Source: Nanobdellota archaeon (lineage in GTDB: Archaea > Nanobdellota > Nanobdellia > Woesearchaeales > GW2011-AR4). From it: a DNA stretch of 39,473 nucleotides. Positions 1 to 39,473 of the stretch are shown piece after piece. The notes beneath the pieces were generated by a model. It was not told where the DNA came from, made no database searches, and saw only the letters and a program-made list of their open reading frames with translations. Both the position numbers and the translations under genes were made by a program. Position 1 is the stretch's first letter; every line of letters begins with the position of its first letter. The DNA is taken from NCBI GenBank assembly GCA_038046385.1, contig JBBSWH010000003.1:1-39473 (forward strand). The letters are read 5' to 3'.

Positions 1-2
1 AT

Positions 3-215
3 GCATCTACTTCAGGATATGCTGGAAACTATAATGTGCAATTTTCAGATGATAATTCTTTATGGACAAACGCGGCAGCCGGATTTGTCCCGTCATCCTT
101 AGGATGGAATGAAAAAGCCTGGAGCAATCCGGGAAGCCACCGATATTGGAGGCTTTTTCTGACAAACACCCCTGGCCCAGGCTCATGGCTTAATGAGCTT
201 GAAATGTATACATAA
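3..215 (+). CDS. 3' end of a gene truncated by the window edge; C-terminal F5/8 type C (discoidin)-like domain
   Basis: My translation of frame 3: ASTSGYAGNYNVQFSDDNSLWT...HRYWRLFLTN...WLNELEMYT*. The VQxSxDxxxW, RYWRL and ELE pattern is typical of F5/8C domains. Confidence 0.7.
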   Translation, partial: ASTSGYAGNYNVQFSDDNSLWTNAAAGFVPSSLGWNEKAWSNPGSHRYWRLFLTNTPGPGSWLNELEMYT

Positions 216-253
216 TATCAAATAATAAATATTCCATAAAGCAACAACTCAAC

Positions 254-2161
254 TCACGCATATGGAATATTCTCGTGGAATTTTATCCCATAAACGTAAA
301 CATAATTCCAGAAAATGCCCTTTTTTCTTGCGACAAAAACTGAAAAGCCAGAATCCCGGAATATTTTTTCTATTGCCTTGTCATCTGAAAGCCACGCTGA
401 ATTCGGTATTATCTTGAAAAAATCTGCGTAGTCGACAAAAACAATTTTTCCTCCGTATGGAAGAAGGCTTCGCATCTCTTTCAATACTTTTTTTATGTCC
501 TGCAGGTAGCCCATCATGCCTATGCTGACAATGGCGTCAACGTGCGGCACAGAAGGATGCACTCGGTTTATCTGATGCTCATCATGGATGACAACAACAT
601 GATAATGCCCCTTTTTCATGAGCCTGTTTCTTGTTATTGTGACTTCTTTTTCTGACAGGTCTGTTGCATAGACTTTTCCGTTTGGCTTGACTTTTTCAGC
701 AAGGTCCATTGTCAATGTTCCGACTGAACAGCCGAATTCAAGAAGGCTCTTTGCTTTTATGTCTCCGAGAAGCGCTATTATTTCTTTTCTGACGCTTTTT
801 GGCAGTATAAACCTTTCAAGAAATAATGTGAAATAGGCAAGAAAATCATTTATTTTTATTATTGTGTCGGGATTATAGTATGTTTCCAGAAGAAGATAAA
901 TCGGGATTCCGACAACAACAAAAGAAAAGCCGAGCTTCAAAAGGCTTATGGCTTCAGGGTCTGAAGACACCCAGACCCATATAATTGATACGATGAAGCC
1001 AGTGAGGAGGAGTGTCCCGATTTTTGCAAACGGAACCCTGAATGTTCTTTTTATCCCCGGCTCCCTTATTCTAAGCACAGGCACTGCGATTATTATGAAA
1101 AGATAAAGCAATAATCCCAATGGCAGAAGAAGCTTGAGCAGCTGGGTGTACTTTCCAAATGCCATTGCAAAAATAAGCAATGATACAACTGTTTGAAAAA
1201 TAATTGCCTTGTAAGGTGTCTTAAATTTTTCGTGTATGCTGCTGAACTGGTGGATGAACAGTTTATCCCTTGCAAGCGCAAGAATCAGCCTTGGCATTGT
1301 TATTATCTCCCCGGCTGCAGACCCGATAAGCGAAATGAAAATGCCCAAGTTGACAAGACCAACACCTATGCCGCCAATTGAGTGCTCTGCCACCAGCGAA
1401 AGAGGCGTCTGCGATATTGAAAGTATCTTCCACGGAATAACTCCAAGGGAGACTACAGCGACGAGGATTCCCATCAATCCGACAATTATTGTTCCGATTA
1501 TAAGCGCCTTTGGAATAACCTTTTCCGGCTCATTTGTCTCCTCTGCAAGATATGTTGCAGATTCCCAACCGAAAAAACTTTCCGCTATGAAAAATAGAGT
1601 TATGAAAATAGAAGAAGCGCCGAATGCGAAAAAAGGAAAATAGTTTGATGTATCCACCTTGAAAGCGCCCGGCACAACTATTGAAACCACGAGGCCTATT
1701 GCGATGACAGCAAAAAGAACAAGCATGAAGGCGCTTGCCTCAATCCCGATGTAGGCGATTATATTCAGGGCTATTATGAAAAAAACACTTATGCCGAGCT
1801 TGAGCCATACCTGCGACGGATCCGGGATAAGATAATTTATTGCAGCAACAACAACAAGCGCTGTTGTCAAGTTTCCGACTATCCATGCCAGCCAGCCCAC
1901 CATGAACGATGTCGGCCTGTTGTATGCCTTTTTGCTGAATTCATAAACTCCGCCGGCTTTGGGATACATTGATACCAGTTCTGCAAAATACATGCTTATG
2001 TAGACTGCAATGATTGTCAAAATTATCCATGCAATTATTGATGCGTTTCCTGAATAGCCTGCTGCTATCGAAGCCCCAAAGAAAAGGCCGGTGCCCATTA
2101 TTGAGCCAACTGCTAATGAAAGCATGGTCCAGAAGCCCAATGCCCTCTTTAATTCTGCCAT
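254..2161 (-). CDS. APC-family amino acid permease fused to a C-terminal class I SAM-dependent methyltransferase domain
   Basis: LKRALG, GSIMGTGLF, PKAGGVYEF, FFGWE...LAEE and TPYKAI are APC motifs over about 12 TM segments. C-terminal EFGCSVG...ATDLS...LLPYGGKIVFVD is a Rossmann MTase. Start moved to ATG 2161 (MAELKR); the ORF track begins at TTG 2194. Confidence 0.88.
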   Translation of the reverse strand: MAELKRALGFWTMLSLAVGSIMGTGLFFGASIAAGYSGNASIIAWIILTIIAVYISMYFAELVSMYPKAGGVYEFSKKAYNRPTSFMVGWLAWIVGNLTTALVVVAAINYLIPDPSQVWLKLGISVFFIIALNIIAYIGIEASAFMLVLFAVIAIGLVVSIVVPGAFKVDTSNYFPFFAFGASSIFITLFFIAESFFGWESATYLAEETNEPEKVIPKALIIGTIIVGLMGILVAVVSLGVIPWKILSISQTPLSLVAEHSIGGIGVGLVNLGIFISLIGSAAGEIITMPRLILALARDKLFIHQFSSIHEKFKTPYKAIIFQTVVSLLIFAMAFGKYTQLLKLLLPLGLLLYLFIIIAVPVLRIREPGIKRTFRVPFAKIGTLLLTGFIVSIIWVWVSSDPEAISLLKLGFSFVVVGIPIYLLLETYYNPDTIIKINDFLAYFTLFLERFILPKSVRKEIIALLGDIKAKSLLEFGCSVGTLTMDLAEKVKPNGKVYATDLSEKEVTITRNRLMKKGHYHVVVIHDEHQINRVHPSVPHVDAIVSIGMMGYLQDIKKVLKEMRSLLPYGGKIVFVDYADFFKIIPNSAWLSDDKAIEKIFRDSGFSVFVARKKGIFWNYVYVYGIKFHENIPYA

Positions 2162-2477
2162 TGAGTTATAGCTGGGACTAAAATTTAAAAACAAGCGTAT
2201 ATACTAGGGTGTAGTAACTTAATAAGAATTTATAAAATAAGATTTATTCTAATTTATTAATTAATTATGTTCGGCTTTGCCTCACAATGATTAGTGCTCG
2301 GGTTTCGCTCGGTTGCCAGTCGCTCAACCCTCGCCTATACATTGTAACTCAATACTTTATCTCGGACTACACATTCCTAAATACCTTTATATGAAGAAAA
2401 TCCATAGGATTTTCAAATATAAAGGTAGGAGACATAGTCTCCATACCTTTATAAAGCATAAATCTCTCCTCTTTATT

Positions 2478-3182
2478 ATGAAAATAATGATGGTTGAAGG
2501 GCGATACAAAGGGCAGATTAACCTATCAAATTTAGATGCATCCAAGCTTCCAAATACGCTTGGGTTGGCTACAACAGTGCAGTTTATCGACTATGTTGAT
2601 GAAATCAAAAGTTTTCTTGAGAAGCACGGGAAAACTGTGTTTATAGACAAGATGAGGCAGAAATATGAAGGACAGCTTCTTGGGTGCGACCAGGGGGGCG
2701 CGGAAAAGATAAAAGACAAAGTTGACGCGTTTCTTTATTTTGGAACTGGCGTATTTCATCCTCTTGGAATTGCAATAAATGTTGACCGTGATGTATTCTG
2801 CTACGATCCACTGCACGGAATTTTCTCCAAAATAGACTCAAAGCAGGTTGAAACTTACAACAAGAAAAGAAAAGGCGCTTATTTGAAATACCTCCATTCA
2901 AAAGAAATCGGAATGCTTGTTTCAATGAAGCCGGGCCAGAATAATTTTAAGAAAGCGGCAGATATGAAAAAACAGCTTGTCGCAATGGGCAAGAACTGCT
3001 ACATATTTGTATTTGACACTTTGGATTTCAACCAGATAGAAAATTTTCCTTTTGTGGAATGCTGGGTTAACACTGCATGCAACAGGATACTTGATGATTA
3101 TGATAAATTTCCAAGGCCTTTAGTGGATTTAAGCGACATAGAAAAAATAGAGAAGACTCAGTTGCTTACGATAAAGAAATAA
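2478..3182 (+). CDS. dph2: Diphthamide synthesis protein Dph2-like, short form (234 aa)
   Basis: LATTVQF, GQLLGCD, GTGVFHPL, GMLVSMKPGQ and VNTACNRI motifs. ATG 2478 lies about 25 nt after TTTATAAA (2448-2455), consistent with a leaderless start. Confidence 0.85.
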   Translation: MKIMMVEGRYKGQINLSNLDASKLPNTLGLATTVQFIDYVDEIKSFLEKHGKTVFIDKMRQKYEGQLLGCDQGGAEKIKDKVDAFLYFGTGVFHPLGIAINVDRDVFCYDPLHGIFSKIDSKQVETYNKKRKGAYLKYLHSKEIGMLVSMKPGQNNFKKAADMKKQLVAMGKNCYIFVFDTLDFNQIENFPFVECWVNTACNRILDDYDKFPRPLVDLSDIEKIEKTQLLTIKK

Positions 3183-3449
3183 TCATTTCTTCTTTTTCTG
3201 CTCTGAAAGCAAAAATATCAGCGCTTTCATCTCACTAAGCTCTTTTCTTGATAAGTCTACAATCAGGCTGAGCATGATGAACAGTACAAGCAGTATGAGC
3301 CAGCTGAATATTGTTATGACCATCATCCAGCTTAATTTATGGCCTTCCAGCGAATACATCGTGTTTATAAGATGGAATCCCAGCAGGCCTGCGCCCACTC
3401 CTACAGCAAGGAGTATGAAATCAAAAGGATTCATCTTGTTGGCTGGCAT
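3183..3449 (-). CDS. Small 2-TM membrane protein
   Basis: Two hydrophobic helices and a basic tail. Start uncertain (GTG 3503, ATG 3449 or ATG 3434). Confidence 0.65.
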   Translation of the reverse strand: MPANKMNPFDFILLAVGVGAGLLGFHLINTMYSLEGHKLSWMMVITIFSWLILLVLFIMLSLIVDLSRKELSEMKALIFLLSEQKKKK

Positions 3450-3613
3450 TTCTATAACCTTCGAATTGTATGAGAAGGTTTGTTGAGCTATGCTCAACTT
3501 CACCTCTTTTTTATGCTGTTCAGCGACAAACTATTATATAAACCTTGTTATGCTGTTTTTGATATAACACAACATTTATAATATCTTTATACTATTCCAG
3601 CATCGTAACAAAA

Positions 3614-6232
3614 ATGGTAGACAAAGAACTCAAGCTAAAAGTTGCAGAAGCCATTCAGGATGATGTCAATAAGGGCATTGTCAGGATTGATTCAGGCTAT
3701 CTTTCTGAAGTAGACATAAAGCCAGGTGATATAGTTGAGATTGAAGGCGAGAGGAAGACAGTTGCAATTGCAGACCGTTCATATCCGGGAGATATTGGAT
3801 TGAACATAATAAGGATGGACGGCATCATAAGAAAGAATTCCAAGACCGGAATAGGCGAGATTGTAAAGATTAGGAAAGCTGTTGTAAAGGAAGCAAAAAA
3901 GATTATCATAGCGCCTGCAAGGAAAGGAATTGTTATCAGAGCAAGCCCTGAAATATTCAAGCAGGGCCTTTTAGGAAGGGCAGTTGTCAAAGGAGATATT
4001 GTATCATTAGGCGGGGCAAGAAGAAGAAAATCAACTATGGCGAATAACCCATTTTTTGATGAGGATATTTTTAACATTCTTGATGAAAGCATGATGGGAA
4101 TTGGATTTGGAGACATCAAATTTGTTGTGATTGACACAAACCCAAAAACGCCTGTTATAATCCTTGATACAACAGAAATAGAATTCAGGTCAGAAGCTGT
4201 TGAGATTGAAGAGGAAAGGGTGCCTGAAGTTTCTTATGAAGATGTAGGCGGCTTAGAAGATGAAATCAAAAAAGTCAGGGAAATGGTGGAATTGCCATTG
4301 AAACATCCGGAAATATTTGAACGCCTTGGAATAGAGGCGCCAAAAGGAGTTTTGCTGCACGGTCCCCCAGGCACAGGAAAGACGCTGCTTGCAAAAGCGG
4401 TTGCAAACGAAACGAATTCGCATTTTATTTTAATAAACGGGCCTGAGATAATGTCAAAGTATTACGGCCAGTCAGAAGAAAATCTGCGCAAGAAATTTGA
4501 AGAAGCAGAAAAGAATGCGCCTTCAATCATTTTCATCGATGAGATTGATGCAATTGCATCAAAAAGAGAAGAGACAAGAGGCGAAGTTGAAAGGCGTGTT
4601 GTTGCGCAGATGCTTGCACTGATGGACGGATTGCAGGCAAGAGGGAAAGTAGTTGTTATTGCGGCAACAAACGTTCCAAACATACTTGACCCAGCATTGA
4701 GAAGGCCGGGAAGATTTGACAGAGAGATAGAAATTGGAGTCCCAAGCAAAGAGGGAAGGCTGAACATTCTTAAAATTCACACAAGAAACATGCCGATGTT
4801 CACAAAAGAGAACCTTGTCAAGGAAAGCAATTTTGAAACAGAATACAAGGAAGCTTTATTGAGCCTTATAAGAAATAAAGATGCAAACTCAAGAAGCCTT
4901 GAAAAGACAATAAGCAAATATGTTGCTGAAAATCCTGAGAAAAACGAGCTTTTCAAGAAAATTGACATTCTAAAGCTGAAAAAATATATGGACAGCGTTG
5001 CAAATGATTTCAAGGTTGTTTCTTTGAAGGAGCTTGCAGAAGTCACCCATGGATTTGTCGGCGCAGATTTGTCTTCATTGGCAAAAGAAGCCGCAATGAT
5101 AGTTCTAAGAAAAGTACTTCCAGACATCAAATTAAAAGAAAATGAGCCGCTTCCAAAAGAATTATTAGAGAAGCTTGTAATAAATCAGCATGATTTCAAG
5201 GATGCATTAAAAGTTGTAAGGCCATCAGCATTAAGGGAAGTTCTTGTTGAGATTCCAAATGTAAAATGGTTTGACATTGGCGGGCTTGAAAACGTGAAGC
5301 AGGAGCTTATCGAGGCTGTTGAATGGCCATTAAAACATCCAGAGGCTTTTGCAAGGCTTGGAGTAAGGCCTCCAAGAGGAATATTGCTTTATGGTCCGCC
5401 CGGAGCAGGCAAGACGCTGCTTGCAAAGGCTGTTGCAAATGAATCAGAAGCTAATTTTATTTCTGTAAAAGGGCCGGAAATGCTTTCAAAATGGGTTGGA
5501 GAAAGCGAAAAGGCAGTTAGGGAAATTTTTAAGAAAGCACGGCAGGTAAGTCCGTGCGTAATATTTTTTGATGAAGTTGATGCTCTTGCTCCAAAAAGGG
5601 GAGTTAGTTCAGACAGCAATGTAACAGAACGCGTTGTTAACCAGCTGCTGACAGAGATTGACGGACTTGAAGCCCTGCACGATGTTGTTGTGATTGCAGC
5701 AACAAACAGGCCGGATATAATGGATGCTGCTCTGCTAAGGCCGGGAAGATTTGACAGAATGATTTTAACGCCAATACCAGATGAGAAATCAAGGCTTGAA
5801 ATTTTCAAAGTTCACACTAAAAATATGCCAATCGGTGTTGCAGAAGAGCAAAAAATAAAAAACAAAAAAATGATTGCTGCAAAAACCAATGGAAAATCAG
5901 AAACATCAACAGAGTTTGATATCGACGCAAAATCAATCTTCAACGGCTCTGAAATAAAAAGCAGAGATGATTTATTAAAGACACTTGCAAAAAACACAGA
6001 AGGTTATGTCGGCGCAGACATTGAAGCAATAGCAAGAGAAGCCGCAATACTTGCTTTGAGAGAAGATATAAACACAAAAGAAATTTATCCAAGGCATTTT
6101 GAAAAATCTTTGCAGAAAGTAAGACCTTCTGTGACAAAGGAAGTGGAGAAGTACTATGAAGAGCTGAGCAGCGAATTGACTGCTGCAAGAGCCAAGCAGA
6201 TGCTTAACGACAGGCCTGCTTATATGGGCTGA
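3614..6232 (+). CDS. cdc48: Cdc48/VAT AAA+ ATPase
   Basis: N domain plus two AAA modules ([14 protein letters not shown] and [14 protein letters not shown]), RPGRFDR twice, C-terminal YMG HbYX-like tail. Confidence 0.97.
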
Positions 6233-6258
6233 TTTGATTTAAATTTTAAAAATACAAC

Positions 6259-6924
6259 ATGTGCTTTACCCCTATAATCTCATTTTTAACTTTTGCTATA
6301 GAGCTTGCTTTAGCAGTTTATATAATAAAATTAAACCCCAAAAAGAGCCTTAATATCATAAGCGCCACCATACTTTTTTTCCTTGGGGCTTACCAATTCA
6401 GCGAGTTTGGCCTATGCACATCAAATAATTCTTTACTATGGGCAAAAATAGGATTTATATCTTATACAGTGCTTCCTGTATTGGGGGTTCATTGGGCGTT
6501 AATACTTAAAAAAAGCAAAGAAAAAATATGGCCGGTTTACGTTCTTCCTGCATCTTTTATTGCTTTAGCTGCAGCCAATGCAGGATTTGTCAAATATGCA
6601 GAATGCTCCTGGCTTTTTGTAAATGTCGTATACCAGTGGAGCTTTTTATGGTCATGGGTCTACAAATCATATTATGCCATCCTGTTAGTCATGGGCGCAG
6701 CAATCCTTCTAAAGTCCATAGCAAATGAAAACAATAAAAAACGAAGGTTACTCTATATACTTGGACTTGCCGGATACTTTTCATTCACTTTCCCGACTTT
6801 CTTTTTCATTTTGCTGCTCCCGTCATTTAATATATACTTCCCATCAATACTCTGCCATTTCGCGATTTTGTTTGCAATAATAATTGCATATGTGATTTAT
6901 CTTGACAGCAAAATGAGTTTGTAA
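6259..6924 (+). CDS. 7-TM membrane protein resembling a stand-alone N-terminal 7TM sensor module
   Basis: MCFT start, about 7 hydrophobic helices, Q-x-x-E and PSILCHFA motifs. Confidence 0.7.
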   Translation: MCFTPIISFLTFAIELALAVYIIKLNPKKSLNIISATILFFLGAYQFSEFGLCTSNNSLLWAKIGFISYTVLPVLGVHWALILKKSKEKIWPVYVLPASFIALAAANAGFVKYAECSWLFVNVVYQWSFLWSWVYKSYYAILLVMGAAILLKSIANENNKKRRLLYILGLAGYFSFTFPTFFFILLLPSFNIYFPSILCHFAILFAIIIAYVIYLDSKMSL

Positions 6925-7037
6925 AGAGAAGAATAGATGAGTGCCTGTTTATATTTTCAATTCTAACCTTTTTGCCTGCAATAAACCTTTCATTATAATT
7001 CGCAAACTTTATATAAGCCTCCTCCCTCTGTTTTTTC

Positions 7038-8336
7038 ATGAAACCAGAATACGGAGATTCTATAAAAGTTGAAACTGATACTAATTCTTATGAAGGAATC
7101 CTGATGCCGCGGCCTGAAATACTTGAAAAAGGGATAATTGTTGTCAAATTATCAAATGGGTACAACATAGGGATAAGAGAAAGCAGGATAAAAAAAATCG
7201 AAATAGTTAAAAAATATGAGAAGCCAAAAGGAAAAGAAAAAATAAATCACCATTCTGACAAAAAACTTCCAAATGTTTCAATTCTGTCATTTGGCGGGAC
7301 AATATCGTCCAAAATAGATTACAAAACGGGAGGGGTTTACGCAGATTACACTGCAGAGGACTTTATAGAGATGGTGCCGGAACTGAAGCACATAGCAAAC
7401 TTAAAGGCAGAAAAAGTGATAAACATAATGAGCGAAGATTTTTCTCCTGAAGTATGGCAGTTGATGGCTAAAAGAATTGCAGATGAGTTAAATGATGAAA
7501 AAGTTGACGGGGTTGTTGTAACCCACGGAACAGACACGCTTCATTTCTCTACAGCAGCAATATCATTTTTTTTAAGAAATTTAAACAAGCCCGTTGTATT
7601 TACAGCTTCTCAAAGAAGCATCGATCGCGGATCATCAGATGCATTCTCTAATCTACTTTGTGCAGTTCATGCTGCTGCAAAGTTTGATGGTGCAGCTGTT
7701 GTCACGTGCATGCATGGAACAAGCAGCGATGGATACTGCATACTAAACAGAGGCACTAAAGTCAGGAAGATGCACACCAGCAGAAGGGATTCTTTCAGGC
7801 CGATAAACGAGCTGCCACTCGCAAAAGTGCATGAAGACGGAAAAATAGAAATCACAAATTCTAATTATATTAAGAGAAATGACAACAAGGTGGTGGTTGA
7901 ATCAGGTTTTGAGCATAAGACTGGGCTAGTGCATGTTTATCCCGGCATTGATCCTGAAATACTTGACCACTACAGGCAGAAAAAATACAAGGGGATAGTG
8001 ATAGCTGCCACAGCCCTTGGGCACGTGCCGACTTTAAATCCACAGTATTCCTTGCTCAACAAGCTGAAGGAACTGGTAAGCAACGGCGTTTCTGTCGTCA
8101 TAGCCACACAGACAATCTACGGAAGGGTTCACCCTTATGTCTATACAAACCTAAGGAAGCTTTCAATGGGACTTAACTGCATATTTGCAGAGGATATGAT
8201 GCCGGAAGTTGCGTATATCAAGCTTGGATGGGTTTTGTCGCAGGCAAAGGATGTTGAGGAAGTCAAGGAGATGATGCTCACAAATTATGCAGGCGAGATA
8301 ACAGAGAAGAGCGATACTGGATCGTTTTTGTACTAA
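7038..8336 (+). CDS. gatD: Glu-tRNA(Gln) amidotransferase subunit D
   Basis: VKLSNGYNIG N-domain, GGTISS, HGTDT and KMHTSRRDSF motifs; immediately upstream of gatE. Confidence 0.96.
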   Translation: MKPEYGDSIKVETDTNSYEGILMPRPEILEKGIIVVKLSNGYNIGIRESRIKKIEIVKKYEKPKGKEKINHHSDKKLPNVSILSFGGTISSKIDYKTGGVYADYTAEDFIEMVPELKHIANLKAEKVINIMSEDFSPEVWQLMAKRIADELNDEKVDGVVVTHGTDTLHFSTAAISFFLRNLNKPVVFTASQRSIDRGSSDAFSNLLCAVHAAAKFDGAAVVTCMHGTSSDGYCILNRGTKVRKMHTSRRDSFRPINELPLAKVHEDGKIEITNSNYIKRNDNKVVVESGFEHKTGLVHVYPGIDPEILDHYRQKKYKGIVIAATALGHVPTLNPQYSLLNKLKELVSNGVSVVIATQTIYGRVHPYVYTNLRKLSMGLNCIFAEDMMPEVAYIKLGWVLSQAKDVEEVKEMMLTNYAGEITEKSDTGSFLY

Positions 8337-8337
8337 G

Positions 8338-9747
8338 ATGAAAATAAATTACGAAGAAATCGGATTCAGGTGCGGCCTGGAGATACACCAGCAGCTCGAA
8401 GGAAAAAAATTGTTTTGCAACTGCGCTACTTTGAATGTGGATAAAGAAGCAGATACAAGAATTGAAAGAAAGCTTCGCGCTGTTGCAGGAGAAACCGGAA
8501 TTGTAGATATCACGGCAGAGTTTGAAATGACAAAAAACAAGAGGTTCTTTTACGAGAGCAGTTCCTACGATACGTGCCTTGTTGAATATGACGAGGAGCC
8601 GCCGCATTCTTTGAACAAGAATGCGCTTGAAACAGCATTAAAAGTCTCATTATTGCTCAATGCAGAAATCGTTGATGAAATCCAGATAATGAGAAAAACT
8701 GTCATAGACGGATCAAATGTTTCAGGTTTTCAAAGAACTGCGCTGGTTGCGATGAATGGATTTATTGACACCCCTTACGGCAAAATAAAAATTTCTACAA
8801 TATGCCTCGAAGAAGAATCGGCCCAGAAGCTAGACGAAGGAAAAGATTTTGCAAAATACAAGCTCGACAGGCTCGGAATTCCTCTGCTCGAGATAGCAAC
8901 AGATCCAGACATAAAAAGCCCGGAAGAGGCAAAGGATGTTGCAGCTTACATAGGGATGGTTTTGAGAAGCGTAGATAATGTTAAAAGAGGACTTGGAACA
9001 ATAAGGCAGGACGTAAACGTTTCAATAAAAGACACCGGGAGGGTAGAAATAAAGGGATTTCAGGACCTAAAAAGCATTCCGAAAGTGATTGAATACGAGG
9101 TAAAAAGGCAGCTTGAAGTTGCAAAGAAACAAGAAAAACTATCAAATGAGGTAAGGAAAGCAGAGCCAGATTTCACAACTTCTTATCTTAGACCAATACC
9201 GAGCGGAGCAAGACTTTATCCGGAAACTGATGTTTTGCCGACAACGATAAATGATGAATATATTGCTAAATTGAAGAAATCATTGCCAAAATTAAAATCA
9301 GAAAAGCTGGAAGAGTTTTCTGCAAAGTATAATATTTCAAAAGAGCATGCAAAAGAGCTTATTGACAACAACGATTTTGAATATTTGCAGGACAAATTCA
9401 GCGATAAAGACATTTCTGTCATAATGAGGGTGCTTCTCAATACTTCAAATGAAATAAAATCAAAATTAAATTCGGAAGATTTTGAAGAAATATTGAATTA
9501 TTATTTCGACGGTAAGATAGCGAAGGAAGCGATAACGGAGCTGCTGGAGAAAAAATCAAAAGGAGAAAAAATAGACTTAATACAATTTGAAGGCGTTTCA
9601 GACAGCCATCTTGAGAATGAAATTGAAAAAATTATAAAAGAAAAGCCAGGACTAAACTCCGGAGCTTATATGGGGCTGGCTATGGCGAAGTTCAGGGGGA
9701 AAGCAGACGGGAAGAAAGTGATGGATATTGTTAAGAAATTTCTATAG
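8338..9747 (+). CDS. gatE: Glu-tRNA(Gln) amidotransferase subunit E, short form
   Basis: GLEIHQQL, KLFC, DEEPPH, DGSNVSGFQRT, LDRLGIPLLEIAT, RGLGTIRQDVNVSI, RLYPETD and C-terminal MGLAM..RGKADGK. Confidence 0.96.
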   Translation: MKINYEEIGFRCGLEIHQQLEGKKLFCNCATLNVDKEADTRIERKLRAVAGETGIVDITAEFEMTKNKRFFYESSSYDTCLVEYDEEPPHSLNKNALETALKVSLLLNAEIVDEIQIMRKTVIDGSNVSGFQRTALVAMNGFIDTPYGKIKISTICLEEESAQKLDEGKDFAKYKLDRLGIPLLEIATDPDIKSPEEAKDVAAYIGMVLRSVDNVKRGLGTIRQDVNVSIKDTGRVEIKGFQDLKSIPKVIEYEVKRQLEVAKKQEKLSNEVRKAEPDFTTSYLRPIPSGARLYPETDVLPTTINDEYIAKLKKSLPKLKSEKLEEFSAKYNISKEHAKELIDNNDFEYLQDKFSDKDISVIMRVLLNTSNEIKSKLNSEDFEEILNYYFDGKIAKEAITELLEKKSKGEKIDLIQFEGVSDSHLENEIEKIIKEKPGLNSGAYMGLAMAKFRGKADGKKVMDIVKKFL

Positions 9748-9754
9748 TATTCTT

Positions 9755-10795
9755 CTATATAATCTCCCTTATTCTAGGAATTTTCTTTAAAAATAAGGTT
9801 AGCATAGCTGAAACCAAAAACACCACCATAGTTGCAAAAGGTATAGAAATCAGTGGGCTTACGCCAGTTTCATATATCTGCCTGCCAAGAACCTTAATAA
9901 ACAAAACGTCGATGACTATAGGATGAATAAGGAATACCCCGAAGCTAAGGTCTTTTACCTTGCTTATGAATCCTTTTGATTTGTTACTTAAAAATTCCCA
10001 TTTAGCATTTCTCATGATTGCGAAAGTGCACACAGAAAGAACTACCACATTAATGGAAGTGTAGCCGTAAAAAAACTCATCAATCTCTCCCAGATTTCTT
10101 GTCAAATAAAAAGTCCCTAGTACAGTAACAATATATGCAAGGACTCCGAGAGCAATAACAACTCCTTTTTTCAGTTTCTTGGATTCTTTTCTCATTGCAT
10201 AGCCGATTACAAAAAAGCCGATAAATGGAGTGAACAATTCAGAGCCAAAAAAAATACTAAATCCAAACATTTTTCTGACAAGTGCGCTTATGGAAACAAA
10301 TAAGAACCAAAACAGGGTAAAATACCTGATGAGCCCAGGGTTTCTTTCGAAAATAGGATAAACAATGGGCACTGCAATGTAGAGGCTGATTAGCGGATAC
10401 AAAAACCAAAGGTGGTAATATACAGAACCCTCGAGAAACTGCCTGAAAATCCCATTAATTGTGATAACATCATTATGAAAATAAATCCTCCATAAAAAGA
10501 ATATGCAGGACCATGCAACTAGGGGTATAACAACCTTCTTTACTCTTTTTCTGATAAATTCATTGATATTTTCCCTCTTATAATTGCCGAGAACCAACAA
10601 ACCGCTTATCATGAAAAACAAAGGAACGCCAGCACGCGCAAAAGAATCGAAAGCGTTGCCAATCCACCACATGCTATTTTGGATTGGACTGAATGCATAT
10701 AGAACAGGGGCGCTTACATGAAGAAGCACTATGAGGAATACAGCATAGACACGGATTATATCCATTGATAAAAAATACTCCATGTTATTGCGCAT
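9755..10795 (-). CDS. Acyltransferase_3 family membrane O-acyltransferase
   Basis: DIIRVYAVFLIVLLH, VPLFFMISG, YHLWFLY and SFGVFLIHP motifs; start uncertain. Confidence 0.9.
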   Translation of the reverse strand: MRNNMEYFLSMDIIRVYAVFLIVLLHVSAPVLYAFSPIQNSMWWIGNAFDSFARAGVPLFFMISGLLVLGNYKRENINEFIRKRVKKVVIPLVAWSCIFFLWRIYFHNDVITINGIFRQFLEGSVYYHLWFLYPLISLYIAVPIVYPIFERNPGLIRYFTLFWFLFVSISALVRKMFGFSIFFGSELFTPFIGFFVIGYAMRKESKKLKKGVVIALGVLAYIVTVLGTFYLTRNLGEIDEFFYGYTSINVVVLSVCTFAIMRNAKWEFLSNKSKGFISKVKDLSFGVFLIHPIVIDVLFIKVLGRQIYETGVSPLISIPFATMVVFLVSAMLTLFLKKIPRIREII

Positions 10796-10880
10796 AATTA
10801 CCCTATTTTTGAAATAATATATAATATTTTGCAATTAAAAAGATTTATATCCTGATGCAGATTGCTTTGCTTTTGGTGAT

Positions 10881-11126
10881 ATGATGGCATTTGGAAAATT
10901 TGATAAATCATTGGATAAGGAATTATTTTTAGAGCCAATCCAGTTTGAGACAACAAGGATAACTGTCGGAGTCTTTTCATATAATGACGGCGAGAAGAAG
11001 ATGCAGATCTCAAGGGAGAACATGTCTCAGGACGGCGAATGGTCATTTGCAAAGCTCGGAAGAATGTTCAAGGACGAAGCAGAGAAAGTGATTCCGGTGA
11101 TGCAGAAAGCGCTGGAAAAGATGTAA
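10881..11126 (+). CDS. Small PC4/YdbC-like nucleic-acid-binding protein
   Basis: VFSYNDGEKKMQISR...W...KLGR...EA pattern. GGTGA SD at 10875-10879, upstream TTTATAT, T-rich tract downstream. Confidence 0.65.
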   Translation: MMAFGKFDKSLDKELFLEPIQFETTRITVGVFSYNDGEKKMQISRENMSQDGEWSFAKLGRMFKDEAEKVIPVMQKALEKM

Positions 11127-11193
11127 TCTTTTTCTTAAACATTTTTTTATTTAATTTTTTTATAATATTAATCAGTGCTTTATTTTTATATCA

Positions 11194-11622
11194 CTACAAA
11201 ACAGCAAACAATACAGCAGTTATAACCCATTCATCCTTTGACATATATTCTATTGGACCGACGACATTATACTTTAACGGATAAAAAGGATGAAAATCAG
11301 AGCCGTCCAATGCGTCTAAAATCAGGTGGCTAAGATAGCCCATCGAAAGCGCAATCCCAGCATTGTAATTTATTTTTACTGAGATTATGCTGATTATTGC
11401 CCAGGCAAAAAATGAATGCAGATAATTTCTTTGGTTTCCGTAAGGGTCTTTTGGGTCAGTTACAGTTTTCCAGAATTTTTTTGCATTAAAAATTAATTTA
11501 TGCTTAATATAAGGAATTAGATGATCTATGTCGATGATTAATGCACCAATCAATGCAAAAAGATAGTTGTTTGTAATCTTCCCGATTATCAATCCAATTG
11601 CCAGATGTGCAGCGATAAACAT
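11194..11622 (-). CDS. YdjM-like membrane-bound metal-dependent hydrolase
   Basis: N-terminal H, then DIDH, RNYLHS and SHLILD motifs. Confidence 0.85.
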   Translation of the reverse strand: MFIAAHLAIGLIIGKITNNYLFALIGALIIDIDHLIPYIKHKLIFNAKKFWKTVTDPKDPYGNQRNYLHSFFAWAIISIISVKINYNAGIALSMGYLSHLILDALDGSDFHPFYPLKYNVVGPIEYMSKDEWVITAVLFAVL

Positions 11623-11759
11623 ATCAGTTTAATTCCTGTTTTTTAATTTATATTTCTGCTCTCTCGCTTCGGGTATCAATTTTCATCCTGCGCTATAAGG
11701 CAAGACTACTCCATGGGTTCCTCATCAGTACGAGGCAGTGTGCGTGTGCACAATAAATA

Positions 11760-11891
11760 CGCGCCGGGGAGGATTCGAATTCGGGGTGATAGAGAGTTAC
11801 TCAATCACGCCCCCGGCCTAAAGGTATCTCCATCAGCGTAAACGCTTATAGTTAGGAACCTTTCGCTCTATCCAAGCTGAGCTACCGGCGC
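11760..11891 (-). tRNA. tRNA-Arg(CCT) with two introns: 37/38 (11826-11852, 27 nt) and 53/54 (11780-11809, 30 nt)
   Basis: Removing both introns gives GCGCCGG TA GCTC AGCTTGGATA GAGC G AAAGG TTCCTAA CCTTT AGGCC GGGGG TTCGAAT CCTCC CCGGCGC G, a complete cloverleaf. Both junctions have bulge-helix geometry. Confidence 0.93.
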
Positions 11892-11980
11892 ATATACCAT
11901 CAGAAAATAAATTCATTTAAAAACCTTGTTTAATTCAATATACCTCTAAAATGCATCCAAAAGCTTCATCAAAAACTTTA

Positions 11981-12013
11981 TATATACCTACTAAATACCT
12001 AGTATATACCGAC
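11981..12013 (+). promoter_or_regulatory. Three tandem 11-bp direct repeats overlapping the TATA box and start region of the phoU-like gene
   Basis: TATATACCTAC / TAAATACCTAG / TATATACCGAC, plus a fourth in-phase unit AATATACCTCT at 11937. Confidence 0.6.
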
Positions 12014-12022
12014 TGATGACTT

Positions 12023-12895
12023 ATGGAAATAAGAAACGTACAGAAAACAGGGGACATGCACTATCTTTACCTGCCTACATCATGGTGCAGGGAGCATAAG
12101 ATAAGCTCAAAATCAAAAGTTTCAATTGAGCAGGCAGGCGACGGAACACTGTCTATTTCTCCGCAGATTACCGAAAGAAAACTTAAACATCTGAAATTCA
12201 ATATATCAGAAGATGACCAGGAGATAATACACAAGCTGGTTGTTGCATGCTACATAAATCCGGTGTCTTCTTTTGAAATAAATCTTGAAAAGGAGATGGA
12301 CTCTACAAAACTTTTGAACCAAAAAAGGCTCATAAGCCTAGAGTCTGTTGAAATTGACAAGAAACAGATAACTTCTCACGGCTCGATTTCCATAACCGAC
12401 CCTGAATCCTTGATGAAGACAATGGTCAAGAAGATAAAAAATATGATTCTAGTTATGCAGAAAAGCTATGACAAAGAATTGATTGACAGGTATGAGGATG
12501 AGATTGACAGGAGCAAGATGCTGATTGACAAGTCAATAATAAGCTCGCTGACATTTGAAAGAACAACGAGGGCAAAGACGATAGATCTTTATTATATATC
12601 ATTAATCTCGAAAGACCTTGAAAGGATGGTTGACCACTTAATATGCGTAAGCAACAAGGAATCTGAATTTTTGGCGTGGCTTTATGATGCAATAGACTGT
12701 TTACAGGGGATAATCGAAAATGTAACCAGCTTGAACCATAAAACAGCGCTCAATTTCATAAAAAAAGTCACAAAATTAAAGCCGCTTGAAATAAAAGATG
12801 TCAAAAGCTACGATAAAGAAAGGGTAAGATTATCGTTAACTACAATTTCAGAAGTGACGATTGACTGGGCAATAACAAGAGAAGTAGAAAAATAA
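12023..12895 (+). CDS. phoU: AbrB/SpoVT-PhoU type phosphate uptake regulator
   Basis: RNVQKTG...LYLPTSW AbrB-like N-terminus, then helical EDEIDR and KDLERMVDH PhoU repeats. Confidence 0.8.
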   Translation: MEIRNVQKTGDMHYLYLPTSWCREHKISSKSKVSIEQAGDGTLSISPQITERKLKHLKFNISEDDQEIIHKLVVACYINPVSSFEINLEKEMDSTKLLNQKRLISLESVEIDKKQITSHGSISITDPESLMKTMVKKIKNMILVMQKSYDKELIDRYEDEIDRSKMLIDKSIISSLTFERTTRAKTIDLYYISLISKDLERMVDHLICVSNKESEFLAWLYDAIDCLQGIIENVTSLNHKTALNFIKKVTKLKPLEIKDVKSYDKERVRLSLTTISEVTIDWAITREVEK

Positions 12896-12971
12896 TAATA
12901 ATAAATAATAGGCAAGCAACACAAAAAAGGCAGAATTACAATGAATGCAACAAACATATCAAACCTTAATG

Positions 12972-12995
12972 GTAAAACATATATAAGTGTTTTAC
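12972..12995 (+). promoter_or_regulatory. Putative atp operon promoter: TATA box enclosed by a perfect 8-bp inverted repeat
   Basis: GTAAAACA-TATATAAG-TGTTTTAC; SD GGAGGT at 13048-13053. Confidence 0.55.
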
Positions 12996-13060
12996 ATAGG
13001 CTAAATAGGGTGGGGTTTTTAATATAGGCAGAATCCCGCAATGGAAGGGAGGTCATTAAC

Positions 13061-13405
13061 ATGGAACACGAACACAATGATTTGGACGCAGGCGCAGAAA
13101 TACTTCTAGAGATAAGGGATTCAGAAAAAAAAGCAGATGAAATAATTGCAGATGCCAGGAAACAGAAAGACGAGATTCTGCAGGAAGCAAATTCAAATGC
13201 AGCAAAGATGCTGGAATCCGGCCATATAGACATCGCAAAACAAAACGAGAAAAAAATATCTGATTTCAAAGAAAAATCATCTTTGCTTAAAGAGGATAAG
13301 CTTTCAGAAGGAAAAGCAAGATCCAAGCTGCTTAAGTCAAAATCAGACAAGAACATCGCAAAAGCAGCAGATTACATAACAAAAAAATTTGAGGAAATGA
13401 TGTAG
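13061..13405 (+). CDS. atpH: A-type ATP synthase subunit H (G)
   Basis: Charged coiled coil (EKKADEIIADAR), first gene of the operon, strong SD. Confidence 0.8.
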   Translation: MEHEHNDLDAGAEILLEIRDSEKKADEIIADARKQKDEILQEANSNAAKMLESGHIDIAKQNEKKISDFKEKSSLLKEDKLSEGKARSKLLKSKSDKNIAKAADYITKKFEEMM

Positions 13406-15244
13406 GTGCTTAAACCGCATGATATGAGCAGCGTAATAATCGCAGGCTCTCAAAAAGTGCAGGAAGCTGTTGTAAAAGAGCTTCACCAGATGAAGATACT
13501 TCATATTATAGAGCACTCTAAGAGCGACATTGCAGACATAGGCAAGCCGTTTGACAGCGCTGCAAAACTTTCAGAAAATCTAGTAAAAATAAGATCGATT
13601 ATAGCTGCCCTTAATGTGCAGAAAAACGAAAGCACATATTCAATAAAGAAAAGCTCAGAGATAGAATCCACAACAGCAAAGATTTCAAAGGAACTTTCAG
13701 AAATTCAGGAAGAATTGAGAACAACAGAAGAAGCAATCGCAAAAAACAGCAACGTGCTTCAGGAGATTTCCCAGCTTGAAGGAATAAACATACCGCTGGA
13801 AGCGCTTACAACTTACAAATCACTGGCTTATTTTGCAGGATTTATTAATCAAAAGAAAAACCCGAAGTCATTGAAGCATGAGATATCAAAAATATCGCAG
13901 AAATTCATGTTATTCTCATCAAATTCATCCAAAAAAGAGTTTATATTATTATTTATTGACATAAAAAGCAAAGAAAAAGCAGCTGAAATACTGCAGAGGC
14001 TGGGATTTTCACAGGCTAACATTGCAAATTTGCAGGGAATGAAAGGAACACCTACATCAAACATAAAGAGGATCAATGATGAAAACTCAAGACTGCAGGC
14101 AATGAAAGGATCAACCAGCAAAAAGCTTGATTCATTAAGGTTACAATACGAAGTTTTCCTTCTTGCAGCAGAAGGATTCTTGTCAGAGCAGCTTGAAAAG
14201 GCAGAAGCCCCATTAAAGTTTGCGTCAACGCAGAGCAGCTTCCTCATAAGGGGGTGGGTTCCGACGCAGGAGCTCGAAAGCATGAAAAGCCGAGTCAGCA
14301 AAGCTTCAAAAAATAAAATATCAATACATTCAGAATCCGCAAAAAAACATGACAAGGTTCCTGTCAAGATGAAGAACCTAAAAATTGCAAAGCCGTTTGA
14401 ATTTTTTATTGACCTTTACAGCATACCTTCCTACAGGGAGATAGACCCTACATTTTTTATTTTTTTAACATTCCCCATATTCTTCGGCTTGATGCTTGGC
14501 GACGTGGGATATGGCGTAATCACCCTTTTATTATTCCTTTTCCTTAAGAAAAAAATGCCAAAGGCAGGCAGCTTCTTCAATATATTTATACTTTCATCAT
14601 TTGTAACAATCTTGTTTGGATTCTTTTTCGGAGAAGCATTTGGATATGAGTTTTTGCACCCAGTAATAAGCAGGGAGCATGAGATGTTCAAGCTGATGTA
14701 CCTTTCAATAGGAATAGGGATTGTGCACGCAAACCTCGGCCTGGTGCTGGGCTTCATCAATGTTTACAGGGACCATGGATTGAAAATGGCATTTTATGAG
14801 AAGGGCAGCTGGATATTGCTTCAGGCCGGAATAGCGCTGATTGTGCTCGAGTATCTTAAAATAATCTCCATACACCCTCTTGTTGGAATATCTTTCCTTG
14901 CAGTGTCAATAATAATGCTCTACAAGGGAGAAGGGATCAAAGGAATTATAGAGCTGCCAAGCATATTCACCAATATATTATCCTACTCAAGACTTATGGC
15001 AATAGGATTGTCATCTGTTACACTTGCGGTAATAACAAATGATATGTCAAAAGAATTTTTCCACAAGGGCGGGTTTTTTATATTGGCAGGAGTGCTTATA
15101 CTTGTCATCGGCCACGCAATAAACATACTGCTTGGCATAATCGGCGGATTTTTACATTCACTGAGGCTTCATTATGTAGAGTTTTTTTCAAAATTTTTCC
15201 ACGGCGGCGCAAAAAGGTACCAGCCGTTTGGATCTAAAGATTAA
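13406..15244 (+). CDS. atpI: A-type ATP synthase subunit I (a)
   Basis: GWVP, PSYREIDPT, FFGLMLGDVGYG, LSYSRLMA (essential Arg) and LRLHYVEFF. Confidence 0.96.
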   Translation: MLKPHDMSSVIIAGSQKVQEAVVKELHQMKILHIIEHSKSDIADIGKPFDSAAKLSENLVKIRSIIAALNVQKNESTYSIKKSSEIESTTAKISKELSEIQEELRTTEEAIAKNSNVLQEISQLEGINIPLEALTTYKSLAYFAGFINQKKNPKSLKHEISKISQKFMLFSSNSSKKEFILLFIDIKSKEKAAEILQRLGFSQANIANLQGMKGTPTSNIKRINDENSRLQAMKGSTSKKLDSLRLQYEVFLLAAEGFLSEQLEKAEAPLKFASTQSSFLIRGWVPTQELESMKSRVSKASKNKISIHSESAKKHDKVPVKMKNLKIAKPFEFFIDLYSIPSYREIDPTFFIFLTFPIFFGLMLGDVGYGVITLLLFLFLKKKMPKAGSFFNIFILSSFVTILFGFFFGEAFGYEFLHPVISREHEMFKLMYLSIGIGIVHANLGLVLGFINVYRDHGLKMAFYEKGSWILLQAGIALIVLEYLKIISIHPLVGISFLAVSIIMLYKGEGIKGIIELPSIFTNILSYSRLMAIGLSSVTLAVITNDMSKEFFHKGGFFILAGVLILVIGHAINILLGIIGGFLHSLRLHYVEFFSKFFHGGAKRYQPFGSKD

Positions 15245-15265
15245 AAAAATATACGGAGGAAAAAA

Positions 15266-15499
15266 ATGGCAGTAGAATTAGGAGTTGGATTGATTGCAAT
15301 CGGATCAGGGCTTGCAATCGGATTAAGCGCAATAGCAGCAGCAATTGCAGAAAGCACAATAGGCGCAGCAGCAGTAGGGGCTATGGCCGAGAAAGAAGAG
15401 CTTTTCGGAAAAGGGCTGATATTGACAGTCATTCCAGAAACTCTGGTCATCTTCGGGCTTGTCGTGGCCATACTGATATTGAACCTTGCAGGCGCTTAA
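15266..15499 (+). CDS. atpK: A-type ATP synthase subunit K (c), single hairpin
   Basis: 77-aa proteolipid with IPETLVIFG. Confidence 0.95.
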   Translation: MAVELGVGLIAIGSGLAIGLSAIAAAIAESTIGAAAVGAMAEKEELFGKGLILTVIPETLVIFGLVVAILILNLAGA

Positions 15500-15503
15500 G
15501 AAA

Positions 15504-16049
15504 ATGAACCTGTTAATAGTCAAGGAAGAGATACTTGGCAGTGCGCATGAGCAGGCAAAGCAGATATTAAGCGATGCCAGAAAAGAAGCAAACAGAATTT
15601 CCAAGGAAGCAGAAAAAAAGCTGGAAGAATTCAGAGAAAAAAGCGATGCAGCTGCGAAAAAGGCAATTGAAACCATAAAGAGGCAGGAGATTGCGGCCGG
15701 AGAGCTTGAGAGCAAGAAAATGCTGCTCGAGACAAAGAAGCAGGCAATAGACGCTGCTTTTGCAGAAGCAAGAAAAAGCATTGAGAGCCTTGATGACAAA
15801 AAAAGAGGGGCAATGCTCAAAAAGCTGCTAGAAAAAACCCAAAAGGAAATAGACATTGCAGCCGTTTACTGCAGCAAGAAGGATGCAAAATTTTTCAGCG
15901 GAATAAATACAATTTCAATGGAAATGACTGGCGGATTCATTGCAGAGAACAAAGAAAAAACGATTAGGGTGGACTGCAGCTTTGACTCGCTGCTTCAGCT
16001 TGTCAGAGACAACGAAATGCAGAACCTGAACAATATGCTTTTTGCATAA
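15504..16049 (+). CDS. atpE: A-type ATP synthase subunit E
   Basis: Coiled coil plus GGFIAEN...IRVDCSF; start set at ATG 15504, just after the atpK stop. Confidence 0.92.
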   Translation: MNLLIVKEEILGSAHEQAKQILSDARKEANRISKEAEKKLEEFREKSDAAAKKAIETIKRQEIAAGELESKKMLLETKKQAIDAAFAEARKSIESLDDKKRGAMLKKLLEKTQKEIDIAAVYCSKKDAKFFSGINTISMEMTGGFIAENKEKTIRVDCSFDSLLQLVRDNEMQNLNNMLFA

Positions 16050-16053
16050 CACT

Positions 16054-17124
16054 ATGCTAAAAACCCAGGAGAAACGGAAACTGAATTTGGGAAGGTATCC
16101 CTACACTTACGTAAGAACGAGTGTAATGAAGTCCCTTCTTTTTAAGAAAGAGGACTATCAAAAAATGCTGAAGATGGGATTTTCGGAGATTGCAAAGCAA
16201 ATGCAGGATTCAAATTACAAAAAAGAAATCAACGAGCTTGCGGCAAATTATTCAGGATCTGACCTTTTGGAGCTTGCATTGAACAGGAGCCTTGCAAATT
16301 CATACAAGAAGCTGCTGAGAATATCCCCGAACTCGCTCGATGTTCTCATAAAAGAATATGTAAAGAGAAAAGATGTAGAGGACATCAAGACAATCATAAG
16401 GGGAAAGCTGACAGGCGCAACAAACACCGAAATAACCAATTCAATAACCGGGGCAGGCATTCTTGAATATTCTTTCCTTATATCTTTGCTGAAAAAAGAT
16501 TCGATAGAAGAGATATTGAAGGCAAACAGAATGGTTGAGCTTTCAGCTTTTAAGGAAGGATTAAAGGAGCTGAAGGAAAAGAACAGCATAGTTGCGATTG
16601 AAAATGTAATGGACAAATATTATTACAGCTCTCTTGCCGAGTTTTCAAAAACACTGCCAAAAGAAGGCCATCTTTTCAGAAATTTCATCCAGAAAGAGGT
16701 TGATGCAATGAACATACTTACCCTTTTCAGGCTGAAGAAAGCAAAATTCAGCAAAGAAAAAATAAAAGCGTTCATGATACCCTCATCAGGAAAAATAAAG
16801 ATGTCAAAGCTTGCAGACCTTGCAAACGTAGAGGATTTCGGAGAGCTTGCAAAGGCTTTTGCAAAAACAGAATACGGCAATGCTGTTTCTGAAGGCATTG
16901 AGGAATACAAAAAGGCAGGCTCGCTGATAAAGCTGGAAACCGGGCTGTACAAGCACGTTTTAAGGCAGTCAATGCTCATGCTGCACCAGCATCCTCTTTC
17001 AGTGGATGTAATTTTGGGATATATGTTTGCAAAAGAAATTGAAACAAGAAATTTAAAAATAATCATAAAAGGAAAGCAGCTGAAATTAAAAGAAGATTTC
17101 ATAGAAAATCAACTGGTGTTTTAA
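16054..17124 (+). CDS. atpC: A-type ATP synthase subunit C
   Basis: YPYTYVR...MKSLL, DIKTIIRGK and KEIETRNLKIIIKGK; start set at ATG 16054. Confidence 0.93.
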   Translation: MLKTQEKRKLNLGRYPYTYVRTSVMKSLLFKKEDYQKMLKMGFSEIAKQMQDSNYKKEINELAANYSGSDLLELALNRSLANSYKKLLRISPNSLDVLIKEYVKRKDVEDIKTIIRGKLTGATNTEITNSITGAGILEYSFLISLLKKDSIEEILKANRMVELSAFKEGLKELKEKNSIVAIENVMDKYYYSSLAEFSKTLPKEGHLFRNFIQKEVDAMNILTLFRLKKAKFSKEKIKAFMIPSSGKIKMSKLADLANVEDFGELAKAFAKTEYGNAVSEGIEEYKKAGSLIKLETGLYKHVLRQSMLMLHQHPLSVDVILGYMFAKEIETRNLKIIIKGKQLKLKEDFIENQLVF

Positions 17125-17125
17125 A

Positions 17126-17257
17126 ATGAGAACGACAAAAAACTTTTCCGTGGCATTGGATGTCGGAAATCAAAGATTTCCGATCACCTCGCGGAACTTT
17201 GTTCCGCAACGAATGCCACTTCATGTCGTCGTAAAGGGGCGAAACCGTTTATGGTGA
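17126..17257 (+). repeat. Branched palindromic cassette between atpC and atpF, spanned by a 43-aa mini-ORF
   Basis: Nested stems ACGACA/TGTCGT, GTGGCATT/AATGCCAC, TCGGAAATC-aaa-GATTTCCGA and GCGGAAC-ttt-GTTCCGC. ATG lies 1 nt after the atpC stop and the TGA overlaps the start of atpF. Confidence 0.7.
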
Positions 17258-17550
17258 ACATAGCAGCAGCAGGGTCAAGCGAATTTGTCGTCGGGTTCAG
17301 GCTAGCCGGAGTGAGGTATATTTTTGAGATGAATGACGATTATTTCAAAAAACTGAAGGAGTTAAGAAGCGACAAGGAGCTGGGAGTAGTTGTCGTCGAG
17401 GAAAAAGTAATGGAATCCTTGGAGCAGCATCAGAGGATTGAGATAGAAAGCTCTGTGGAGCCGGTATTCATAACACTGTCAACAAAAGTCGAACAGGATA
17501 GCCTGAAGAGACTGATAAAAAAATCAATAGGCGTTGACCTATGGAAATAG
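17251..17550 (+). CDS. atpF: A-type ATP synthase subunit F
   Basis: GFRLAGV and IKKSIGVDLW. Confidence 0.95.
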   Translation: MVNIAAAGSSEFVVGFRLAGVRYIFEMNDDYFKKLKELRSDKELGVVVVEEKVMESLEQHQRIEIESSVEPVFITLSTKVEQDSLKRLIKKSIGVDLWK

Positions 17551-17581
17551 ATTATAATAAAAATTTTAATGGGTGAAAAAT

Positions 17582-19309
17582 ATGGACAAAGGAGTATTAT
17601 ACAGAATTGCAGGGCCGGTTGTTGTCGCTAAAGGCATCAAGCCGAGAATGTACGATGTTTGCAGAGTTGGAAATGAAAAATTGATGGGAGAAGTCATCCA
17701 GATAGACGGAGACAAAGTCATAATTCAGGTTTATGAAGACACTTCCGGAATGAAACCAGGTGAGCCTGTGTTAAACACAGGAGAGCCGCTGAAAGTCGAG
17801 CTTGGGCCTGGACTTTTGAACAGCATCTACGACGGAATCCAGAGGCCATTGCCTGTTCTGATAAAACAGATGGGGGACTTCATTAAACGAGGGGTTGATG
17901 CACCGGGACTCGATTATTCAAGAATATGGGATTTTAAGGCAACTGCAAAAACCGGAGATAATGTAGCTGGGGGAGCAATACTTGGAGAAGTAGAGGAAAA
18001 TCCAGGAATTATCCATAGAATAATGGTACCTCCAAATCAAAACGGAAAAATAAAAGATTTGAAATCTGGCAAATATACTGTTAACGATGTTATAGGAACA
18101 CTTGACAACGGATTTGAATTAAAATTAAAGCACAACTGGCCTGTAAGGGTTCCAAGGCCTGTATCAAGAAAACTTAAGCCAGATGTACCATTAATAACCG
18201 GACAGAGAATTTTTGACGCATTGTTTCCGCTGGCAAAAGGCGGAGTTGCTGCAATACCAGGGCCGTTTGGAGCTGGAAAAACAGTTTCACAGCAGCAGCT
18301 TGCAAAATGGTCAGACGCAGACATGATTGTCTACGTTGGATGCGGCGAGCGTGGAAACGAAATGACAGAAGTTTTGACAGAGTTTCCTGCATTGATTGAT
18401 CCAAGATCAGGAAGGCCTTTGATGAACAGGACTGTGCTGATAGCAAACACATCAAACATGCCGGTCGCTGCACGAGAAGCTTCGATTTACACAGGCATTA
18501 CAATTGCAGAGTACTACAGGGACATGGGATACTCTGTTGCTCTGATGGCAGATTCAACATCAAGATGGGCAGAGGCAATGAGAGAAATTTCTTCAAGGCT
18601 GGAGGAGATGCCAGGAGAAGAAGGTTACCCTGCTTATTTGTCAACAAGACTGGCGCAGTTTTATGAAAGAGCCGGACGTGTAACGCCGCTTGGAACAAAG
18701 AAAGAAGGATCTGTTTCAGTAATCGGCGCAGTTTCGCCGCCTGGGGGAGATTTTTCAGAGCCGGTAACACAGAGCACTTTGAGAGTTACAAAATGCTTCT
18801 GGGCACTTGACGCAAAATTAGCACAAAGAAGGCACTTTCCGTCGATAAATTGGCTAACATCTTATTCACTTTACCTCGGAACACTTGAGCCATGGTTTGC
18901 AAAGAATGTCGAATCAGACTGGGGATTGCTTGTCGGACAGATGATGAACATCTTGCAGGAAGAAGAAAAACTGCTTGAAATAGTTCAGTTGGTCGGTTCT
19001 GACGCATTGCCAGATCGACAACAGGTTTCGCTGATTACTGCAAGGCTCATCAGGGAAGTTCTTCTTCAGCAGAACGCTTTCCACGAGATTGACACGTTTT
19101 GCGAACTGAAAAAGACATACATGATAATGAAGGCAATAATCAATTTTTCAAAGCTTGCGAACAACGCACTTGACAATGGATTGAGGGTGCAGCAGATTGC
19201 CGCAACAAAATCCAAAGACAGACTGTCTGAAGTCAAGTTCGTGAAAGACTATGAAAAACTATTGTTTGAGATAGCAGGACAGATGGAGAAGGAGATGAGG
19301 TCACAATGA
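17582..19309 (+). CDS. atpA: A-type ATP synthase subunit A (no intein)
   Basis: [17 protein letters not shown] and [11 protein letters not shown]; GGGTGA SD favours ATG 17582 over GTG 17573. Confidence 0.98.
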
Positions 19310-20694
19310 GCACAACAACCACGATGAAGGAATATAAAACAATAACCAAGATCAAAGGACCGCTGGTTTTTGTAGAGAAAACAGAACCAGTTGGATACGC
19401 GGACATTGTAAAGATAGCATTGCCAAGCGGAGAAATAAAGAACGGGCAAGTTCTGGATACGAGCGACGATATTGTAGTTGTTCAGGTCTTTGAAGGAACT
19501 TCAGGAATTGACGTAGAATCCAGAGTAAAATTCTTAGGGGATACGTTAAAATTGAATGTTTCAAAGGACATGCTTGGGCGTGTTTTAAGCGGCTCCGGAA
19601 AGCCTATTGACAACGGTCCAGAAGTTATACCTGAGAAAAAGATTGATATCATCGGCGCTGCAATAAATCCATTTTCAAGAGCGCCTCCGCATGACTTCAT
19701 CCAAACAGGAATTTCAACAATAGATGCGATGAATACTCTAGTCAGAGGGCAAAAACTTCCTTTGTTTTCTGGTTCAGGATTGCCGCATAGTGAGCTTGCT
19801 TTGCAGATTGCCAGACAGGCAAAAGTTGTTGGAAAACAGGAGAACTTCGTAGTTGTATTTGCGGCAATGGGAATCACAAACGAAGAAGCGCAATATTTTA
19901 TGAGCGACTTTGAGCAGACAGGCGCGCTTGAAAGAAGCGTTGTGTTCCTGAATCTTGCAAACGACCCTGCAGTTGAGCGTCTTGTTACACCAAGAATGGC
20001 ACTGACAGCAGCAGAATACTTTGCATATGAGCACGATGCGCACGTTCTTGTTATATTAACCGATATGACAAACTACTGCGAATCTTTAAGAGAAATAGGG
20101 GCGGCTCGTGAAGAGATTCCGGGAAGAAGAGGGTATCCTGGTTACATGTACACTGACCTTGCGATGATATATGAAAGAGCTGGGGTCATCAAGGGAAAGA
20201 AAGGATCTGTTACGCAGATTCCGATTCTTACAATGGTCGGCGACGATATAACCCATCCGATACCGGACTTGACCGGGTACATCACAGAAGGGCAGATTGT
20301 TCTTTCAAGAGAACTTCATAGGAGGGGAGTCTATCCTAGCGTTGACGTTTTGCCTTCACTTTCAAGATTGATGAATCTTGGAATCGGAAGCGACAAAACA
20401 CGCGATGATCATAAGCAAGTATCTGACCAGATGTATGCAGCTTATGCAGAAGGCCGTGATTTACGTGGATTAGTGGCTATTGTCGGAGAAGAAGCTCTTA
20501 GCGACCGCGATAAAAGACTTTTGAAGTTCGCAGCCGAATTCGAGGATAAGTTTGTTCGTCAGAGAAGAGACGAGGACAGAAGCATTGCTGAAACTTTAGA
20601 TTTGGGATGGAAACTGCTTGGAGCAATTCCTGAAAACGAGCTTACAAGAATAAGCCCGGAGCTGAAGAAGAAGTACTACAAGGCGCAAATTTGA
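19306..20694 (+). CDS. atpB: A-type ATP synthase subunit B
   Basis: [29 protein letters not shown] and [17 protein letters not shown]; ATGA overlap with atpA. Confidence 0.98.
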
Positions 20695-20724
20695 TTGTTT
20701 GCATTGTAAAATATAAAATTTAAT

Positions 20725-20839
20725 TTCCGTGCCTTCGGCACAAAAGATAGGCGCCCCCGCATTGGGCGCAAATATATTGTAAAATGTATTGCGAGATGGT
20801 CGGATGCCATCGAGCTGTAATATTTGTTGCGAAGCAACA
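20725..20839. repeat. Cluster of four GC-rich hairpins in the atpB-atpD spacer
   Basis: GTGCC-ttc-GGCAC, GCGCCC..GGGCGC, GATGG..CCATC and TGTTGC-gaa-GCAACA. Confidence 0.65.
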
Positions 20840-20944
20840 GAAAAATAAATAACAAAAACAATAACGAAAAAACTCAATAACGAATAACATTAAACAAAAT
20901 CAATAAAATATTACAAATAAAAATTATCAAAACAATTACAAAAA

Positions 20945-21562
20945 ATGGCACAGGACGTAAAACCGACAAGAAGCGAATTATTGAAGCTGAAGAAGCAGAT
21001 TAAGCTGGCTAAATCAGGATATTCGCTATTGAAGAAGAAAAGAGACGGCCTGATACTTGAGTTTTTTGAGATACTGAAGAAGGCAAAGACACTAAGGGCA
21101 GAACTTGTTGCAGAATATCTTGTTGCAATTGAAAGCATAAATGTTGCGAGGGCGATTGAAGGCGACTTAAAGGTGAAGTCTGTCGCGATGTCAATCAAAA
21201 AGGCGCCTGACATAAAGCTTGCGACAAAGAACATAATGGGGGTAAAAGTCCCGAAGATTGAATCCGCTGTCATCAAGAAGGGATTCATGGAAAGGGGCTA
21301 CGGAGTTTACAATTCATCTGCAATCGACGAAGCTGCTGCAGCGTATGAAAAAGTTTCTGAAAAGATACTGCTTGCTGCTGAAGTAGAGACTTCAATGAGA
21401 AAACTGCTTAATGAAATCGAGAAGACAAAAAGAAGGGTCAATGCGCTTGAGTTTGTTGTTATTCCCCATCTGGATAAACAGAAGGCATTCATTCAGCTTC
21501 GTTTGGAAGAGATGGAACGTGAAAACGTGTTTAGGATGAAGAGAATCAAGGCGAAAGCCTGA
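20945..21562 (+). CDS. atpD: A-type ATP synthase subunit D
   Basis: KPTRSEL, GYSLLKKKRD, KTKRRVNALE and LEEMERE. Confidence 0.97.
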   Translation: MAQDVKPTRSELLKLKKQIKLAKSGYSLLKKKRDGLILEFFEILKKAKTLRAELVAEYLVAIESINVARAIEGDLKVKSVAMSIKKAPDIKLATKNIMGVKVPKIESAVIKKGFMERGYGVYNSSAIDEAAAAYEKVSEKILLAAEVETSMRKLLNEIEKTKRRVNALEFVVIPHLDKQKAFIQLRLEEMERENVFRMKRIKAKA

Positions 21563-21678
21563 TGCCGGAATTAAATAAATTTAGATTGTTCTCAAAAATT
21601 ACATATTAGTTTGAGGCAGCAATGCTATAAATTCTTTGTAAGGAAATATATTTAAAGGAATACGCAAAAAGAAAGAAC

Positions 21679-22065
21679 ATGACAATAATCCTTAAGGTCA
21701 GGTATGGCTTGCTTGCAGATTTTGATTTGCACCAACCAACTGAAAAATTTGAATTTATTAGCGGAGATGGAAGAGCCGGAACACAAATACAACTGAATAG
21801 CGGATTGACAATCGGCAGGTCAGGCTCAGATTTATTAATCGCTCCGGCAATGACGTGTGTTTCAAGAATGCACTGCCAAATAAATTCTCCTTTGCTTGGA
21901 GAGTGGAACATACAAGATTTAGGCTCAAAATTTGGAACATTCTTAAAAATAGAGGACAATTTAATGAAATTACAGCCAAATGAAGAAGTTGCACTGCAAA
22001 AAGGAAGCATAATAATTCTAGGAGACCCCAGAAATGATAGGAGAGTTGAATTAGAAGTAGAATAA
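21679..22065 (+). CDS. FHA domain protein
   Basis: TIGR, VSRMH and DLGSKFGTF (usually NGT), ending IILG. Confidence 0.88.
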   Translation: MTIILKVRYGLLADFDLHQPTEKFEFISGDGRAGTQIQLNSGLTIGRSGSDLLIAPAMTCVSRMHCQINSPLLGEWNIQDLGSKFGTFLKIEDNLMKLQPNEEVALQKGSIIILGDPRNDRRVELEVE

Positions 22066-22095
22066 CCTAATCTTAATTAAATAAATATTTTTGAC

Positions 22096-22221
22096 ATGAA
22101 AAAATCAACAAAACAAAAAATTCTGAAGAAAGCTCCAATAATCCTTCATATAATCAATGCTGTTCTTCTGGTATTCTTTCTTGTTTACCTTTATTTTTGG
22201 GTTAAGGCGAGGACGAAGTAA
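22096..22221 (+). CDS. 41-aa single-TM small protein (not in ORF track)
   Basis: MKKSTKQKILKKAPIILHIINAVLLVFFLVYLYFWVKARTK*: basic N-terminus and one clean TM helix, filling the intergenic gap. Confidence 0.65.
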   Translation: MKKSTKQKILKKAPIILHIINAVLLVFFLVYLYFWVKARTK

Positions 22222-22259
22222 AGCAAAAATTTAAAAGCAAATATTAACTACCACAAAAA

Positions 22260-23507
22260 ATGCAAAAATTCCTAACATTAAACGATTTGGATGTGAAAGG
22301 AAAGCGAGTTCTTGTGAGAGTTGACTTTAACGTTCCGCTTGACAAAAAGACAGGCGAAATAACTGATGATAAAAGAATAAAGGAATCATTGCCGACGATA
22401 AAATTTCTGATTGAGAGAAATGCTAAGGTCATTCTTTGCTCGCATCTTGGAAGGCCGGACGGAAAAGCTGCAGAAAATTTAAGGATGGACAAAGTTGCTT
22501 TGCGTTTGCAGCAGATGATTAACAGGAAAGTTTTGAAATTAAATGACTGCGTCGGGGATTATGTCAAGGAACACATCATGAAAATGAGAGATGGAGATGT
22601 TATTTTGCTTGAAAACTTAAGGTTTCATGCAGAAGAAGAGGAAAATGATGCAGAATTCTCAAAACAATTAGCTGATTTGGCTGAATTGTATGTTAATGAT
22701 GCGTTTGGAACATGCCACAGGGCGCATGCTTCAACTTACGGAGCTGCGCAATACCTGCAGTCAGCAGCAGGATTCCTTGTCGAGAAGGAATTAAGGATAA
22801 TGGGCAAGGCAATGGAAAACCCTGAAAGGCCTTTTGTCGGCATTTTGGGCGGAGTAAAGATATCTGACAAGATAAAAGTGATTGAAAGCTTGCTGTCAAA
22901 AGTTGATAAACTGCTGCTTGGAGGTGCGATGATATTCACATTCTACAAGGCGCAGGGAAAAAATATTGGAGCGTCGAAGTTTGACGAAACAGGAGTAGGA
23001 TTGGCAAAGAGATTATTGAAGTCCTACGGAAGCGAAGCTTCCGGGGAACTCGCAAATCAAAAATTTGCGAGTAACCCAAAAATAATACTGCCGACAGATA
23101 TTGTTGTTGCAGACAAGTTTGATGCAAACGCTGAATCAAGTATTGTTGATGTTGATTCAATGCCGGATGAATGGCTTGGGCTGGATATCGGGCCGGAGAC
23201 AATAAAAAATTACAAACAAATACTTTCAGGCGCAAAAACAATAGTCTGGAACGGGCCAATGGGCGTGTTTGAATTTGAAAAGTTTGCAGCGGGCACAAAG
23301 GAAATTGCGCAGTTCATGACAACAATCAAAGCAGTTACAATCATAGGCGGCGGCGATTCAGCTGCTGCTGTCGAGAAGTTTGGATACGCTTCAAAATTGA
23401 CGCACGTCAGCACAGGCGGAGGCGCTTCTCTTGAATTCTTTGAAGGAAAAAAACTTCCTGGAATTGAAGCGCTGGAAGAAAGTTTTAGTAAAAATCAAGT
23501 AGCGTAA
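22260..23507 (+). CDS. pgk: Phosphoglycerate kinase, bacterial-type, with an insertion of about 17 aa
   Basis: RVDFNVP, SHLGRP, LLENLRF, NDAFGTCHRAHAS, WNGPMGVFE and HVSTGGGASL. Confidence 0.98.
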   Translation: MQKFLTLNDLDVKGKRVLVRVDFNVPLDKKTGEITDDKRIKESLPTIKFLIERNAKVILCSHLGRPDGKAAENLRMDKVALRLQQMINRKVLKLNDCVGDYVKEHIMKMRDGDVILLENLRFHAEEEENDAEFSKQLADLAELYVNDAFGTCHRAHASTYGAAQYLQSAAGFLVEKELRIMGKAMENPERPFVGILGGVKISDKIKVIESLLSKVDKLLLGGAMIFTFYKAQGKNIGASKFDETGVGLAKRLLKSYGSEASGELANQKFASNPKIILPTDIVVADKFDANAESSIVDVDSMPDEWLGLDIGPETIKNYKQILSGAKTIVWNGPMGVFEFEKFAAGTKEIAQFMTTIKAVTIIGGGDSAAAVEKFGYASKLTHVSTGGGASLEFFEGKKLPGIEALEESFSKNQVA

Positions 23508-25252
23508 TAATATTTTCCAGAATCTTTTTGTTCTCTGTCTAAACGAGAATCTAACTTGTTAACTCTCGGCCTGTTTGTTTCCGGATCTCTTCTTAAAGTG
23601 ATTTTAAGCTCTTTCAAAAATATATTCATGCCTTCTTCCATGTCAAACGGACCGTGAACATTGCCTTCAACAGCAGGCTTTCCTTCAAAGACTGTAATTT
23701 TGTCGCTTATGTAGTCTATAAACAGCAAATCGTGGTCTACAATCAATGCAGATGATCCTTTGTGTTCGATAAAATCACGCACAACTTTTGACAAAACAAG
23801 CCTTTGTTCAGAATCAAGATAAGCTGATGGCTCGTCCATAAGGTATAAATCAGCATCATGCTGCAGGCAATGCACAATCGCAACGCGTTGCAGTTCTCCT
23901 CCTGACAATTCACTTAATTTTTTTAATGACAGCGGAACAATATTCAATGGCTCTATTAACTGGTTTTCGTATTTTTTGAATGCTGTATTAAGAACATCAA
24001 CAACAAGCTCGTCAGACGCTTCAAGATACTGGGGCTTGTAAGAAACTTTTACTTTTTGCGATATTTCCCCTTTGTCCTGTTTTATGACAGAAGCAAGAAT
24101 CTTGATGAACGTTGTCTTTCCTGTTCCGTTTTCTCCGAGAATGCCTATGATTTCGTTTCTGAGTATAACTCCTTCATCTGCTTTTAGCGTGAAATGTCCA
24201 AGTTTTTTCTCAACGTTTTTCCACGATGTAATAATATCTTTTGTATGCTTCTTTTTTATCGGAGGCTTTTCTGCGAATTTTATTTTTGAATCCCTAAACC
24301 TTACGTTTTCTTCCTTTATGTAGCCTGACAGATATACATTGATTCCGTTTTTGACTGGCTTTATTCCGGACACAATCCCGTACGCGCCTTCATTTCCGTA
24401 CATCAGATGGATTAAATCGCAGATATAATCCAGAATTATCAAATCGTGCTCTACAACAAGCACTGCTGTTTTTTCATTGATAAGGTTTTTTATGAATTTG
24501 CTTACTTTAATCCTTTGTTTTATGTCAAGATAGCTTGCCGGCTCGTCAAAAATGTACAGATTTGCGTCTTTCAGCACAGTTGCTGCAATTGCAACCCTTT
24601 GCAGTTCTCCTCCTGAAATTTCTTCAATTTCGTTTTCAAGAATTTCGTTTAACTCTAATTCCGTTGCAATCTCTTTTAACCTGTGCTTTTCATCAACTTT
24701 CTTTAATAAATCAATCACTTTGCCTTTTGTTGACTTTGGAATTAATTCCACTTGCTGAGGCTTGTAAGCAATTTTTATTTCTCCTTTCTTTATCTTCTCA
24801 AAAAATCCCTGCGCTTCTGTTCCTTTGAAAAAAGAGATTAACTGGTCATAATCTGTTTCTGTCGCGTTCCAGTCGCCGAAGTTTGGCTTCAAGACACCGG
24901 CAATTACCCTTACGGCTGTTGATTTTCCGATGCCATTCACTCCCAAAATTCCGGTTACGTTGCCAAACGTTGGAGTTGGTACAGAGTAAAGAACGAATTT
25001 GTTTTCCCCAAAGCGATGGATTGGGTTTTTTGTCAGTTCTTCAGGCAGGTTTATTATTTTGATTGAATGAGGCGCTGCCTTTGGACAGATTCCGCAGCCG
25101 TTGCATAACAGCTCGTCAATTCTGAGCTTTCCATCGGCTTGTATTGTGATGCACTCTTTCCCTGTCCTGTTTACAGGGCAAATGCTCTTTATGTGGAGCT
25201 TCTGGTGCATATCCTTCAGCTTTTCGTTATCGACAATAGCTATTCGTGTCAT
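23495..25252 (-). CDS. rli1: Ribosome recycling ATPase ABCE1/Rli1
   Basis: CPVNR..CNGCGIC Fe-S domain, two NBDs (GVNGIGKS and GENGTGKT), SGGELQR twice, C-terminal RPRVNK..S.LD.EQK..G.YYY. Confidence 0.97.
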   Translation of the reverse strand: MTRIAIVDNEKLKDMHQKLHIKSICPVNRTGKECITIQADGKLRIDELLCNGCGICPKAAPHSIKIINLPEELTKNPIHRFGENKFVLYSVPTPTFGNVTGILGVNGIGKSTAVRVIAGVLKPNFGDWNATETDYDQLISFFKGTEAQGFFEKIKKGEIKIAYKPQQVELIPKSTKGKVIDLLKKVDEKHRLKEIATELELNEILENEIEEISGGELQRVAIAATVLKDANLYIFDEPASYLDIKQRIKVSKFIKNLINEKTAVLVVEHDLIILDYICDLIHLMYGNEGAYGIVSGIKPVKNGINVYLSGYIKEENVRFRDSKIKFAEKPPIKKKHTKDIITSWKNVEKKLGHFTLKADEGVILRNEIIGILGENGTGKTTFIKILASVIKQDKGEISQKVKVSYKPQYLEASDELVVDVLNTAFKKYENQLIEPLNIVPLSLKKLSELSGGELQRVAIVHCLQHDADLYLMDEPSAYLDSEQRLVLSKVVRDFIEHKGSSALIVDHDLLFIDYISDKITVFEGKPAVEGNVHGPFDMEEGMNIFLKELKITLRRDPETNRPRVNKLDSRLDREQKDSGKYYYAT

Positions 25253-25391
25253 TGTTTTAGAGGTTTGATTAGATTATACTAGAAAAAATGCCTTATGTAT
25301 GATATATTCAACATTACTCGTAAAAAGGATGCCTTCTTTTTAAATATTTTGAAACAAAAAGCTATATAAAAGCATAAAAATACCCTATTCT

Positions 25392-25550
25392 ATGAAATGC
25401 GAGATATGCTCACAGAAGATTAATACGACTTTCTTAGGCAAGATACTGGGAACGCATGTGAAGGATTTAAAGGGGAAGAAGCATCTTGTATGCTTTGAAT
25501 GCCAGAAGAAGTTCGATACGAAAGAAAAGATATTGGAAGCGGTTAAATGA
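25392..25550 (+). CDS. 52-aa CxxC...CxxC zinc-finger protein (not in ORF track)
   Basis: MKCEICSQKINTTFLGKILGTHVKDLKGKKHLVCFECQKKFDTKEKILEAVK*; TATATAAA box at 25363-25370. Confidence 0.8.
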   Translation: MKCEICSQKINTTFLGKILGTHVKDLKGKKHLVCFECQKKFDTKEKILEAVK

Positions 25551-25553
25551 TAG

Positions 25554-25946
25554 TTACTTCTTTCTAAATTTAAATTTCCTGTTATAATCATCGTGGCTGA
25601 TTATATCCAAGACGAATGCAATAATCTCAATCTCATTGCTTTCTAGCGTGTAAATCATCCTCCAGTAATCAGGCAGGTCAGCAATGAAGAGATTATCAGC
25701 ACCATATTTTTGCCTGTACTCTTTTGGAATCAAATCTTTCTTTGCGTTTTCCCCGTAAAATGGGTTGCTGGCAAGAATGTCAAAAATCCTGTTGATTGCA
25801 TCCAAAAGAGCAATCTCTTTTGTGCCTGTTAGCCCCTTGCTATGATGTTCTCCAACAATTTTATTTAAGCCTTGGAATGCTTTTTCAGCGTCGCCAACAA
25901 GCCTGATAGAAATCTTTTTCCTTAGCTTGCCTTTGTAGGTTTTCAT
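25554..25946 (-). CDS. RelE/ParE-superfamily-like protein, putative toxin
   Basis: Basic 130-aa protein with L..NP..G, LPDYWRMIY and H.DY; ATGA overlap with the upstream gene. Confidence 0.6.
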   Translation of the reverse strand: MKTYKGKLRKKISIRLVGDAEKAFQGLNKIVGEHHSKGLTGTKEIALLDAINRIFDILASNPFYGENAKKDLIPKEYRQKYGADNLFIADLPDYWRMIYTLESNEIEIIAFVLDIISHDDYNRKFKFRKK

Positions 25947-26230
25947 CTAACAACCAATCCTTGCATTTTTTTAAGCCTGCTCTGCGGCTTGAATGCCCAA
26001 AGAACCTTGTCATCATGGACAACAATTTTCCCGCTGTATTCCAAATAGTCAATGACCGCCATCAAAGTCTGATGCATGACTTGTTTTGGAAGCATCCTCT
26101 TTAGTTTTCCAATAGTCAATACTTCTCCTGCCTTCATTAGAGTTTCTTCCACCATTAATACTGTATTAAGGGTCGGACTTCTTTGTTCACTATAATCCCT
26201 TTTCCTGATTTCAAGTATTTCTGGGTTCAT
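25943..26230 (-). CDS. Small winged-HTH-like protein, putative antitoxin/regulator
   Basis: SPTLNTVLMVE...L.R.LPK.V..QTL..VIDYLE.SGKI; palindromes over its start region. Confidence 0.6.
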   Translation of the reverse strand: MNPEILEIRKRDYSEQRSPTLNTVLMVEETLMKAGEVLTIGKLKRMLPKQVMHQTLMAVIDYLEYSGKIVVHDDKVLWAFKPQSRLKKMQGLVVR

Positions 26231-26262
26231 ATCAATTGATATGGTATCAACTGATATATAAA
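26228..26262 (-). promoter_or_regulatory. Two TATCA-N2-TGATA operator palindromes between the TATA box and the start codon
   Basis: Perfect CATATCAATTGATATG (26228-26243) and TATCAACTGATA (26245-26256); TTTATATA on the minus strand at 26255-26262. Confidence 0.7.
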
Positions 26263-26315
26263 TGTTTCGGTTTTCAATAACCTTTAAAATACTGAAATAA
26301 ATCTAGTTCTATACT

Positions 26316-26440
26316 GCCTTCGTAGCTCAGCGGTAGAGCGTCGCTTTCGTAAGCATGAATTTTTGGTCAAGCTTTTTAGCTTGCCTAAAAAGGTTGTTTG
26401 AAACAAGCGAAGGTCAGGGGTTCAAATCCCTTCGAAGGCT
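26316..26440 (+). tRNA. tRNA-Thr(CGT) with a 53-nt intron at 37/38 (26352-26404)
   Basis: GCCTTCG TA GCTC AGCGGTA GAGC G TCGCT TTCGTA|A AGCGA AGGTC AGGGG TTCAAAT CCCTT CGAAGGC T; central helix TTCG/TGAA with 3-nt bulges. Confidence 0.94.
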
Positions 26441-26461
26441 TTTTGTGGCTTTATGCCACAA

Positions 26462-26535
26462 CTTCGTAGAATAGTTCTTTTGGTCAAGCTTTTCTTGTAT
26501 AAGAAAAGGTTGGTGGTAATCCCTTCGAAGGCTTT
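26462..26535 (+). repeat. Degenerate partial duplicate of tRNA-Thr (5' 8-mer, intron hairpin, 3' 18-mer)
   Basis: CTTCGTAG matches 26318-26325, TTTTGGTCAAGCTTTT matches 26361-26376, and AATCCCTTCGAAGGCTTT matches 26425-26442. Confidence 0.8.
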
Positions 26536-26722
26536 ATACTATAGTTTAACTCTCTTATAGACAAGTCGCTTATATTCGAAACAACACAGGAAGCGATTTC
26601 TCATGTTAAGAAGAAGTATTTGGATGAGAATAAGGGGAATTGATATTATATTTCTTAAACTATCTCATAAATTTTACTAATAAGTAGTAACATTTTTAAA
26701 GCAAGAAATATTACTATTTGAC

Positions 26723-27961
26723 ATGTCACAATTAGAATTAACCATATCACAAACAGAAACAGCGCAAAGAATTTTGCAAACACTTGCTCAAGCTAGTGAA
26801 CCCACTTTAATAATAGTTGAAGGAATAAGTGGCGTTGGCAAAAGTGCAGTTCTTGATTCAGTTAAAAGAGAAATTAAATCTGCTAAAGGAAGGATCTTGG
26901 AAAGCTACGAACTCCAACATTATTGGTTGGATTCAGATGCAATTAGCTTACTTAAATCAAGCAAGCATCTTATAAAAACTTGTACCCCTTATGAATCCGA
27001 ATCTTTGCTTAAAAAATTAGAGGAGCATAGGGGCCACAGACAAATTAGCACAATAATTTTACCAGGCATGGATCTAGGCGAGATTGGTGTGTATTTAGAA
27101 CCAAGAGCTAATCAAGCTCAAATGGATATTAATGAGTTGGCAAATCATTCTTTAGGCGTTCCATTATTGGCTGACATGTTATTAATGAACTCAAGAGACC
27201 CTAAAGATGCAGCAATAATAGCAGGAAATCATCTTTCATGTAACTTTGGCCCAGAATTGACTGGAAAAATTGGAGCTAACATGGCTTACCTTGCTAACTA
27301 CTTGAAAATCCCCCCAACAAAAGATGTTTTGCAAGCTGCTACAAATGGAAACTCTTTTGGAGGAGTTTATCACAGTTTGGACCAGATTTTAGCAAGACAA
27401 TTAGAACTAAGGCAAAGAGGGATGAATGAAGAAAGCCCATTGTTCACTGCACCTGAAAGTGTAAAAATATATGATTCAAAATTAGGACGCTATGATGGAA
27501 GCAATATCCATATTTTTGCACCTATACAAAATGCAGACGATTTAACTAGAGTGCAAGAGGCTTTTGAATTATACAGACAAAATGGCCGTGAAAGGCGATT
27601 TAGAATGTTTGGTGCCATGTGGAGAAAAACCGGGATGGCTTTGACAGAAGGAGATTCTGTACACAGTAATGAAAGTGAATGCCAAGATATAGAAAAAACA
27701 TCCCAAAAATATGAATCTGCGTATAATGGCGGCCAACTACCATTAAAAACTGAAGATTCAAGCGTTGGAAGCTTATTTGTTGAAAGCTGGGATCATGAGG
27801 GTCAAGGATCTCATCCAAAGCGTATTGCATGGATGGTAGAAAGCCTGCTTCAGCAAAGAGGAATATCTTATTTAGTGAATATCCCTCATATTAATGTTGC
27901 ATATAAATTTGATGCAAAAACAAATAGTGTGACTATACTTGAGAAACCTATCAAACTTTGA
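26723..27961 (+). CDS. Orphan P-loop NTPase with STAND-like features
   Basis: IIVEGISGVGKS Walker A, ILPGMDLGEI and SLGVPLLA (GxP motif); Walker B not evident. Confidence 0.6.
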   Translation: MSQLELTISQTETAQRILQTLAQASEPTLIIVEGISGVGKSAVLDSVKREIKSAKGRILESYELQHYWLDSDAISLLKSSKHLIKTCTPYESESLLKKLEEHRGHRQISTIILPGMDLGEIGVYLEPRANQAQMDINELANHSLGVPLLADMLLMNSRDPKDAAIIAGNHLSCNFGPELTGKIGANMAYLANYLKIPPTKDVLQAATNGNSFGGVYHSLDQILARQLELRQRGMNEESPLFTAPESVKIYDSKLGRYDGSNIHIFAPIQNADDLTRVQEAFELYRQNGRERRFRMFGAMWRKTGMALTEGDSVHSNESECQDIEKTSQKYESAYNGGQLPLKTEDSSVGSLFVESWDHEGQGSHPKRIAWMVESLLQQRGISYLVNIPHINVAYKFDAKTNSVTILEKPIKL

Positions 27962-27966
27962 TTATT

Positions 27967-29178
27967 TCACTCATACCTAAGCGCATCCACCGGCCTTAGC
28001 TTCGATGCTCTTCTCGCCGGCAGGAATCCTGCTGCTGCGCCTACGAATAAAGAGAATAGCAAGCATCCGATTATCAAAGACAGAGGAAAAGCCGGCTTCA
28101 GTAAAGCAAATCCGTTTGCTGCTGCGATTGAGCCGCCTGCTGAAGAAATCAAGAATCCGAGAAACACGCCAAGAGCGCCGCCAATCAAGCCAATCAGCCC
28201 GGCTTCTACGACGAAAATCATAAGTATATCATTATTCCTAGCCCCTATAGCTTTCATCACGCCAATCTCCTTTGTTCTTTCAATGATGGAAGTGTACATT
28301 GTGTTCATTATGTTGACAAACGCAACAACCATTGAAATCAAAGCAATCAAGACTAGCATTCCGTTAATCACATTAATCACTGTAGTAAAGGTAGCCAAGG
28401 CGTCTTCAAAAGTCTGAACAAAGAAATCCTCTTTGCCTTTGTCCTGATCCTTGAACTTGCGAAGCTTTTCGCTTATGCTTTTGGAAAGCTCAGGAGGGGT
28501 TGTATCTTTCTGCGAGCTAAGGATTATAAATCCAAACTTATCCTTTGAAGCGGGGTGCAGGATTTCAAAGCCTTCCATTGTGATGTAGACATTTGTGTCG
28601 TCCTGCGGGTTTCCGACTTCCTTGTAAAAACCGATAACCTCGAAAGTTTTGCCGTCTATTGATATCTTGTCCCCAACATGAATTGCATTTTTGAATATCT
28701 TGTCTTCAAACTGGTAATTGTACCCAAGGATGACTTTGTCAAGGTCGCCTTTTTTAAGGCTCCTTCCTTTTATGATTTCAGTTGCGAAAGTTTCCTCGAT
28801 AAAATCAATCTCATCTGTTTCAAGCCCCATGAGGAAAGGGTATTTTTTCTGCTCCTTGAACATAACTTCTCCTGCTCTCATGTACATGCCGGTTATTTTG
28901 TCAACTCCCTTTACTTTTTTTATGAAATCAACATCTTCTTTTGAAAGAAAGAAATTCTCGTCTGTTCCCGGCGCTCCGATTCCTTTTGCCTGCACGAAAA
29001 GCTTATTGCGCCCGGACTGGTCTGCTATAGTATCCACATATCTCTGCATGCCTATTCCGAAGCTGAGGAGGGCAAATATTGCGGTTATTCCTATTAATAT
29101 TGAAAGTATTGTAAGGCCGCTTCTAAGCTTTCTTTTCCTGAAATTCTGCAATGCGTATTTTACCTCGTGTATGTTCAT
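27967..29178 (-). CDS. MacB/FtsX-family ABC permease
   Basis: KLRSGLTILSILIGI, NIMNTMYTSIIERTKEIGVMKAIGA and PARRASKLRPVDALRYE. Confidence 0.95.
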   Translation of the reverse strand: MNIHEVKYALQNFRKRKLRSGLTILSILIGITAIFALLSFGIGMQRYVDTIADQSGRNKLFVQAKGIGAPGTDENFFLSKEDVDFIKKVKGVDKITGMYMRAGEVMFKEQKKYPFLMGLETDEIDFIEETFATEIIKGRSLKKGDLDKVILGYNYQFEDKIFKNAIHVGDKISIDGKTFEVIGFYKEVGNPQDDTNVYITMEGFEILHPASKDKFGFIILSSQKDTTPPELSKSISEKLRKFKDQDKGKEDFFVQTFEDALATFTTVINVINGMLVLIALISMVVAFVNIMNTMYTSIIERTKEIGVMKAIGARNNDILMIFVVEAGLIGLIGGALGVFLGFLISSAGGSIAAANGFALLKPAFPLSLIIGCLLFSLFVGAAAGFLPARRASKLRPVDALRYE

Positions 29179-29349
29179 TTTGAACTAACCTCTTTTGCAT
29201 TATTCTTATTCAAAACCTCGGAAATCCTTGATTTCCGATGGTGACCGAAAATCCCATCGGGATTTATCGGCATGAATGCTACGAACGCCTGACCTGCGAG
29301 TGAGCTCGTGCGAACTCGCTCACTTTTCACTGAGTATGTGTTCATTTTG
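29172..29349 (-). repeat. Multi-hairpin cassette flanked by an 11-bp direct repeat and spanned by a 56-aa mini-ORF (29175-29345)
   Basis: CAAAATGAACA (minus strand) at both ends; hairpins TCGGAAATC-ctt-GATTTCCGA, AAATCCC-atc-GGGATTT and AGTGAGC..GCTCACT; ATGA overlaps at both ends. Confidence 0.75.
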
Positions 29350-30568
29350 CAGCCCTCAATGATTCAACTGGGCTCATCTTGGATGCCTGGTATGCAGGCA
29401 AGACTCCAAATGCTGTCCCAAGTATGAACGAAAAAAACAAAGCCCCAATTATTAATGTCAAACTGACGCTTGCCTGTATCAAATCAGAGCCAAGTGCGAT
29501 TCTTCCAATAAATGATATGCCGTATGCCAAAGTCATTCCCAGCGCTATCCCTATCACCCCTCCGACCATTCCAAGCAATCCGGACTCAAAAAAGAATATC
29601 GTGAATATTGCCGAATCTCTAGCTCCAATAGATTTCATTATTCCTATTTCTTTTGTTCTTTCAAGCACGGAAGTGTACATTGTGTTCATTATTCCTATGC
29701 CGCCAACTGCAAGAGAAATTCCAGCTATGATATAAATAAATAATTGCACTGCAAAAAGAGTTGAATTCAGAGTTTCAAGGATCTGCTGCGGGCTGTCAAC
29801 CTGAAAATCTTCCTCGCCTTTGTCAACATTCCTTTCTTTTCTCAAAAGCTTTTCAACATTTTCTTTTACATTTGTAACTTCATTCTGATCCTTGACTTTT
29901 ACCGCTATTATGTCTACTTTTTCTTTGTCGGCTCCCAAAACATCAATAAGAACATCTTCATTTATCAGAAACACGCTGTCAAAGATGAAGCTGCCTTTTT
30001 TTTCCATTATGCCGACAACTTCAAAAGGTATTTTTTTAATTAGAATCTTATCCCCCACTTTTATCCTTTTTCCAAATTCATCTTCTTTTGTGTAATCGTT
30101 TCCAATCAGAACTTTTTTTCCGTCTCCTTCTTTCAAAAGGCGCCCTTCTGCGGCCTTTATGTTGACCATTTTCTCAAAAATCTTACGATTTTCTCCATGA
30201 GGGACAGAAGCAGTAAACCCAATATCCTGCTGTTCATTGAACTCTATCGGTGCAGATTCTATATACCTGTTAAAAGCAGCTTCAACACCATTAATTCCTT
30301 TTATTTTGTCTGCAAGGTCTTTGTTTAAAGGATTTGCAACAGCAGTTCCGGGAGGGCCTGCGAATGCAATGCCGGAAGCCTGCACGCTTAAAATATCAGG
30401 GCCGAGAAAACCAAACTGGGAAGTTATTGCTAATCGCAAGCCTTCTCCAAGGCCTATCAAAGAGATCACTGCAGCAATCCCTATGAAGATGCCAATCATG
30501 GTGAGCCATGACCTTAACTTCCTGCTTTTCAGGCTTTTCAGCGAAAATGCTGCGTAATCCTTTAGCAT
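29342..30568 (-). CDS. MacB/FtsX-family ABC permease
   Basis: KLRSWLTMIGIFIGI and GIMNTMYTSVLERTKEIG; start set at ATG 30568, 1 nt after the upstream stop. Confidence 0.95.
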   Translation of the reverse strand: MLKDYAAFSLKSLKSRKLRSWLTMIGIFIGIAAVISLIGLGEGLRLAITSQFGFLGPDILSVQASGIAFAGPPGTAVANPLNKDLADKIKGINGVEAAFNRYIESAPIEFNEQQDIGFTASVPHGENRKIFEKMVNIKAAEGRLLKEGDGKKVLIGNDYTKEDEFGKRIKVGDKILIKKIPFEVVGIMEKKGSFIFDSVFLINEDVLIDVLGADKEKVDIIAVKVKDQNEVTNVKENVEKLLRKERNVDKGEEDFQVDSPQQILETLNSTLFAVQLFIYIIAGISLAVGGIGIMNTMYTSVLERTKEIGIMKSIGARDSAIFTIFFFESGLLGMVGGVIGIALGMTLAYGISFIGRIALGSDLIQASVSLTLIIGALFFSFILGTAFGVLPAYQASKMSPVESLRAAK

Positions 30569-30569
30569 T

Positions 30570-31814
30570 TTACTTTCTTTTTTTCTTCCAGAACCTGTAG
30601 CCGAAGAAGGCAACTACAGCAATAACTAAGATGAAAAACCAATAAGAGTTTCCTTTGCCGGCAACAAGCCCTAATTTTTTTGCCTCAGATGAAGTGTATA
30701 ATGGCAATGAAAGGCTTATGTCTTTTTTGTAATTCTTGTTGTTTGCATCCTTGTATTCTATTGTCAAAGGAATTGCAACGCTTTTATCAGATGTCTTTTC
30801 CATGTAAAGCTTGAAATCAGCTGTTTCATAGTCATCAGAGTCTATGTTGCCTATGTAGATTTCAGAAGGAGACAATGTTTTGTATTTGTCGCTGCTTAAT
30901 AATTTTAAGTTGACAAACTTCATATCCGGCAATCCGCGGTTGACTATTTTTACTGTGATGTCTCCGGCAGTCCCAGCTGTGTATATTGTTGTGCTGTCAA
31001 CACTGACTGAAACCTCCGGCTCACCGCCAACAACCATGGTAACGACGTTGGATTTGGAATAGTTTTTGTTTAACAAGTCAGAATACCTTAGCATCAAAGG
31101 AACTTTGTAAGATTTTGATGATGCATCAGGATCAACCAACAAATCAAAATCAACAGAAGTTGTTGCCTGTCCATCAATAAATGAGATGACTTTTTCATTT
31201 ACAGAGCCAAGAGGCGAAAAAGGAGTTGCAAGATTGTTGCTTGTTCCCAATTCAAGACTAACTCTTACATCTTTCAATGCAGATGTCGCATAATTTTTTA
31301 ATGTTATCGAAAGCTTTGCCTTTGCTCCAGGAGCTACAACAGCAGGGTCGGATGAGAATTTGTCCACTGCAAGTATTGCGTCATGTGACTGCACATTTAC
31401 GCTAAGGTCGTTCACTACAGAAAGCAATTGACTATCTCCATATTTGAACCCTGCCTTCAATTCGTAATTGCCGTCAGAAGCGCTTTGGTCTACAAGAAGC
31501 TTGTACTTCAAAACAACACTTTGGTCTGCATTGTTAGTATTTCCGAGAACCCCTATTTTTCTTTCAGCAACCTCTCCAGGCACAAGTGAGAATGGATACT
31601 CTGGCACGATGCTAAAGACTACATTCTGGGCAATATCCCCTTCATTGTCTATCTTAAAATTGACTTCAAACTGCTTGCCCGGCTCAACCGGATCAGGATC
31701 CTGATTGTTTATGCTTACCTGTATGCTTGGAGATTTTACATTATACTGCGCGTACGCAACACCTGAAATCAATACCATCAAAACCATAACTGCAATAAAA
31801 ATTTTGTTTTTCAT
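30570..31814 (-). CDS. COG1361-like (S-layer/CARDB Ig-fold) membrane-anchored protein of the ABC operon
   Basis: Signal peptide, QDPDPVEPG...F.I.N.G, repeated beta-sandwich motifs (YIGNIDSDD), C-terminal TM and basic tail; GAGGTGA SD. Confidence 0.85.
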   Translation of the reverse strand: MKNKIFIAVMVLMVLISGVAYAQYNVKSPSIQVSINNQDPDPVEPGKQFEVNFKIDNEGDIAQNVVFSIVPEYPFSLVPGEVAERKIGVLGNTNNADQSVVLKYKLLVDQSASDGNYELKAGFKYGDSQLLSVVNDLSVNVQSHDAILAVDKFSSDPAVVAPGAKAKLSITLKNYATSALKDVRVSLELGTSNNLATPFSPLGSVNEKVISFIDGQATTSVDFDLLVDPDASSKSYKVPLMLRYSDLLNKNYSKSNVVTMVVGGEPEVSVSVDSTTIYTAGTAGDITVKIVNRGLPDMKFVNLKLLSSDKYKTLSPSEIYIGNIDSDDYETADFKLYMEKTSDKSVAIPLTIEYKDANNKNYKKDISLSLPLYTSSEAKKLGLVAGKGNSYWFFILVIAVVAFFGYRFWKKKRK

Positions 31815-31896
31815 TTTTAATTCACCTCAACGGTTTCGTCCGTTGACACCGACATCAAGTGCAATCTGCGATTGCACGGAACCGTTTTTCATTTTT
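31806..31896 (-). repeat. Hairpin cassette flanked by a 13-bp direct repeat, spanned by a 21-aa mini-ORF (31827-31892); homologous to 17126-17257
   Basis: AAAAATGAAAAAC twice; hairpins GTGCAATC-gca-GATTGCAC and TCAACGG-acgaaa-CCGTTGA; peptide MKNGSVQSQIALDVGVNGRNR. Confidence 0.72.
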
Positions 31897-31901
31897 TTTA
31901 G

Positions 31902-32597
31902 TTATCTGTTTCTGTGCGATTTTATTACTTTTCCGTCTTTCAAAAATTCTGTTCTTTCTGCAACTCTTGAAAGATTTACATCATGAGTAACCATCACGAT
32001 TGTTTTTTTCTCGTCTCTGTGCAGCTTTTCAAGGAAATCAAGCACATTTGCCCCTGTTTTGCTGTCAAGGTTTCCTGTCGGCTCGTCAGCCAGGATGACT
32101 TCAGGATTATTTGCAAGGCTTCTTGCAATAGCAACCCTTTGCTGCTGCCCTCCTGAAAGCTCAGATGGGCGATGGTGCATTCTTTCCTTTAATTCCACAA
32201 GATTAAGAAGCTCTGAAGCTTTTTTCTTTCTTAAATCTTCCGGAATTCCCTGGAAAATCATCGGCAGCATAACATTTTCTGCCGCTGTTAATGTGGGTAC
32301 AAGATTGAACTGCTGGAAAATAAACCCTATCTTCTTTCCCCTTATCTGCGCCAAATCAGATTCAGACAGCATGGAAATATCATGGTCTTCAAGCATTACC
32401 CTTCCTTTTGTAGGCACATCCAAGCAGCCAATCATGTTGACTGCAGTTGATTTTCCTGAGCCTGAAGGGCCCATTATGGCAACAAATTCGCCTTCTTTTA
32501 TGTCTAAATTAAGGCCCTGGAGCGCGTTGACCTCAACATCGCCCATTTTGTAAGTTTTCCAGACGTTTTCCAGCTTTATTATTGACTTTTTCATCAT
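31902..32597 (-). CDS. LolD/MacB-type ABC ATPase
   Basis: GPSGSGKS, GFIFQQFNL, LSGGQQQRVAIAR, ADEPTGNLD and MVTHD. Confidence 0.97.
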   Translation of the reverse strand: MMKKSIIKLENVWKTYKMGDVEVNALQGLNLDIKEGEFVAIMGPSGSGKSTAVNMIGCLDVPTKGRVMLEDHDISMLSESDLAQIRGKKIGFIFQQFNLVPTLTAAENVMLPMIFQGIPEDLRKKKASELLNLVELKERMHHRPSELSGGQQQRVAIARSLANNPEVILADEPTGNLDSKTGANVLDFLEKLHRDEKKTIVMVTHDVNLSRVAERTEFLKDGKVIKSHRNR

Positions 32598-32644
32598 TAT
32601 TCATTAAATTGGTATACTCTTTAATTTAAATGTTTTTATTGCTT

Positions 32645-32808
32645 GGCGTTATTGAAAAGTCCTTAGCTTTGAGTTTCGGGTTGCCATCGCTCAGCTTGGA
32701 GTTCATTGTTGGATTGCATTTTTCTCTCTGGAACTCCGAAAAATGCTTGATTTGCTCTTTTGATAAGCTTCGCATATTGATGGCAACCTTCAATTTTTCA
32801 ATAACGCC
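32645..32808. mobile_element. 164-bp MITE with 14-bp perfect TIRs and 8-bp target-site duplication (IS6-like ends)
   Basis: GGCGTTATTGAAAA (32645-32658) and TTTTCAATAACGCC (32795-32808), flanked by TATTGCTT at 32637-32644 and 32809-32816. Confidence 0.9.
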
Positions 32809-32865
32809 TATTGCTTAACATCATATAACACAAATTTTAAATAAGCCCATTTATTCGCTTTTCAG

Positions 32866-33450
32866 ATGAGAGACAGAAAGGAAAAAAAGAAGATTGGATT
32901 AATGCTGTTTATAGTTATAATAATGATAGGCACTTCGTTCGGAGTCATATTCTATGGCTTCTCGCCGGCTTCTAATACTGCGGAATACAATGGGATGACA
33001 TTTGTTTATAGGACAAATGGGAACATATGGACTGCAGAGGTAAACGGAAAGAATGTTGCTTTTAGCTTCCCTCCGCAGGATGTTGAGAAAATACATGTTG
33101 AAGACGAGCTAGCTTCAAGGTTAAAGGACAGGCTTGAAATAGACACAACTTATGACTTAAATGCAACAAATGCACAATGGATTGCGCTTGCACAGCATCA
33201 GATGGGGTTGGTGCTTTTTGAGTATGATGTATACTTAAGACAAGGCTTTACGTCAAACAATACCTATAATTATCCTGTAATAACCTGTGCAGATTCAATT
33301 CCTAGCGTTCCTGTGATTTATTTCAAAGAAGGAAATGAAACAAAAGTTTATCTTGATGGAAACTGCATTATTGCAGAATCATCTTCTGATGCAGACTTCT
33401 TGAAGATAAAAGACAGAATGCTGTATGAAATGCTCGGTGTAATAAAATGA
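32866..33450 (+). CDS. Membrane-anchored hypothetical protein
   Basis: N-terminal TM; C-terminal PVITC...NCII...DRMLY domain shared with the next gene. Confidence 0.8.
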   Translation: MRDRKEKKKIGLMLFIVIIMIGTSFGVIFYGFSPASNTAEYNGMTFVYRTNGNIWTAEVNGKNVAFSFPPQDVEKIHVEDELASRLKDRLEIDTTYDLNATNAQWIALAQHQMGLVLFEYDVYLRQGFTSNNTYNYPVITCADSIPSVPVIYFKEGNETKVYLDGNCIIAESSSDADFLKIKDRMLYEMLGVIK

Positions 33451-34322
33451 AAGGCATACCGCTTAAATCATTGGGAAGTGAACACTTAAAATCGAACGAC
33501 CCAAGAAAAAGGATGGAGGTATTGAACTCCAGCCACGATGCAGGTATTGTATCTGACGAGGAATTTGAGAAACAGAAGCAGAATCTCGATGCTGAAATAG
33601 ACAGATTCAACAAGGCTGCTGAAACAATAACTAATGCTCCTGAAAAACAGGAGGAAGATCCAAAAAAATCCGACAAGGCGCTGATTATCGGGATTGCATT
33701 CATAGCGCTTCTTTTAGCTGCAATTTTTTTAATAAGCCATTTTACAAAACAAGAGCCAAAGACAATAGAAGAAATGCACCTTCTTAATTTACAAGGTAAA
33801 CTGAAGCCGGAGCAGGGATATATCTATAAGGGAATCTACAGCTTCATAACTTTTGACAATCAATGGTACACACAATTAAAATCTCCCGGAGGAACGAAGC
33901 TTTACGACTTATCATTAAGATATTCTCCAAAAGATGTTGAGCAAATAGATATTAAGGGGGTTTTGGATGAAAACATGTTCAACAACAAAACAGAGTTTTA
34001 TTACACATTCAATCCAAAAGGAACAGACTTTTCGTATGTTGCGCTGGCCGTCGCAGATTTCAGCACCCACATGGCAAAAGCTTTTGATAAAAACCCGATT
34101 GCAGCATGCGACAGGAATGAAACAAACGCGTGCAGGGAAAGGCCGATTGTAACGTGCGAAAATACCGATAAGATAGTACTTTACATAAACGAATCAGAAA
34201 AAACCGGAGTTTCGTACAACGCTAACTGCATACTCGTAAGCGGAAAAGGATTTGACCTTGTCAAAGGCGTTGACAGGGTTTTGTACAATCTGTATAACAT
34301 AATGGAACAGCAAGAAAACTGA
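33447..34322 (+). CDS. Membrane-anchored hypothetical protein with SHOCT-like N-terminus, paralog of the upstream gene
   Basis: GIVSDEEFEKQK motif, one TM, PIVTC...NCIL...DRVLY; ATGA overlap. Confidence 0.8.
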   Translation: MKGIPLKSLGSEHLKSNDPRKRMEVLNSSHDAGIVSDEEFEKQKQNLDAEIDRFNKAAETITNAPEKQEEDPKKSDKALIIGIAFIALLLAAIFLISHFTKQEPKTIEEMHLLNLQGKLKPEQGYIYKGIYSFITFDNQWYTQLKSPGGTKLYDLSLRYSPKDVEQIDIKGVLDENMFNNKTEFYYTFNPKGTDFSYVALAVADFSTHMAKAFDKNPIAACDRNETNACRERPIVTCENTDKIVLYINESEKTGVSYNANCILVSGKGFDLVKGVDRVLYNLYNIMEQQEN

Positions 34323-34912
34323 TGGAACATTATTACTCAGAAGAGCCAAAATCATCTGGAGATACAAAAAAAATAAGCCAGAGGATAAACGGAAAGAGTT
34401 TTGAATTCTATACTTCCAAGGGCGTTTTTTCAAAGGAGCATGTTGACAAGGGAACTTTGGCTCTTGCGGAAAGCATGGTGATACTTCCTGATTCAAAAGT
34501 GCTTGATATGGGATGCGGCATTGGGATTCTGGGAATTGCAGCAGCTAAGATATTTGATGTAGATGCCTTCATGAGCGACATCAACAAAAGAGCTGTTACG
34601 CTTGCAAAGAAAAATCTTGGATTGAATAAGGTTAAAGGGACAATTTTGCAGGGAGATCTTTTTGAAAAAGTCACAGACAATGATTTTGATGTTATTCTGT
34701 CTAATCCGCCGCAGCACGCAGGCAAAGAAGTTTGCTTTAAGCTGATTGAAGAGTCAATAAAATATCTTAAGCAGAACGGAAGCTTTCAGCTGGTTGCGCG
34801 CCATAACAAAGGGGGAAGAACTTTAAGCGAGAAGATGGAAGAAGTTTATGGAAACTCTGAGATAATCGCGAAGAGGCACGGGTTTACGGTTTATAGGAGT
34901 ATTAAAAACTAA
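34322..34912 (+). CDS. RsmC/MTS-like small SAM-dependent methyltransferase
   Basis: MEHYYS, GVFS..VD.GT, VLDMGCGIG, DINKRAV and SNPP.HAG. Confidence 0.9.
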   Translation: MEHYYSEEPKSSGDTKKISQRINGKSFEFYTSKGVFSKEHVDKGTLALAESMVILPDSKVLDMGCGIGILGIAAAKIFDVDAFMSDINKRAVTLAKKNLGLNKVKGTILQGDLFEKVTDNDFDVILSNPPQHAGKEVCFKLIEESIKYLKQNGSFQLVARHNKGGRTLSEKMEEVYGNSEIIAKRHGFTVYRSIKN

Positions 34913-34970
34913 GTCCCGTACACTCTTGAATTTCGCATAAATTTATAAATCATTTATTCATTCTTAAGTT

Positions 34971-35450
34971 ATGGGATTGGTACAACAATTTGAAAAATCA
35001 GGATTCTCTGGCTTAAATTTAGACCATTTAGTAGAAAAAGCTAGTGCAAGACAAAGAAGAGTAACCAGAAAAAAGATAGCAAAATCAGCCAGCAATGGGA
35101 ATGGTGTAAAAAGAGATCACTGGGTGAACCATGCCGGAACTTATAGGGATGAAGAATTAAGAAGGGCTCCAAAATACTGGGGCAGGAATAAGCCGGTTTT
35201 AGTGGATAATCCAATAAAATCATATCAAGATTTGGCAGAAGCTATCAATTTAATAGCTGCCGGGGACAGAAACCATACTGATTATTCTAGAACTACGGGA
35301 TTAAACAGGGAAAGATTAATCCTAGCCGAATCGTGGAGAGACAGGGGAGTATCTTATGAAATTGCCGATATCGTGGGATTAAATTTTCAGCAAATTAGAA
35401 GTGAATTGGGCTACGGAAAAGCGCGTTTTGGAAGAGTTTATCCACATTAA
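34971..35450 (+). CDS. Hypothetical basic protein, possible C-terminal HTH
   Basis: 159-aa ORF with its own TTTATAAA box; GVSYEIADIVGLNFQQIR. Confidence 0.6.
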   Translation: MGLVQQFEKSGFSGLNLDHLVEKASARQRRVTRKKIAKSASNGNGVKRDHWVNHAGTYRDEELRRAPKYWGRNKPVLVDNPIKSYQDLAEAINLIAAGDRNHTDYSRTTGLNRERLILAESWRDRGVSYEIADIVGLNFQQIRSELGYGKARFGRVYPH

Positions 35451-35521
35451 ATTAAAATCTTTATTCTGTAGTAGTAACAATAGAAAGGTTTTTAAATAAA
35501 ACTTCTAACTATCACCACTAT

Positions 35522-35953
35522 ATGGATGAACTGGAATTTGAAAAAGATTTGGGAGATCTCGTTGAACGAACAATTTCTTCAGGAAACCCAACTGTACAAT
35601 ACTACTTAGAAGCTATTCCAGCAATTTTTGATTATTTGAGGTTGACTGGTAGGGTCAAAACACAAACAGATTTTGCAAAGTTCATTGGCACAGATGCATC
35701 AAGATTAAGCAGAATTTTAAATTGGAAACAGTCCTCTAAAAAGGTTCTTAAAGATCCGCCCCCAGTCCAACTTTATAGGGCCGCTGTTCGCAGTCTAGGC
35801 GAAACCCTCGGAGTGCACCCATACAATATGGGATTAGTAGACCCTAGAGTCTGGACAATACACCATGATGCAATTTTGAAAGCTTATGCAGATATTCTAA
35901 CAAAAGCCATCCCTTCACATGCAGAAGCCGCAAAACTCAGAGATGGAGATTAA
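35522..35953 (+). CDS. XRE-type HTH protein
   Basis: TQTDFAKFIGTDASRLSRILN; upstream TTTAAATA. Confidence 0.7.
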   Translation: MDELEFEKDLGDLVERTISSGNPTVQYYLEAIPAIFDYLRLTGRVKTQTDFAKFIGTDASRLSRILNWKQSSKKVLKDPPPVQLYRAAVRSLGETLGVHPYNMGLVDPRVWTIHHDAILKAYADILTKAIPSHAEAAKLRDGD

Positions 35954-35960
35954 TTTTAAA

Positions 35961-36581
35961 TTATAATTCTTTAATTCCTTCTTTGACAAGAACTGCTGCA
36001 ATTATAATCCCGACAATGGGATCTGCCTGCCAAAACCCTATAAGGTAATTAAGCCCTAACCCAATAAAAAGAGCTATCGATAAGTAAATGCAGGCCAGCG
36101 TCTGTTTTGAGTCTACAATAATGCTTTTGCTCTTTATTGCCATCCCTACCTTTTGCTTTAAATGGAACAGCACCGTCATGACAACTATCGAGACGAGCGC
36201 TATTATAATCCCTATAACTGTCGGTTCCGGCTTTTTGTGCAAGTAGAGCTTTGAAACAGACACGTAAAGAATGTAAGATGCAAGCAAGAAAAAAGAATAT
36301 GAAATCATCTTTACGGCTTTTTCTTCTTTCTGCACTGCTTCTTTTTCGCTTAACTCACGGTGCTTTGTAAATCTCCATATTATTATAGTTCCAGACAATA
36401 ATTCCAAAAAACTATCCAGCCCAAATCCTATTAGCGCTATGCTCCCTGCCATTATCCCAAACAATATAGAAATAAAACCTTCAATTAAGTGGTATGCAAC
36501 ATTAAAATAAGATATTTTGAGTGCCTTGTCCTGCATGCCTTCTTTATAATTGTGATAATCTTCTTTTTTTGGTTTACCCAT
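35961..36581 (-). CDS. CDF-like cation transporter (TM domain only), copy 2
   Basis: IEG...GSIALIGFGLDS..E, DSKQT..C and WQADP. Confidence 0.85.
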   Translation of the reverse strand: MGKPKKEDYHNYKEGMQDKALKISYFNVAYHLIEGFISILFGIMAGSIALIGFGLDSFLELLSGTIIIWRFTKHRELSEKEAVQKEEKAVKMISYSFFLLASYILYVSVSKLYLHKKPEPTVIGIIIALVSIVVMTVLFHLKQKVGMAIKSKSIIVDSKQTLACIYLSIALFIGLGLNYLIGFWQADPIVGIIIAAVLVKEGIKEL

Positions 36582-36589
36582 ATCAAACC

Positions 36590-36631
36590 TTACAGTTCCT
36601 TAACCCCGTCTTTTGTCACAGCCATCAACAT
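36590..36631 (-). pseudogene. C-terminal remnant (MLMAVTKDGVKEL*) of a homolog of the 37295-37651 gene
   Basis: 30/39 nt identical to 37295-37333 (LMAVTKNGVVEL*). Confidence 0.75.
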
Positions 36632-36642
36632 TGTACTAATTT

Positions 36643-37287
36643 TCAGCAGCATTCAAGTTTCTCTTCTTTCAGCGCATGAACCCCTTCTTTGGCAAGAAAT
36701 ACTGCAATTATTATGCCAACAAGAGGATCAGCCTGCCAAAACCCTGCAAGGTAGTTAAGTCCCAATCCTATGAGGAGGGCTATTGAAAGGTATATGCATG
36801 CCAATGTCTGCTTTGAATCCACGATGACACTTTTGCTTTTTATTGCATTTCCTGCATTTTGCTTTAGCCTGAAGAGCACAGCCATCACTGCTATAGAAAC
36901 CAGCGAAATAACAATCCCGACCATTGTTGATTGGGGCTTTTCGTTGAGATATAGTTTTGATACAGATTCGTAAAAAATGTACGCCGCAAGAATAAAGAAC
37001 GAATACGAGACCCATTTAACTGCTTTCTTTTCCTTTTCAGCAACTTCTTTTTCACTTAACTCATGGTGGTTTGCAAATCTCCATACAATTATGGCTCCAG
37101 ACAGTGATTCCACAAAGCTGTCCAGCCCGAAACCAATAAGAGCTATGCTTCCAGCCACAGCCCCGAAAAATACAGAAATAATCCCTTCAATTATATTGTA
37201 GACTACAGTAAACCACGCAAGCTTAAGCGCACTTTTGTGAAAACATTTACCATCAACACAAATTTTTTGCAGTTTTTTCATATACAA
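36643..37287 (-). CDS. CDF-like cation transporter (TM domain only), copy 1
   Basis: Same motifs as copy 2; Cys/His at the termini (ICVDGKCFH, ECC). Start is TTG 37287 or ATG 37281. Confidence 0.85.
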   Translation of the reverse strand: MYMKKLQKICVDGKCFHKSALKLAWFTVVYNIIEGIISVFFGAVAGSIALIGFGLDSFVESLSGAIIVWRFANHHELSEKEVAEKEKKAVKWVSYSFFILAAYIFYESVSKLYLNEKPQSTMVGIVISLVSIAVMAVLFRLKQNAGNAIKSKSVIVDSKQTLACIYLSIALLIGLGLNYLAGFWQADPLVGIIIAVFLAKEGVHALKEEKLECC

Positions 37288-37294
37288 TAAAAAA

Positions 37295-37651
37295 TTATAA
37301 TTCCACTACGCCGTTTTTCGTCACTGCCATCAATCTTATTCCCAATCCTAACTTTAATAATGCCGACAAAATTGCCATGTGCTCTTTTCCTGTGCCGGAA
37401 ACCATGTTTAATGCAACATCCAAATCGTATATTTTTCCATCAAGGCTTTTTCTTATGTCTTCTATTAATTCTGAAACCGGCTTCTGGAAGTCGACAACAA
37501 CAAAATTCACTTTTTTGCTGCACTTAAAATTAGATTTTGATTCTTCATTTGCAATGAGAAACACATTTTTCCATTCCTGCGATTCAACAAGTTTAGCAAC
37601 ATGCGCCAAACCTTTTTCTCCTGATGAAATGCACGCAACCAAGTCTGTCAT
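37295..37651 (-). CDS. Small alpha/beta protein, possibly CARF-like, coupled to herA
   Basis: LVACISSG, NVFLI and VALNMVSGTGKEH motifs; starts 1 nt after the herA stop. Confidence 0.7.
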   Translation of the reverse strand: MTDLVACISSGEKGLAHVAKLVESQEWKNVFLIANEESKSNFKCSKKVNFVVVDFQKPVSELIEDIRKSLDGKIYDLDVALNMVSGTGKEHMAILSALLKLGLGIRLMAVTKNGVVEL

Positions 37652-37652
37652 T

Positions 37653-39170
37653 TTATTTCAGCTCGCTGAATTCTGTAACTGTTTCTTTGCTTTTGTTTTT
37701 TATATTTTCTTCAAAGTTCGGAATTCTTATAGGTGTTACAAACCTTGCAAAATTGCTTGTTATAAGCGCGTCTCCGATGTCAAGAGAAGCAATTGTCCTG
37801 TCGTCCTCGCTTAAATCTTGGGCAGCGCTTTCAATTATCGCCTGCCTTTCTGGCTTCATTTCTATTCCAAGAATTATTTTTGTGTTGATGTTTGCAAGAA
37901 TCTCTCTTGGGATTAATGATGGCAACTGCGTTATTGCGACAATTCCGACTTTGAATTTGCGTCCTTCTCTTGCAATTGTTGAAAATATATTCGGGCCGGC
38001 TTCAAGCACATCTTTTCCAAGAACTCTCGGAGCTTCTTCAAGAACAATTGATATTACAGGTTTTGAATCCAAAACCCCGTTCATCTTGTGATATTTGTAC
38101 CTGTTGAATGCTTCGTTTGCAATCAAGCTCCCTATCAAAAGTTCAACTGCTCCTGAAAAATTGGAAGTATCAACTATGACTGTTTTGCTGTCTTCAAGGT
38201 GCTTGCAGATGTCGCTTACCACTGCTGCGCCTGCATTCAGCTGGAATGCGCCGTTGCAGTGCAATTGAGAGTTTGAAAATTCAAGGTCGAGAAGATACAA
38301 TAATCTTCTTTTTACAACAGACATTGTGTCGTCTTTGAAAACCCTGCCGATGCTCAGGTCTCTTTCAAGAATTATTGCTTCTATCCATTTTTCTCCGTAT
38401 TCTTTGTAATATAAATTCAGACACTGCCTTTGCGCGTCGCTGAAATCAACAACACCGTCAAAATGATGCGGCTTGATTATGCTCAAGTTCATCTTTAATG
38501 TGTTTGCGCCTGCAGGCGGGTTTTTTGGAGTGTAATAAACTATTTTTTTTGACGGATGGTCTTTTAATCCGAATCTGTTTCTCCCGTAATATTCATCATG
38601 CGGATCAAGAACAAGAATGCCGCAGTAATCAGGCGCTGCAGAGTTCCACAACAAGTTTGAAACCAAAACACTTTTTCCTCTTCCCGTGGTCCCTGCAATA
38701 AGAATGTGATGTGAGAATATTTTTTCACCGTCAAGATAAATCGGAACATCAAGCATTTTTGAGCCGGATCTTAAATTTCCTAAAAATAACGGGTTTTTTG
38801 GCGTTGTCAAAAATGATAAATCATTTTTTGTTATTTCCCTGACTTCTGAAAAGATTTTTGGCAGGGACTTGCTCATGAATGCTTTCTTGTCTTTGATTAT
38901 TGCAAGGCTTTTCAGCATTGCAAGCATGTAATTTCTTAAATTCGCATCAAAAAGCTCGAAATCTGTGTTTTCCTCTAATTTCATTCCGGAAATCATTTCA
39001 AGATTTTGCTGTGATATCTGGCTTCCGTAAACTAAGTCATAAGCTTGGAGAAGAATCTTGCCTTCATCAGAATCTGCTATTAATAATTCCCCTATTTCGA
39101 TGTTTTCATTGGATTTCTGCCTTGCTACAATGCGCCCGAATTCGCCTGAGATAACCTGACCTTTTACCAC
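37653..39170 (-). CDS. herA: HerA/FtsK-family (DUF87) ATPase
   Basis: N-terminal HAS-barrel-like region, [35 protein letters not shown] and ITQLPS. Confidence 0.9.
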
Positions 39171-39259
39171 AATTCTGGAGAAGTTATGGGATTATATAAA
39201 GATTTAGATAAGTCCCTATGAGTAACTTTTATAAACCGCCCTTTTAATCTAACCATTAC

Positions 39260-39388
39260 GGGTCAGTAGCTCAGCTTGGATAGAGCGACAGACATCATGT
39301 GTCGAACCTTCTATCTTTGCTGGCAGTAAGCTGAGAAGCCTTTAAAGCTTCGCTTAATAGGTCGGGGGTTCGAATCCTCCCTGACCCG
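39260..39388 (+). tRNA. tRNA-Arg(TCT) with three introns: 30/31 (39292-39306), 37/38 (39314-39328), 42/43 (39334-39357)
   Basis: Splicing gives GGGTCAG TA GCTC AGCTTGGATA GAGC G ACAGC CTTCTAA GCTGT AGGTC GGGGG TTCGAAT CCTCC CTGACCC G with a perfect ACAGC/GCTGT stem. TTTATAAA upstream, T-tract downstream. Confidence 0.92.
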
Positions 39389-39426
39389 TTTTTTATTATA
39401 GAATGATAAGGATTCAATTTTTTAAT

Positions 39427-39473
39427 GCGAGCGTAGCGAGCACTGGGGTTTAATTCCCCGACCTTCAGGTCGT
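39427..39473. repeat. Palindromic element downstream of tRNA-Arg(TCT), truncated by the window end
   Basis: GCGAGC-gta-GCGAGC (hairpin with tandem G.A), GGGG..CCCC and CGACCT-tc-AGGTCG. Confidence 0.5.

Follow-up and report, generated by a model that had tools for sequence, protein, structure and literature searches.

A copy of a structured repeat, here called R1, was found inserted between atpC and atpF in the A-type ATPase operon of a Nanobdellota archaeon. A mini-ORF of 43 codons opens where atpF ancestrally began, spans the insert and ends on a stop codon that overlaps the present atpF start, and this arrangement recurs at other tight junctions of the genome. From this anatomy we infer that ribosomes translate the mini-ORF and that atpF relies on this for its expression. 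A relay, in which ribosomes pass through the mini-ORF and then begin atpF by termination-reinitiation, appears rather probable on these grounds.

The DNA analyzed, referred to as the window, is the whole stretch of 39,473 nucleotides at positions 1-39,473 of the forward strand of contig JBBSWH010000003.1 (assembly GCA_038046385.1). According to the ORF list, the ATPase operon in it has the order atpI-K-E-C-F-A-B-D. The subunit names, assigned from the operon order and gene lengths known from other A-ATPase operons, are presumably correct, and for atpC and atpF the identity was backed by tblastn against relatives. The gene for subunit C, atpC (16042-17124, plus strand, TAA stop at 17122-17124), showed 53-68% identity in 28 relatives. 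The atpF gene (17251-17550, plus strand) encodes 99 amino acids, and its N-terminus, MV(K/N), could be aligned from residue 1 in 33 genomes of the genus.

The preliminary description had placed most junctions of this operon below 35 nt. As calculated from the ORF ends, this was borne out for I-K (21 nt), for K-E, E-C and A-B, which overlap, and for F-A (22-31 nt), but not for atpB-atpD, where a spacer of 250 nt forms an exception. The strongly folded atpC-atpF spacer had been described as an insert of 126 nt with nested stems, and here coordinates, sequence and fold were all confirmed.

The R1 repeat and its nested hairpin doublet

R1 was characterized from alignment A1, which contains fifteen copies from relatives with an element length of ∼82 nt; R1 overall has a length of ∼55-82 nt. 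The element consists of hairpin A (GTGCCATC-GAA-GATGGTAC), hairpin B (GAAACTTTTT-N3-AAAAAGTTTC), a linker TCGKYGT (e.g., TCGTCGT) and hairpin C (AAGGG or AACGG, an RCGAAA loop and CCGTT). The three helices were supported by covariation. In total, 97.8% of the cells were paired and four pairs were changed on both sides. The covariation score was reached by none of 500 shuffles, and sliding the partner gave at most 53% paired cells. Conserved G.U pairs favour one strand. A covariance model identified 130 copies at E ≤ 0.001 in 39 of the 43 genomes of the genus, with 1-16 copies per genome, and a single weak match in 120 genomes from other genera of the same order. R1 is almost confined to this genus. 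Comparison with Rfam 15 gave no family near threshold, the best E values being 2.9-8.9 for the window region and 0.28 for five canonical copies, and no tRNA was detected in the window region by ARAGORN.

Ten copies at E ≤ 0.001 are present in this genome, in addition to the copy at atpF, which matched the model at 17162-17253 with 29.3 bits and an E value of 0.005. This score is weak because a hairpin doublet is nested within the copy. The inserted repeat (17134-17250, plus strand) has a variable 5' tail and is of the short form, in which hairpin A is followed by the linker and hairpin C without hairpin B, as is also the case for three other copies in the genome. The outer stem of hairpin A (17150-17219), formed by GTGGCATT (17150-17157) with AATGCCAC (17212-17219), was identified in both the fold and alignment A1, and encloses a nested doublet of 54 nt (17158-17211) that belongs to a second repeat family and has hairpins at 17163-17183 (TCGGAAATC/GATTTCCGA) and 17191-17207. 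Linker TCGTCGTA and hairpin C (AAGGGGCGAAACCGTT), both conserved in alignment A1, occupy 17226-17249. The 16 nt of hairpin C are identical to copies in eight other genomes, 30 nt of the insert are shared with the rpl2 copy at 93% identity, and the right arm of the insert recurs between rpl23 and rpl2 of this genome.

In the predicted fold of the spacer, the outer stem and the two hairpins of the doublet form a three-way junction, which is followed by a 3' hairpin in which the ATG of atpF is base paired. The minimum free energy was −55.8 kcal/mol (z = −3.37), and none of 200 shuffles folded as stably. The branched palindrome of the preliminary description is the doublet nested in loop A of R1. 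A doublet was found at the same place, inside hairpin A, in the rps15 copy of another species.

Hairpins of the second family (TCNNAAATC-N3-5-GATTTNNGA) were found in 27 copies in the genome, usually with ATG before and GCAT after the hairpin, and their core AAATC-N3-GATTT occurs 40 times compared with 1-8 times for control patterns. Two variable stem positions are always complementary, and the hairpins usually form head-to-head pairs via GCATGC, which resemble REP doublets. Further hairpins of this family lie at 29218-29238 and 23050-23070 of the window. A genome-wide count of perfect hairpins with stems of at least 8 was only weakly above the Markov control (305 vs. 211), and the specific families were used instead.

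R1 appears to behave as a mobile repeat, judged by its occurrence in both orientations, at tRNA ends and with flanking duplications. Direct repeats of at least 12 nt flank seven of the 130 copies (21, 19, 17, 15, 13, 12, and 12 nt), compared with one of 642 mismatched flank pairs, and exact flanking repeats of sister copies range from 9 to 21 nt. Several copies are located at the 3' ends of tRNAs and duplicate them, while others duplicate a start codon. Antisense copies whose 3' end meets a gene's stop codon account for 62 of the 130 and sense copies directly before a start for 18, and at orthologous junctions R1 is variably present or absent. The copies at tRNA 3' ends include G000:C1:41648-41703, G007:C225, G028:C13:44380, and G065:C11, where 12-21 nt of the tRNA end are repeated on the far side.

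At the window copy, a target duplication is inferred from a degenerate left copy (17126-17133, plus strand), which holds the old atpF start codon, and a right copy, ATGGTGAAC (17251-17259), which contains the present one. Only ATG and GAAC match between the two.

A MITE or REP element with a cognate transposase was rejected as a model for R1, as terminal inverted repeats are absent from alignment A1 and the duplications are long and variable. A REP/RAYT system was also rejected, as the flanks of the lone Y1_Tnp gene are without the studied hairpins. This IS200/RAYT-like gene (G000:C10:41904-42236, 159 aa) is the sole one in the genome, is present as a single copy and overlaps the start of its neighbour. 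The best TnpB score in the genome was 19.2 bits, below the cut-off, and no nuclease-like ORF stood out in the ORF lists at six R1 copies. By eye, the neighbours of these six copies start like proteins which we take to be KaiC/RecA-type ATPases, UDP-glucose dehydrogenase and others.

Ancestral junction and anatomy of the mini-ORF

The atpC-atpF junction was measured in 28 relatives of the same genus, corresponding to 30 fetched loci minus one without atpC and the window itself. This comparison, which had been proposed as a search for empty sites, revealed a tight, empty junction in 15 of the 28, in which ATGGT follows the atpC stop at −1 to 6 nt, usually in the arrangement ..GGTGTTTTAA-A-ATGGTAAAA. 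In the remaining relatives the spacers were 15-25 nt (four of 28) or at least 47 nt (nine of 28). ATG 17126 of the window occupies the position of the atpF start in the tight-junction relatives and stands behind the same GGTG (17115-17118, plus strand), which is kept in them as ..GGTGTTTTAA.ATGG and is the likely ancestral Shine-Dalgarno (SD) motif of atpF, now putatively serving the mini-ORF. The stop in the +1 frame right after the atpF start (ATGGTAA or ATGGTGA) is ancestral too. Therefore, the mini-ORF opens at the old atpF start and closes on conserved atpF codons, its TGA being supplied by codons 2-3. New compared with the ancestral junction are the 125 nt in between and the repetition of the ATG at the right end. 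Neither end of the mini-ORF is a special adaptation, the start being a duplicated host codon and the TGA a part of atpF. These two origins, and the nature of the insert as a mobile repeat, were not part of the preliminary description.

The mini-ORF (17126-17257, plus strand, 43 codons) runs from ATG 17126, which one base separates from the atpC TAA, to a TGA at 17255-17257 that overlaps the atpF start over 7 nt (ATGGTGA). This is the frame that the preliminary description had read, and the peptide of 43 residues matches. Its assignment of GGTG inside the end of atpC as SD motif was also borne out. The motif lies 7 nt ahead of ATG 17126 with its 5' base at −11, and in this genome the 5' base of SD-like 4-mers peaks at −14 to −8 (173 of 756 long ORFs vs. 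38 of 756 in a control window).

Stop-start distances of −8 to +10 nt are taken as predictive of termination-reinitiation in a study of Haloferax (PMC10666635), a criterion that applies to one transcript; a single transcript was assumed here. With a distance of +1 nt from atpC and an overlap of 7 nt with atpF, both ends of the mini-ORF fall in this range. According to the same study, reinitiation in Haloferax was decreased by 40-60% at 13-14 nt and lost at ∼20-22 nt (PMC10666635). Therefore, a spacer of 126 nt, if untranslated, would break the coupling used elsewhere in the operon.

An R1 copy has inserted directly after the ancestral atpF start codon. In the proposed mechanism, this event would have duplicated the start region, giving atpF a complete new start at the right end and leaving the earlier start, with its GGTG, in place at the left. 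Ribosomes that end atpC, or that are bound at the old SD, would initiate at ATG 17126 and read 43 codons through the insert, melting its stems including the one that pairs the atpF start codon. They would halt at the TGA, 1 nt past the atpF ATG, and termination-reinitiation would then start atpF.

Of the nine relatives with long spacers at this junction, seven show AT-rich sequence there (GC 0-25%) that no ORF bridges, another carries a gene of 323 codons, and the last has a 47-nt hairpin. Because the seven AT-rich spacers are unbridged, coupling at atpC-atpF is dispensable in the genus. The inserted gene (L027, G026) encodes a Cys-rich repeat protein and begins 15 nt past the atpC stop, and 1 nt separates its end from the atpF ATG. 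The 47-nt spacer (L038, G009) consists of a single perfect palindrome (ATGTCAATTGC-AGA-GCAATTGACAT) between runs of A and T, and its ATGTC..GACAT ends are in common with the hairpin family. Across the genus, the atpC-atpF junction is an insertion hot spot.

Bridging frames at other junctions and competing explanations

The bridging arrangement was identified at four more tight junctions of this genome, namely at rpl2, rpl37e, C3:31825, and C1:91629. Between rpl23 and rpl2, where the spacing is at most 17 nt in 27 of 29 relatives, the R1 copy is spanned by an ORF of 24 codons with a TAATG overlap at each end. The second R1 copy of the window (31825-31879, minus strand) is flanked by an exact direct repeat of 13 nt (AAAAATGAAAAAC), by which the start of the following gene is duplicated. 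A uORF of 21 codons (31827-31892, minus strand) stops 12 nt short of the real ATG, and a strong GAGGTGA lies in this gap. The gene beside this copy (31812-31905 region, minus strand) encodes 414 aa with a signal-peptide-like N-terminus, and its start ATGAAAAAC is duplicated. At rpl37e, the opposite strand of a related element is read, with a duplication of 20 nt, a frame of 31 codons and an ATGA overlap. The copy at C1:91629 is a long-form R1 with 35 codons, which begin in an ATGA overlap with the gene before them and end in TGATG. The four sense copies are read in one common frame, with ..GRNR as the residues ahead of the stop.

Two relatives lack the element at the C1:91629 junction and have an ATGA overlap there, and all five element-bearing genomes have a uORF (35, 36, 48, 33, and 56 codons) that ends at −3 to +1 of the start. 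These frames stay open despite indels of +1, +2, and +1 nt, a nested insert of 38 nt and a nested doublet. Three of the five copies clearly represent one old insertion and differ by indels of +1, +2, +1, and −3 nt and the nested 38-nt insert. This junction, located upstream of a conserved gene for 357 aa (G000:C1:91707; L199-L223), is a second insertion hot spot, where members of the genus carry inserts of at least four kinds, namely long-form R1, short-form R1, the upstream module in antisense, and AT-rich spacers.

Taken alone, the open frame of the mini-ORF is compatible with chance. In 20,000 shuffles of each type, the 122 nt between the two ATGs kept this frame open in 10.2% of cases when mononucleotides were shuffled and in 40.4% when dinucleotides were preserved. 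The insert is almost devoid of TA dinucleotides, and the spacer has stops in only one of its three sense frames. R1 copies are stop-poor in general, with a mean of 1.02 of three frames open per copy in sense and 1.4 of three in antisense. Among 21 doublet windows, in which 32 of 63 frames are open, the doublet at atpF is the sole one with all three frames stop-free. It is the recurrence at other junctions that speaks for the relay. With five of six independent tight-junction insertions bridged and a chance of 0.4 each, a binomial value of ∼0.04 is obtained, which is a rough estimate and not a computed test.

The mini-ORF may thus be incidental to a stop-poor element, opened by luck from the old start, with atpF initiated independently from the 3' end of the element. 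This is possible but somewhat doubtful. Besides the open dinucleotide shuffles and the two open frames of the spacer, it is favoured by other R1 sites. The copy between rpl2 and rps19 forms a spacer of 87 nt, compared with 2-5 nt in relatives, and is without a bridging ORF. In relatives, old and conserved R1 copies upstream of rps10 and rps15 abut the start with this same 3' end (..AAGGGGCGAAACCGTTTATG) and have no ATG-started spanning ORF (for rps10 in seven relatives), and the upstream gene is ∼90-110 nt away. From these two sites the 3' end of the element can apparently support initiation on its own. GGGG is also enriched upstream of starts in this genome (35 vs. 4), and the GGGG of hairpin C, the only SD-like motif for atpF, is a possible weak SD; some other feature of the 3' end may also serve in its place.

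Against independent initiation stands the position of this motif. Its 5' base is at −15, at the edge of the SD profile, where 15 occurrences were counted compared with 45-54 at −13 to −9, and the predicted fold places the atpF ATG in a stem. Luck is further argued against by the five tight junctions of one genome that are all bridged, and by the five of five element-bearing orthologous junctions that are bridged despite indels. The relay proposed in the preliminary description is partly backed by the anatomy, the ancestral start and SD, the four other junctions and the orthologs of C1:91629, whereas the case for its need is weakened by a frame compatible with chance, by the rps19 and rps10 copies and by the AT-rich spacers in seven of 28 relatives.

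An improbable alternative is that the insert acts mainly as an RNA element, such as a processing or stability site, a pause or a terminator, that sets the levels of atpIKEC versus atpFABD, and that the ORF is irrelevant. The strong predicted fold, the covarying helices with G.U pairs on one strand only, and the 62 of 130 copies that adjoin the stop codon of an opposite-strand gene, a terminator-like place, are consistent with such a role. However, R1 occurs in either orientation and at tRNA ends, where duplications flank it, and so behaves as a mobile repeat; moreover, the short form lacks hairpin B and its T5 runs, and Rfam gave no match.

That the product of 43 residues is a functional small protein is very unlikely. 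The frame is open and has a good SD, but this is all that favours it, while the sister peptides vary from 21 to 56 residues and their common stretch (..VVVKGRNR or ..GVNGRNR) is only nucleotide-dictated. In addition, hairpin A is read in different frames by the long and short forms, and at rpl37e the frame uses the other strand of a related element.

It is hardly credible that the insert is an assembly artefact or a bulge-helix-bulge RNA intron removed before translation, as contigs of two other studies carry its junctions unchanged and no insert-free joined form was seen. A contig of an independent study (X4) spans 16974-17290 with no differences, and a contig of another study (X12) spans 17019-17170 and includes the left junction of the insert. 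In two runs, the copy at rpl2 is represented by loose ends. Insert-free joints were absent from the contigs of four runs, in which rare variants are dropped and X7, X9, and X12 give partial coverage. The runs with this DNA are labelled groundwater metagenomes. The insert is genuine. By inspection, the exon flanks (..TTTTAAAATG and GTGAACATAG..) were unable to pair and offer no helix-bulge-helix frame.

Relation to known elements and an accompanying module

The closest published counterpart of R1 is the mycobacterial interspersed repetitive unit (MIRU). In a review from 2025, MIRUs are described as mobile, inserting at start codons and carrying an internal ORF that is coupled to the gene at −4 nt (PMC12548453). 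R1 and MIRU are alike as short, dispersed and apparently mobile repeats at start codons inside operons, and in each a small spanning ORF closes on a stop that overlaps the displaced gene's start. The effect proposed for both is a low-harm insertion via translational coupling. By this analogy the window copy likely works like a MIRU, but it is not filed as a MIRU member. The host of R1 is archaeal and no sequence relation to MIRU is expected. In R1 the start of the ORF is not borne by the element but is a duplicated host codon in a target duplication of 9-21 nt. R1 also differs in its conserved multi-hairpin structure, its presence in both orientations and its location at tRNA 3' ends and beside stop codons, and the overlap is 7 nt here and 1 or 4 nt in sister copies (TAATG, TGATG, ATGA). 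MIRUs form tandem variable-number arrays, whereas no tandem arrays were seen among R1 copies. The account of MIRUs is reportedly to be credited to Supply et al. in 1997.

Termination-reinitiation pairs of archaea and bacteria, as presented in two studies (PMC6728339; PMC10666635), resemble the mini-ORF in the stop-start distance of −8 to +10 nt, here seen at both of its ends, and in that the operon codes for subunits of one complex, a class enriched for such overlaps. In contrast to these pairs, the upstream partner here is not a gene but a junk frame that results from an insertion. Short uORFs that deliver ribosomes, including bicistronic vector designs (described in PMC12548453), are similar in that a short frame ends on the gene start and lifts an inhibitory structure. 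The R1 case, however, is natural and arose by transposition, and is neither engineered nor a dedicated leader.

With REP, BIME and REPIN elements and hairpin MITEs, R1 shares the character of small structured intergenic repeats that have covarying stems and are nested, clustered and co-transcribed with genes. Among the MITEs, which include Correia, ERIC and Rickettsia palindromic elements (RPEs), the RPEs are tolerated within reading frames. Unlike these families, R1 has no terminal inverted repeats, its duplications are variable (12-21 nt) and no cognate transposase flanks it. A general review covers these elements (PMC3184786). No description of archaeal or DPANN start-codon repeats was found in the literature searched.

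R1 and sister DPANN families could form a distinct class of mobile elements for compact genomes, a stop-free, RNA-like cassette whose relay frame is selected, although this is rather unlikely. Such a class would consist of cassettes of covarying hairpins that are stop-free in most frames and often end in a stop or SD, with start codons, stop codons and tRNA ends restored through the duplication. The duplications of 12-21 nt would suggest a casposase-type staggered integrase or an RNA-templated route rather than a classical transposase. Selection would act on the relay frame as the way in which the element stays harmless in coupled operons.

If the relay works, a gene-dense archaeal genome can absorb mobile DNA in essential operons, such as those for ATP synthase and ribosomal proteins, and the coupling of stoichiometric subunits survives the insertion. 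If true, this would be an archaeal counterpart of the mechanism proposed for MIRU. Spacers of the R1 type are neither genes nor classical leaders. Since start codons are rebuilt by these elements, the automatic calling of starts, uORFs and operons in DPANN genomes will be misled.

In 16 of the 130 copies, an additional module is located ahead of long-form R1, ∼20-130 nt upstream of hairpin A (e.g., L051, L112, and L125). It has a GTCGC-TTC-GCGAC hairpin, followed by AAATTTAGTGCTCGG, a variable hairpin and CCTCGCC-ATTTATTTT. The latter looks like BRE/TATA, so that some R1 copies might be transcribed as their own small RNAs. The atpB-atpD spacer of the window (20695-20944) contains several GC-rich hairpins (e.g., CCGTGCCTTCGGCAC and GTTGCGAAGCAAC) and then an A-rich tail, and resembles the upstream module (AATCCG-hairpin-..GTGCTCGG..CCTCGCC-ATTTATTTT) of many long-form R1 copies in relatives. 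Judged by this resemblance, the module is possibly present there in the other orientation.

Follow-up and report, generated by a model that had tools for sequence, protein, structure and literature searches.

A hairpin-ended, gene-less element that probably inserted twice at one archaeal tRNA-Thr gene, once within its intron

How introns come to be in archaeal tRNA genes, and how they lengthen, has yet to be settled. Fujishima and colleagues are said to have described, in 2010, a 'transposition' of tRNA introns in Thermoproteales. For Asgard archaea, repeated intron gains have been reported in a study that gives no general route by which such introns arrive (bioRxiv 10.64898/2026.10.13.758758), and the tRNA-disruption model of Sugahara et al. 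2012 ties a mobile element to intron gain in tRNA-Thr (PMC3293823). Here we describe a tRNA-Thr locus at which one mobile module is seen twice, once free-standing with an insertion scar and once buried in a presumably spliced intron, and we consider it likely that members of one family of tiny, gene-less mobile elements inserted here on two separate occasions. As in the Thermoproteales and Asgard cases, related sequences occur in introns of different tRNAs, and introns have been gained or changed repeatedly. In contrast to those cases, the module also occurs outside tRNA genes, with flanking duplications and in both orientations, which points to insertion in DNA.

The element ends in a hairpin, H3, located 3' of two optional small hairpins, H1 and H2, and several described systems resemble it in part. 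SINEs are eukaryotic non-autonomous retroposons moved by target-primed reverse transcription. Our element is like them in that its 3' end stays constant while its 5' parts vary, its target duplications differ in length, and it favours tRNA genes, but its host is an archaeon, it has neither a tRNA-derived head nor an A-rich or repeat tail, and RVT_1 was not found here or in most congeners. Integration by casposons or CRISPR Cas1 produces duplications of 14-15 bp or of one repeat and prefers tRNA ends or hairpin-forming targets. Long target duplications and a preference for tRNA ends are common to both, whereas the present insert is a specific structured sequence, its duplications are not of fixed length, and Cas1 was not found here. 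To our knowledge, REP/REPIN-RAYT and IS200/IS605 elements insert without duplicating their target. Reminiscent of these systems (PATE-like in the case of IS200/IS605) are the imperfect hairpin, with its conserved mismatch, the conserved short 5' leader and the many dispersed copies, and this genome holds one Y1 (HUH) transposase gene; however, 21 of 109 element copies have clear duplications, and the Y1 gene has no flanking H3. According to a MITE census, MITEs are bounded by terminal inverted repeats that measure at least 10-15 bp and duplicate a fixed length of target, 2-10 bp, and a Woesearchaeota genome is among the most MITE-dense archaea (PMC11602168). Like a MITE, the element is small, gene-less, multi-copy, intergenic and flanked by duplications, and it would depend on an enzyme in trans. 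Its 5' and 3' termini, by contrast, do not pair with each other (in the folds, H1 and H3 each pair with themselves, and only the 3' end is constant), its duplications measure ~15-45 bp and vary by copy, no ORF recurs beside it, and searches of this genome, which is 85% complete, gave no DDE_Tnp_1, rve or TnpB. Integrase att sites, too, leave a direct repeat of the 3' part of a tRNA beside its gene, but they enclose kilobases and a recombinase gene; here the repeats enclose 75 non-coding bp, and targets other than tRNAs are also duplicated. The element has traits of MITEs, SINEs and REP/IS200 hairpins but fails a defining feature of each. This hairpin-ended mini-element of archaea is apparently undescribed: the open-access literature yielded no description of it, and its sequences might sit in the supplementary MITE lists of PMC11602168.

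The window, by which we mean the whole stretch of DNA analysed, is the complete 39.5-kb contig C3 of a 1.28-Mb Woesearchaeota (DPANN) genome (38% G+C, 85% complete). ARAGORN reported no tRNA in the window without its intron mode and a wrong anticodon with introns allowed, so Rfam was used instead to define the tRNA-Thr(CGU) gene (Table 1). The precursor folds into a cloverleaf (MFE fold, z = -4.2), and in the Rfam alignment the anticodon loop carries 55 inserted nt. At the position of this 37/38 intron, a hand-drawn 4-bp helix (26346-26349/26399-26402) flanked by bulges resembles a bulge-helix-bulge; the MFE fold pairs this region differently. Any direct repeat around the H3 copy within the intron is at most 4 nt long by eye. 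Upstream of the gene, 20-25 nt of the A+T-rich box are repeated at 92-100% identity at many sites of related genomes, and we regard this box as a putative promoter of tRNA-Thr.

Table 1. Features of the tRNA-Thr locus, in window coordinates
Feature	Position	Strand	Basis or remark
A+T-rich promoter-like box ~45 nt 5' of the tRNA	26250-26274	+	context, outside the element
tRNA-Thr(CGU) gene	26316-26440	+	Rfam tRNA RF00005, 57.4 bits against a threshold of 29
tRNA-Thr(CGU) 5' exon	26316-26351	+	Rfam; cloverleaf in MFE fold; identical in L170
Intron at the canonical position 37/38, 53 nt	26352-26404	+	limits drawn by hand
Intron hairpin module H3, older copy, sense, mid-intron	26363-26396	+	strict family pattern
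tRNA-Thr(CGU) 3' exon	26405-26440	+	Rfam; cloverleaf in MFE fold; identical in L170
Left copy of the proposed 18-bp target duplication (last 16 nt of the tRNA gene and the next 2 T)	26425-26442	+	exact repeat; part of the working tRNA
75-bp inserted element	26443-26517	+	fold; sister copies; alignment with compensatory pairs
H1, 5' hairpin of the inserted element	26443-26461	+	fold
H2, mini-hairpin of the inserted element, containing most of the 8-mer	26463-26471	+	fold
H3, terminal hairpin of the inserted element	26480-26512	+	fold; strict family pattern
5 nt 3' of H3, end of the inserted element	26513-26517	+	
Right copy of the proposed 18-bp target duplication ('echo' of the tRNA 3' end)	26518-26535	+	exact repeat

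An initial annotation of this DNA had noticed that the intron hairpin recurs downstream, set between an 8-mer from the tRNA 5' end and an exact 18-bp copy of the tRNA 3' end, as if the tRNA had left an echo of itself. We found all of these features in place. The two hairpins agree in their foot and its G.G mismatch and differ in how their tips pair, and the 16-mer named in that annotation is exact at 26361 and 26478 (3 window matches with up to 2 mismatches vs 0.16 expected from 100 shuffles of the window). Three matches to the 8-mer, vs 0.37 expected, lie at 26318-26325, 26462-26469 and 19845, and the 18-mer, with up to 3 mismatches allowed, matches the window twice vs 0.07 expected, again from 100 shuffles in each case; the order of the pieces is that of the tRNA gene. 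No further copy of the 18-mer is present in the 1.28-Mb genome, even with 2 mismatches. The echo is a small structured non-coding insert at the tRNA boundary, with an 18-bp target duplication and a T-rich linker that separates its H2 from its H3.

Local misassembly, the alternative that the annotation itself had raised, is excluded because independent contigs from other studies agree with the locus: X11 covers 26326-26562 and X8 covers 26431-26661, both with zero differences. Contigs of four runs contained no joint that skips the echo. One contig among these runs has a different intron and represents the tRNA of another organism.

The hairpin had also been proposed to be mobile, and its distribution bears this out, as H3 defines a dispersed repeat family. 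The 16-mer is exact seven times in this genome, and a strict hairpin pattern finds 11 copies (none with a reversed-pattern control); a looser regular expression gave 301 matches, mostly noise, and was discarded. Rfam holds no family that matches the hairpin at E up to 10. A derivation of H3 from the D-loop and variable loop of a tRNA was weighed by eye and not adopted. The strict pattern was found in 21 of 25 genomes of the genus, in 1 of 16 genomes from other families of the order, and in at least 117 stretches across Archaea when one genome per species was scanned. From the 131 copies that comprise the matches listed across Archaea and those of this genome, H3 emerges as a sequence-conserved foot with a G.G mismatch, preceded by a short T-rich leader and capped by a variable, self-complementary tip. 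A T lies directly 5' of the pattern in 127 of 128 distinct contexts. Tips pair inward over 4.2 bp, vs 0.45 bp when shuffled, and leave a residual loop of at most 8 nt in 83 of 105 distinct tips, vs 13 of 105 shuffled. Changes on both sides were seen in 7 of the 16 consensus pairs of the alignment, and the H1 hairpin is present in all 15 of 15 folds. Of 111 H3 copies, 36 have a T-loop motif within 130 nt, vs 25 of 1340 random places, and both orientations occur. No recurrent gene accompanies H3 in the neighbourhoods of 117 loci, where the largest cluster of neighbouring ORFs comprises 4 loci, and only 1 of 2.9 million viral contigs contains the strict pattern.

Direct repeats flank many of these copies, and their placement gives the element a direction. 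Considering the 109 copies with sufficient flanking sequence, a repeat scoring at least 15 has its right member at the H3 end in 21, vs 6 of 109 for the mirrored geometry and 7 of 650 random places. The right repeat starts between -8 and +7 nt from the H3 end; the element is therefore polar, with H3 as its 3' end and a 5' part that varies by subfamily. Repeats scoring at least 15 span 15-64 bp, with a length that varies from copy to copy. The 64-bp case consists of two adjacent tRNA-Leu genes and was set aside together with three tandem arrays, so real duplications reach 45 bp. A clear repeat is lacking at 88 of the 109 copies; target duplication is either often decayed or else not obligatory. 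In this genome, duplications of 18, 17-19, 20, 30-33 and 31 bp affect five different targets. The 17-19 bp duplication (C1:79494-79612) consists of a tRNA-Leu 3' end and its trailer, those of 20 bp (C1:79040-79170) and 30-33 bp (C10:38390-38500) contain start codons of opposite-strand genes, and the 31-bp one (C1:13320-13520) is imperfect; at the copy on C4, a stop-codon region is repeated. Judged by sequence comparison, the 18-bp pair beside tRNA-Thr is likewise the element's own target duplication, and its right copy is without a function of its own.

These results bear directly on how the echo is to be read. The initial annotation had suggested an att-like scar, in which the 18-bp repeats would be attL and attR of a tyrosine-integrase element that entered the 3' end of tRNA-Thr and has since collapsed to 75 bp. 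Such an event would suit the setting, as integration at tRNA 3' ends is a classical pattern, the flanks of tRNA-Thr on either side depart from those of the syntenic metagenome contig L170 in the manner of a gene-turnover hot spot, and this genome contains a case of the kind, with an integrase (C1:55098-55586) beside tRNA-Leu (C1:56142-56259) and a relic tRNA end ~9.4 kb away. However, the 75 bp between the repeats are themselves a complete member of the hairpin family, whose sisters sit at unrelated targets with repeats of their own. Neither an integrase nor any other gene lies between or beside the 18-bp repeats, and a third 18-mer is missing from the genome at up to 2 mismatches. We consider a collapsed integrative element highly unlikely.

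The other suggestion was a tandem duplicate of the intron-bearing tRNA gene that has decayed into the echo and persists as a decoy or spare. The sister copies are informative here. Two of them, C1:79510-79582 and C1:46702-46773, contain all three hairpins, and their stems differ from those of the echo by paired changes (alignment A1). The succession of 8-mer, hairpin and 3' end does mirror the tRNA gene, and 5 bp of the fold join the 8-mer region to the repeated acceptor strand. Yet compared with the 8-mer of the echo, the sister copies have one base changed together with its pairing partner in H2, as expected of a small hairpin. By our own estimate, the chance that a 75-nt insert and a 125-nt gene have some 8-mer in common is ~0.1, and the identity of this 8-mer to the tRNA 5' end is probably a chance match overlying a family motif. 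Nothing in the tRNA corresponds to H1, the echo H3 and the 5' hairpins match the C1 copies better than they match the intron, and the Rfam tRNA model finds no second match in the region 26280-26580 at E up to 10. The same architecture also follows a tRNA-Leu gene whose 5' end differs from the element. A decayed tRNA is, in our assessment, hardly credible, and we return to the reading of the echo as an inserted element.

If both hairpins of the window belong to one family, they could have arisen from each other or arrived separately. The echo H3 is 93% identical to C1:46701-46757 and the intron H3 is 92% identical to C9:29232-29269. As the closest relatives of each lie elsewhere in the genome, the two hairpins, although only 117 bp apart, represent separate arrivals and not a local duplication. 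Comparison with relatives suggests an order for these arrivals. L170 is syntenic with the window at 82-87% nucleotide identity over 15530-25562 and 27957-29923. Its tRNA-Thr intron contains the same H3 in sense orientation, with 4 differences, 2 of which form one compensatory pair (A:T to C:G). The alignment to L170 breaks off exactly where the left repeat ends, at 26442, and resumes at 27957; the segment in between holds an accessory AAA-type ATPase in the window and a different gene in L170. This ATPase matches only G020, at 30% identity, and is unusable as a synteny anchor. Because the flank beyond 26442 differs, L170 is not a strict empty site, and loss of the echo is possible instead of gain. 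These alignments nevertheless show an intron H3 that would predate the split of the window and L170 lineages, and an echo that appears confined to the lineage of the window among the relatives compared.

In the comparison of tRNA-Thr loci that the initial annotation had called for, the intron hairpin is kept in L170 and variable among nine congeners, and the echo is absent from L170 and from all nine. Within tRNA-Thr(CGU) of these congeners, there is no intron in G002, none at 37/38 in G006 (which has a D-loop intron instead), a hairpin-free intron of 7-18 nt in G003, G012, G014 and G016, and a long intron of unrelated sequence in G015. G024 has an intron of ~71 nt with an antisense H3 whose 3' end abuts the 5' splice site, and an antisense H3 occupies the same position in the long intron of G011. 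H3 copies that face opposite ways within the same tRNA gene require no fewer than two insertions, and these orientations argue for insertion in DNA over reverse splicing into a tRNA transcript. The last few bases of the short introns in congeners already pair with the anticodon loop, and most simply H3 would have entered a pre-existing short intron, a safe landing place.

Only one other of the 26 tRNA genes examined here contains H3. In this gene, tRNA-Arg(GCG), an intron in the D-loop consists largely of one H3 element in antisense orientation, which shares 94% identity with the C4 copy over 53 nt. The counterpart in G008, the one congener compared, has no intron, so the D-loop intron is a possible candidate for the birth of an intron by the element. 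The connection that had been drawn between repeat mobility and the growth of tRNA introns is supported by these data, in which H3 sits in a presumably spliced intron and the state of that intron varies among relatives.

Beyond the genus, the matches listed that fall outside DPANN come from records titled Methanosarcina, ANME-1/Methanophagales, Thermococcus, Nitrosotalea, Thermoproteota, Methanomethylicales and Halobacteriota. Not every title can be taken at its word, since certain 'Methanosarcinales' records are in fact congeners of this genome (L063, for example, shares its coordinates with G003:C46). Five genomes outside DPANN have 1-4 copies each, with none for the reversed control. In one Thermoproteota record and one Methanomethylicales record, the 3' end of H3 abuts the 3' end of a tRNA on the opposite strand. 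The foot is exactly conserved from DPANN to the Methanosarcina, ANME-1, Thermococcus and Nitrosotalea records, which a purely selfish repeat that lacks a conserved partner would not readily account for.

This distribution brings up another explanation, namely that H3 has a job to do as a hairpin, for instance as a signal for protein binding or RNA processing or as a leader, and that it is maintained by selection and spread by ordinary duplication without being mobile itself. A foot kept identical between archaeal phyla, with no more than 1-4 copies in a genome outside DPANN among the matches listed, would fit such a role, as would the compensatory change that preserves the stem of the intron H3, the H3 inside the RNase P RNA gene of one genome, and the position of H3 in G003 directly 5' of start codons of ribosomal-protein, RNA-polymerase and exosome genes (translations judged by eye). 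A working hairpin would not, however, be expected to be flanked by duplications of unrelated targets, to occur in both orientations in tRNA genes, or to be present or absent at one and the same tRNA among congeners. As a general gene leader in this genome H3 was rejected, with a plausible ORF just downstream of only 1 of the 11 copies. We therefore regard selection without mobility as very unlikely; a function acquired by H3 after insertion could coexist with mobility.

Our preferred reading, two insertions of a mobile element, rests on what was observed: both hairpins belong to one family, target duplications always start at the H3 end, the element lies in both orientations in tRNA genes, and it is present in some relatives and absent from others. 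In the older insertion, H3 would have entered a short canonical intron of tRNA-Thr(CGU), extending it to 53 nt, and would be removed together with it at splicing. In the younger one, a three-hairpin copy would have entered 2 nt beyond the tRNA 3' end. The 18 bp between two staggered breaks in the target would then have been copied to both sides by repair synthesis, such that the upstream duplicate preserves an intact tRNA and the downstream duplicate forms the echo. Most likely, the element acts as a folded single strand that is recognised via the H3 foot, and the enzyme, which would recognise either the structure or this foot, would be supplied in trans.

As to which enzyme this might be, we infer that insertion happens at the DNA level and tentatively favour, as somewhat short of probable, a structure-specific nicking and joining enzyme acting on DNA. 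No match to RVT_1, TnpB, Cas1, DDE_Tnp_1 or rve was obtained in this 85%-complete genome, which encodes three tyrosine recombinases and one Y1 (HUH) transposase; its recombinases include two Xer-like ones, and the Y1 open frame has 173 codons. No H3 lies within 3 kb of the Y1 gene (Y1_Tnp, C10:41904-42236), and the elements show no similarity to its region or to 6 Y1 loci of relatives. Across the genus, H3 is found in 21 of 25 genomes, Y1_Tnp in 14 and Pfam RVT_1 in 5, counts in which absences weigh little as the genomes are incomplete. The genomes richest in H3 have Y1_Tnp and lack RVT_1 (G000 and G003 with 11 copies each, G008 with 6 and G010 with 5), and Y1_Tnp is missing from 9 of the 21 genus genomes that have H3. 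G-N-A triloops closed by C:G belong to a hairpin type that is especially stable in DNA. On the H3 strand, they occur within 90 nt upstream of H3 in 19 of 116 cases, vs 6 of 116 for the complementary form, 1 of 116 downstream and 26 of 1688 random places. This strand bias is a hint of a single-stranded DNA stage.

The alternative of movement as RNA, by reverse transcription primed at the target in the manner of a SINE and with H3 as the 3' handle for the reverse transcriptase, has several of these properties in its favour, among them the constant 3' end with varied 5' modules, the highly variable length of the target duplications (15-45 bp) and the RNA-like conservation of H3 structure. The triloop bias on the H3 strand speaks against it, as do the failure to find RVT_1 here (85% complete) or in 20 of 25 genus genomes and the case of G003, which has no RVT_1 but 11 copies, at least 4 of them with identical hairpins. 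In addition, no series of 5'-truncated copies was seen, and the junctions of 16 copies show no extra microhomology (2.5 vs 1.8 in the control). Reverse transcription is on this evidence unlikely, and replication template switching or flap ligation somewhat more so. Returning to the insertion of DNA, it is possible, if doubtful, that folded, hairpin-ended strands of 30-130 nt are joined at widely and variably staggered breaks by an undescribed archaeal insertion route, that its enzyme falls outside the transposase, integrase and reverse-transcriptase types and is possibly a conserved host enzyme, and that this route is a main source of tRNA intron growth and perhaps of intron birth.

The relatives of this locus document the states before and after insertion, and the H3 foot provides a search handle with which insertions can be counted across archaeal genomes. 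The long and variable duplications point to an insertion chemistry that is matched by no described prokaryotic element family. They also rebuild the gene end that an insertion interrupts, which would explain why such insertions are tolerated in the very compact genomes of DPANN archaea. Finally, the insertion of H3 enlarges tRNA introns, which shows one way in which such introns grow.

The tRNA-Thr(CGU) gene of the window was compared with its counterpart on L170, a syntenic metagenome contig. Unrelated DNA in L170 occupies the place of both flanks of the gene, and past these replaced flanks the genes of the two sequences are collinear at 82-87% identity. As judged from this comparison, the immediate surroundings of the window's tRNA-Thr are a small hot spot where genes turn over. 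The replaced segment downstream of it contains an accessory gene for an AAA_16 ATPase (412 aa), for which a match was found in only one of 42 congeners, at 30% identity. The A+T-rich box upstream of tRNA-Thr recurs at dozens of further sites in at least 30 related genomes (92-100% identity; sequence search, query positions 1-25) and is probably a promoter (BRE/TATA) cassette common to many loci.

Coordinates of the features described (C1, C4 and C15 are further contigs of the window's genome, G000; L numbers are single sequence stretches)
Feature	Location	Strand	Remarks
tRNA gene with very long insertion	window 39260-39388	+	Rfam, 37.7 bits
tRNA gene with very long insertion	window 11760-11891	-	Rfam, 30.8 bits
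Upstream flank of tRNA-Thr	window 25562-26312		
Downstream flank of tRNA-Thr	window 26443-27956		
A+T-rich box, 20-25 nt	window 26250-26274		~45 nt upstream of tRNA-Thr
tRNA-Ser locus	G000:C15:15265-15468		
tRNA-Arg(GCG), ~70-nt D-loop intron	G000:C1:35448-35595 (= L169)		
Hairpin element copy	C4:37556-37608		
Archaeal RNase P RNA gene	L084 4672-4983		Rfam, 200 bits; record titled Methanosarcinales archaeon Met33H
H3 hairpin	L084 4701-4729		
Element variant	L156 2755-2826		
Element variant	L043 6951-7028		

A tRNA-Thr 3' end that recurs downstream of its gene is also seen in genomes from two further families of the order: G028 (L134) has three copies altogether and G032 (L139) has two. The short non-coding inserts that these repeats enclose do not have the pattern of H3, the constant 3'-terminal hairpin of the dispersed, gene-less mini-element. 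Other element families seem also to target the tRNA-Thr 3' end and to leave an identical scar. Elsewhere in the window, the two tRNA genes with very long insertions (at least 69 nt) have 23 identical bases in common at the 5' end. The tRNA-Ser on C15 is accompanied, 40-120 nt away, by exact partial copies of itself of 32 and 30 nt, which we read as a further tRNA "echo" besides that behind tRNA-Thr.

Other copies of the hairpin lie next to protein-coding genes. At least four such copies in the congener G003 (L152, L153, L156, L157), all with an identical hairpin, are positioned 1-11 nt 5' of start codons, and the genes that follow appear to encode ribosomal proteins L2 and S4e, an RNA polymerase subunit and an exosome subunit (translations judged by eye). 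At the S4e locus, the start codon is within an imperfect ~22-nt repeat. The 3' arm of the hairpin in these copies could act as a ribosome-binding site or mask one. In the element variant of L156 and L043, MFE folds predict that the second hairpin region alternatively pairs with the H3 5' arm, so that two mutually exclusive structures are possible. This variant, which in L043 and L036 is directly 5' of a gene whose start resembles GMP synthase (by eye), may be a regulatory leader.

The hairpin is also found within genes for structured RNAs. Because H3 is situated inside the RNase P RNA gene of L084, immediately ahead of the conserved core region, a second essential structured RNA tolerates the hairpin module. 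An antisense copy of the element constitutes most of the D-loop intron of tRNA-Arg(GCG) in G000, with 94% identity over 53 nt to the C4 copy, and the tRNA-Arg(GCG) of the congener G008 (L143) has no intron. The tRNA-Arg(GCG) of G000 possibly records the birth of an intron through insertion of the hairpin element.

Follow-up and report, generated by a model that had tools for sequence, protein, structure and literature searches.

What becomes of translation when a piece of DNA enters the overlapping stop and start codons of two neighboring genes? The question is raised by a junction in a groundwater Nanobdellota archaeon. We analyzed one stretch of its DNA, here called the window, at its full length of 39,473 bases (positions 1-39,473 of contig JBBSWH010000003.1, assembly GCA_038046385.1). 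On balance, we favor as the best explanation of the whole locus that a hairpin-repeat insertion went into the overlap and left behind a frame that acts as a relay for ribosomes.

Gene order and layout of the junction

The junction sits on the minus strand within an ABC-transporter cluster of four genes. The genes and the parts of the junction are listed below in the direction of transcription.

31902..32597, minus strand: ABC ATPase, first gene
30570..31814, minus strand: CARDB-like secreted protein, second gene
29342..30568, minus strand: permease 1, the upstream permease (MacB_PCD and FtsX), third gene; from the ORF list and Pfam
29339..29349, minus strand: copy 1 of an 11-base repeat, containing the stop of permease 1 along with the start codon ATG of the mini-ORF; ATGA at 29342-29345
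29175..29345, minus strand: 56-codon bridging ORF (mini-ORF), ATGA to ATGA, read here as a by-product frame
29183..29338, minus strand: 156-base insert between the two copies of the 11-mer
29293..29331, minus strand: 39-base core hairpin in the first third of the insert; unit size taken from in-frame gaps elsewhere
29217..29274, minus strand: twin hairpin in the middle of the insert, two stem-loops on CGRWAAATC words
29188..29192, minus strand: SD-like GAGGT, 9 bases 5' of the permease 2 ATG
29172..29182, minus strand: copy 2 of the 11-mer, containing the mini-ORF stop and the true permease 2 start; ATGA at 29175-29178
27967..29178, minus strand: permease 2, the downstream permease (MacB_PCD and FtsX), fourth gene; from the ORF list and Pfam

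Both permeases are of the MacB/FtsX type and stand in tandem, each matching the MacB_PCD and FtsX families of Pfam. The ORF of permease 1 comprises 29342..30613 with a likely ATG at 30568, and its stop codon TGA occupies 29342-29344. The exact direct repeat CAAAATGAACA flanks the insert in two copies that are 167 bases apart, and ATGA is present in both. An SD-like GAGGG lies in the last codons of permease 1, 7 bases 5' of the first ATG. The second copy of the 11-mer, together with the 3 bases before it, could form a 5-bp hairpin over the permease 2 start codon.

The 56-codon frame takes its ATG from inside the permease 1 stop and its TGA from inside the second ATGA. A previous, sequence-only reading of this DNA had described an ORF running from the first ATGA to the second, and the ORF list and the frame count agree with that geometry. 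The two remaining frames across the junction stretch contain four and five stops, which leaves the bridging frame as the sole open one of three.

Empty sites in related archaea

The orthologous permease pair was taken from 19 related loci, in which both genes were placed by tblastn. One of them (L023) was left out for its reversed gene order; the other 18 are ordered. The two genes share a -4 ATGA overlap in 11 of these 18 loci. They are separated by a single base in three loci, by 7-10 bases in two and by an A/T-rich gap of 63-86 bases in the last two. All seven orthologues from the same genus (L010-L015 and L027; permease 2 protein identity 63-76%) have the plain ATGA overlap without an insert, and their junctions read GCAAA or GCGAA followed by ATGA. 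The 156-base insert itself is missing from all 18 ordered loci.

The junction of the window thus equals the same-genus empty site plus 156 bases and a second copy of the 11-mer. Since the plain overlap is found in most relatives, including every one of the same genus, the insert is specific to this lineage. It is very probably a gain accompanied by a target-site-type duplication of 11 bases. The sequence-only reading had claimed an insertion that duplicated the stop/start overlap and had proposed a comparison with empty sites in relatives. That comparison bears the claim out: the exact 11-base repeat matches the empty site, and removal of one repeat copy with the insert gives back the ancestral ATGA junction, as judged by the same-genus orthologues and the 18 ordered loci.

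Two other studies provided runs whose contigs also contain the insert, with an identical sequence. No contig skipping the insert was seen among the contigs of four DNA runs, a kind of sequence from which rare variants are dropped.

The comparison shows that hairpin-rich, non-coding DNA of 156 bases entered the ATGA overlap of the two tandem permease genes in this Woesearchaeota lineage. This insertion copied 11 bases of its target and so left a stop/start overlap at both ends. Owing to the duplication of the target bases, permease 1 kept its stop and permease 2 its start.

Composition of the insert

The insert occurs once in its own genome (1.28 Mb, 85% complete). It holds three stable hairpins and folds better than shuffled sequences, with z-scores of -3.9 for the minus strand and -4.4 for the plus strand. 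A search for the whole insert elsewhere in its own genome and in the genus found no further copy, all matches in the genus being about 61 bases or shorter. Parts of the insert, mostly positions 3-55, match 38 of the 42 other genomes of the genus at up to 20 places per genome. The core hairpin in the window is a one-base-shorter variant of the core that is repeated in these 38 genomes.

An exact-pattern scan of a collection of species-representative genomes located the core in 81 stretches. All of them belong to MAGs titled Woesearchaeota, Nanoarchaeota or Nanoarchaeia, or to bins named "uncultured Methanosarcinales" or "uncultured archaeon". A degenerate pattern for the twin hairpin matched 73 metagenome stretches, and the copies found elsewhere carry compensatory changes in their stems. 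A hairpin related to the twin hairpin also lies in the window at 17163-17183. A 20-mer from the insert had no match in metagenomes, and the core had none in viral contigs. Rfam yielded no family for the insert, neither at the gathering threshold nor at E-values up to 10, where two meaningless weak matches appeared. Terminal inverted repeats were likewise not found: none of five inverted pairs in the region 29000-29500 lies at the insert ends.

The insert is not a gene. It is a composite of two hairpin modules, which have a wide and scattered distribution in Woesearchaeota/Nanoarchaeota genomes and may be mobile there.

The core hairpin at other sites

The core caps hairpins whose flanking stems vary from copy to copy yet remain complementary. 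In a test of its position at hairpin tips, the median number of enclosing base pairs was 16, compared with 11 when the 3' flank was shuffled, which is a weak control. The core was found in the T-loops of tRNA genes of relatives, within inserts bounded by strong bulge-helix-bulge motifs. When such a bounded insert was removed by script, ARAGORN recognized a tRNA across the joint in four of the eight loci tried (L041, His; L046, Asp; L087, Ser; L123, Asp), and the outer helices of these inserts have 5 bp. As to the tRNAs of the window, Rfam finds two that bear introns and ARAGORN finds none. In another locus (L102) the core takes the place of a 16S rRNA helix tip and lies in antisense orientation relative to the rRNA.

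Protein-coding genes carry the core as well. In two genes of relatives (L120 and L128) it corresponds to an exact 13-codon in-frame gap when these are compared with their orthologues in the genome that holds the window, and in a ThiF gene (L092) and an HhH-GPD gene (L114) the reading frame also continues through it. The exact in-frame gaps indicate that the hairpins are tolerated by translating ribosomes. No gene broken by the core was seen in 40 cases with two ORFs. Where these cases matched Pfam, the left frames mostly end at the end of the profile and the right frames mostly begin at its start, with NFACT (L058, L088), Fic (L105) and Glycogen_syn (L055) as exceptions. The core is flipped between orthologous elements located 5' of permease 1 in two relatives, and the modules in general are found in both orientations and in unrelated contexts. 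This range of sites is the behavior of a small selfish hairpin DNA. We found no description of these archaeal repeats in the literature searched.

Proposed translation across the junction

In Haloferax volcanii and in E. coli, termination-reinitiation is almost lost once the two genes are about 20 bases apart, as described in PMC10666635. Given that such short gaps suffice, the 163-base gap created by the insertion would uncouple the two permeases unless it is translated across.

The conditions for a restart at the old site are retained. An SD-like AGG(A/G)G 5' of the ancestral ATGA is conserved in the relatives and is still present before the first ATG in the window. With this restart context intact (the SD-like GAGGG and the ATGA), ribosomes should restart there. 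Ribosomes leaving permease 1 would do so as before, now on a junk frame of 56 codons. At its end this frame meets the second ATGA, which lies behind the GAGGT at a spacing of 9, and there the ribosomes could restart on permease 2. By analogy with mycobacterial MIRU repeats, for which such a relay has been proposed, we infer that the 56-codon frame might well be a ribosome relay that hands ribosomes to permease 2, a reading that we put forward tentatively. The statement of the sequence-only reading that the frame conserves coupling is accordingly plausible. To our knowledge, there is no test of termination-reinitiation in any DPANN archaeon.

Start contexts in this genome can be compared with those at the junction. 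SD-like 5-mers precede 13.5% of the starts of 1012 long ORFs, against a background of 2.7%. Spacings between GAGGT and the start peak at 6 and 9, and ten other starts preceded by GAGGT have the spacing of 9 found for permease 2.

How often would such a frame arise by chance? When the insert was shuffled 5000 times with its dinucleotides preserved, the frame was open 582 times (11.6%), which, multiplied by one third for the phase, gives approximately 3.9% or about 1 in 25 for a case that was first picked because its frame is open.

Other inserts that duplicate a start codon

A second junction with a comparable insert is present in the window, between V-ATPase-type genes:

17126-17257: second junction, V-ATPase-type genes, with the insert at 17129-17250

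Its frame opens at an ATG that follows the upstream stop by one base and closes at a TGA overlapping the downstream ATG; this frame stayed open in 2035 of 5000 shuffles. No bridging frame was found at the V-ATPase junction in any of the eight relatives with spacers of at least 15 bases. Outside the window, an insert at rpl37e in the same genome is flanked by a 19-base repeat and contains a frame that ends in ATGA. At both of these inserts, a short frame thus ends on the real start or just before it. Contig C10 supplies a fourth event, flanked by a 30-base repeat, in which the frame stops 6 bases before the real start. Over the four events the length of the target duplication varies from about 3 to 30 bases.

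We also scanned for flanking repeats of at least 10 bases with a stop in the first copy and a start in the second. This gave eight matches, among which only the permease one is a junction insert. A genome-wide scan for duplicated start codons returned 184 matches. Most of them are chance 9- to 12-mers in A-rich start contexts, so the scan provides no usable denominator. Five of the 184 were inspected: the one on C10 is a real insert, and the remaining four resemble normal coding sequence or small genes.

In the repeat family as a whole, bridging frames are not enriched. For modules lying between same-strand frames, one of 65 locus/direction cases had a bridging frame, compared with 1.66 expected, in a test that is crude: the flanking frames were chosen by their length alone, each strand was tried in turn, and at most of the junctions the upstream stop lacked a start codon. 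The sequence-only reading had treated the permease junction as one example of a junction system. This wider claim is supported neither by the count in the family (1/65 against 1.66) nor by the V-ATPase junction of the relatives with spacers (0/8). The relay is best understood as what remained after selection had acted on insertions, or as the outcome of later mutations, and not as a design of the repeat family. In our reading, overlaps let only certain insertions survive, and the relay reflects this filter rather than a property of the repeat.

Route of insertion

Transposases were considered as partners of the core. The genome, 85% complete, yielded no family of the TnpB type and no DDE_Tnp_1; it contains one Y1_Tnp gene. 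Y1_Tnp was rejected as the partner, because the family does not track the core: Y1 transposase genes occur in 23 of 43 genomes and the core in 39 of 43, and none of 30 Y1 loci contained the core.

A more general idea is that hairpin repeats of DPANN archaea insert by a route that copies a variable, start-codon-containing target, and that only relay-forming inserts persist at stop/start overlaps. We regard this generalization as speculative and rather doubtful. If it were true, it would supply an archaeal counterpart of the MIRUs (see below) and a natural test bed for termination-reinitiation chained via a junk ORF. A new mechanism of insertion, unlike that of transposases and aimed at A-rich start contexts, would be indicated as well.

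Alternative explanations

The same insertion might instead have cost the gene pair its coupling. In that event, which is possible if somewhat unlikely, the bridging frame is incidental, and permease 2 is translated from the GAGGT or from a transcript that starts in the A/T-rich tail of the insert. The placement of the GAGGT 9 bases 5' of the permease 2 ATG, a spacing with ten parallels in this genome, and the five-fold enrichment of SD-like words before starts are in keeping with an independent start. Uncoupled spacers are tolerated, as illustrated by the gaps of 63-86 bases in two of the 18 loci and by the eight bridge-less spacers at the V-ATPase junction, and the lack of an excess of bridging frames in the repeat family points the same way. 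However, the first ATGA and its conserved SD-like context are intact, so that, provided the ancestral genes were coupled, ribosomes could hardly escape restarting on the mini-ORF. An incidental frame would, in addition, have to be the only open one of three and in the sole phase that ends on the second ATGA, with a similar outcome at two further start-duplicating inserts of this genome. A role of the insert as RNA, in which its fold processes, stabilizes or attenuates the transcript and sets differing levels of the two permeases (cf. REP/BIME and Correia elements), appears improbable to us. Such an element could rely on the three stable hairpins with fold z-scores of -3.9 and -4.4, and both the compensatory changes among module copies and the precedent of MITEs cut by RNases (as described in PMC10969869) are compatible with it. 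Yet the insert is confined to this lineage, all 18 ordered relatives do without it, and there is no Rfam family for it; modules in both orientations and in unrelated contexts fit selfish DNA better than a tuned regulator. It is scarcely credible that a genuine small protein is made from the 56-codon ORF. The ORF is open and has an ATG and an upstream SD-like motif, but it is missing from every ordered relative, lacks a Pfam match and has a sequence dictated by repeat hairpins that occur elsewhere in either orientation and in RNA genes.

Splicing had been offered by the sequence-only reading as a weaker alternative. The insert would then be an archaeal bulge-helix-bulge intron, cut from the operon mRNA by the tRNA splicing endonuclease, with the tight junction restored. 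A minimal motif can indeed be traced that has a central helix of 4 bp (GAAC/GTTC) and bulges of 3 bases, and its product would retain the frame of permease 2 with three extra codons (derived by hand from the cut positions). Splicing would also agree with the presence of the core hairpin inside genuine T-loop tRNA introns of relatives and with the introns in the window's own tRNAs. The drawn motif is present as described, but it does not rise above chance: 25.7% of 1000 shuffles of the zone contained a candidate of equal or higher quality. Its two flanking helices, the outer and the inner one, have 2 bp each, whereas true T-loop introns have 5-bp outer helices. Within the 178-base stretch, the cuts of the motif follow positions 12 and 170 and would remove 158 bases; no candidate removes the 167 bases needed for the ancestral junction. 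The core in protein genes, moreover, forms an exact, stop-free gap of 13 codons, which is consistent with read-through and would not be required if splicing took place. Taken together, we consider splicing at this junction to be very improbable.

Implications

The explanation that we prefer, an insertion of hairpin repeats with a relay frame, would have consequences beyond this locus. If the relay is real, a genome nearly devoid of spacers can absorb selfish insertions without breaking the stoichiometry of its operons, and the hand-over of ribosomes at ATGA overlaps can be chained via a throw-away frame in archaea. As the ancestral junction is known from the relatives, the locus offers a clean, natural construct for reporter tests. 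It also ties a single junction to a large population of Woesearchaeota repeats with members in tRNA introns, in 16S rRNA and inside protein-coding genes.

Comparison with known systems

The paper by Supply et al. from 1997 is reportedly the original one on MIRUs, the mycobacterial interspersed repetitive units, and the permease junction adds an archaeal case to the MIRU idea. According to PMC12548453, MIRUs are short repeats at operon start codons with an internal ORF that is coupled to the interrupted gene at a -4 spacing, and this coupling is thought to minimize the effect on expression. The likeness to our case is close in layout: an insert on a stop/start overlap within an operon, with an ORF in the same direction and ATGA (-4) at both ends. 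The two are, however, not related in sequence, and the host here is an archaeon. Furthermore, the permease insert is a single-copy composite and not a unit of a tandem repeat, and its modules follow no orientation rule and have no general relay frame (1/65 against 1.66 expected; 0/8).

Rickettsia palindromic elements (RPEs) are described in PMC10969869 as small palindromic repeats that lie in frame in protein genes and are translated. The 39-base core resembles them in forming exact 13-codon gaps in two genes of relatives. The copy at the permease junction differs in being intergenic, and the organisms are unrelated and share no sequence in these elements.

REP, BIME and REPIN repeats and MITEs such as Correia are, in the account of PMC10969869, short hairpin repeats without a transposase, mostly intergenic, often nested and co-transcribed with operons. 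A census of MITEs lists one Woesearchaea genome with 105 MITEs per Mb (PMC11602168). The modules of the insert are likewise short and hairpin-forming, and the exact 11-base repeat is comparable to the target-site duplication of a MITE. The permease insert, in contrast, has no terminal inverted repeats, and only its modules are repeated while the whole element is single-copy. The length of the duplication is variable among the events in this genome, a difference from both MITEs and REP elements, and the core is not linked to Y1 (HUH) transposase genes, which sets it apart from the REP/RAYT system.

Bulge-helix-bulge introns at non-canonical positions of tRNAs are related to our case through the T-loop inserts of relatives, which hold the same core. 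The permease junction differs in having no convincing motif of this kind.

Finally, translation in Haloferax and E. coli is coupled where two genes overlap at -4 and the upstream one carries an SD-like motif at its end, as set out in PMC6728339 and PMC10666635. The ancestral junction has the same make-up, a -4 ATGA overlap (11 of 18 loci) with an SD-like motif. At the permease junction, where coupling is putative, this arrangement differs from such pairs in that the overlap is present twice, with a frame of 56 codons between its two copies.

Inserts at gene junctions

The main insert, which splits the stop/start overlap of the two permease genes, has a counterpart at a second junction of the window, and two further inserts duplicate start codons elsewhere in the own genome:

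Window 17125-17257, plus strand: second junction insert, flanked by V-ATPase-type genes at 16042..17124 and 17251..17550
Own genome, contig C1 ~79040-79135, plus strand: rpl37e insert (locus L163), with a 19-base direct repeat
Own genome, contig C10 38411-38500, minus strand: apparent C10 insert, with a 30-base direct repeat

The V-ATPase-type genes are separated by a structured spacer of ~122 bases, and the insert contains a hairpin resembling that of the main insert. At this junction, 13 of 23 relatives have their aligned gene ends no more than 9 bases apart. A frame of 43 codons runs through the insert, from an ATG located 1 base past the upstream stop to a TGA that overlaps the downstream ATG.

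The inserts at rpl37e (~73 bases) and on C10 (57 bases) resemble each other, and in both cases the flanking direct repeat contains the start codon. At rpl37e the upstream repeat copy opens a frame of 31 codons, which ends in an ATGA on the real start. On C10 the stop of the upstream frame is located 6 bases ahead of the real ATG. The same contig carries a further gene:

Own genome, contig C10 41904-42236, plus strand: 159-codon gene resembling Y1 (HUH) transposases (locus L164)

No TnpB-type partner of this lone gene was found, and it is accompanied neither by adjoining hairpin repeats nor by a link to the core family.

An element of ~190 bases containing the core, the 39-base hairpin module of the main insert, precedes the upstream permease gene (permease 1) in two relatives, L010 (genome G016) and L013 (G006). 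In its place the window reads TAA-A-ATG. The core orientations of the two elements are opposite to each other, and in L010 the stop region of the gene ahead of permease 1 is additionally duplicated in tandem.

The twin hairpin, the second module of the main insert, is represented in metagenome stretches (L194-L266) by a conserved pair of ~30-base palindromes with a common central CATG. It is frequently located at the tip of further hairpins, adjoining core-like units and following a small TTCG-loop hairpin. The word TTT(T/C)CGACATAT, which is similar to half of the twin-hairpin arms, was repeatedly observed near gene starts, followed by A-rich sequence, in several loci (e.g. L158, L161, L031 and L072). 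Speculatively, this combination may be a promoter-like motif.

The core inside genes

Compared with the own genome (C17 ~26790-27380 and C6 ~125990-126280), the core accounts for exact, in-frame gaps of 13 codons in L120 and L128. The genes concerned are a YjeF_C-like gene and one for a small, conserved protein. Around the core of L120, the codons on either side now form a 17-bp inverted repeat.

RNA genes carry introns or the core as well:

Window 26316-26440 and 39260-39388, plus strand: two tRNA genes with long introns
L102 ~388-437 (record titled Woesearchaeota MAG), antisense to the rRNA: core in 16S rRNA

The two tRNA genes of the window were detected by Rfam, not by ARAGORN. Four other tRNA genes (L041 His, L046 Asp, L087 Ser and L123 Asp) contain T-loop inserts of 94-144 bases with the core inside and bulge-helix-bulge motifs at the borders; several of these genes possess a second intron as well. 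In L102 a helix near position 195 of the archaeal 16S rRNA model has the core hairpin in place of its tip; this hairpin could be either an expansion segment or an insert that is excised.

Follow-up and report, generated by a model that had tools for sequence, protein, structure and literature searches.

Can an archaeal tRNA gene whose 17-nt anticodon arm is broken by three introns, leaving exons of only 7 and 5 nt, still encode a working tRNA, and if so, in what order would the introns have to leave? The question is raised by a locus at positions 39260 to 39388 of a 39,473-nt stretch of DNA (contig JBBSWH010000003.1; hereafter the window), which an original prediction had read as a three-intron tRNA-Arg(TCT) gene with ordered splicing. 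The available text of PMC8450103 states that archaeal tRNA genes hold up to three introns, and that of PMC4033280 reports multi-intron tRNAs in Crenarchaeota, N. equitans, M. kandleri, Korarchaeum, and ARMAN-1/2, with the maximum of three in Thermoproteales. The original prediction had likewise treated three-intron tRNAs as rare and best described in Thermoproteales. This setting does not suit the locus: the host is a metagenome-assembled Woesearchaeota (DPANN) archaeon from groundwater, placed outside Thermoproteales, with a genome of 1.28 Mb (19 contigs, 85% complete, approx. 39% G+C). Moreover, our own inventory of its tRNA genes holds several further probable three-intron genes; the counts are tentative, and the solver used is crude, as it misses or wrongly solves class II tRNAs and any gene interrupted in the T arm or acceptor stem. 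Tentatively, the host genome appears to be full of non-canonical and multiple introns. In its family, multi-intron tRNAs are no rarity but common.

The segment 39260..39388 of the forward strand is a genuine tRNA-Arg(UCU) gene consisting of four exons and three short introns. In the covariance-model check that had been proposed for it, the Rfam tRNA model RF00005 aligns with the segment end to end (model positions 1-71, i.e., full length) with a score of 37.7 bits (cut-off, 29); the alignment takes 69 nt of the anticodon region as a single insertion. Excision of the three introns (15, 15, and 24 nt) leaves exons of 32, 7, 5, and 31 nt, and ARAGORN identifies the spliced 75-nt RNA as tRNA-Arg(tct) with all stems paired. 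The spliced form has a 7-nt anticodon loop with T33, a purine at position 37, and the anticodon TCT. A20 and C35 are arginine identity elements, and the mature RNA is predicted to be an arginine tRNA. The DNA itself is real, since a contig assembled in an independent study (run X5) covers 39262-39432 with zero differences from the window.

Exon 1 (39260..39291), placed by the Rfam alignment and the splice solution, comprises the 5' strand of the acceptor stem, the D arm, G26, and positions 27-30 of the anticodon stem. The two micro-exons follow from the splice solution: exon 2 (39307..39313, 7 nt) extends from position 31 through the anticodon (34-36) to A37, and exon 3 (39329..39333, 5 nt, AGCTG) supplies positions 38-42. 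Exon 4 (39358..39388), defined by the Rfam alignment, contains position 43, the variable loop, the T arm, the 3' strand of the acceptor stem, and the discriminator G, and encodes no CCA. All these elements lie on the forward strand, as do two putative transcription signals recognized by reading the sequence. A TATA-box-like element, TTTTATAAA, at 39227..39235 is centred approx. 29 nt upstream of the gene and probably serves as its promoter; the majority of the orthologous loci inspected have a TTTATAAA-type box about as far upstream. The run TTTTTT at 39389..39394 abuts the discriminator and is a likely transcription stop, and T-rich tails are found 3' of most orthologs. Thus, a 129-nt precursor would be transcribed from the TATA-box promoter and would end at the T-run.

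All three introns are located within the anticodon arm, at tRNA positions 30/31, 37/38, and 42/43, and the junctions originally proposed (CGAC-AG|A..GTCG-AA|C, CTTC-TA|T..GCAG-TA|A with one mismatch, and AAGC-TG|A..GCTT-AA|T) were recovered letter for letter by script. Judged by the BHB definition of a 4-bp central helix with a 3-nt bulge on either side, on opposite strands and cleaved behind its second base, introns 1 and 3 have four of four central pairs, and each of the three introns possesses at least one outer or inner flanking helix. Intron 1 (39292..39306, 15 nt, forward strand), defined by motif search and orthologs, has the central helix CGAC/GTCG (4 bp) and the 3' bulge AA|C; its outer helix, GAG/CTT (3 bp), uses the 3' strand of the D stem. 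Intron 2 (39314..39328, 15 nt, forward strand), at the canonical site 37/38 and defined in the same way, has a weak central helix, CTTC/GCAG, in which three of four pairs form, i.e., a relaxed motif, and its outer helix is the 5-bp anticodon stem, once introns 1 and 3 have been removed. Intron 3 (39334..39357, 24 nt, forward strand), to which folding also contributes evidence, has the central helix AAGC/GCTT (4 bp), two 3-nt bulges, and an inner helix GAAGC/GCTTC (5 bp), and its motif is present in the unconstrained minimum-energy fold.

Whether such a layout could arise by chance was assessed by an exhaustive search that allowed at most three deleted segments, each of at least 10 nt and with at least three of four central-helix pairs, and that required the product to be a cloverleaf. 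The real sequence admits 571 such relaxed layouts, of which three are without stem mismatch, and the reported layout ranks top. The existence of a workable layout in itself proves nothing because dinucleotide shuffles of the 71-nt insert region often provide one (136 of 200 shuffles yield a mismatch-free cloverleaf under the relaxed rules). A score of motif quality, which combines central and flanking helices, reaches 12.33 for the real gene and was attained by none of 300 shuffles; since it was defined after the gene had been seen, it serves as supporting evidence only. The three mismatch-free layouts have introns 1 and 3 in common and differ only in intron 2. In one of the two others, intron 2 would occupy 39310-39324 and the anticodon would be AGT; in the other, intron 2 would be cut at 35/36. 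It is highly improbable that either is the layout in use. The AGT version offers a perfect central helix (CAGC/GCTG, four of four pairs), but it is without inner or outer helix, the gene body matches Arg(TCT) genes throughout the family, and in orthologs devoid of intron 2 the loop containing TCT is continuous; it was rejected on these grounds. The 35/36 variant scores lower and gives the same mature RNA, because TA is repeated at both ends of intron 2, so that cutting at 35/36 or at 36/37 has an identical outcome; sequence alone does not separate it from 37/38. Intron 2 is kept at 37/38, the site adopted in the reported layout, on comparative grounds rather than on those of folding.

The decisive evidence for three introns is comparative. 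A BLAST search with the gene against 70 genomes of the family gave a match in 64, and 50 loci were examined. Complete genes could be parsed at 43 of them, namely 42 Arg(TCT) genes and one Arg(CCT) gene (L094); the loci L090, L093, L119, L122, L128, L130, and L131 yielded none. Among the 42 Arg(TCT) orthologs, two have no intron, 19 have one, 18 have two, and three have three (one single-intron gene, L098, comes from the unpublished genome G056, and without it the single-intron count is 18 of 41). By site, the 64 introns fall at 30/31 (6), 37/38 (23), 42/43 (7), approx. 28/29 (11), and in the D loop (17), where the intron boundaries are imprecise. Intron 1 is thus found in 6 of the 42 orthologs, intron 2 in 23, and intron 3 in 7, always at identical junctions, and in the remaining orthologs each window intron is precisely absent at its predicted junction: exon 2 runs directly into exon 3 where intron 2 is missing, and exon 3 into TAGGTC where intron 3 is missing. 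The introns also occur in partial combinations, 1 and 2 without 3 in L087, L088, and L092, and 2 and 3 without 1 in L082, L084, L086, and L089. All three are present in L083 (genome G035) and L085 (G026), from two other species of the window's genus. Finally, the two intron-free genes are L123 (G031, again from the window's genus) and L120 (G068); in L123, the predicted anticodon arm is contiguous letter for letter, and L120 differs from it at one stem pair. Together with the Rfam match and the perfect spliced cloverleaf, these 42 orthologs bear out the central proposal, namely a tRNA-Arg(TCT) gene in which three BHB introns delimit micro-exons of 7 and 5 nt.

The same comparison indicates that selection acts on the splice motifs and leaves the intron interiors free. 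The interiors differ in both sequence and length (those of intron 1 range from 7 to 35 nt and are unrelated), and both the AA|C bulge and the central helices are conserved. Some pairs have changed on both sides: the third pair of the intron 1 central helix is A-T in the window, whereas the Arg(CCT) paralog L094 has T-A, and the fifth pair of the intron 3 inner helix is C-G, T-A, or T-G. In intron 2, conservation of the central helix is limited to its two outer C-G pairs, in 16 of the 17 genes compared (16 Arg(TCT) genes, among which L016 and L087 are identical, and the Arg(CCT) paralog L094); this helix contains one mismatch in the window and one or two in close orthologs.

That the locus might be a decaying pseudogene with insertions, the tRNA-Arg(UCU) being supplied by another gene, is extremely improbable and was rejected. 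Two observations could be quoted in its favour, namely that the motif of intron 2 is degenerate and that the genome is only 85% complete, so that a second Arg(UCU) gene, or for that matter a second EndA subunit, could sit in the missing part. They are outweighed by several features of the gene. After splicing, all stems are perfect, and the promoter box and the T-run are intact. Acceptor pair 4-69 is T-A in the window gene and C-G in most orthologs; both sides have changed, and pairing has therefore been kept. The same three introns are present in two other species, with conserved splice motifs and diverged interiors. Moreover, AGA is the commonest arginine codon of the host (4571 of 9768 arginine codons, 46.8%, counted in a crude set of 591 ORFs of at least 250 aa), and the search for another Arg(TCT) gene, which the original prediction had asked for, detected none: there is no second TCT anticodon among approx. 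31 tRNA-like genes in a rough inventory of the 85% complete genome, and neither half of the gene, used as a BLAST query, detected another copy there. The gene in the window is thus read as the functional source of tRNA-Arg(UCU).

The motifs of the three introns compete for the same bases. The outer helix of intron 1 pairs positions 22-24 with 32-34, which belong to the central helix of intron 2 (32-35). The outer helix of intron 2 is the anticodon stem, whose 5' strand is split by intron 1 and whose 3' strand (39-42) forms the central helix and bulge of intron 3. The claim that the motifs compete for micro-exon bases therefore holds, with positions 32-34 and 39-42 being doubly used. Because the bases of the micro-exons are shared by three motifs, the motifs cannot all form at once, and splicing would thus have to proceed in rounds of cutting and joining.

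The order of these rounds was approached by calculating, in every splicing context, the cost of forcing the core of a motif (central helix and both bulges) relative to the full ensemble; such a thermodynamic ranking ignores tertiary folding and proteins. The core of intron 1 costs +3.0 to +3.4 kcal/mol in all contexts. That of intron 3 costs +1.6 kcal/mol in the primary transcript or after removal of intron 1 and +10.1 to +10.4 kcal/mol after removal of intron 2, i.e., it becomes 8.5-8.8 kcal/mol less accessible. The core of intron 2 costs +12.2 to +17.1 kcal/mol, the lowest value (+12.2) being obtained without introns 1 and 3; its motif is the weakest in every context, and simple folding never predicts it. 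Folding of arms containing only intron 2 from 12 orthologs likewise gave no common canonical motif. A single near-optimal fold of the primary transcript accommodates the motifs of introns 1 and 3 together. In orthologs, the central helix of intron 3 has four of four pairs in six of seven genes when intron 2 is present and in four of seven once it has been removed. The first pair of this helix in L086 and L089 is a G-C that uses the last G of intron 2, and it becomes an A-C mismatch afterwards. On balance, folding and the ortholog comparison make it slightly more likely than not that introns 1 and 3 are removed first and the canonical intron 2 last.

The original prediction had argued for the removal of intron 2 before intron 3, since the TCT/AGG outer helix of intron 3 requires that exons 2 and 3 be joined. 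It is true that this helix can form only after intron 2 has gone: when introns 1 and 2 are removed, a motif-constrained fold displays the full intron 3 motif with two outer helices, one of them 4 bp long, and the outer helix (T-A, C-G, T-G) is formable in seven of seven orthologs with intron 3. However, this last observation is uninformative because the helix is wholly exonic and never varies. The second part of the argument, that intron 3 must wait, is not supported: in the model, the central helix, both bulges, and the 5-bp inner helix of intron 3 are available in the primary transcript, and with such an inner helix the outer one is not needed. Furthermore, the loss of accessibility of intron 3 once intron 2 is absent, the A-C mismatch that arises in L086 and L089, and the weakness of the intron 2 motif, which is at its best when intron 3 has left, all speak against this order, which is unlikely.

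In the preferred model, introns 1 and 3 would leave first, as they have perfect 4-bp central helices and can coexist in the primary transcript. Their removal would complete the anticodon stem and thereby provide the outer helix for the weak intron 2, which would be spliced last because that helix exists only after introns 1 and 3 are gone. A single alpha-type EndA, probably a homotetramer, would cut the three BHB introns, and RtcB would join the exons; by alternating cutting and joining, the cell would prevent the loss of the 5-nt exon as a free pentamer. None of the 17 public runs that contain window DNA is listed as an RNA run, and we infer cleavage by EndA and ligation by RtcB from the gene content of the host. 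Taken as a whole, it is very probable that the locus is a working, and apparently the only, tRNA-Arg(UCU) gene of this archaeon, carrying three BHB introns that are spliced stepwise by EndA and RtcB.

Both enzymes are encoded in the host genome, which contains an RtcB ligase gene and a single EndA gene (L111:1186-1788; 200 aa; PF02778 and PF01974); tblastn revealed no EndA paralog in the genome. Among solved structures, this EndA is best matched by the alpha subunit of N. equitans (3iey_A, E 3.6e-35) and the homotetramer of M. jannaschii (1a79, E 1.2e-32). In the alignment with M. jannaschii 1a79 (residues 34-200), gaps do not exceed one residue, and the Y, H, and K residues of the triad are aligned. 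Relative to N. equitans, six residues are absent just before the catalytic His, where, according to the available text of PMC3488258, a positively charged N. equitans-specific loop is located. None of the EndA alignments contains a Lys/Arg-bearing inserted loop of the CSL (L1), ASL (L2), or NEQ-type (L3) kind near the active site, L3 being placed after PMC3488258; such loops are associated with broad specificity in PMC5829648 and PMC3488258. The segment YDRGVKPGEDHARW is invariant in seven EndAs of the family, in which only the Lys/Glu-rich N-terminal tail varies. An EndA match was found in 54 of 70 family genomes, with exactly one gene in 53 of the 54, and in 18 of 19 high-quality genomes; the single copies speak against a second EndA subunit in the missing part of the host genome. 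By its sequence, the enzyme is of the plain alpha type and is presumably a homotetramer. As it has neither insertions relative to the strict-specificity enzyme of M. jannaschii nor the N. equitans loop, cleavage of relaxed motifs would not be expected of it under the published rules.

How fast intron layouts change is a related issue. Within one genus, the same gene is found with zero, one, two, or three introns. A contig from run X7 is identical to the window over 39100-39290, then carries one short 28/29-type intron, and its arm is otherwise uninterrupted. It is possible that this contig represents a strain-level allele with the same flank and another intron layout; alternatively, the assembly may have joined two sequences at the 31-nt 5' exon that they share. 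Exact searches with stretches of the upstream flank plus the 5' exon found no match to the X7-type allele in JGI metagenome contigs or GTDB genome contigs. It is conceivable, though rather doubtful, that intron layouts turn over on a strain timescale and are processed by a plain alpha4-type EndA that has none of the loops deemed necessary for relaxed or non-canonical motifs.

Mobile intron families were also considered and rejected. No other genomic copies were found of intron 1 (up to two mismatches) or intron 3 (up to four mismatches), and the near matches to intron 2 (one or two mismatches in 15 nt) look like chance. The position of the gene was surveyed as well. The neighbouring HerA-like gene has relatives, at no more than 82% identity, in MAGs labelled Candidatus Woesearchaeota, Nanoarchaeota, or Nanoarchaeia. 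Among the flanks of 80 loci related to the HerA-like gene, only L016 holds an Arg(TCT) gene, at a different place, and the position of the tRNA beside the HerA-like gene is therefore not conserved.

Several elements of this picture have precedents. According to the available text of PMC8450103, closely spaced introns may require that one be removed before the motif of the next can form, hence the iterative search of tRNAscan-SE 2.0. The multi-intron genes of Thermoproteales (Sugahara et al. 2008, as cited in the available portions of PMC4033280 and PMC8450103) resemble the window gene in carrying as many as three BHB introns, which occupy both canonical and non-canonical sites, and in showing a tight spacing that forces sequential removal, and fast intron gain among related species. 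In contrast, the host here is a DPANN archaeon with a genome of 1.3 Mb and approx. 39% G+C, the three introns are packed into a 17-nt anticodon arm with exons of 7 and 5 nt, and the EndA is a single plain alpha-type protein, whereas the enzyme described for Thermoproteales is a heterotetramer with a Crenarchaea-specific loop.

Closer to the host, the accessible part of Kaneta et al. 2018 (PMC5829648) reports that DPANN alpha4-type EndAs accompany more disrupted tRNA genes, in a survey that included one Woesearchaeota genome; incomplete tRNA sets are taken there as pointing to unidentified disrupted genes. The window gene comes from the same superphylum and shares the association of an alpha4-type EndA with multiple and non-canonical introns. 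In that report, the trend is tied to the "L3" loop of DPANN EndAs; unlike those enzymes, the present EndA has no gap of more than one residue relative to M. jannaschii and is without the N. equitans loop residues. In a search of the literature on Woesearchaeota or DPANN and tRNA introns, PMC5829648, in the part available, was the only source found on the subject. ARMAN-2 (Micrarchaeota) is likewise a DPANN host in which non-canonical sites carry relaxed motifs; as far as the accessible text of PMC3488258 goes, its epsilon2 EndA is a three-unit fusion whose ASL loop has been shown to confer broad specificity, and neither the fused enzyme nor the loop was found here.

In the consulted portions of PMC11291895 and a 2026 preprint, Asgard archaea are described as interrupted even more heavily. 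As in the present family, most of their genes are interrupted, more than half with several introns, gains at BHB motifs have occurred repeatedly and at many positions, and many intron-bearing genes are missed by standard annotation. Asgard archaea belong to another superphylum, and the present case concerns one orthologous gene that carries zero to three introns in five position classes across one family. Multi-intron tRNAs and forced sequential splicing have thus already been published, as the available parts of PMC8450103, PMC4033280, and PMC5829648 indicate, and the locus establishes no new kind of system.

Its significance lies partly in annotation. It had been expected that standard tools would miss the gene or miscall it, for example as a CTA suppressor. 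ARAGORN indeed misses it with default settings and, in intron mode, calls a tRNA-Phe(aaa) with a single 49-nt intron; the "CTA" call arises only on a partly spliced form from which introns 1 and 2 have been removed. Simple tools therefore miss or miscall the sole decoder found for AGA, the commonest arginine codon, and such misses make the tRNA sets of DPANN MAGs look incomplete when they are not.

For specialists, interest centres on the loop-less EndA and on how very fast intron layouts turn over, with a possible strain-level allele as one instance. At this locus, three splice motifs overlap in a way that would force stepwise splicing around micro-exons, a clean case that comparison with relatives has verified. 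The locus is also a further sign that an alpha-type EndA without loops may handle relaxed motifs. The series from zero to three introns, in five position classes of one gene, provides material for studies of the gain and loss of archaeal tRNA introns. If strain-level turnover and processing by a loop-less EndA both prove true, the accepted view that intron load is linked to EndA architecture would have to be revised, and this family would offer a natural system in which introns can be caught while being gained or lost.

In the minimum-free-energy fold of the tRNA-Arg(TCT) precursor, the D arm is opened and paired with exon 2 and intron 2 (39269-39285 with 39309-39324), through GGAUAGAG with UUCUAUCU and CAGC with GCUG. 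When printed ortholog sequences are compared by eye, intron 2 in most of them keeps complementarity to D-arm positions 11-16 in a stretch whose letters differ from gene to gene (GCTGAG, CTGGG, or TTGGG).

A contig from one public metagenome run is identical to the window over 39100-39290 (191 nt, comprising the upstream flank and the 5' exon) and then diverges. Past 39290, it has a short 28/29-type intron in an anticodon arm that is otherwise unbroken; a second contig from the same run has an anticodon arm with no intron. The diverging contig is either a strain-level allele whose introns are arranged differently or the product of two sequences joined during assembly across a common 31-nt exon.

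Two other tRNA genes in the window contain introns. The tRNA-Arg(CCT) gene on the reverse strand (11760-11891) has one intron of 27 nt at 37/38 (11826-11852) and another of 30 nt that interrupts the T arm at 53/54 (11780-11809). Removal of both yields a 75-nt tRNA that ARAGORN calls Arg(cct), and the unspliced gene scores just 30.8 bits with Rfam. The tRNA-Thr(CGT) gene on the forward strand (26316-26440), with its canonical 53-nt intron (26352-26404), is miscalled as Phe(gaa) by ARAGORN in intron mode. Across the whole genome, Rfam detects just 20 tRNAs, many of which span 110-170 nt. The best layouts from our crude splice-layout search include four candidate three-intron genes in the assembly: tRNA-Ala(CGC) (C1:35448-35594), tRNA-Phe(GAA) (C19:26225-26395), tRNA-Trp(CCA) (C9:18473-18585), and tRNA-Ala(GGC) (C11:129712-129835).

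The tRNA-splicing endonuclease EndA is encoded at locus L111 (G000:C6:70931-74191, where G000 is the present genome), head to head and in slight overlap with a gene for an RNase Z-like metallo-beta-lactamase (L111:216-1325, reverse strand; PF13691 match), so that two tRNA-processing enzymes adjoin. EndA proteins of the family have a variable Lys/Glu-rich N-terminal tail of approx. 15-45 amino acids, which M. jannaschii EndA lacks. The match to the tRNA ligase RtcB (G000:C19:24104-25448, reverse strand) is split, with profile positions 26-426 and 1-25 lying in separate open frames approx. 30 nt apart; the split could reflect a small insertion, a frameshift, or a mistake in the assembly.

The window terminates at the contig end in a multi-copy repeat (39412-39473), which is found again on contig C13 and looks like the T arm and acceptor 3' strand of a tRNA. 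In metagenome runs, the last 60 nt reach up to 117-fold summed contig depth, compared with approx. 5-fold in the flank, and the assembly was probably broken at this point by the repeat.

Within the Thr(CGT) intron (26352-26404) lies a hairpin motif, TTTTGGTCAAGCTTTT, of which the genome has approx. 10 further occurrences, including one inside a tRNA-Ala intron (C1, near 35545) and another immediately 3' of the Thr(CGT) gene (26478-26493). In another family genome (G032, locus L126), the Arg(TCT) gene has a D-loop intron that contains a stretch similar to this motif. The motif may represent a short mobile repeat from which introns are seeded.

In a species of the same genus (G005), an Arg(CCT) gene (locus L094, approx. 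1495-1595) has introns at 30/31 and 37/38, positions that are also used by the Arg(TCT) gene; in its intron at 30/31, one pair of the central helix is changed on both strands. The introns common to Arg(CCT) and Arg(TCT) either predate the split between the two isoacceptors or were copied from paralog to paralog.
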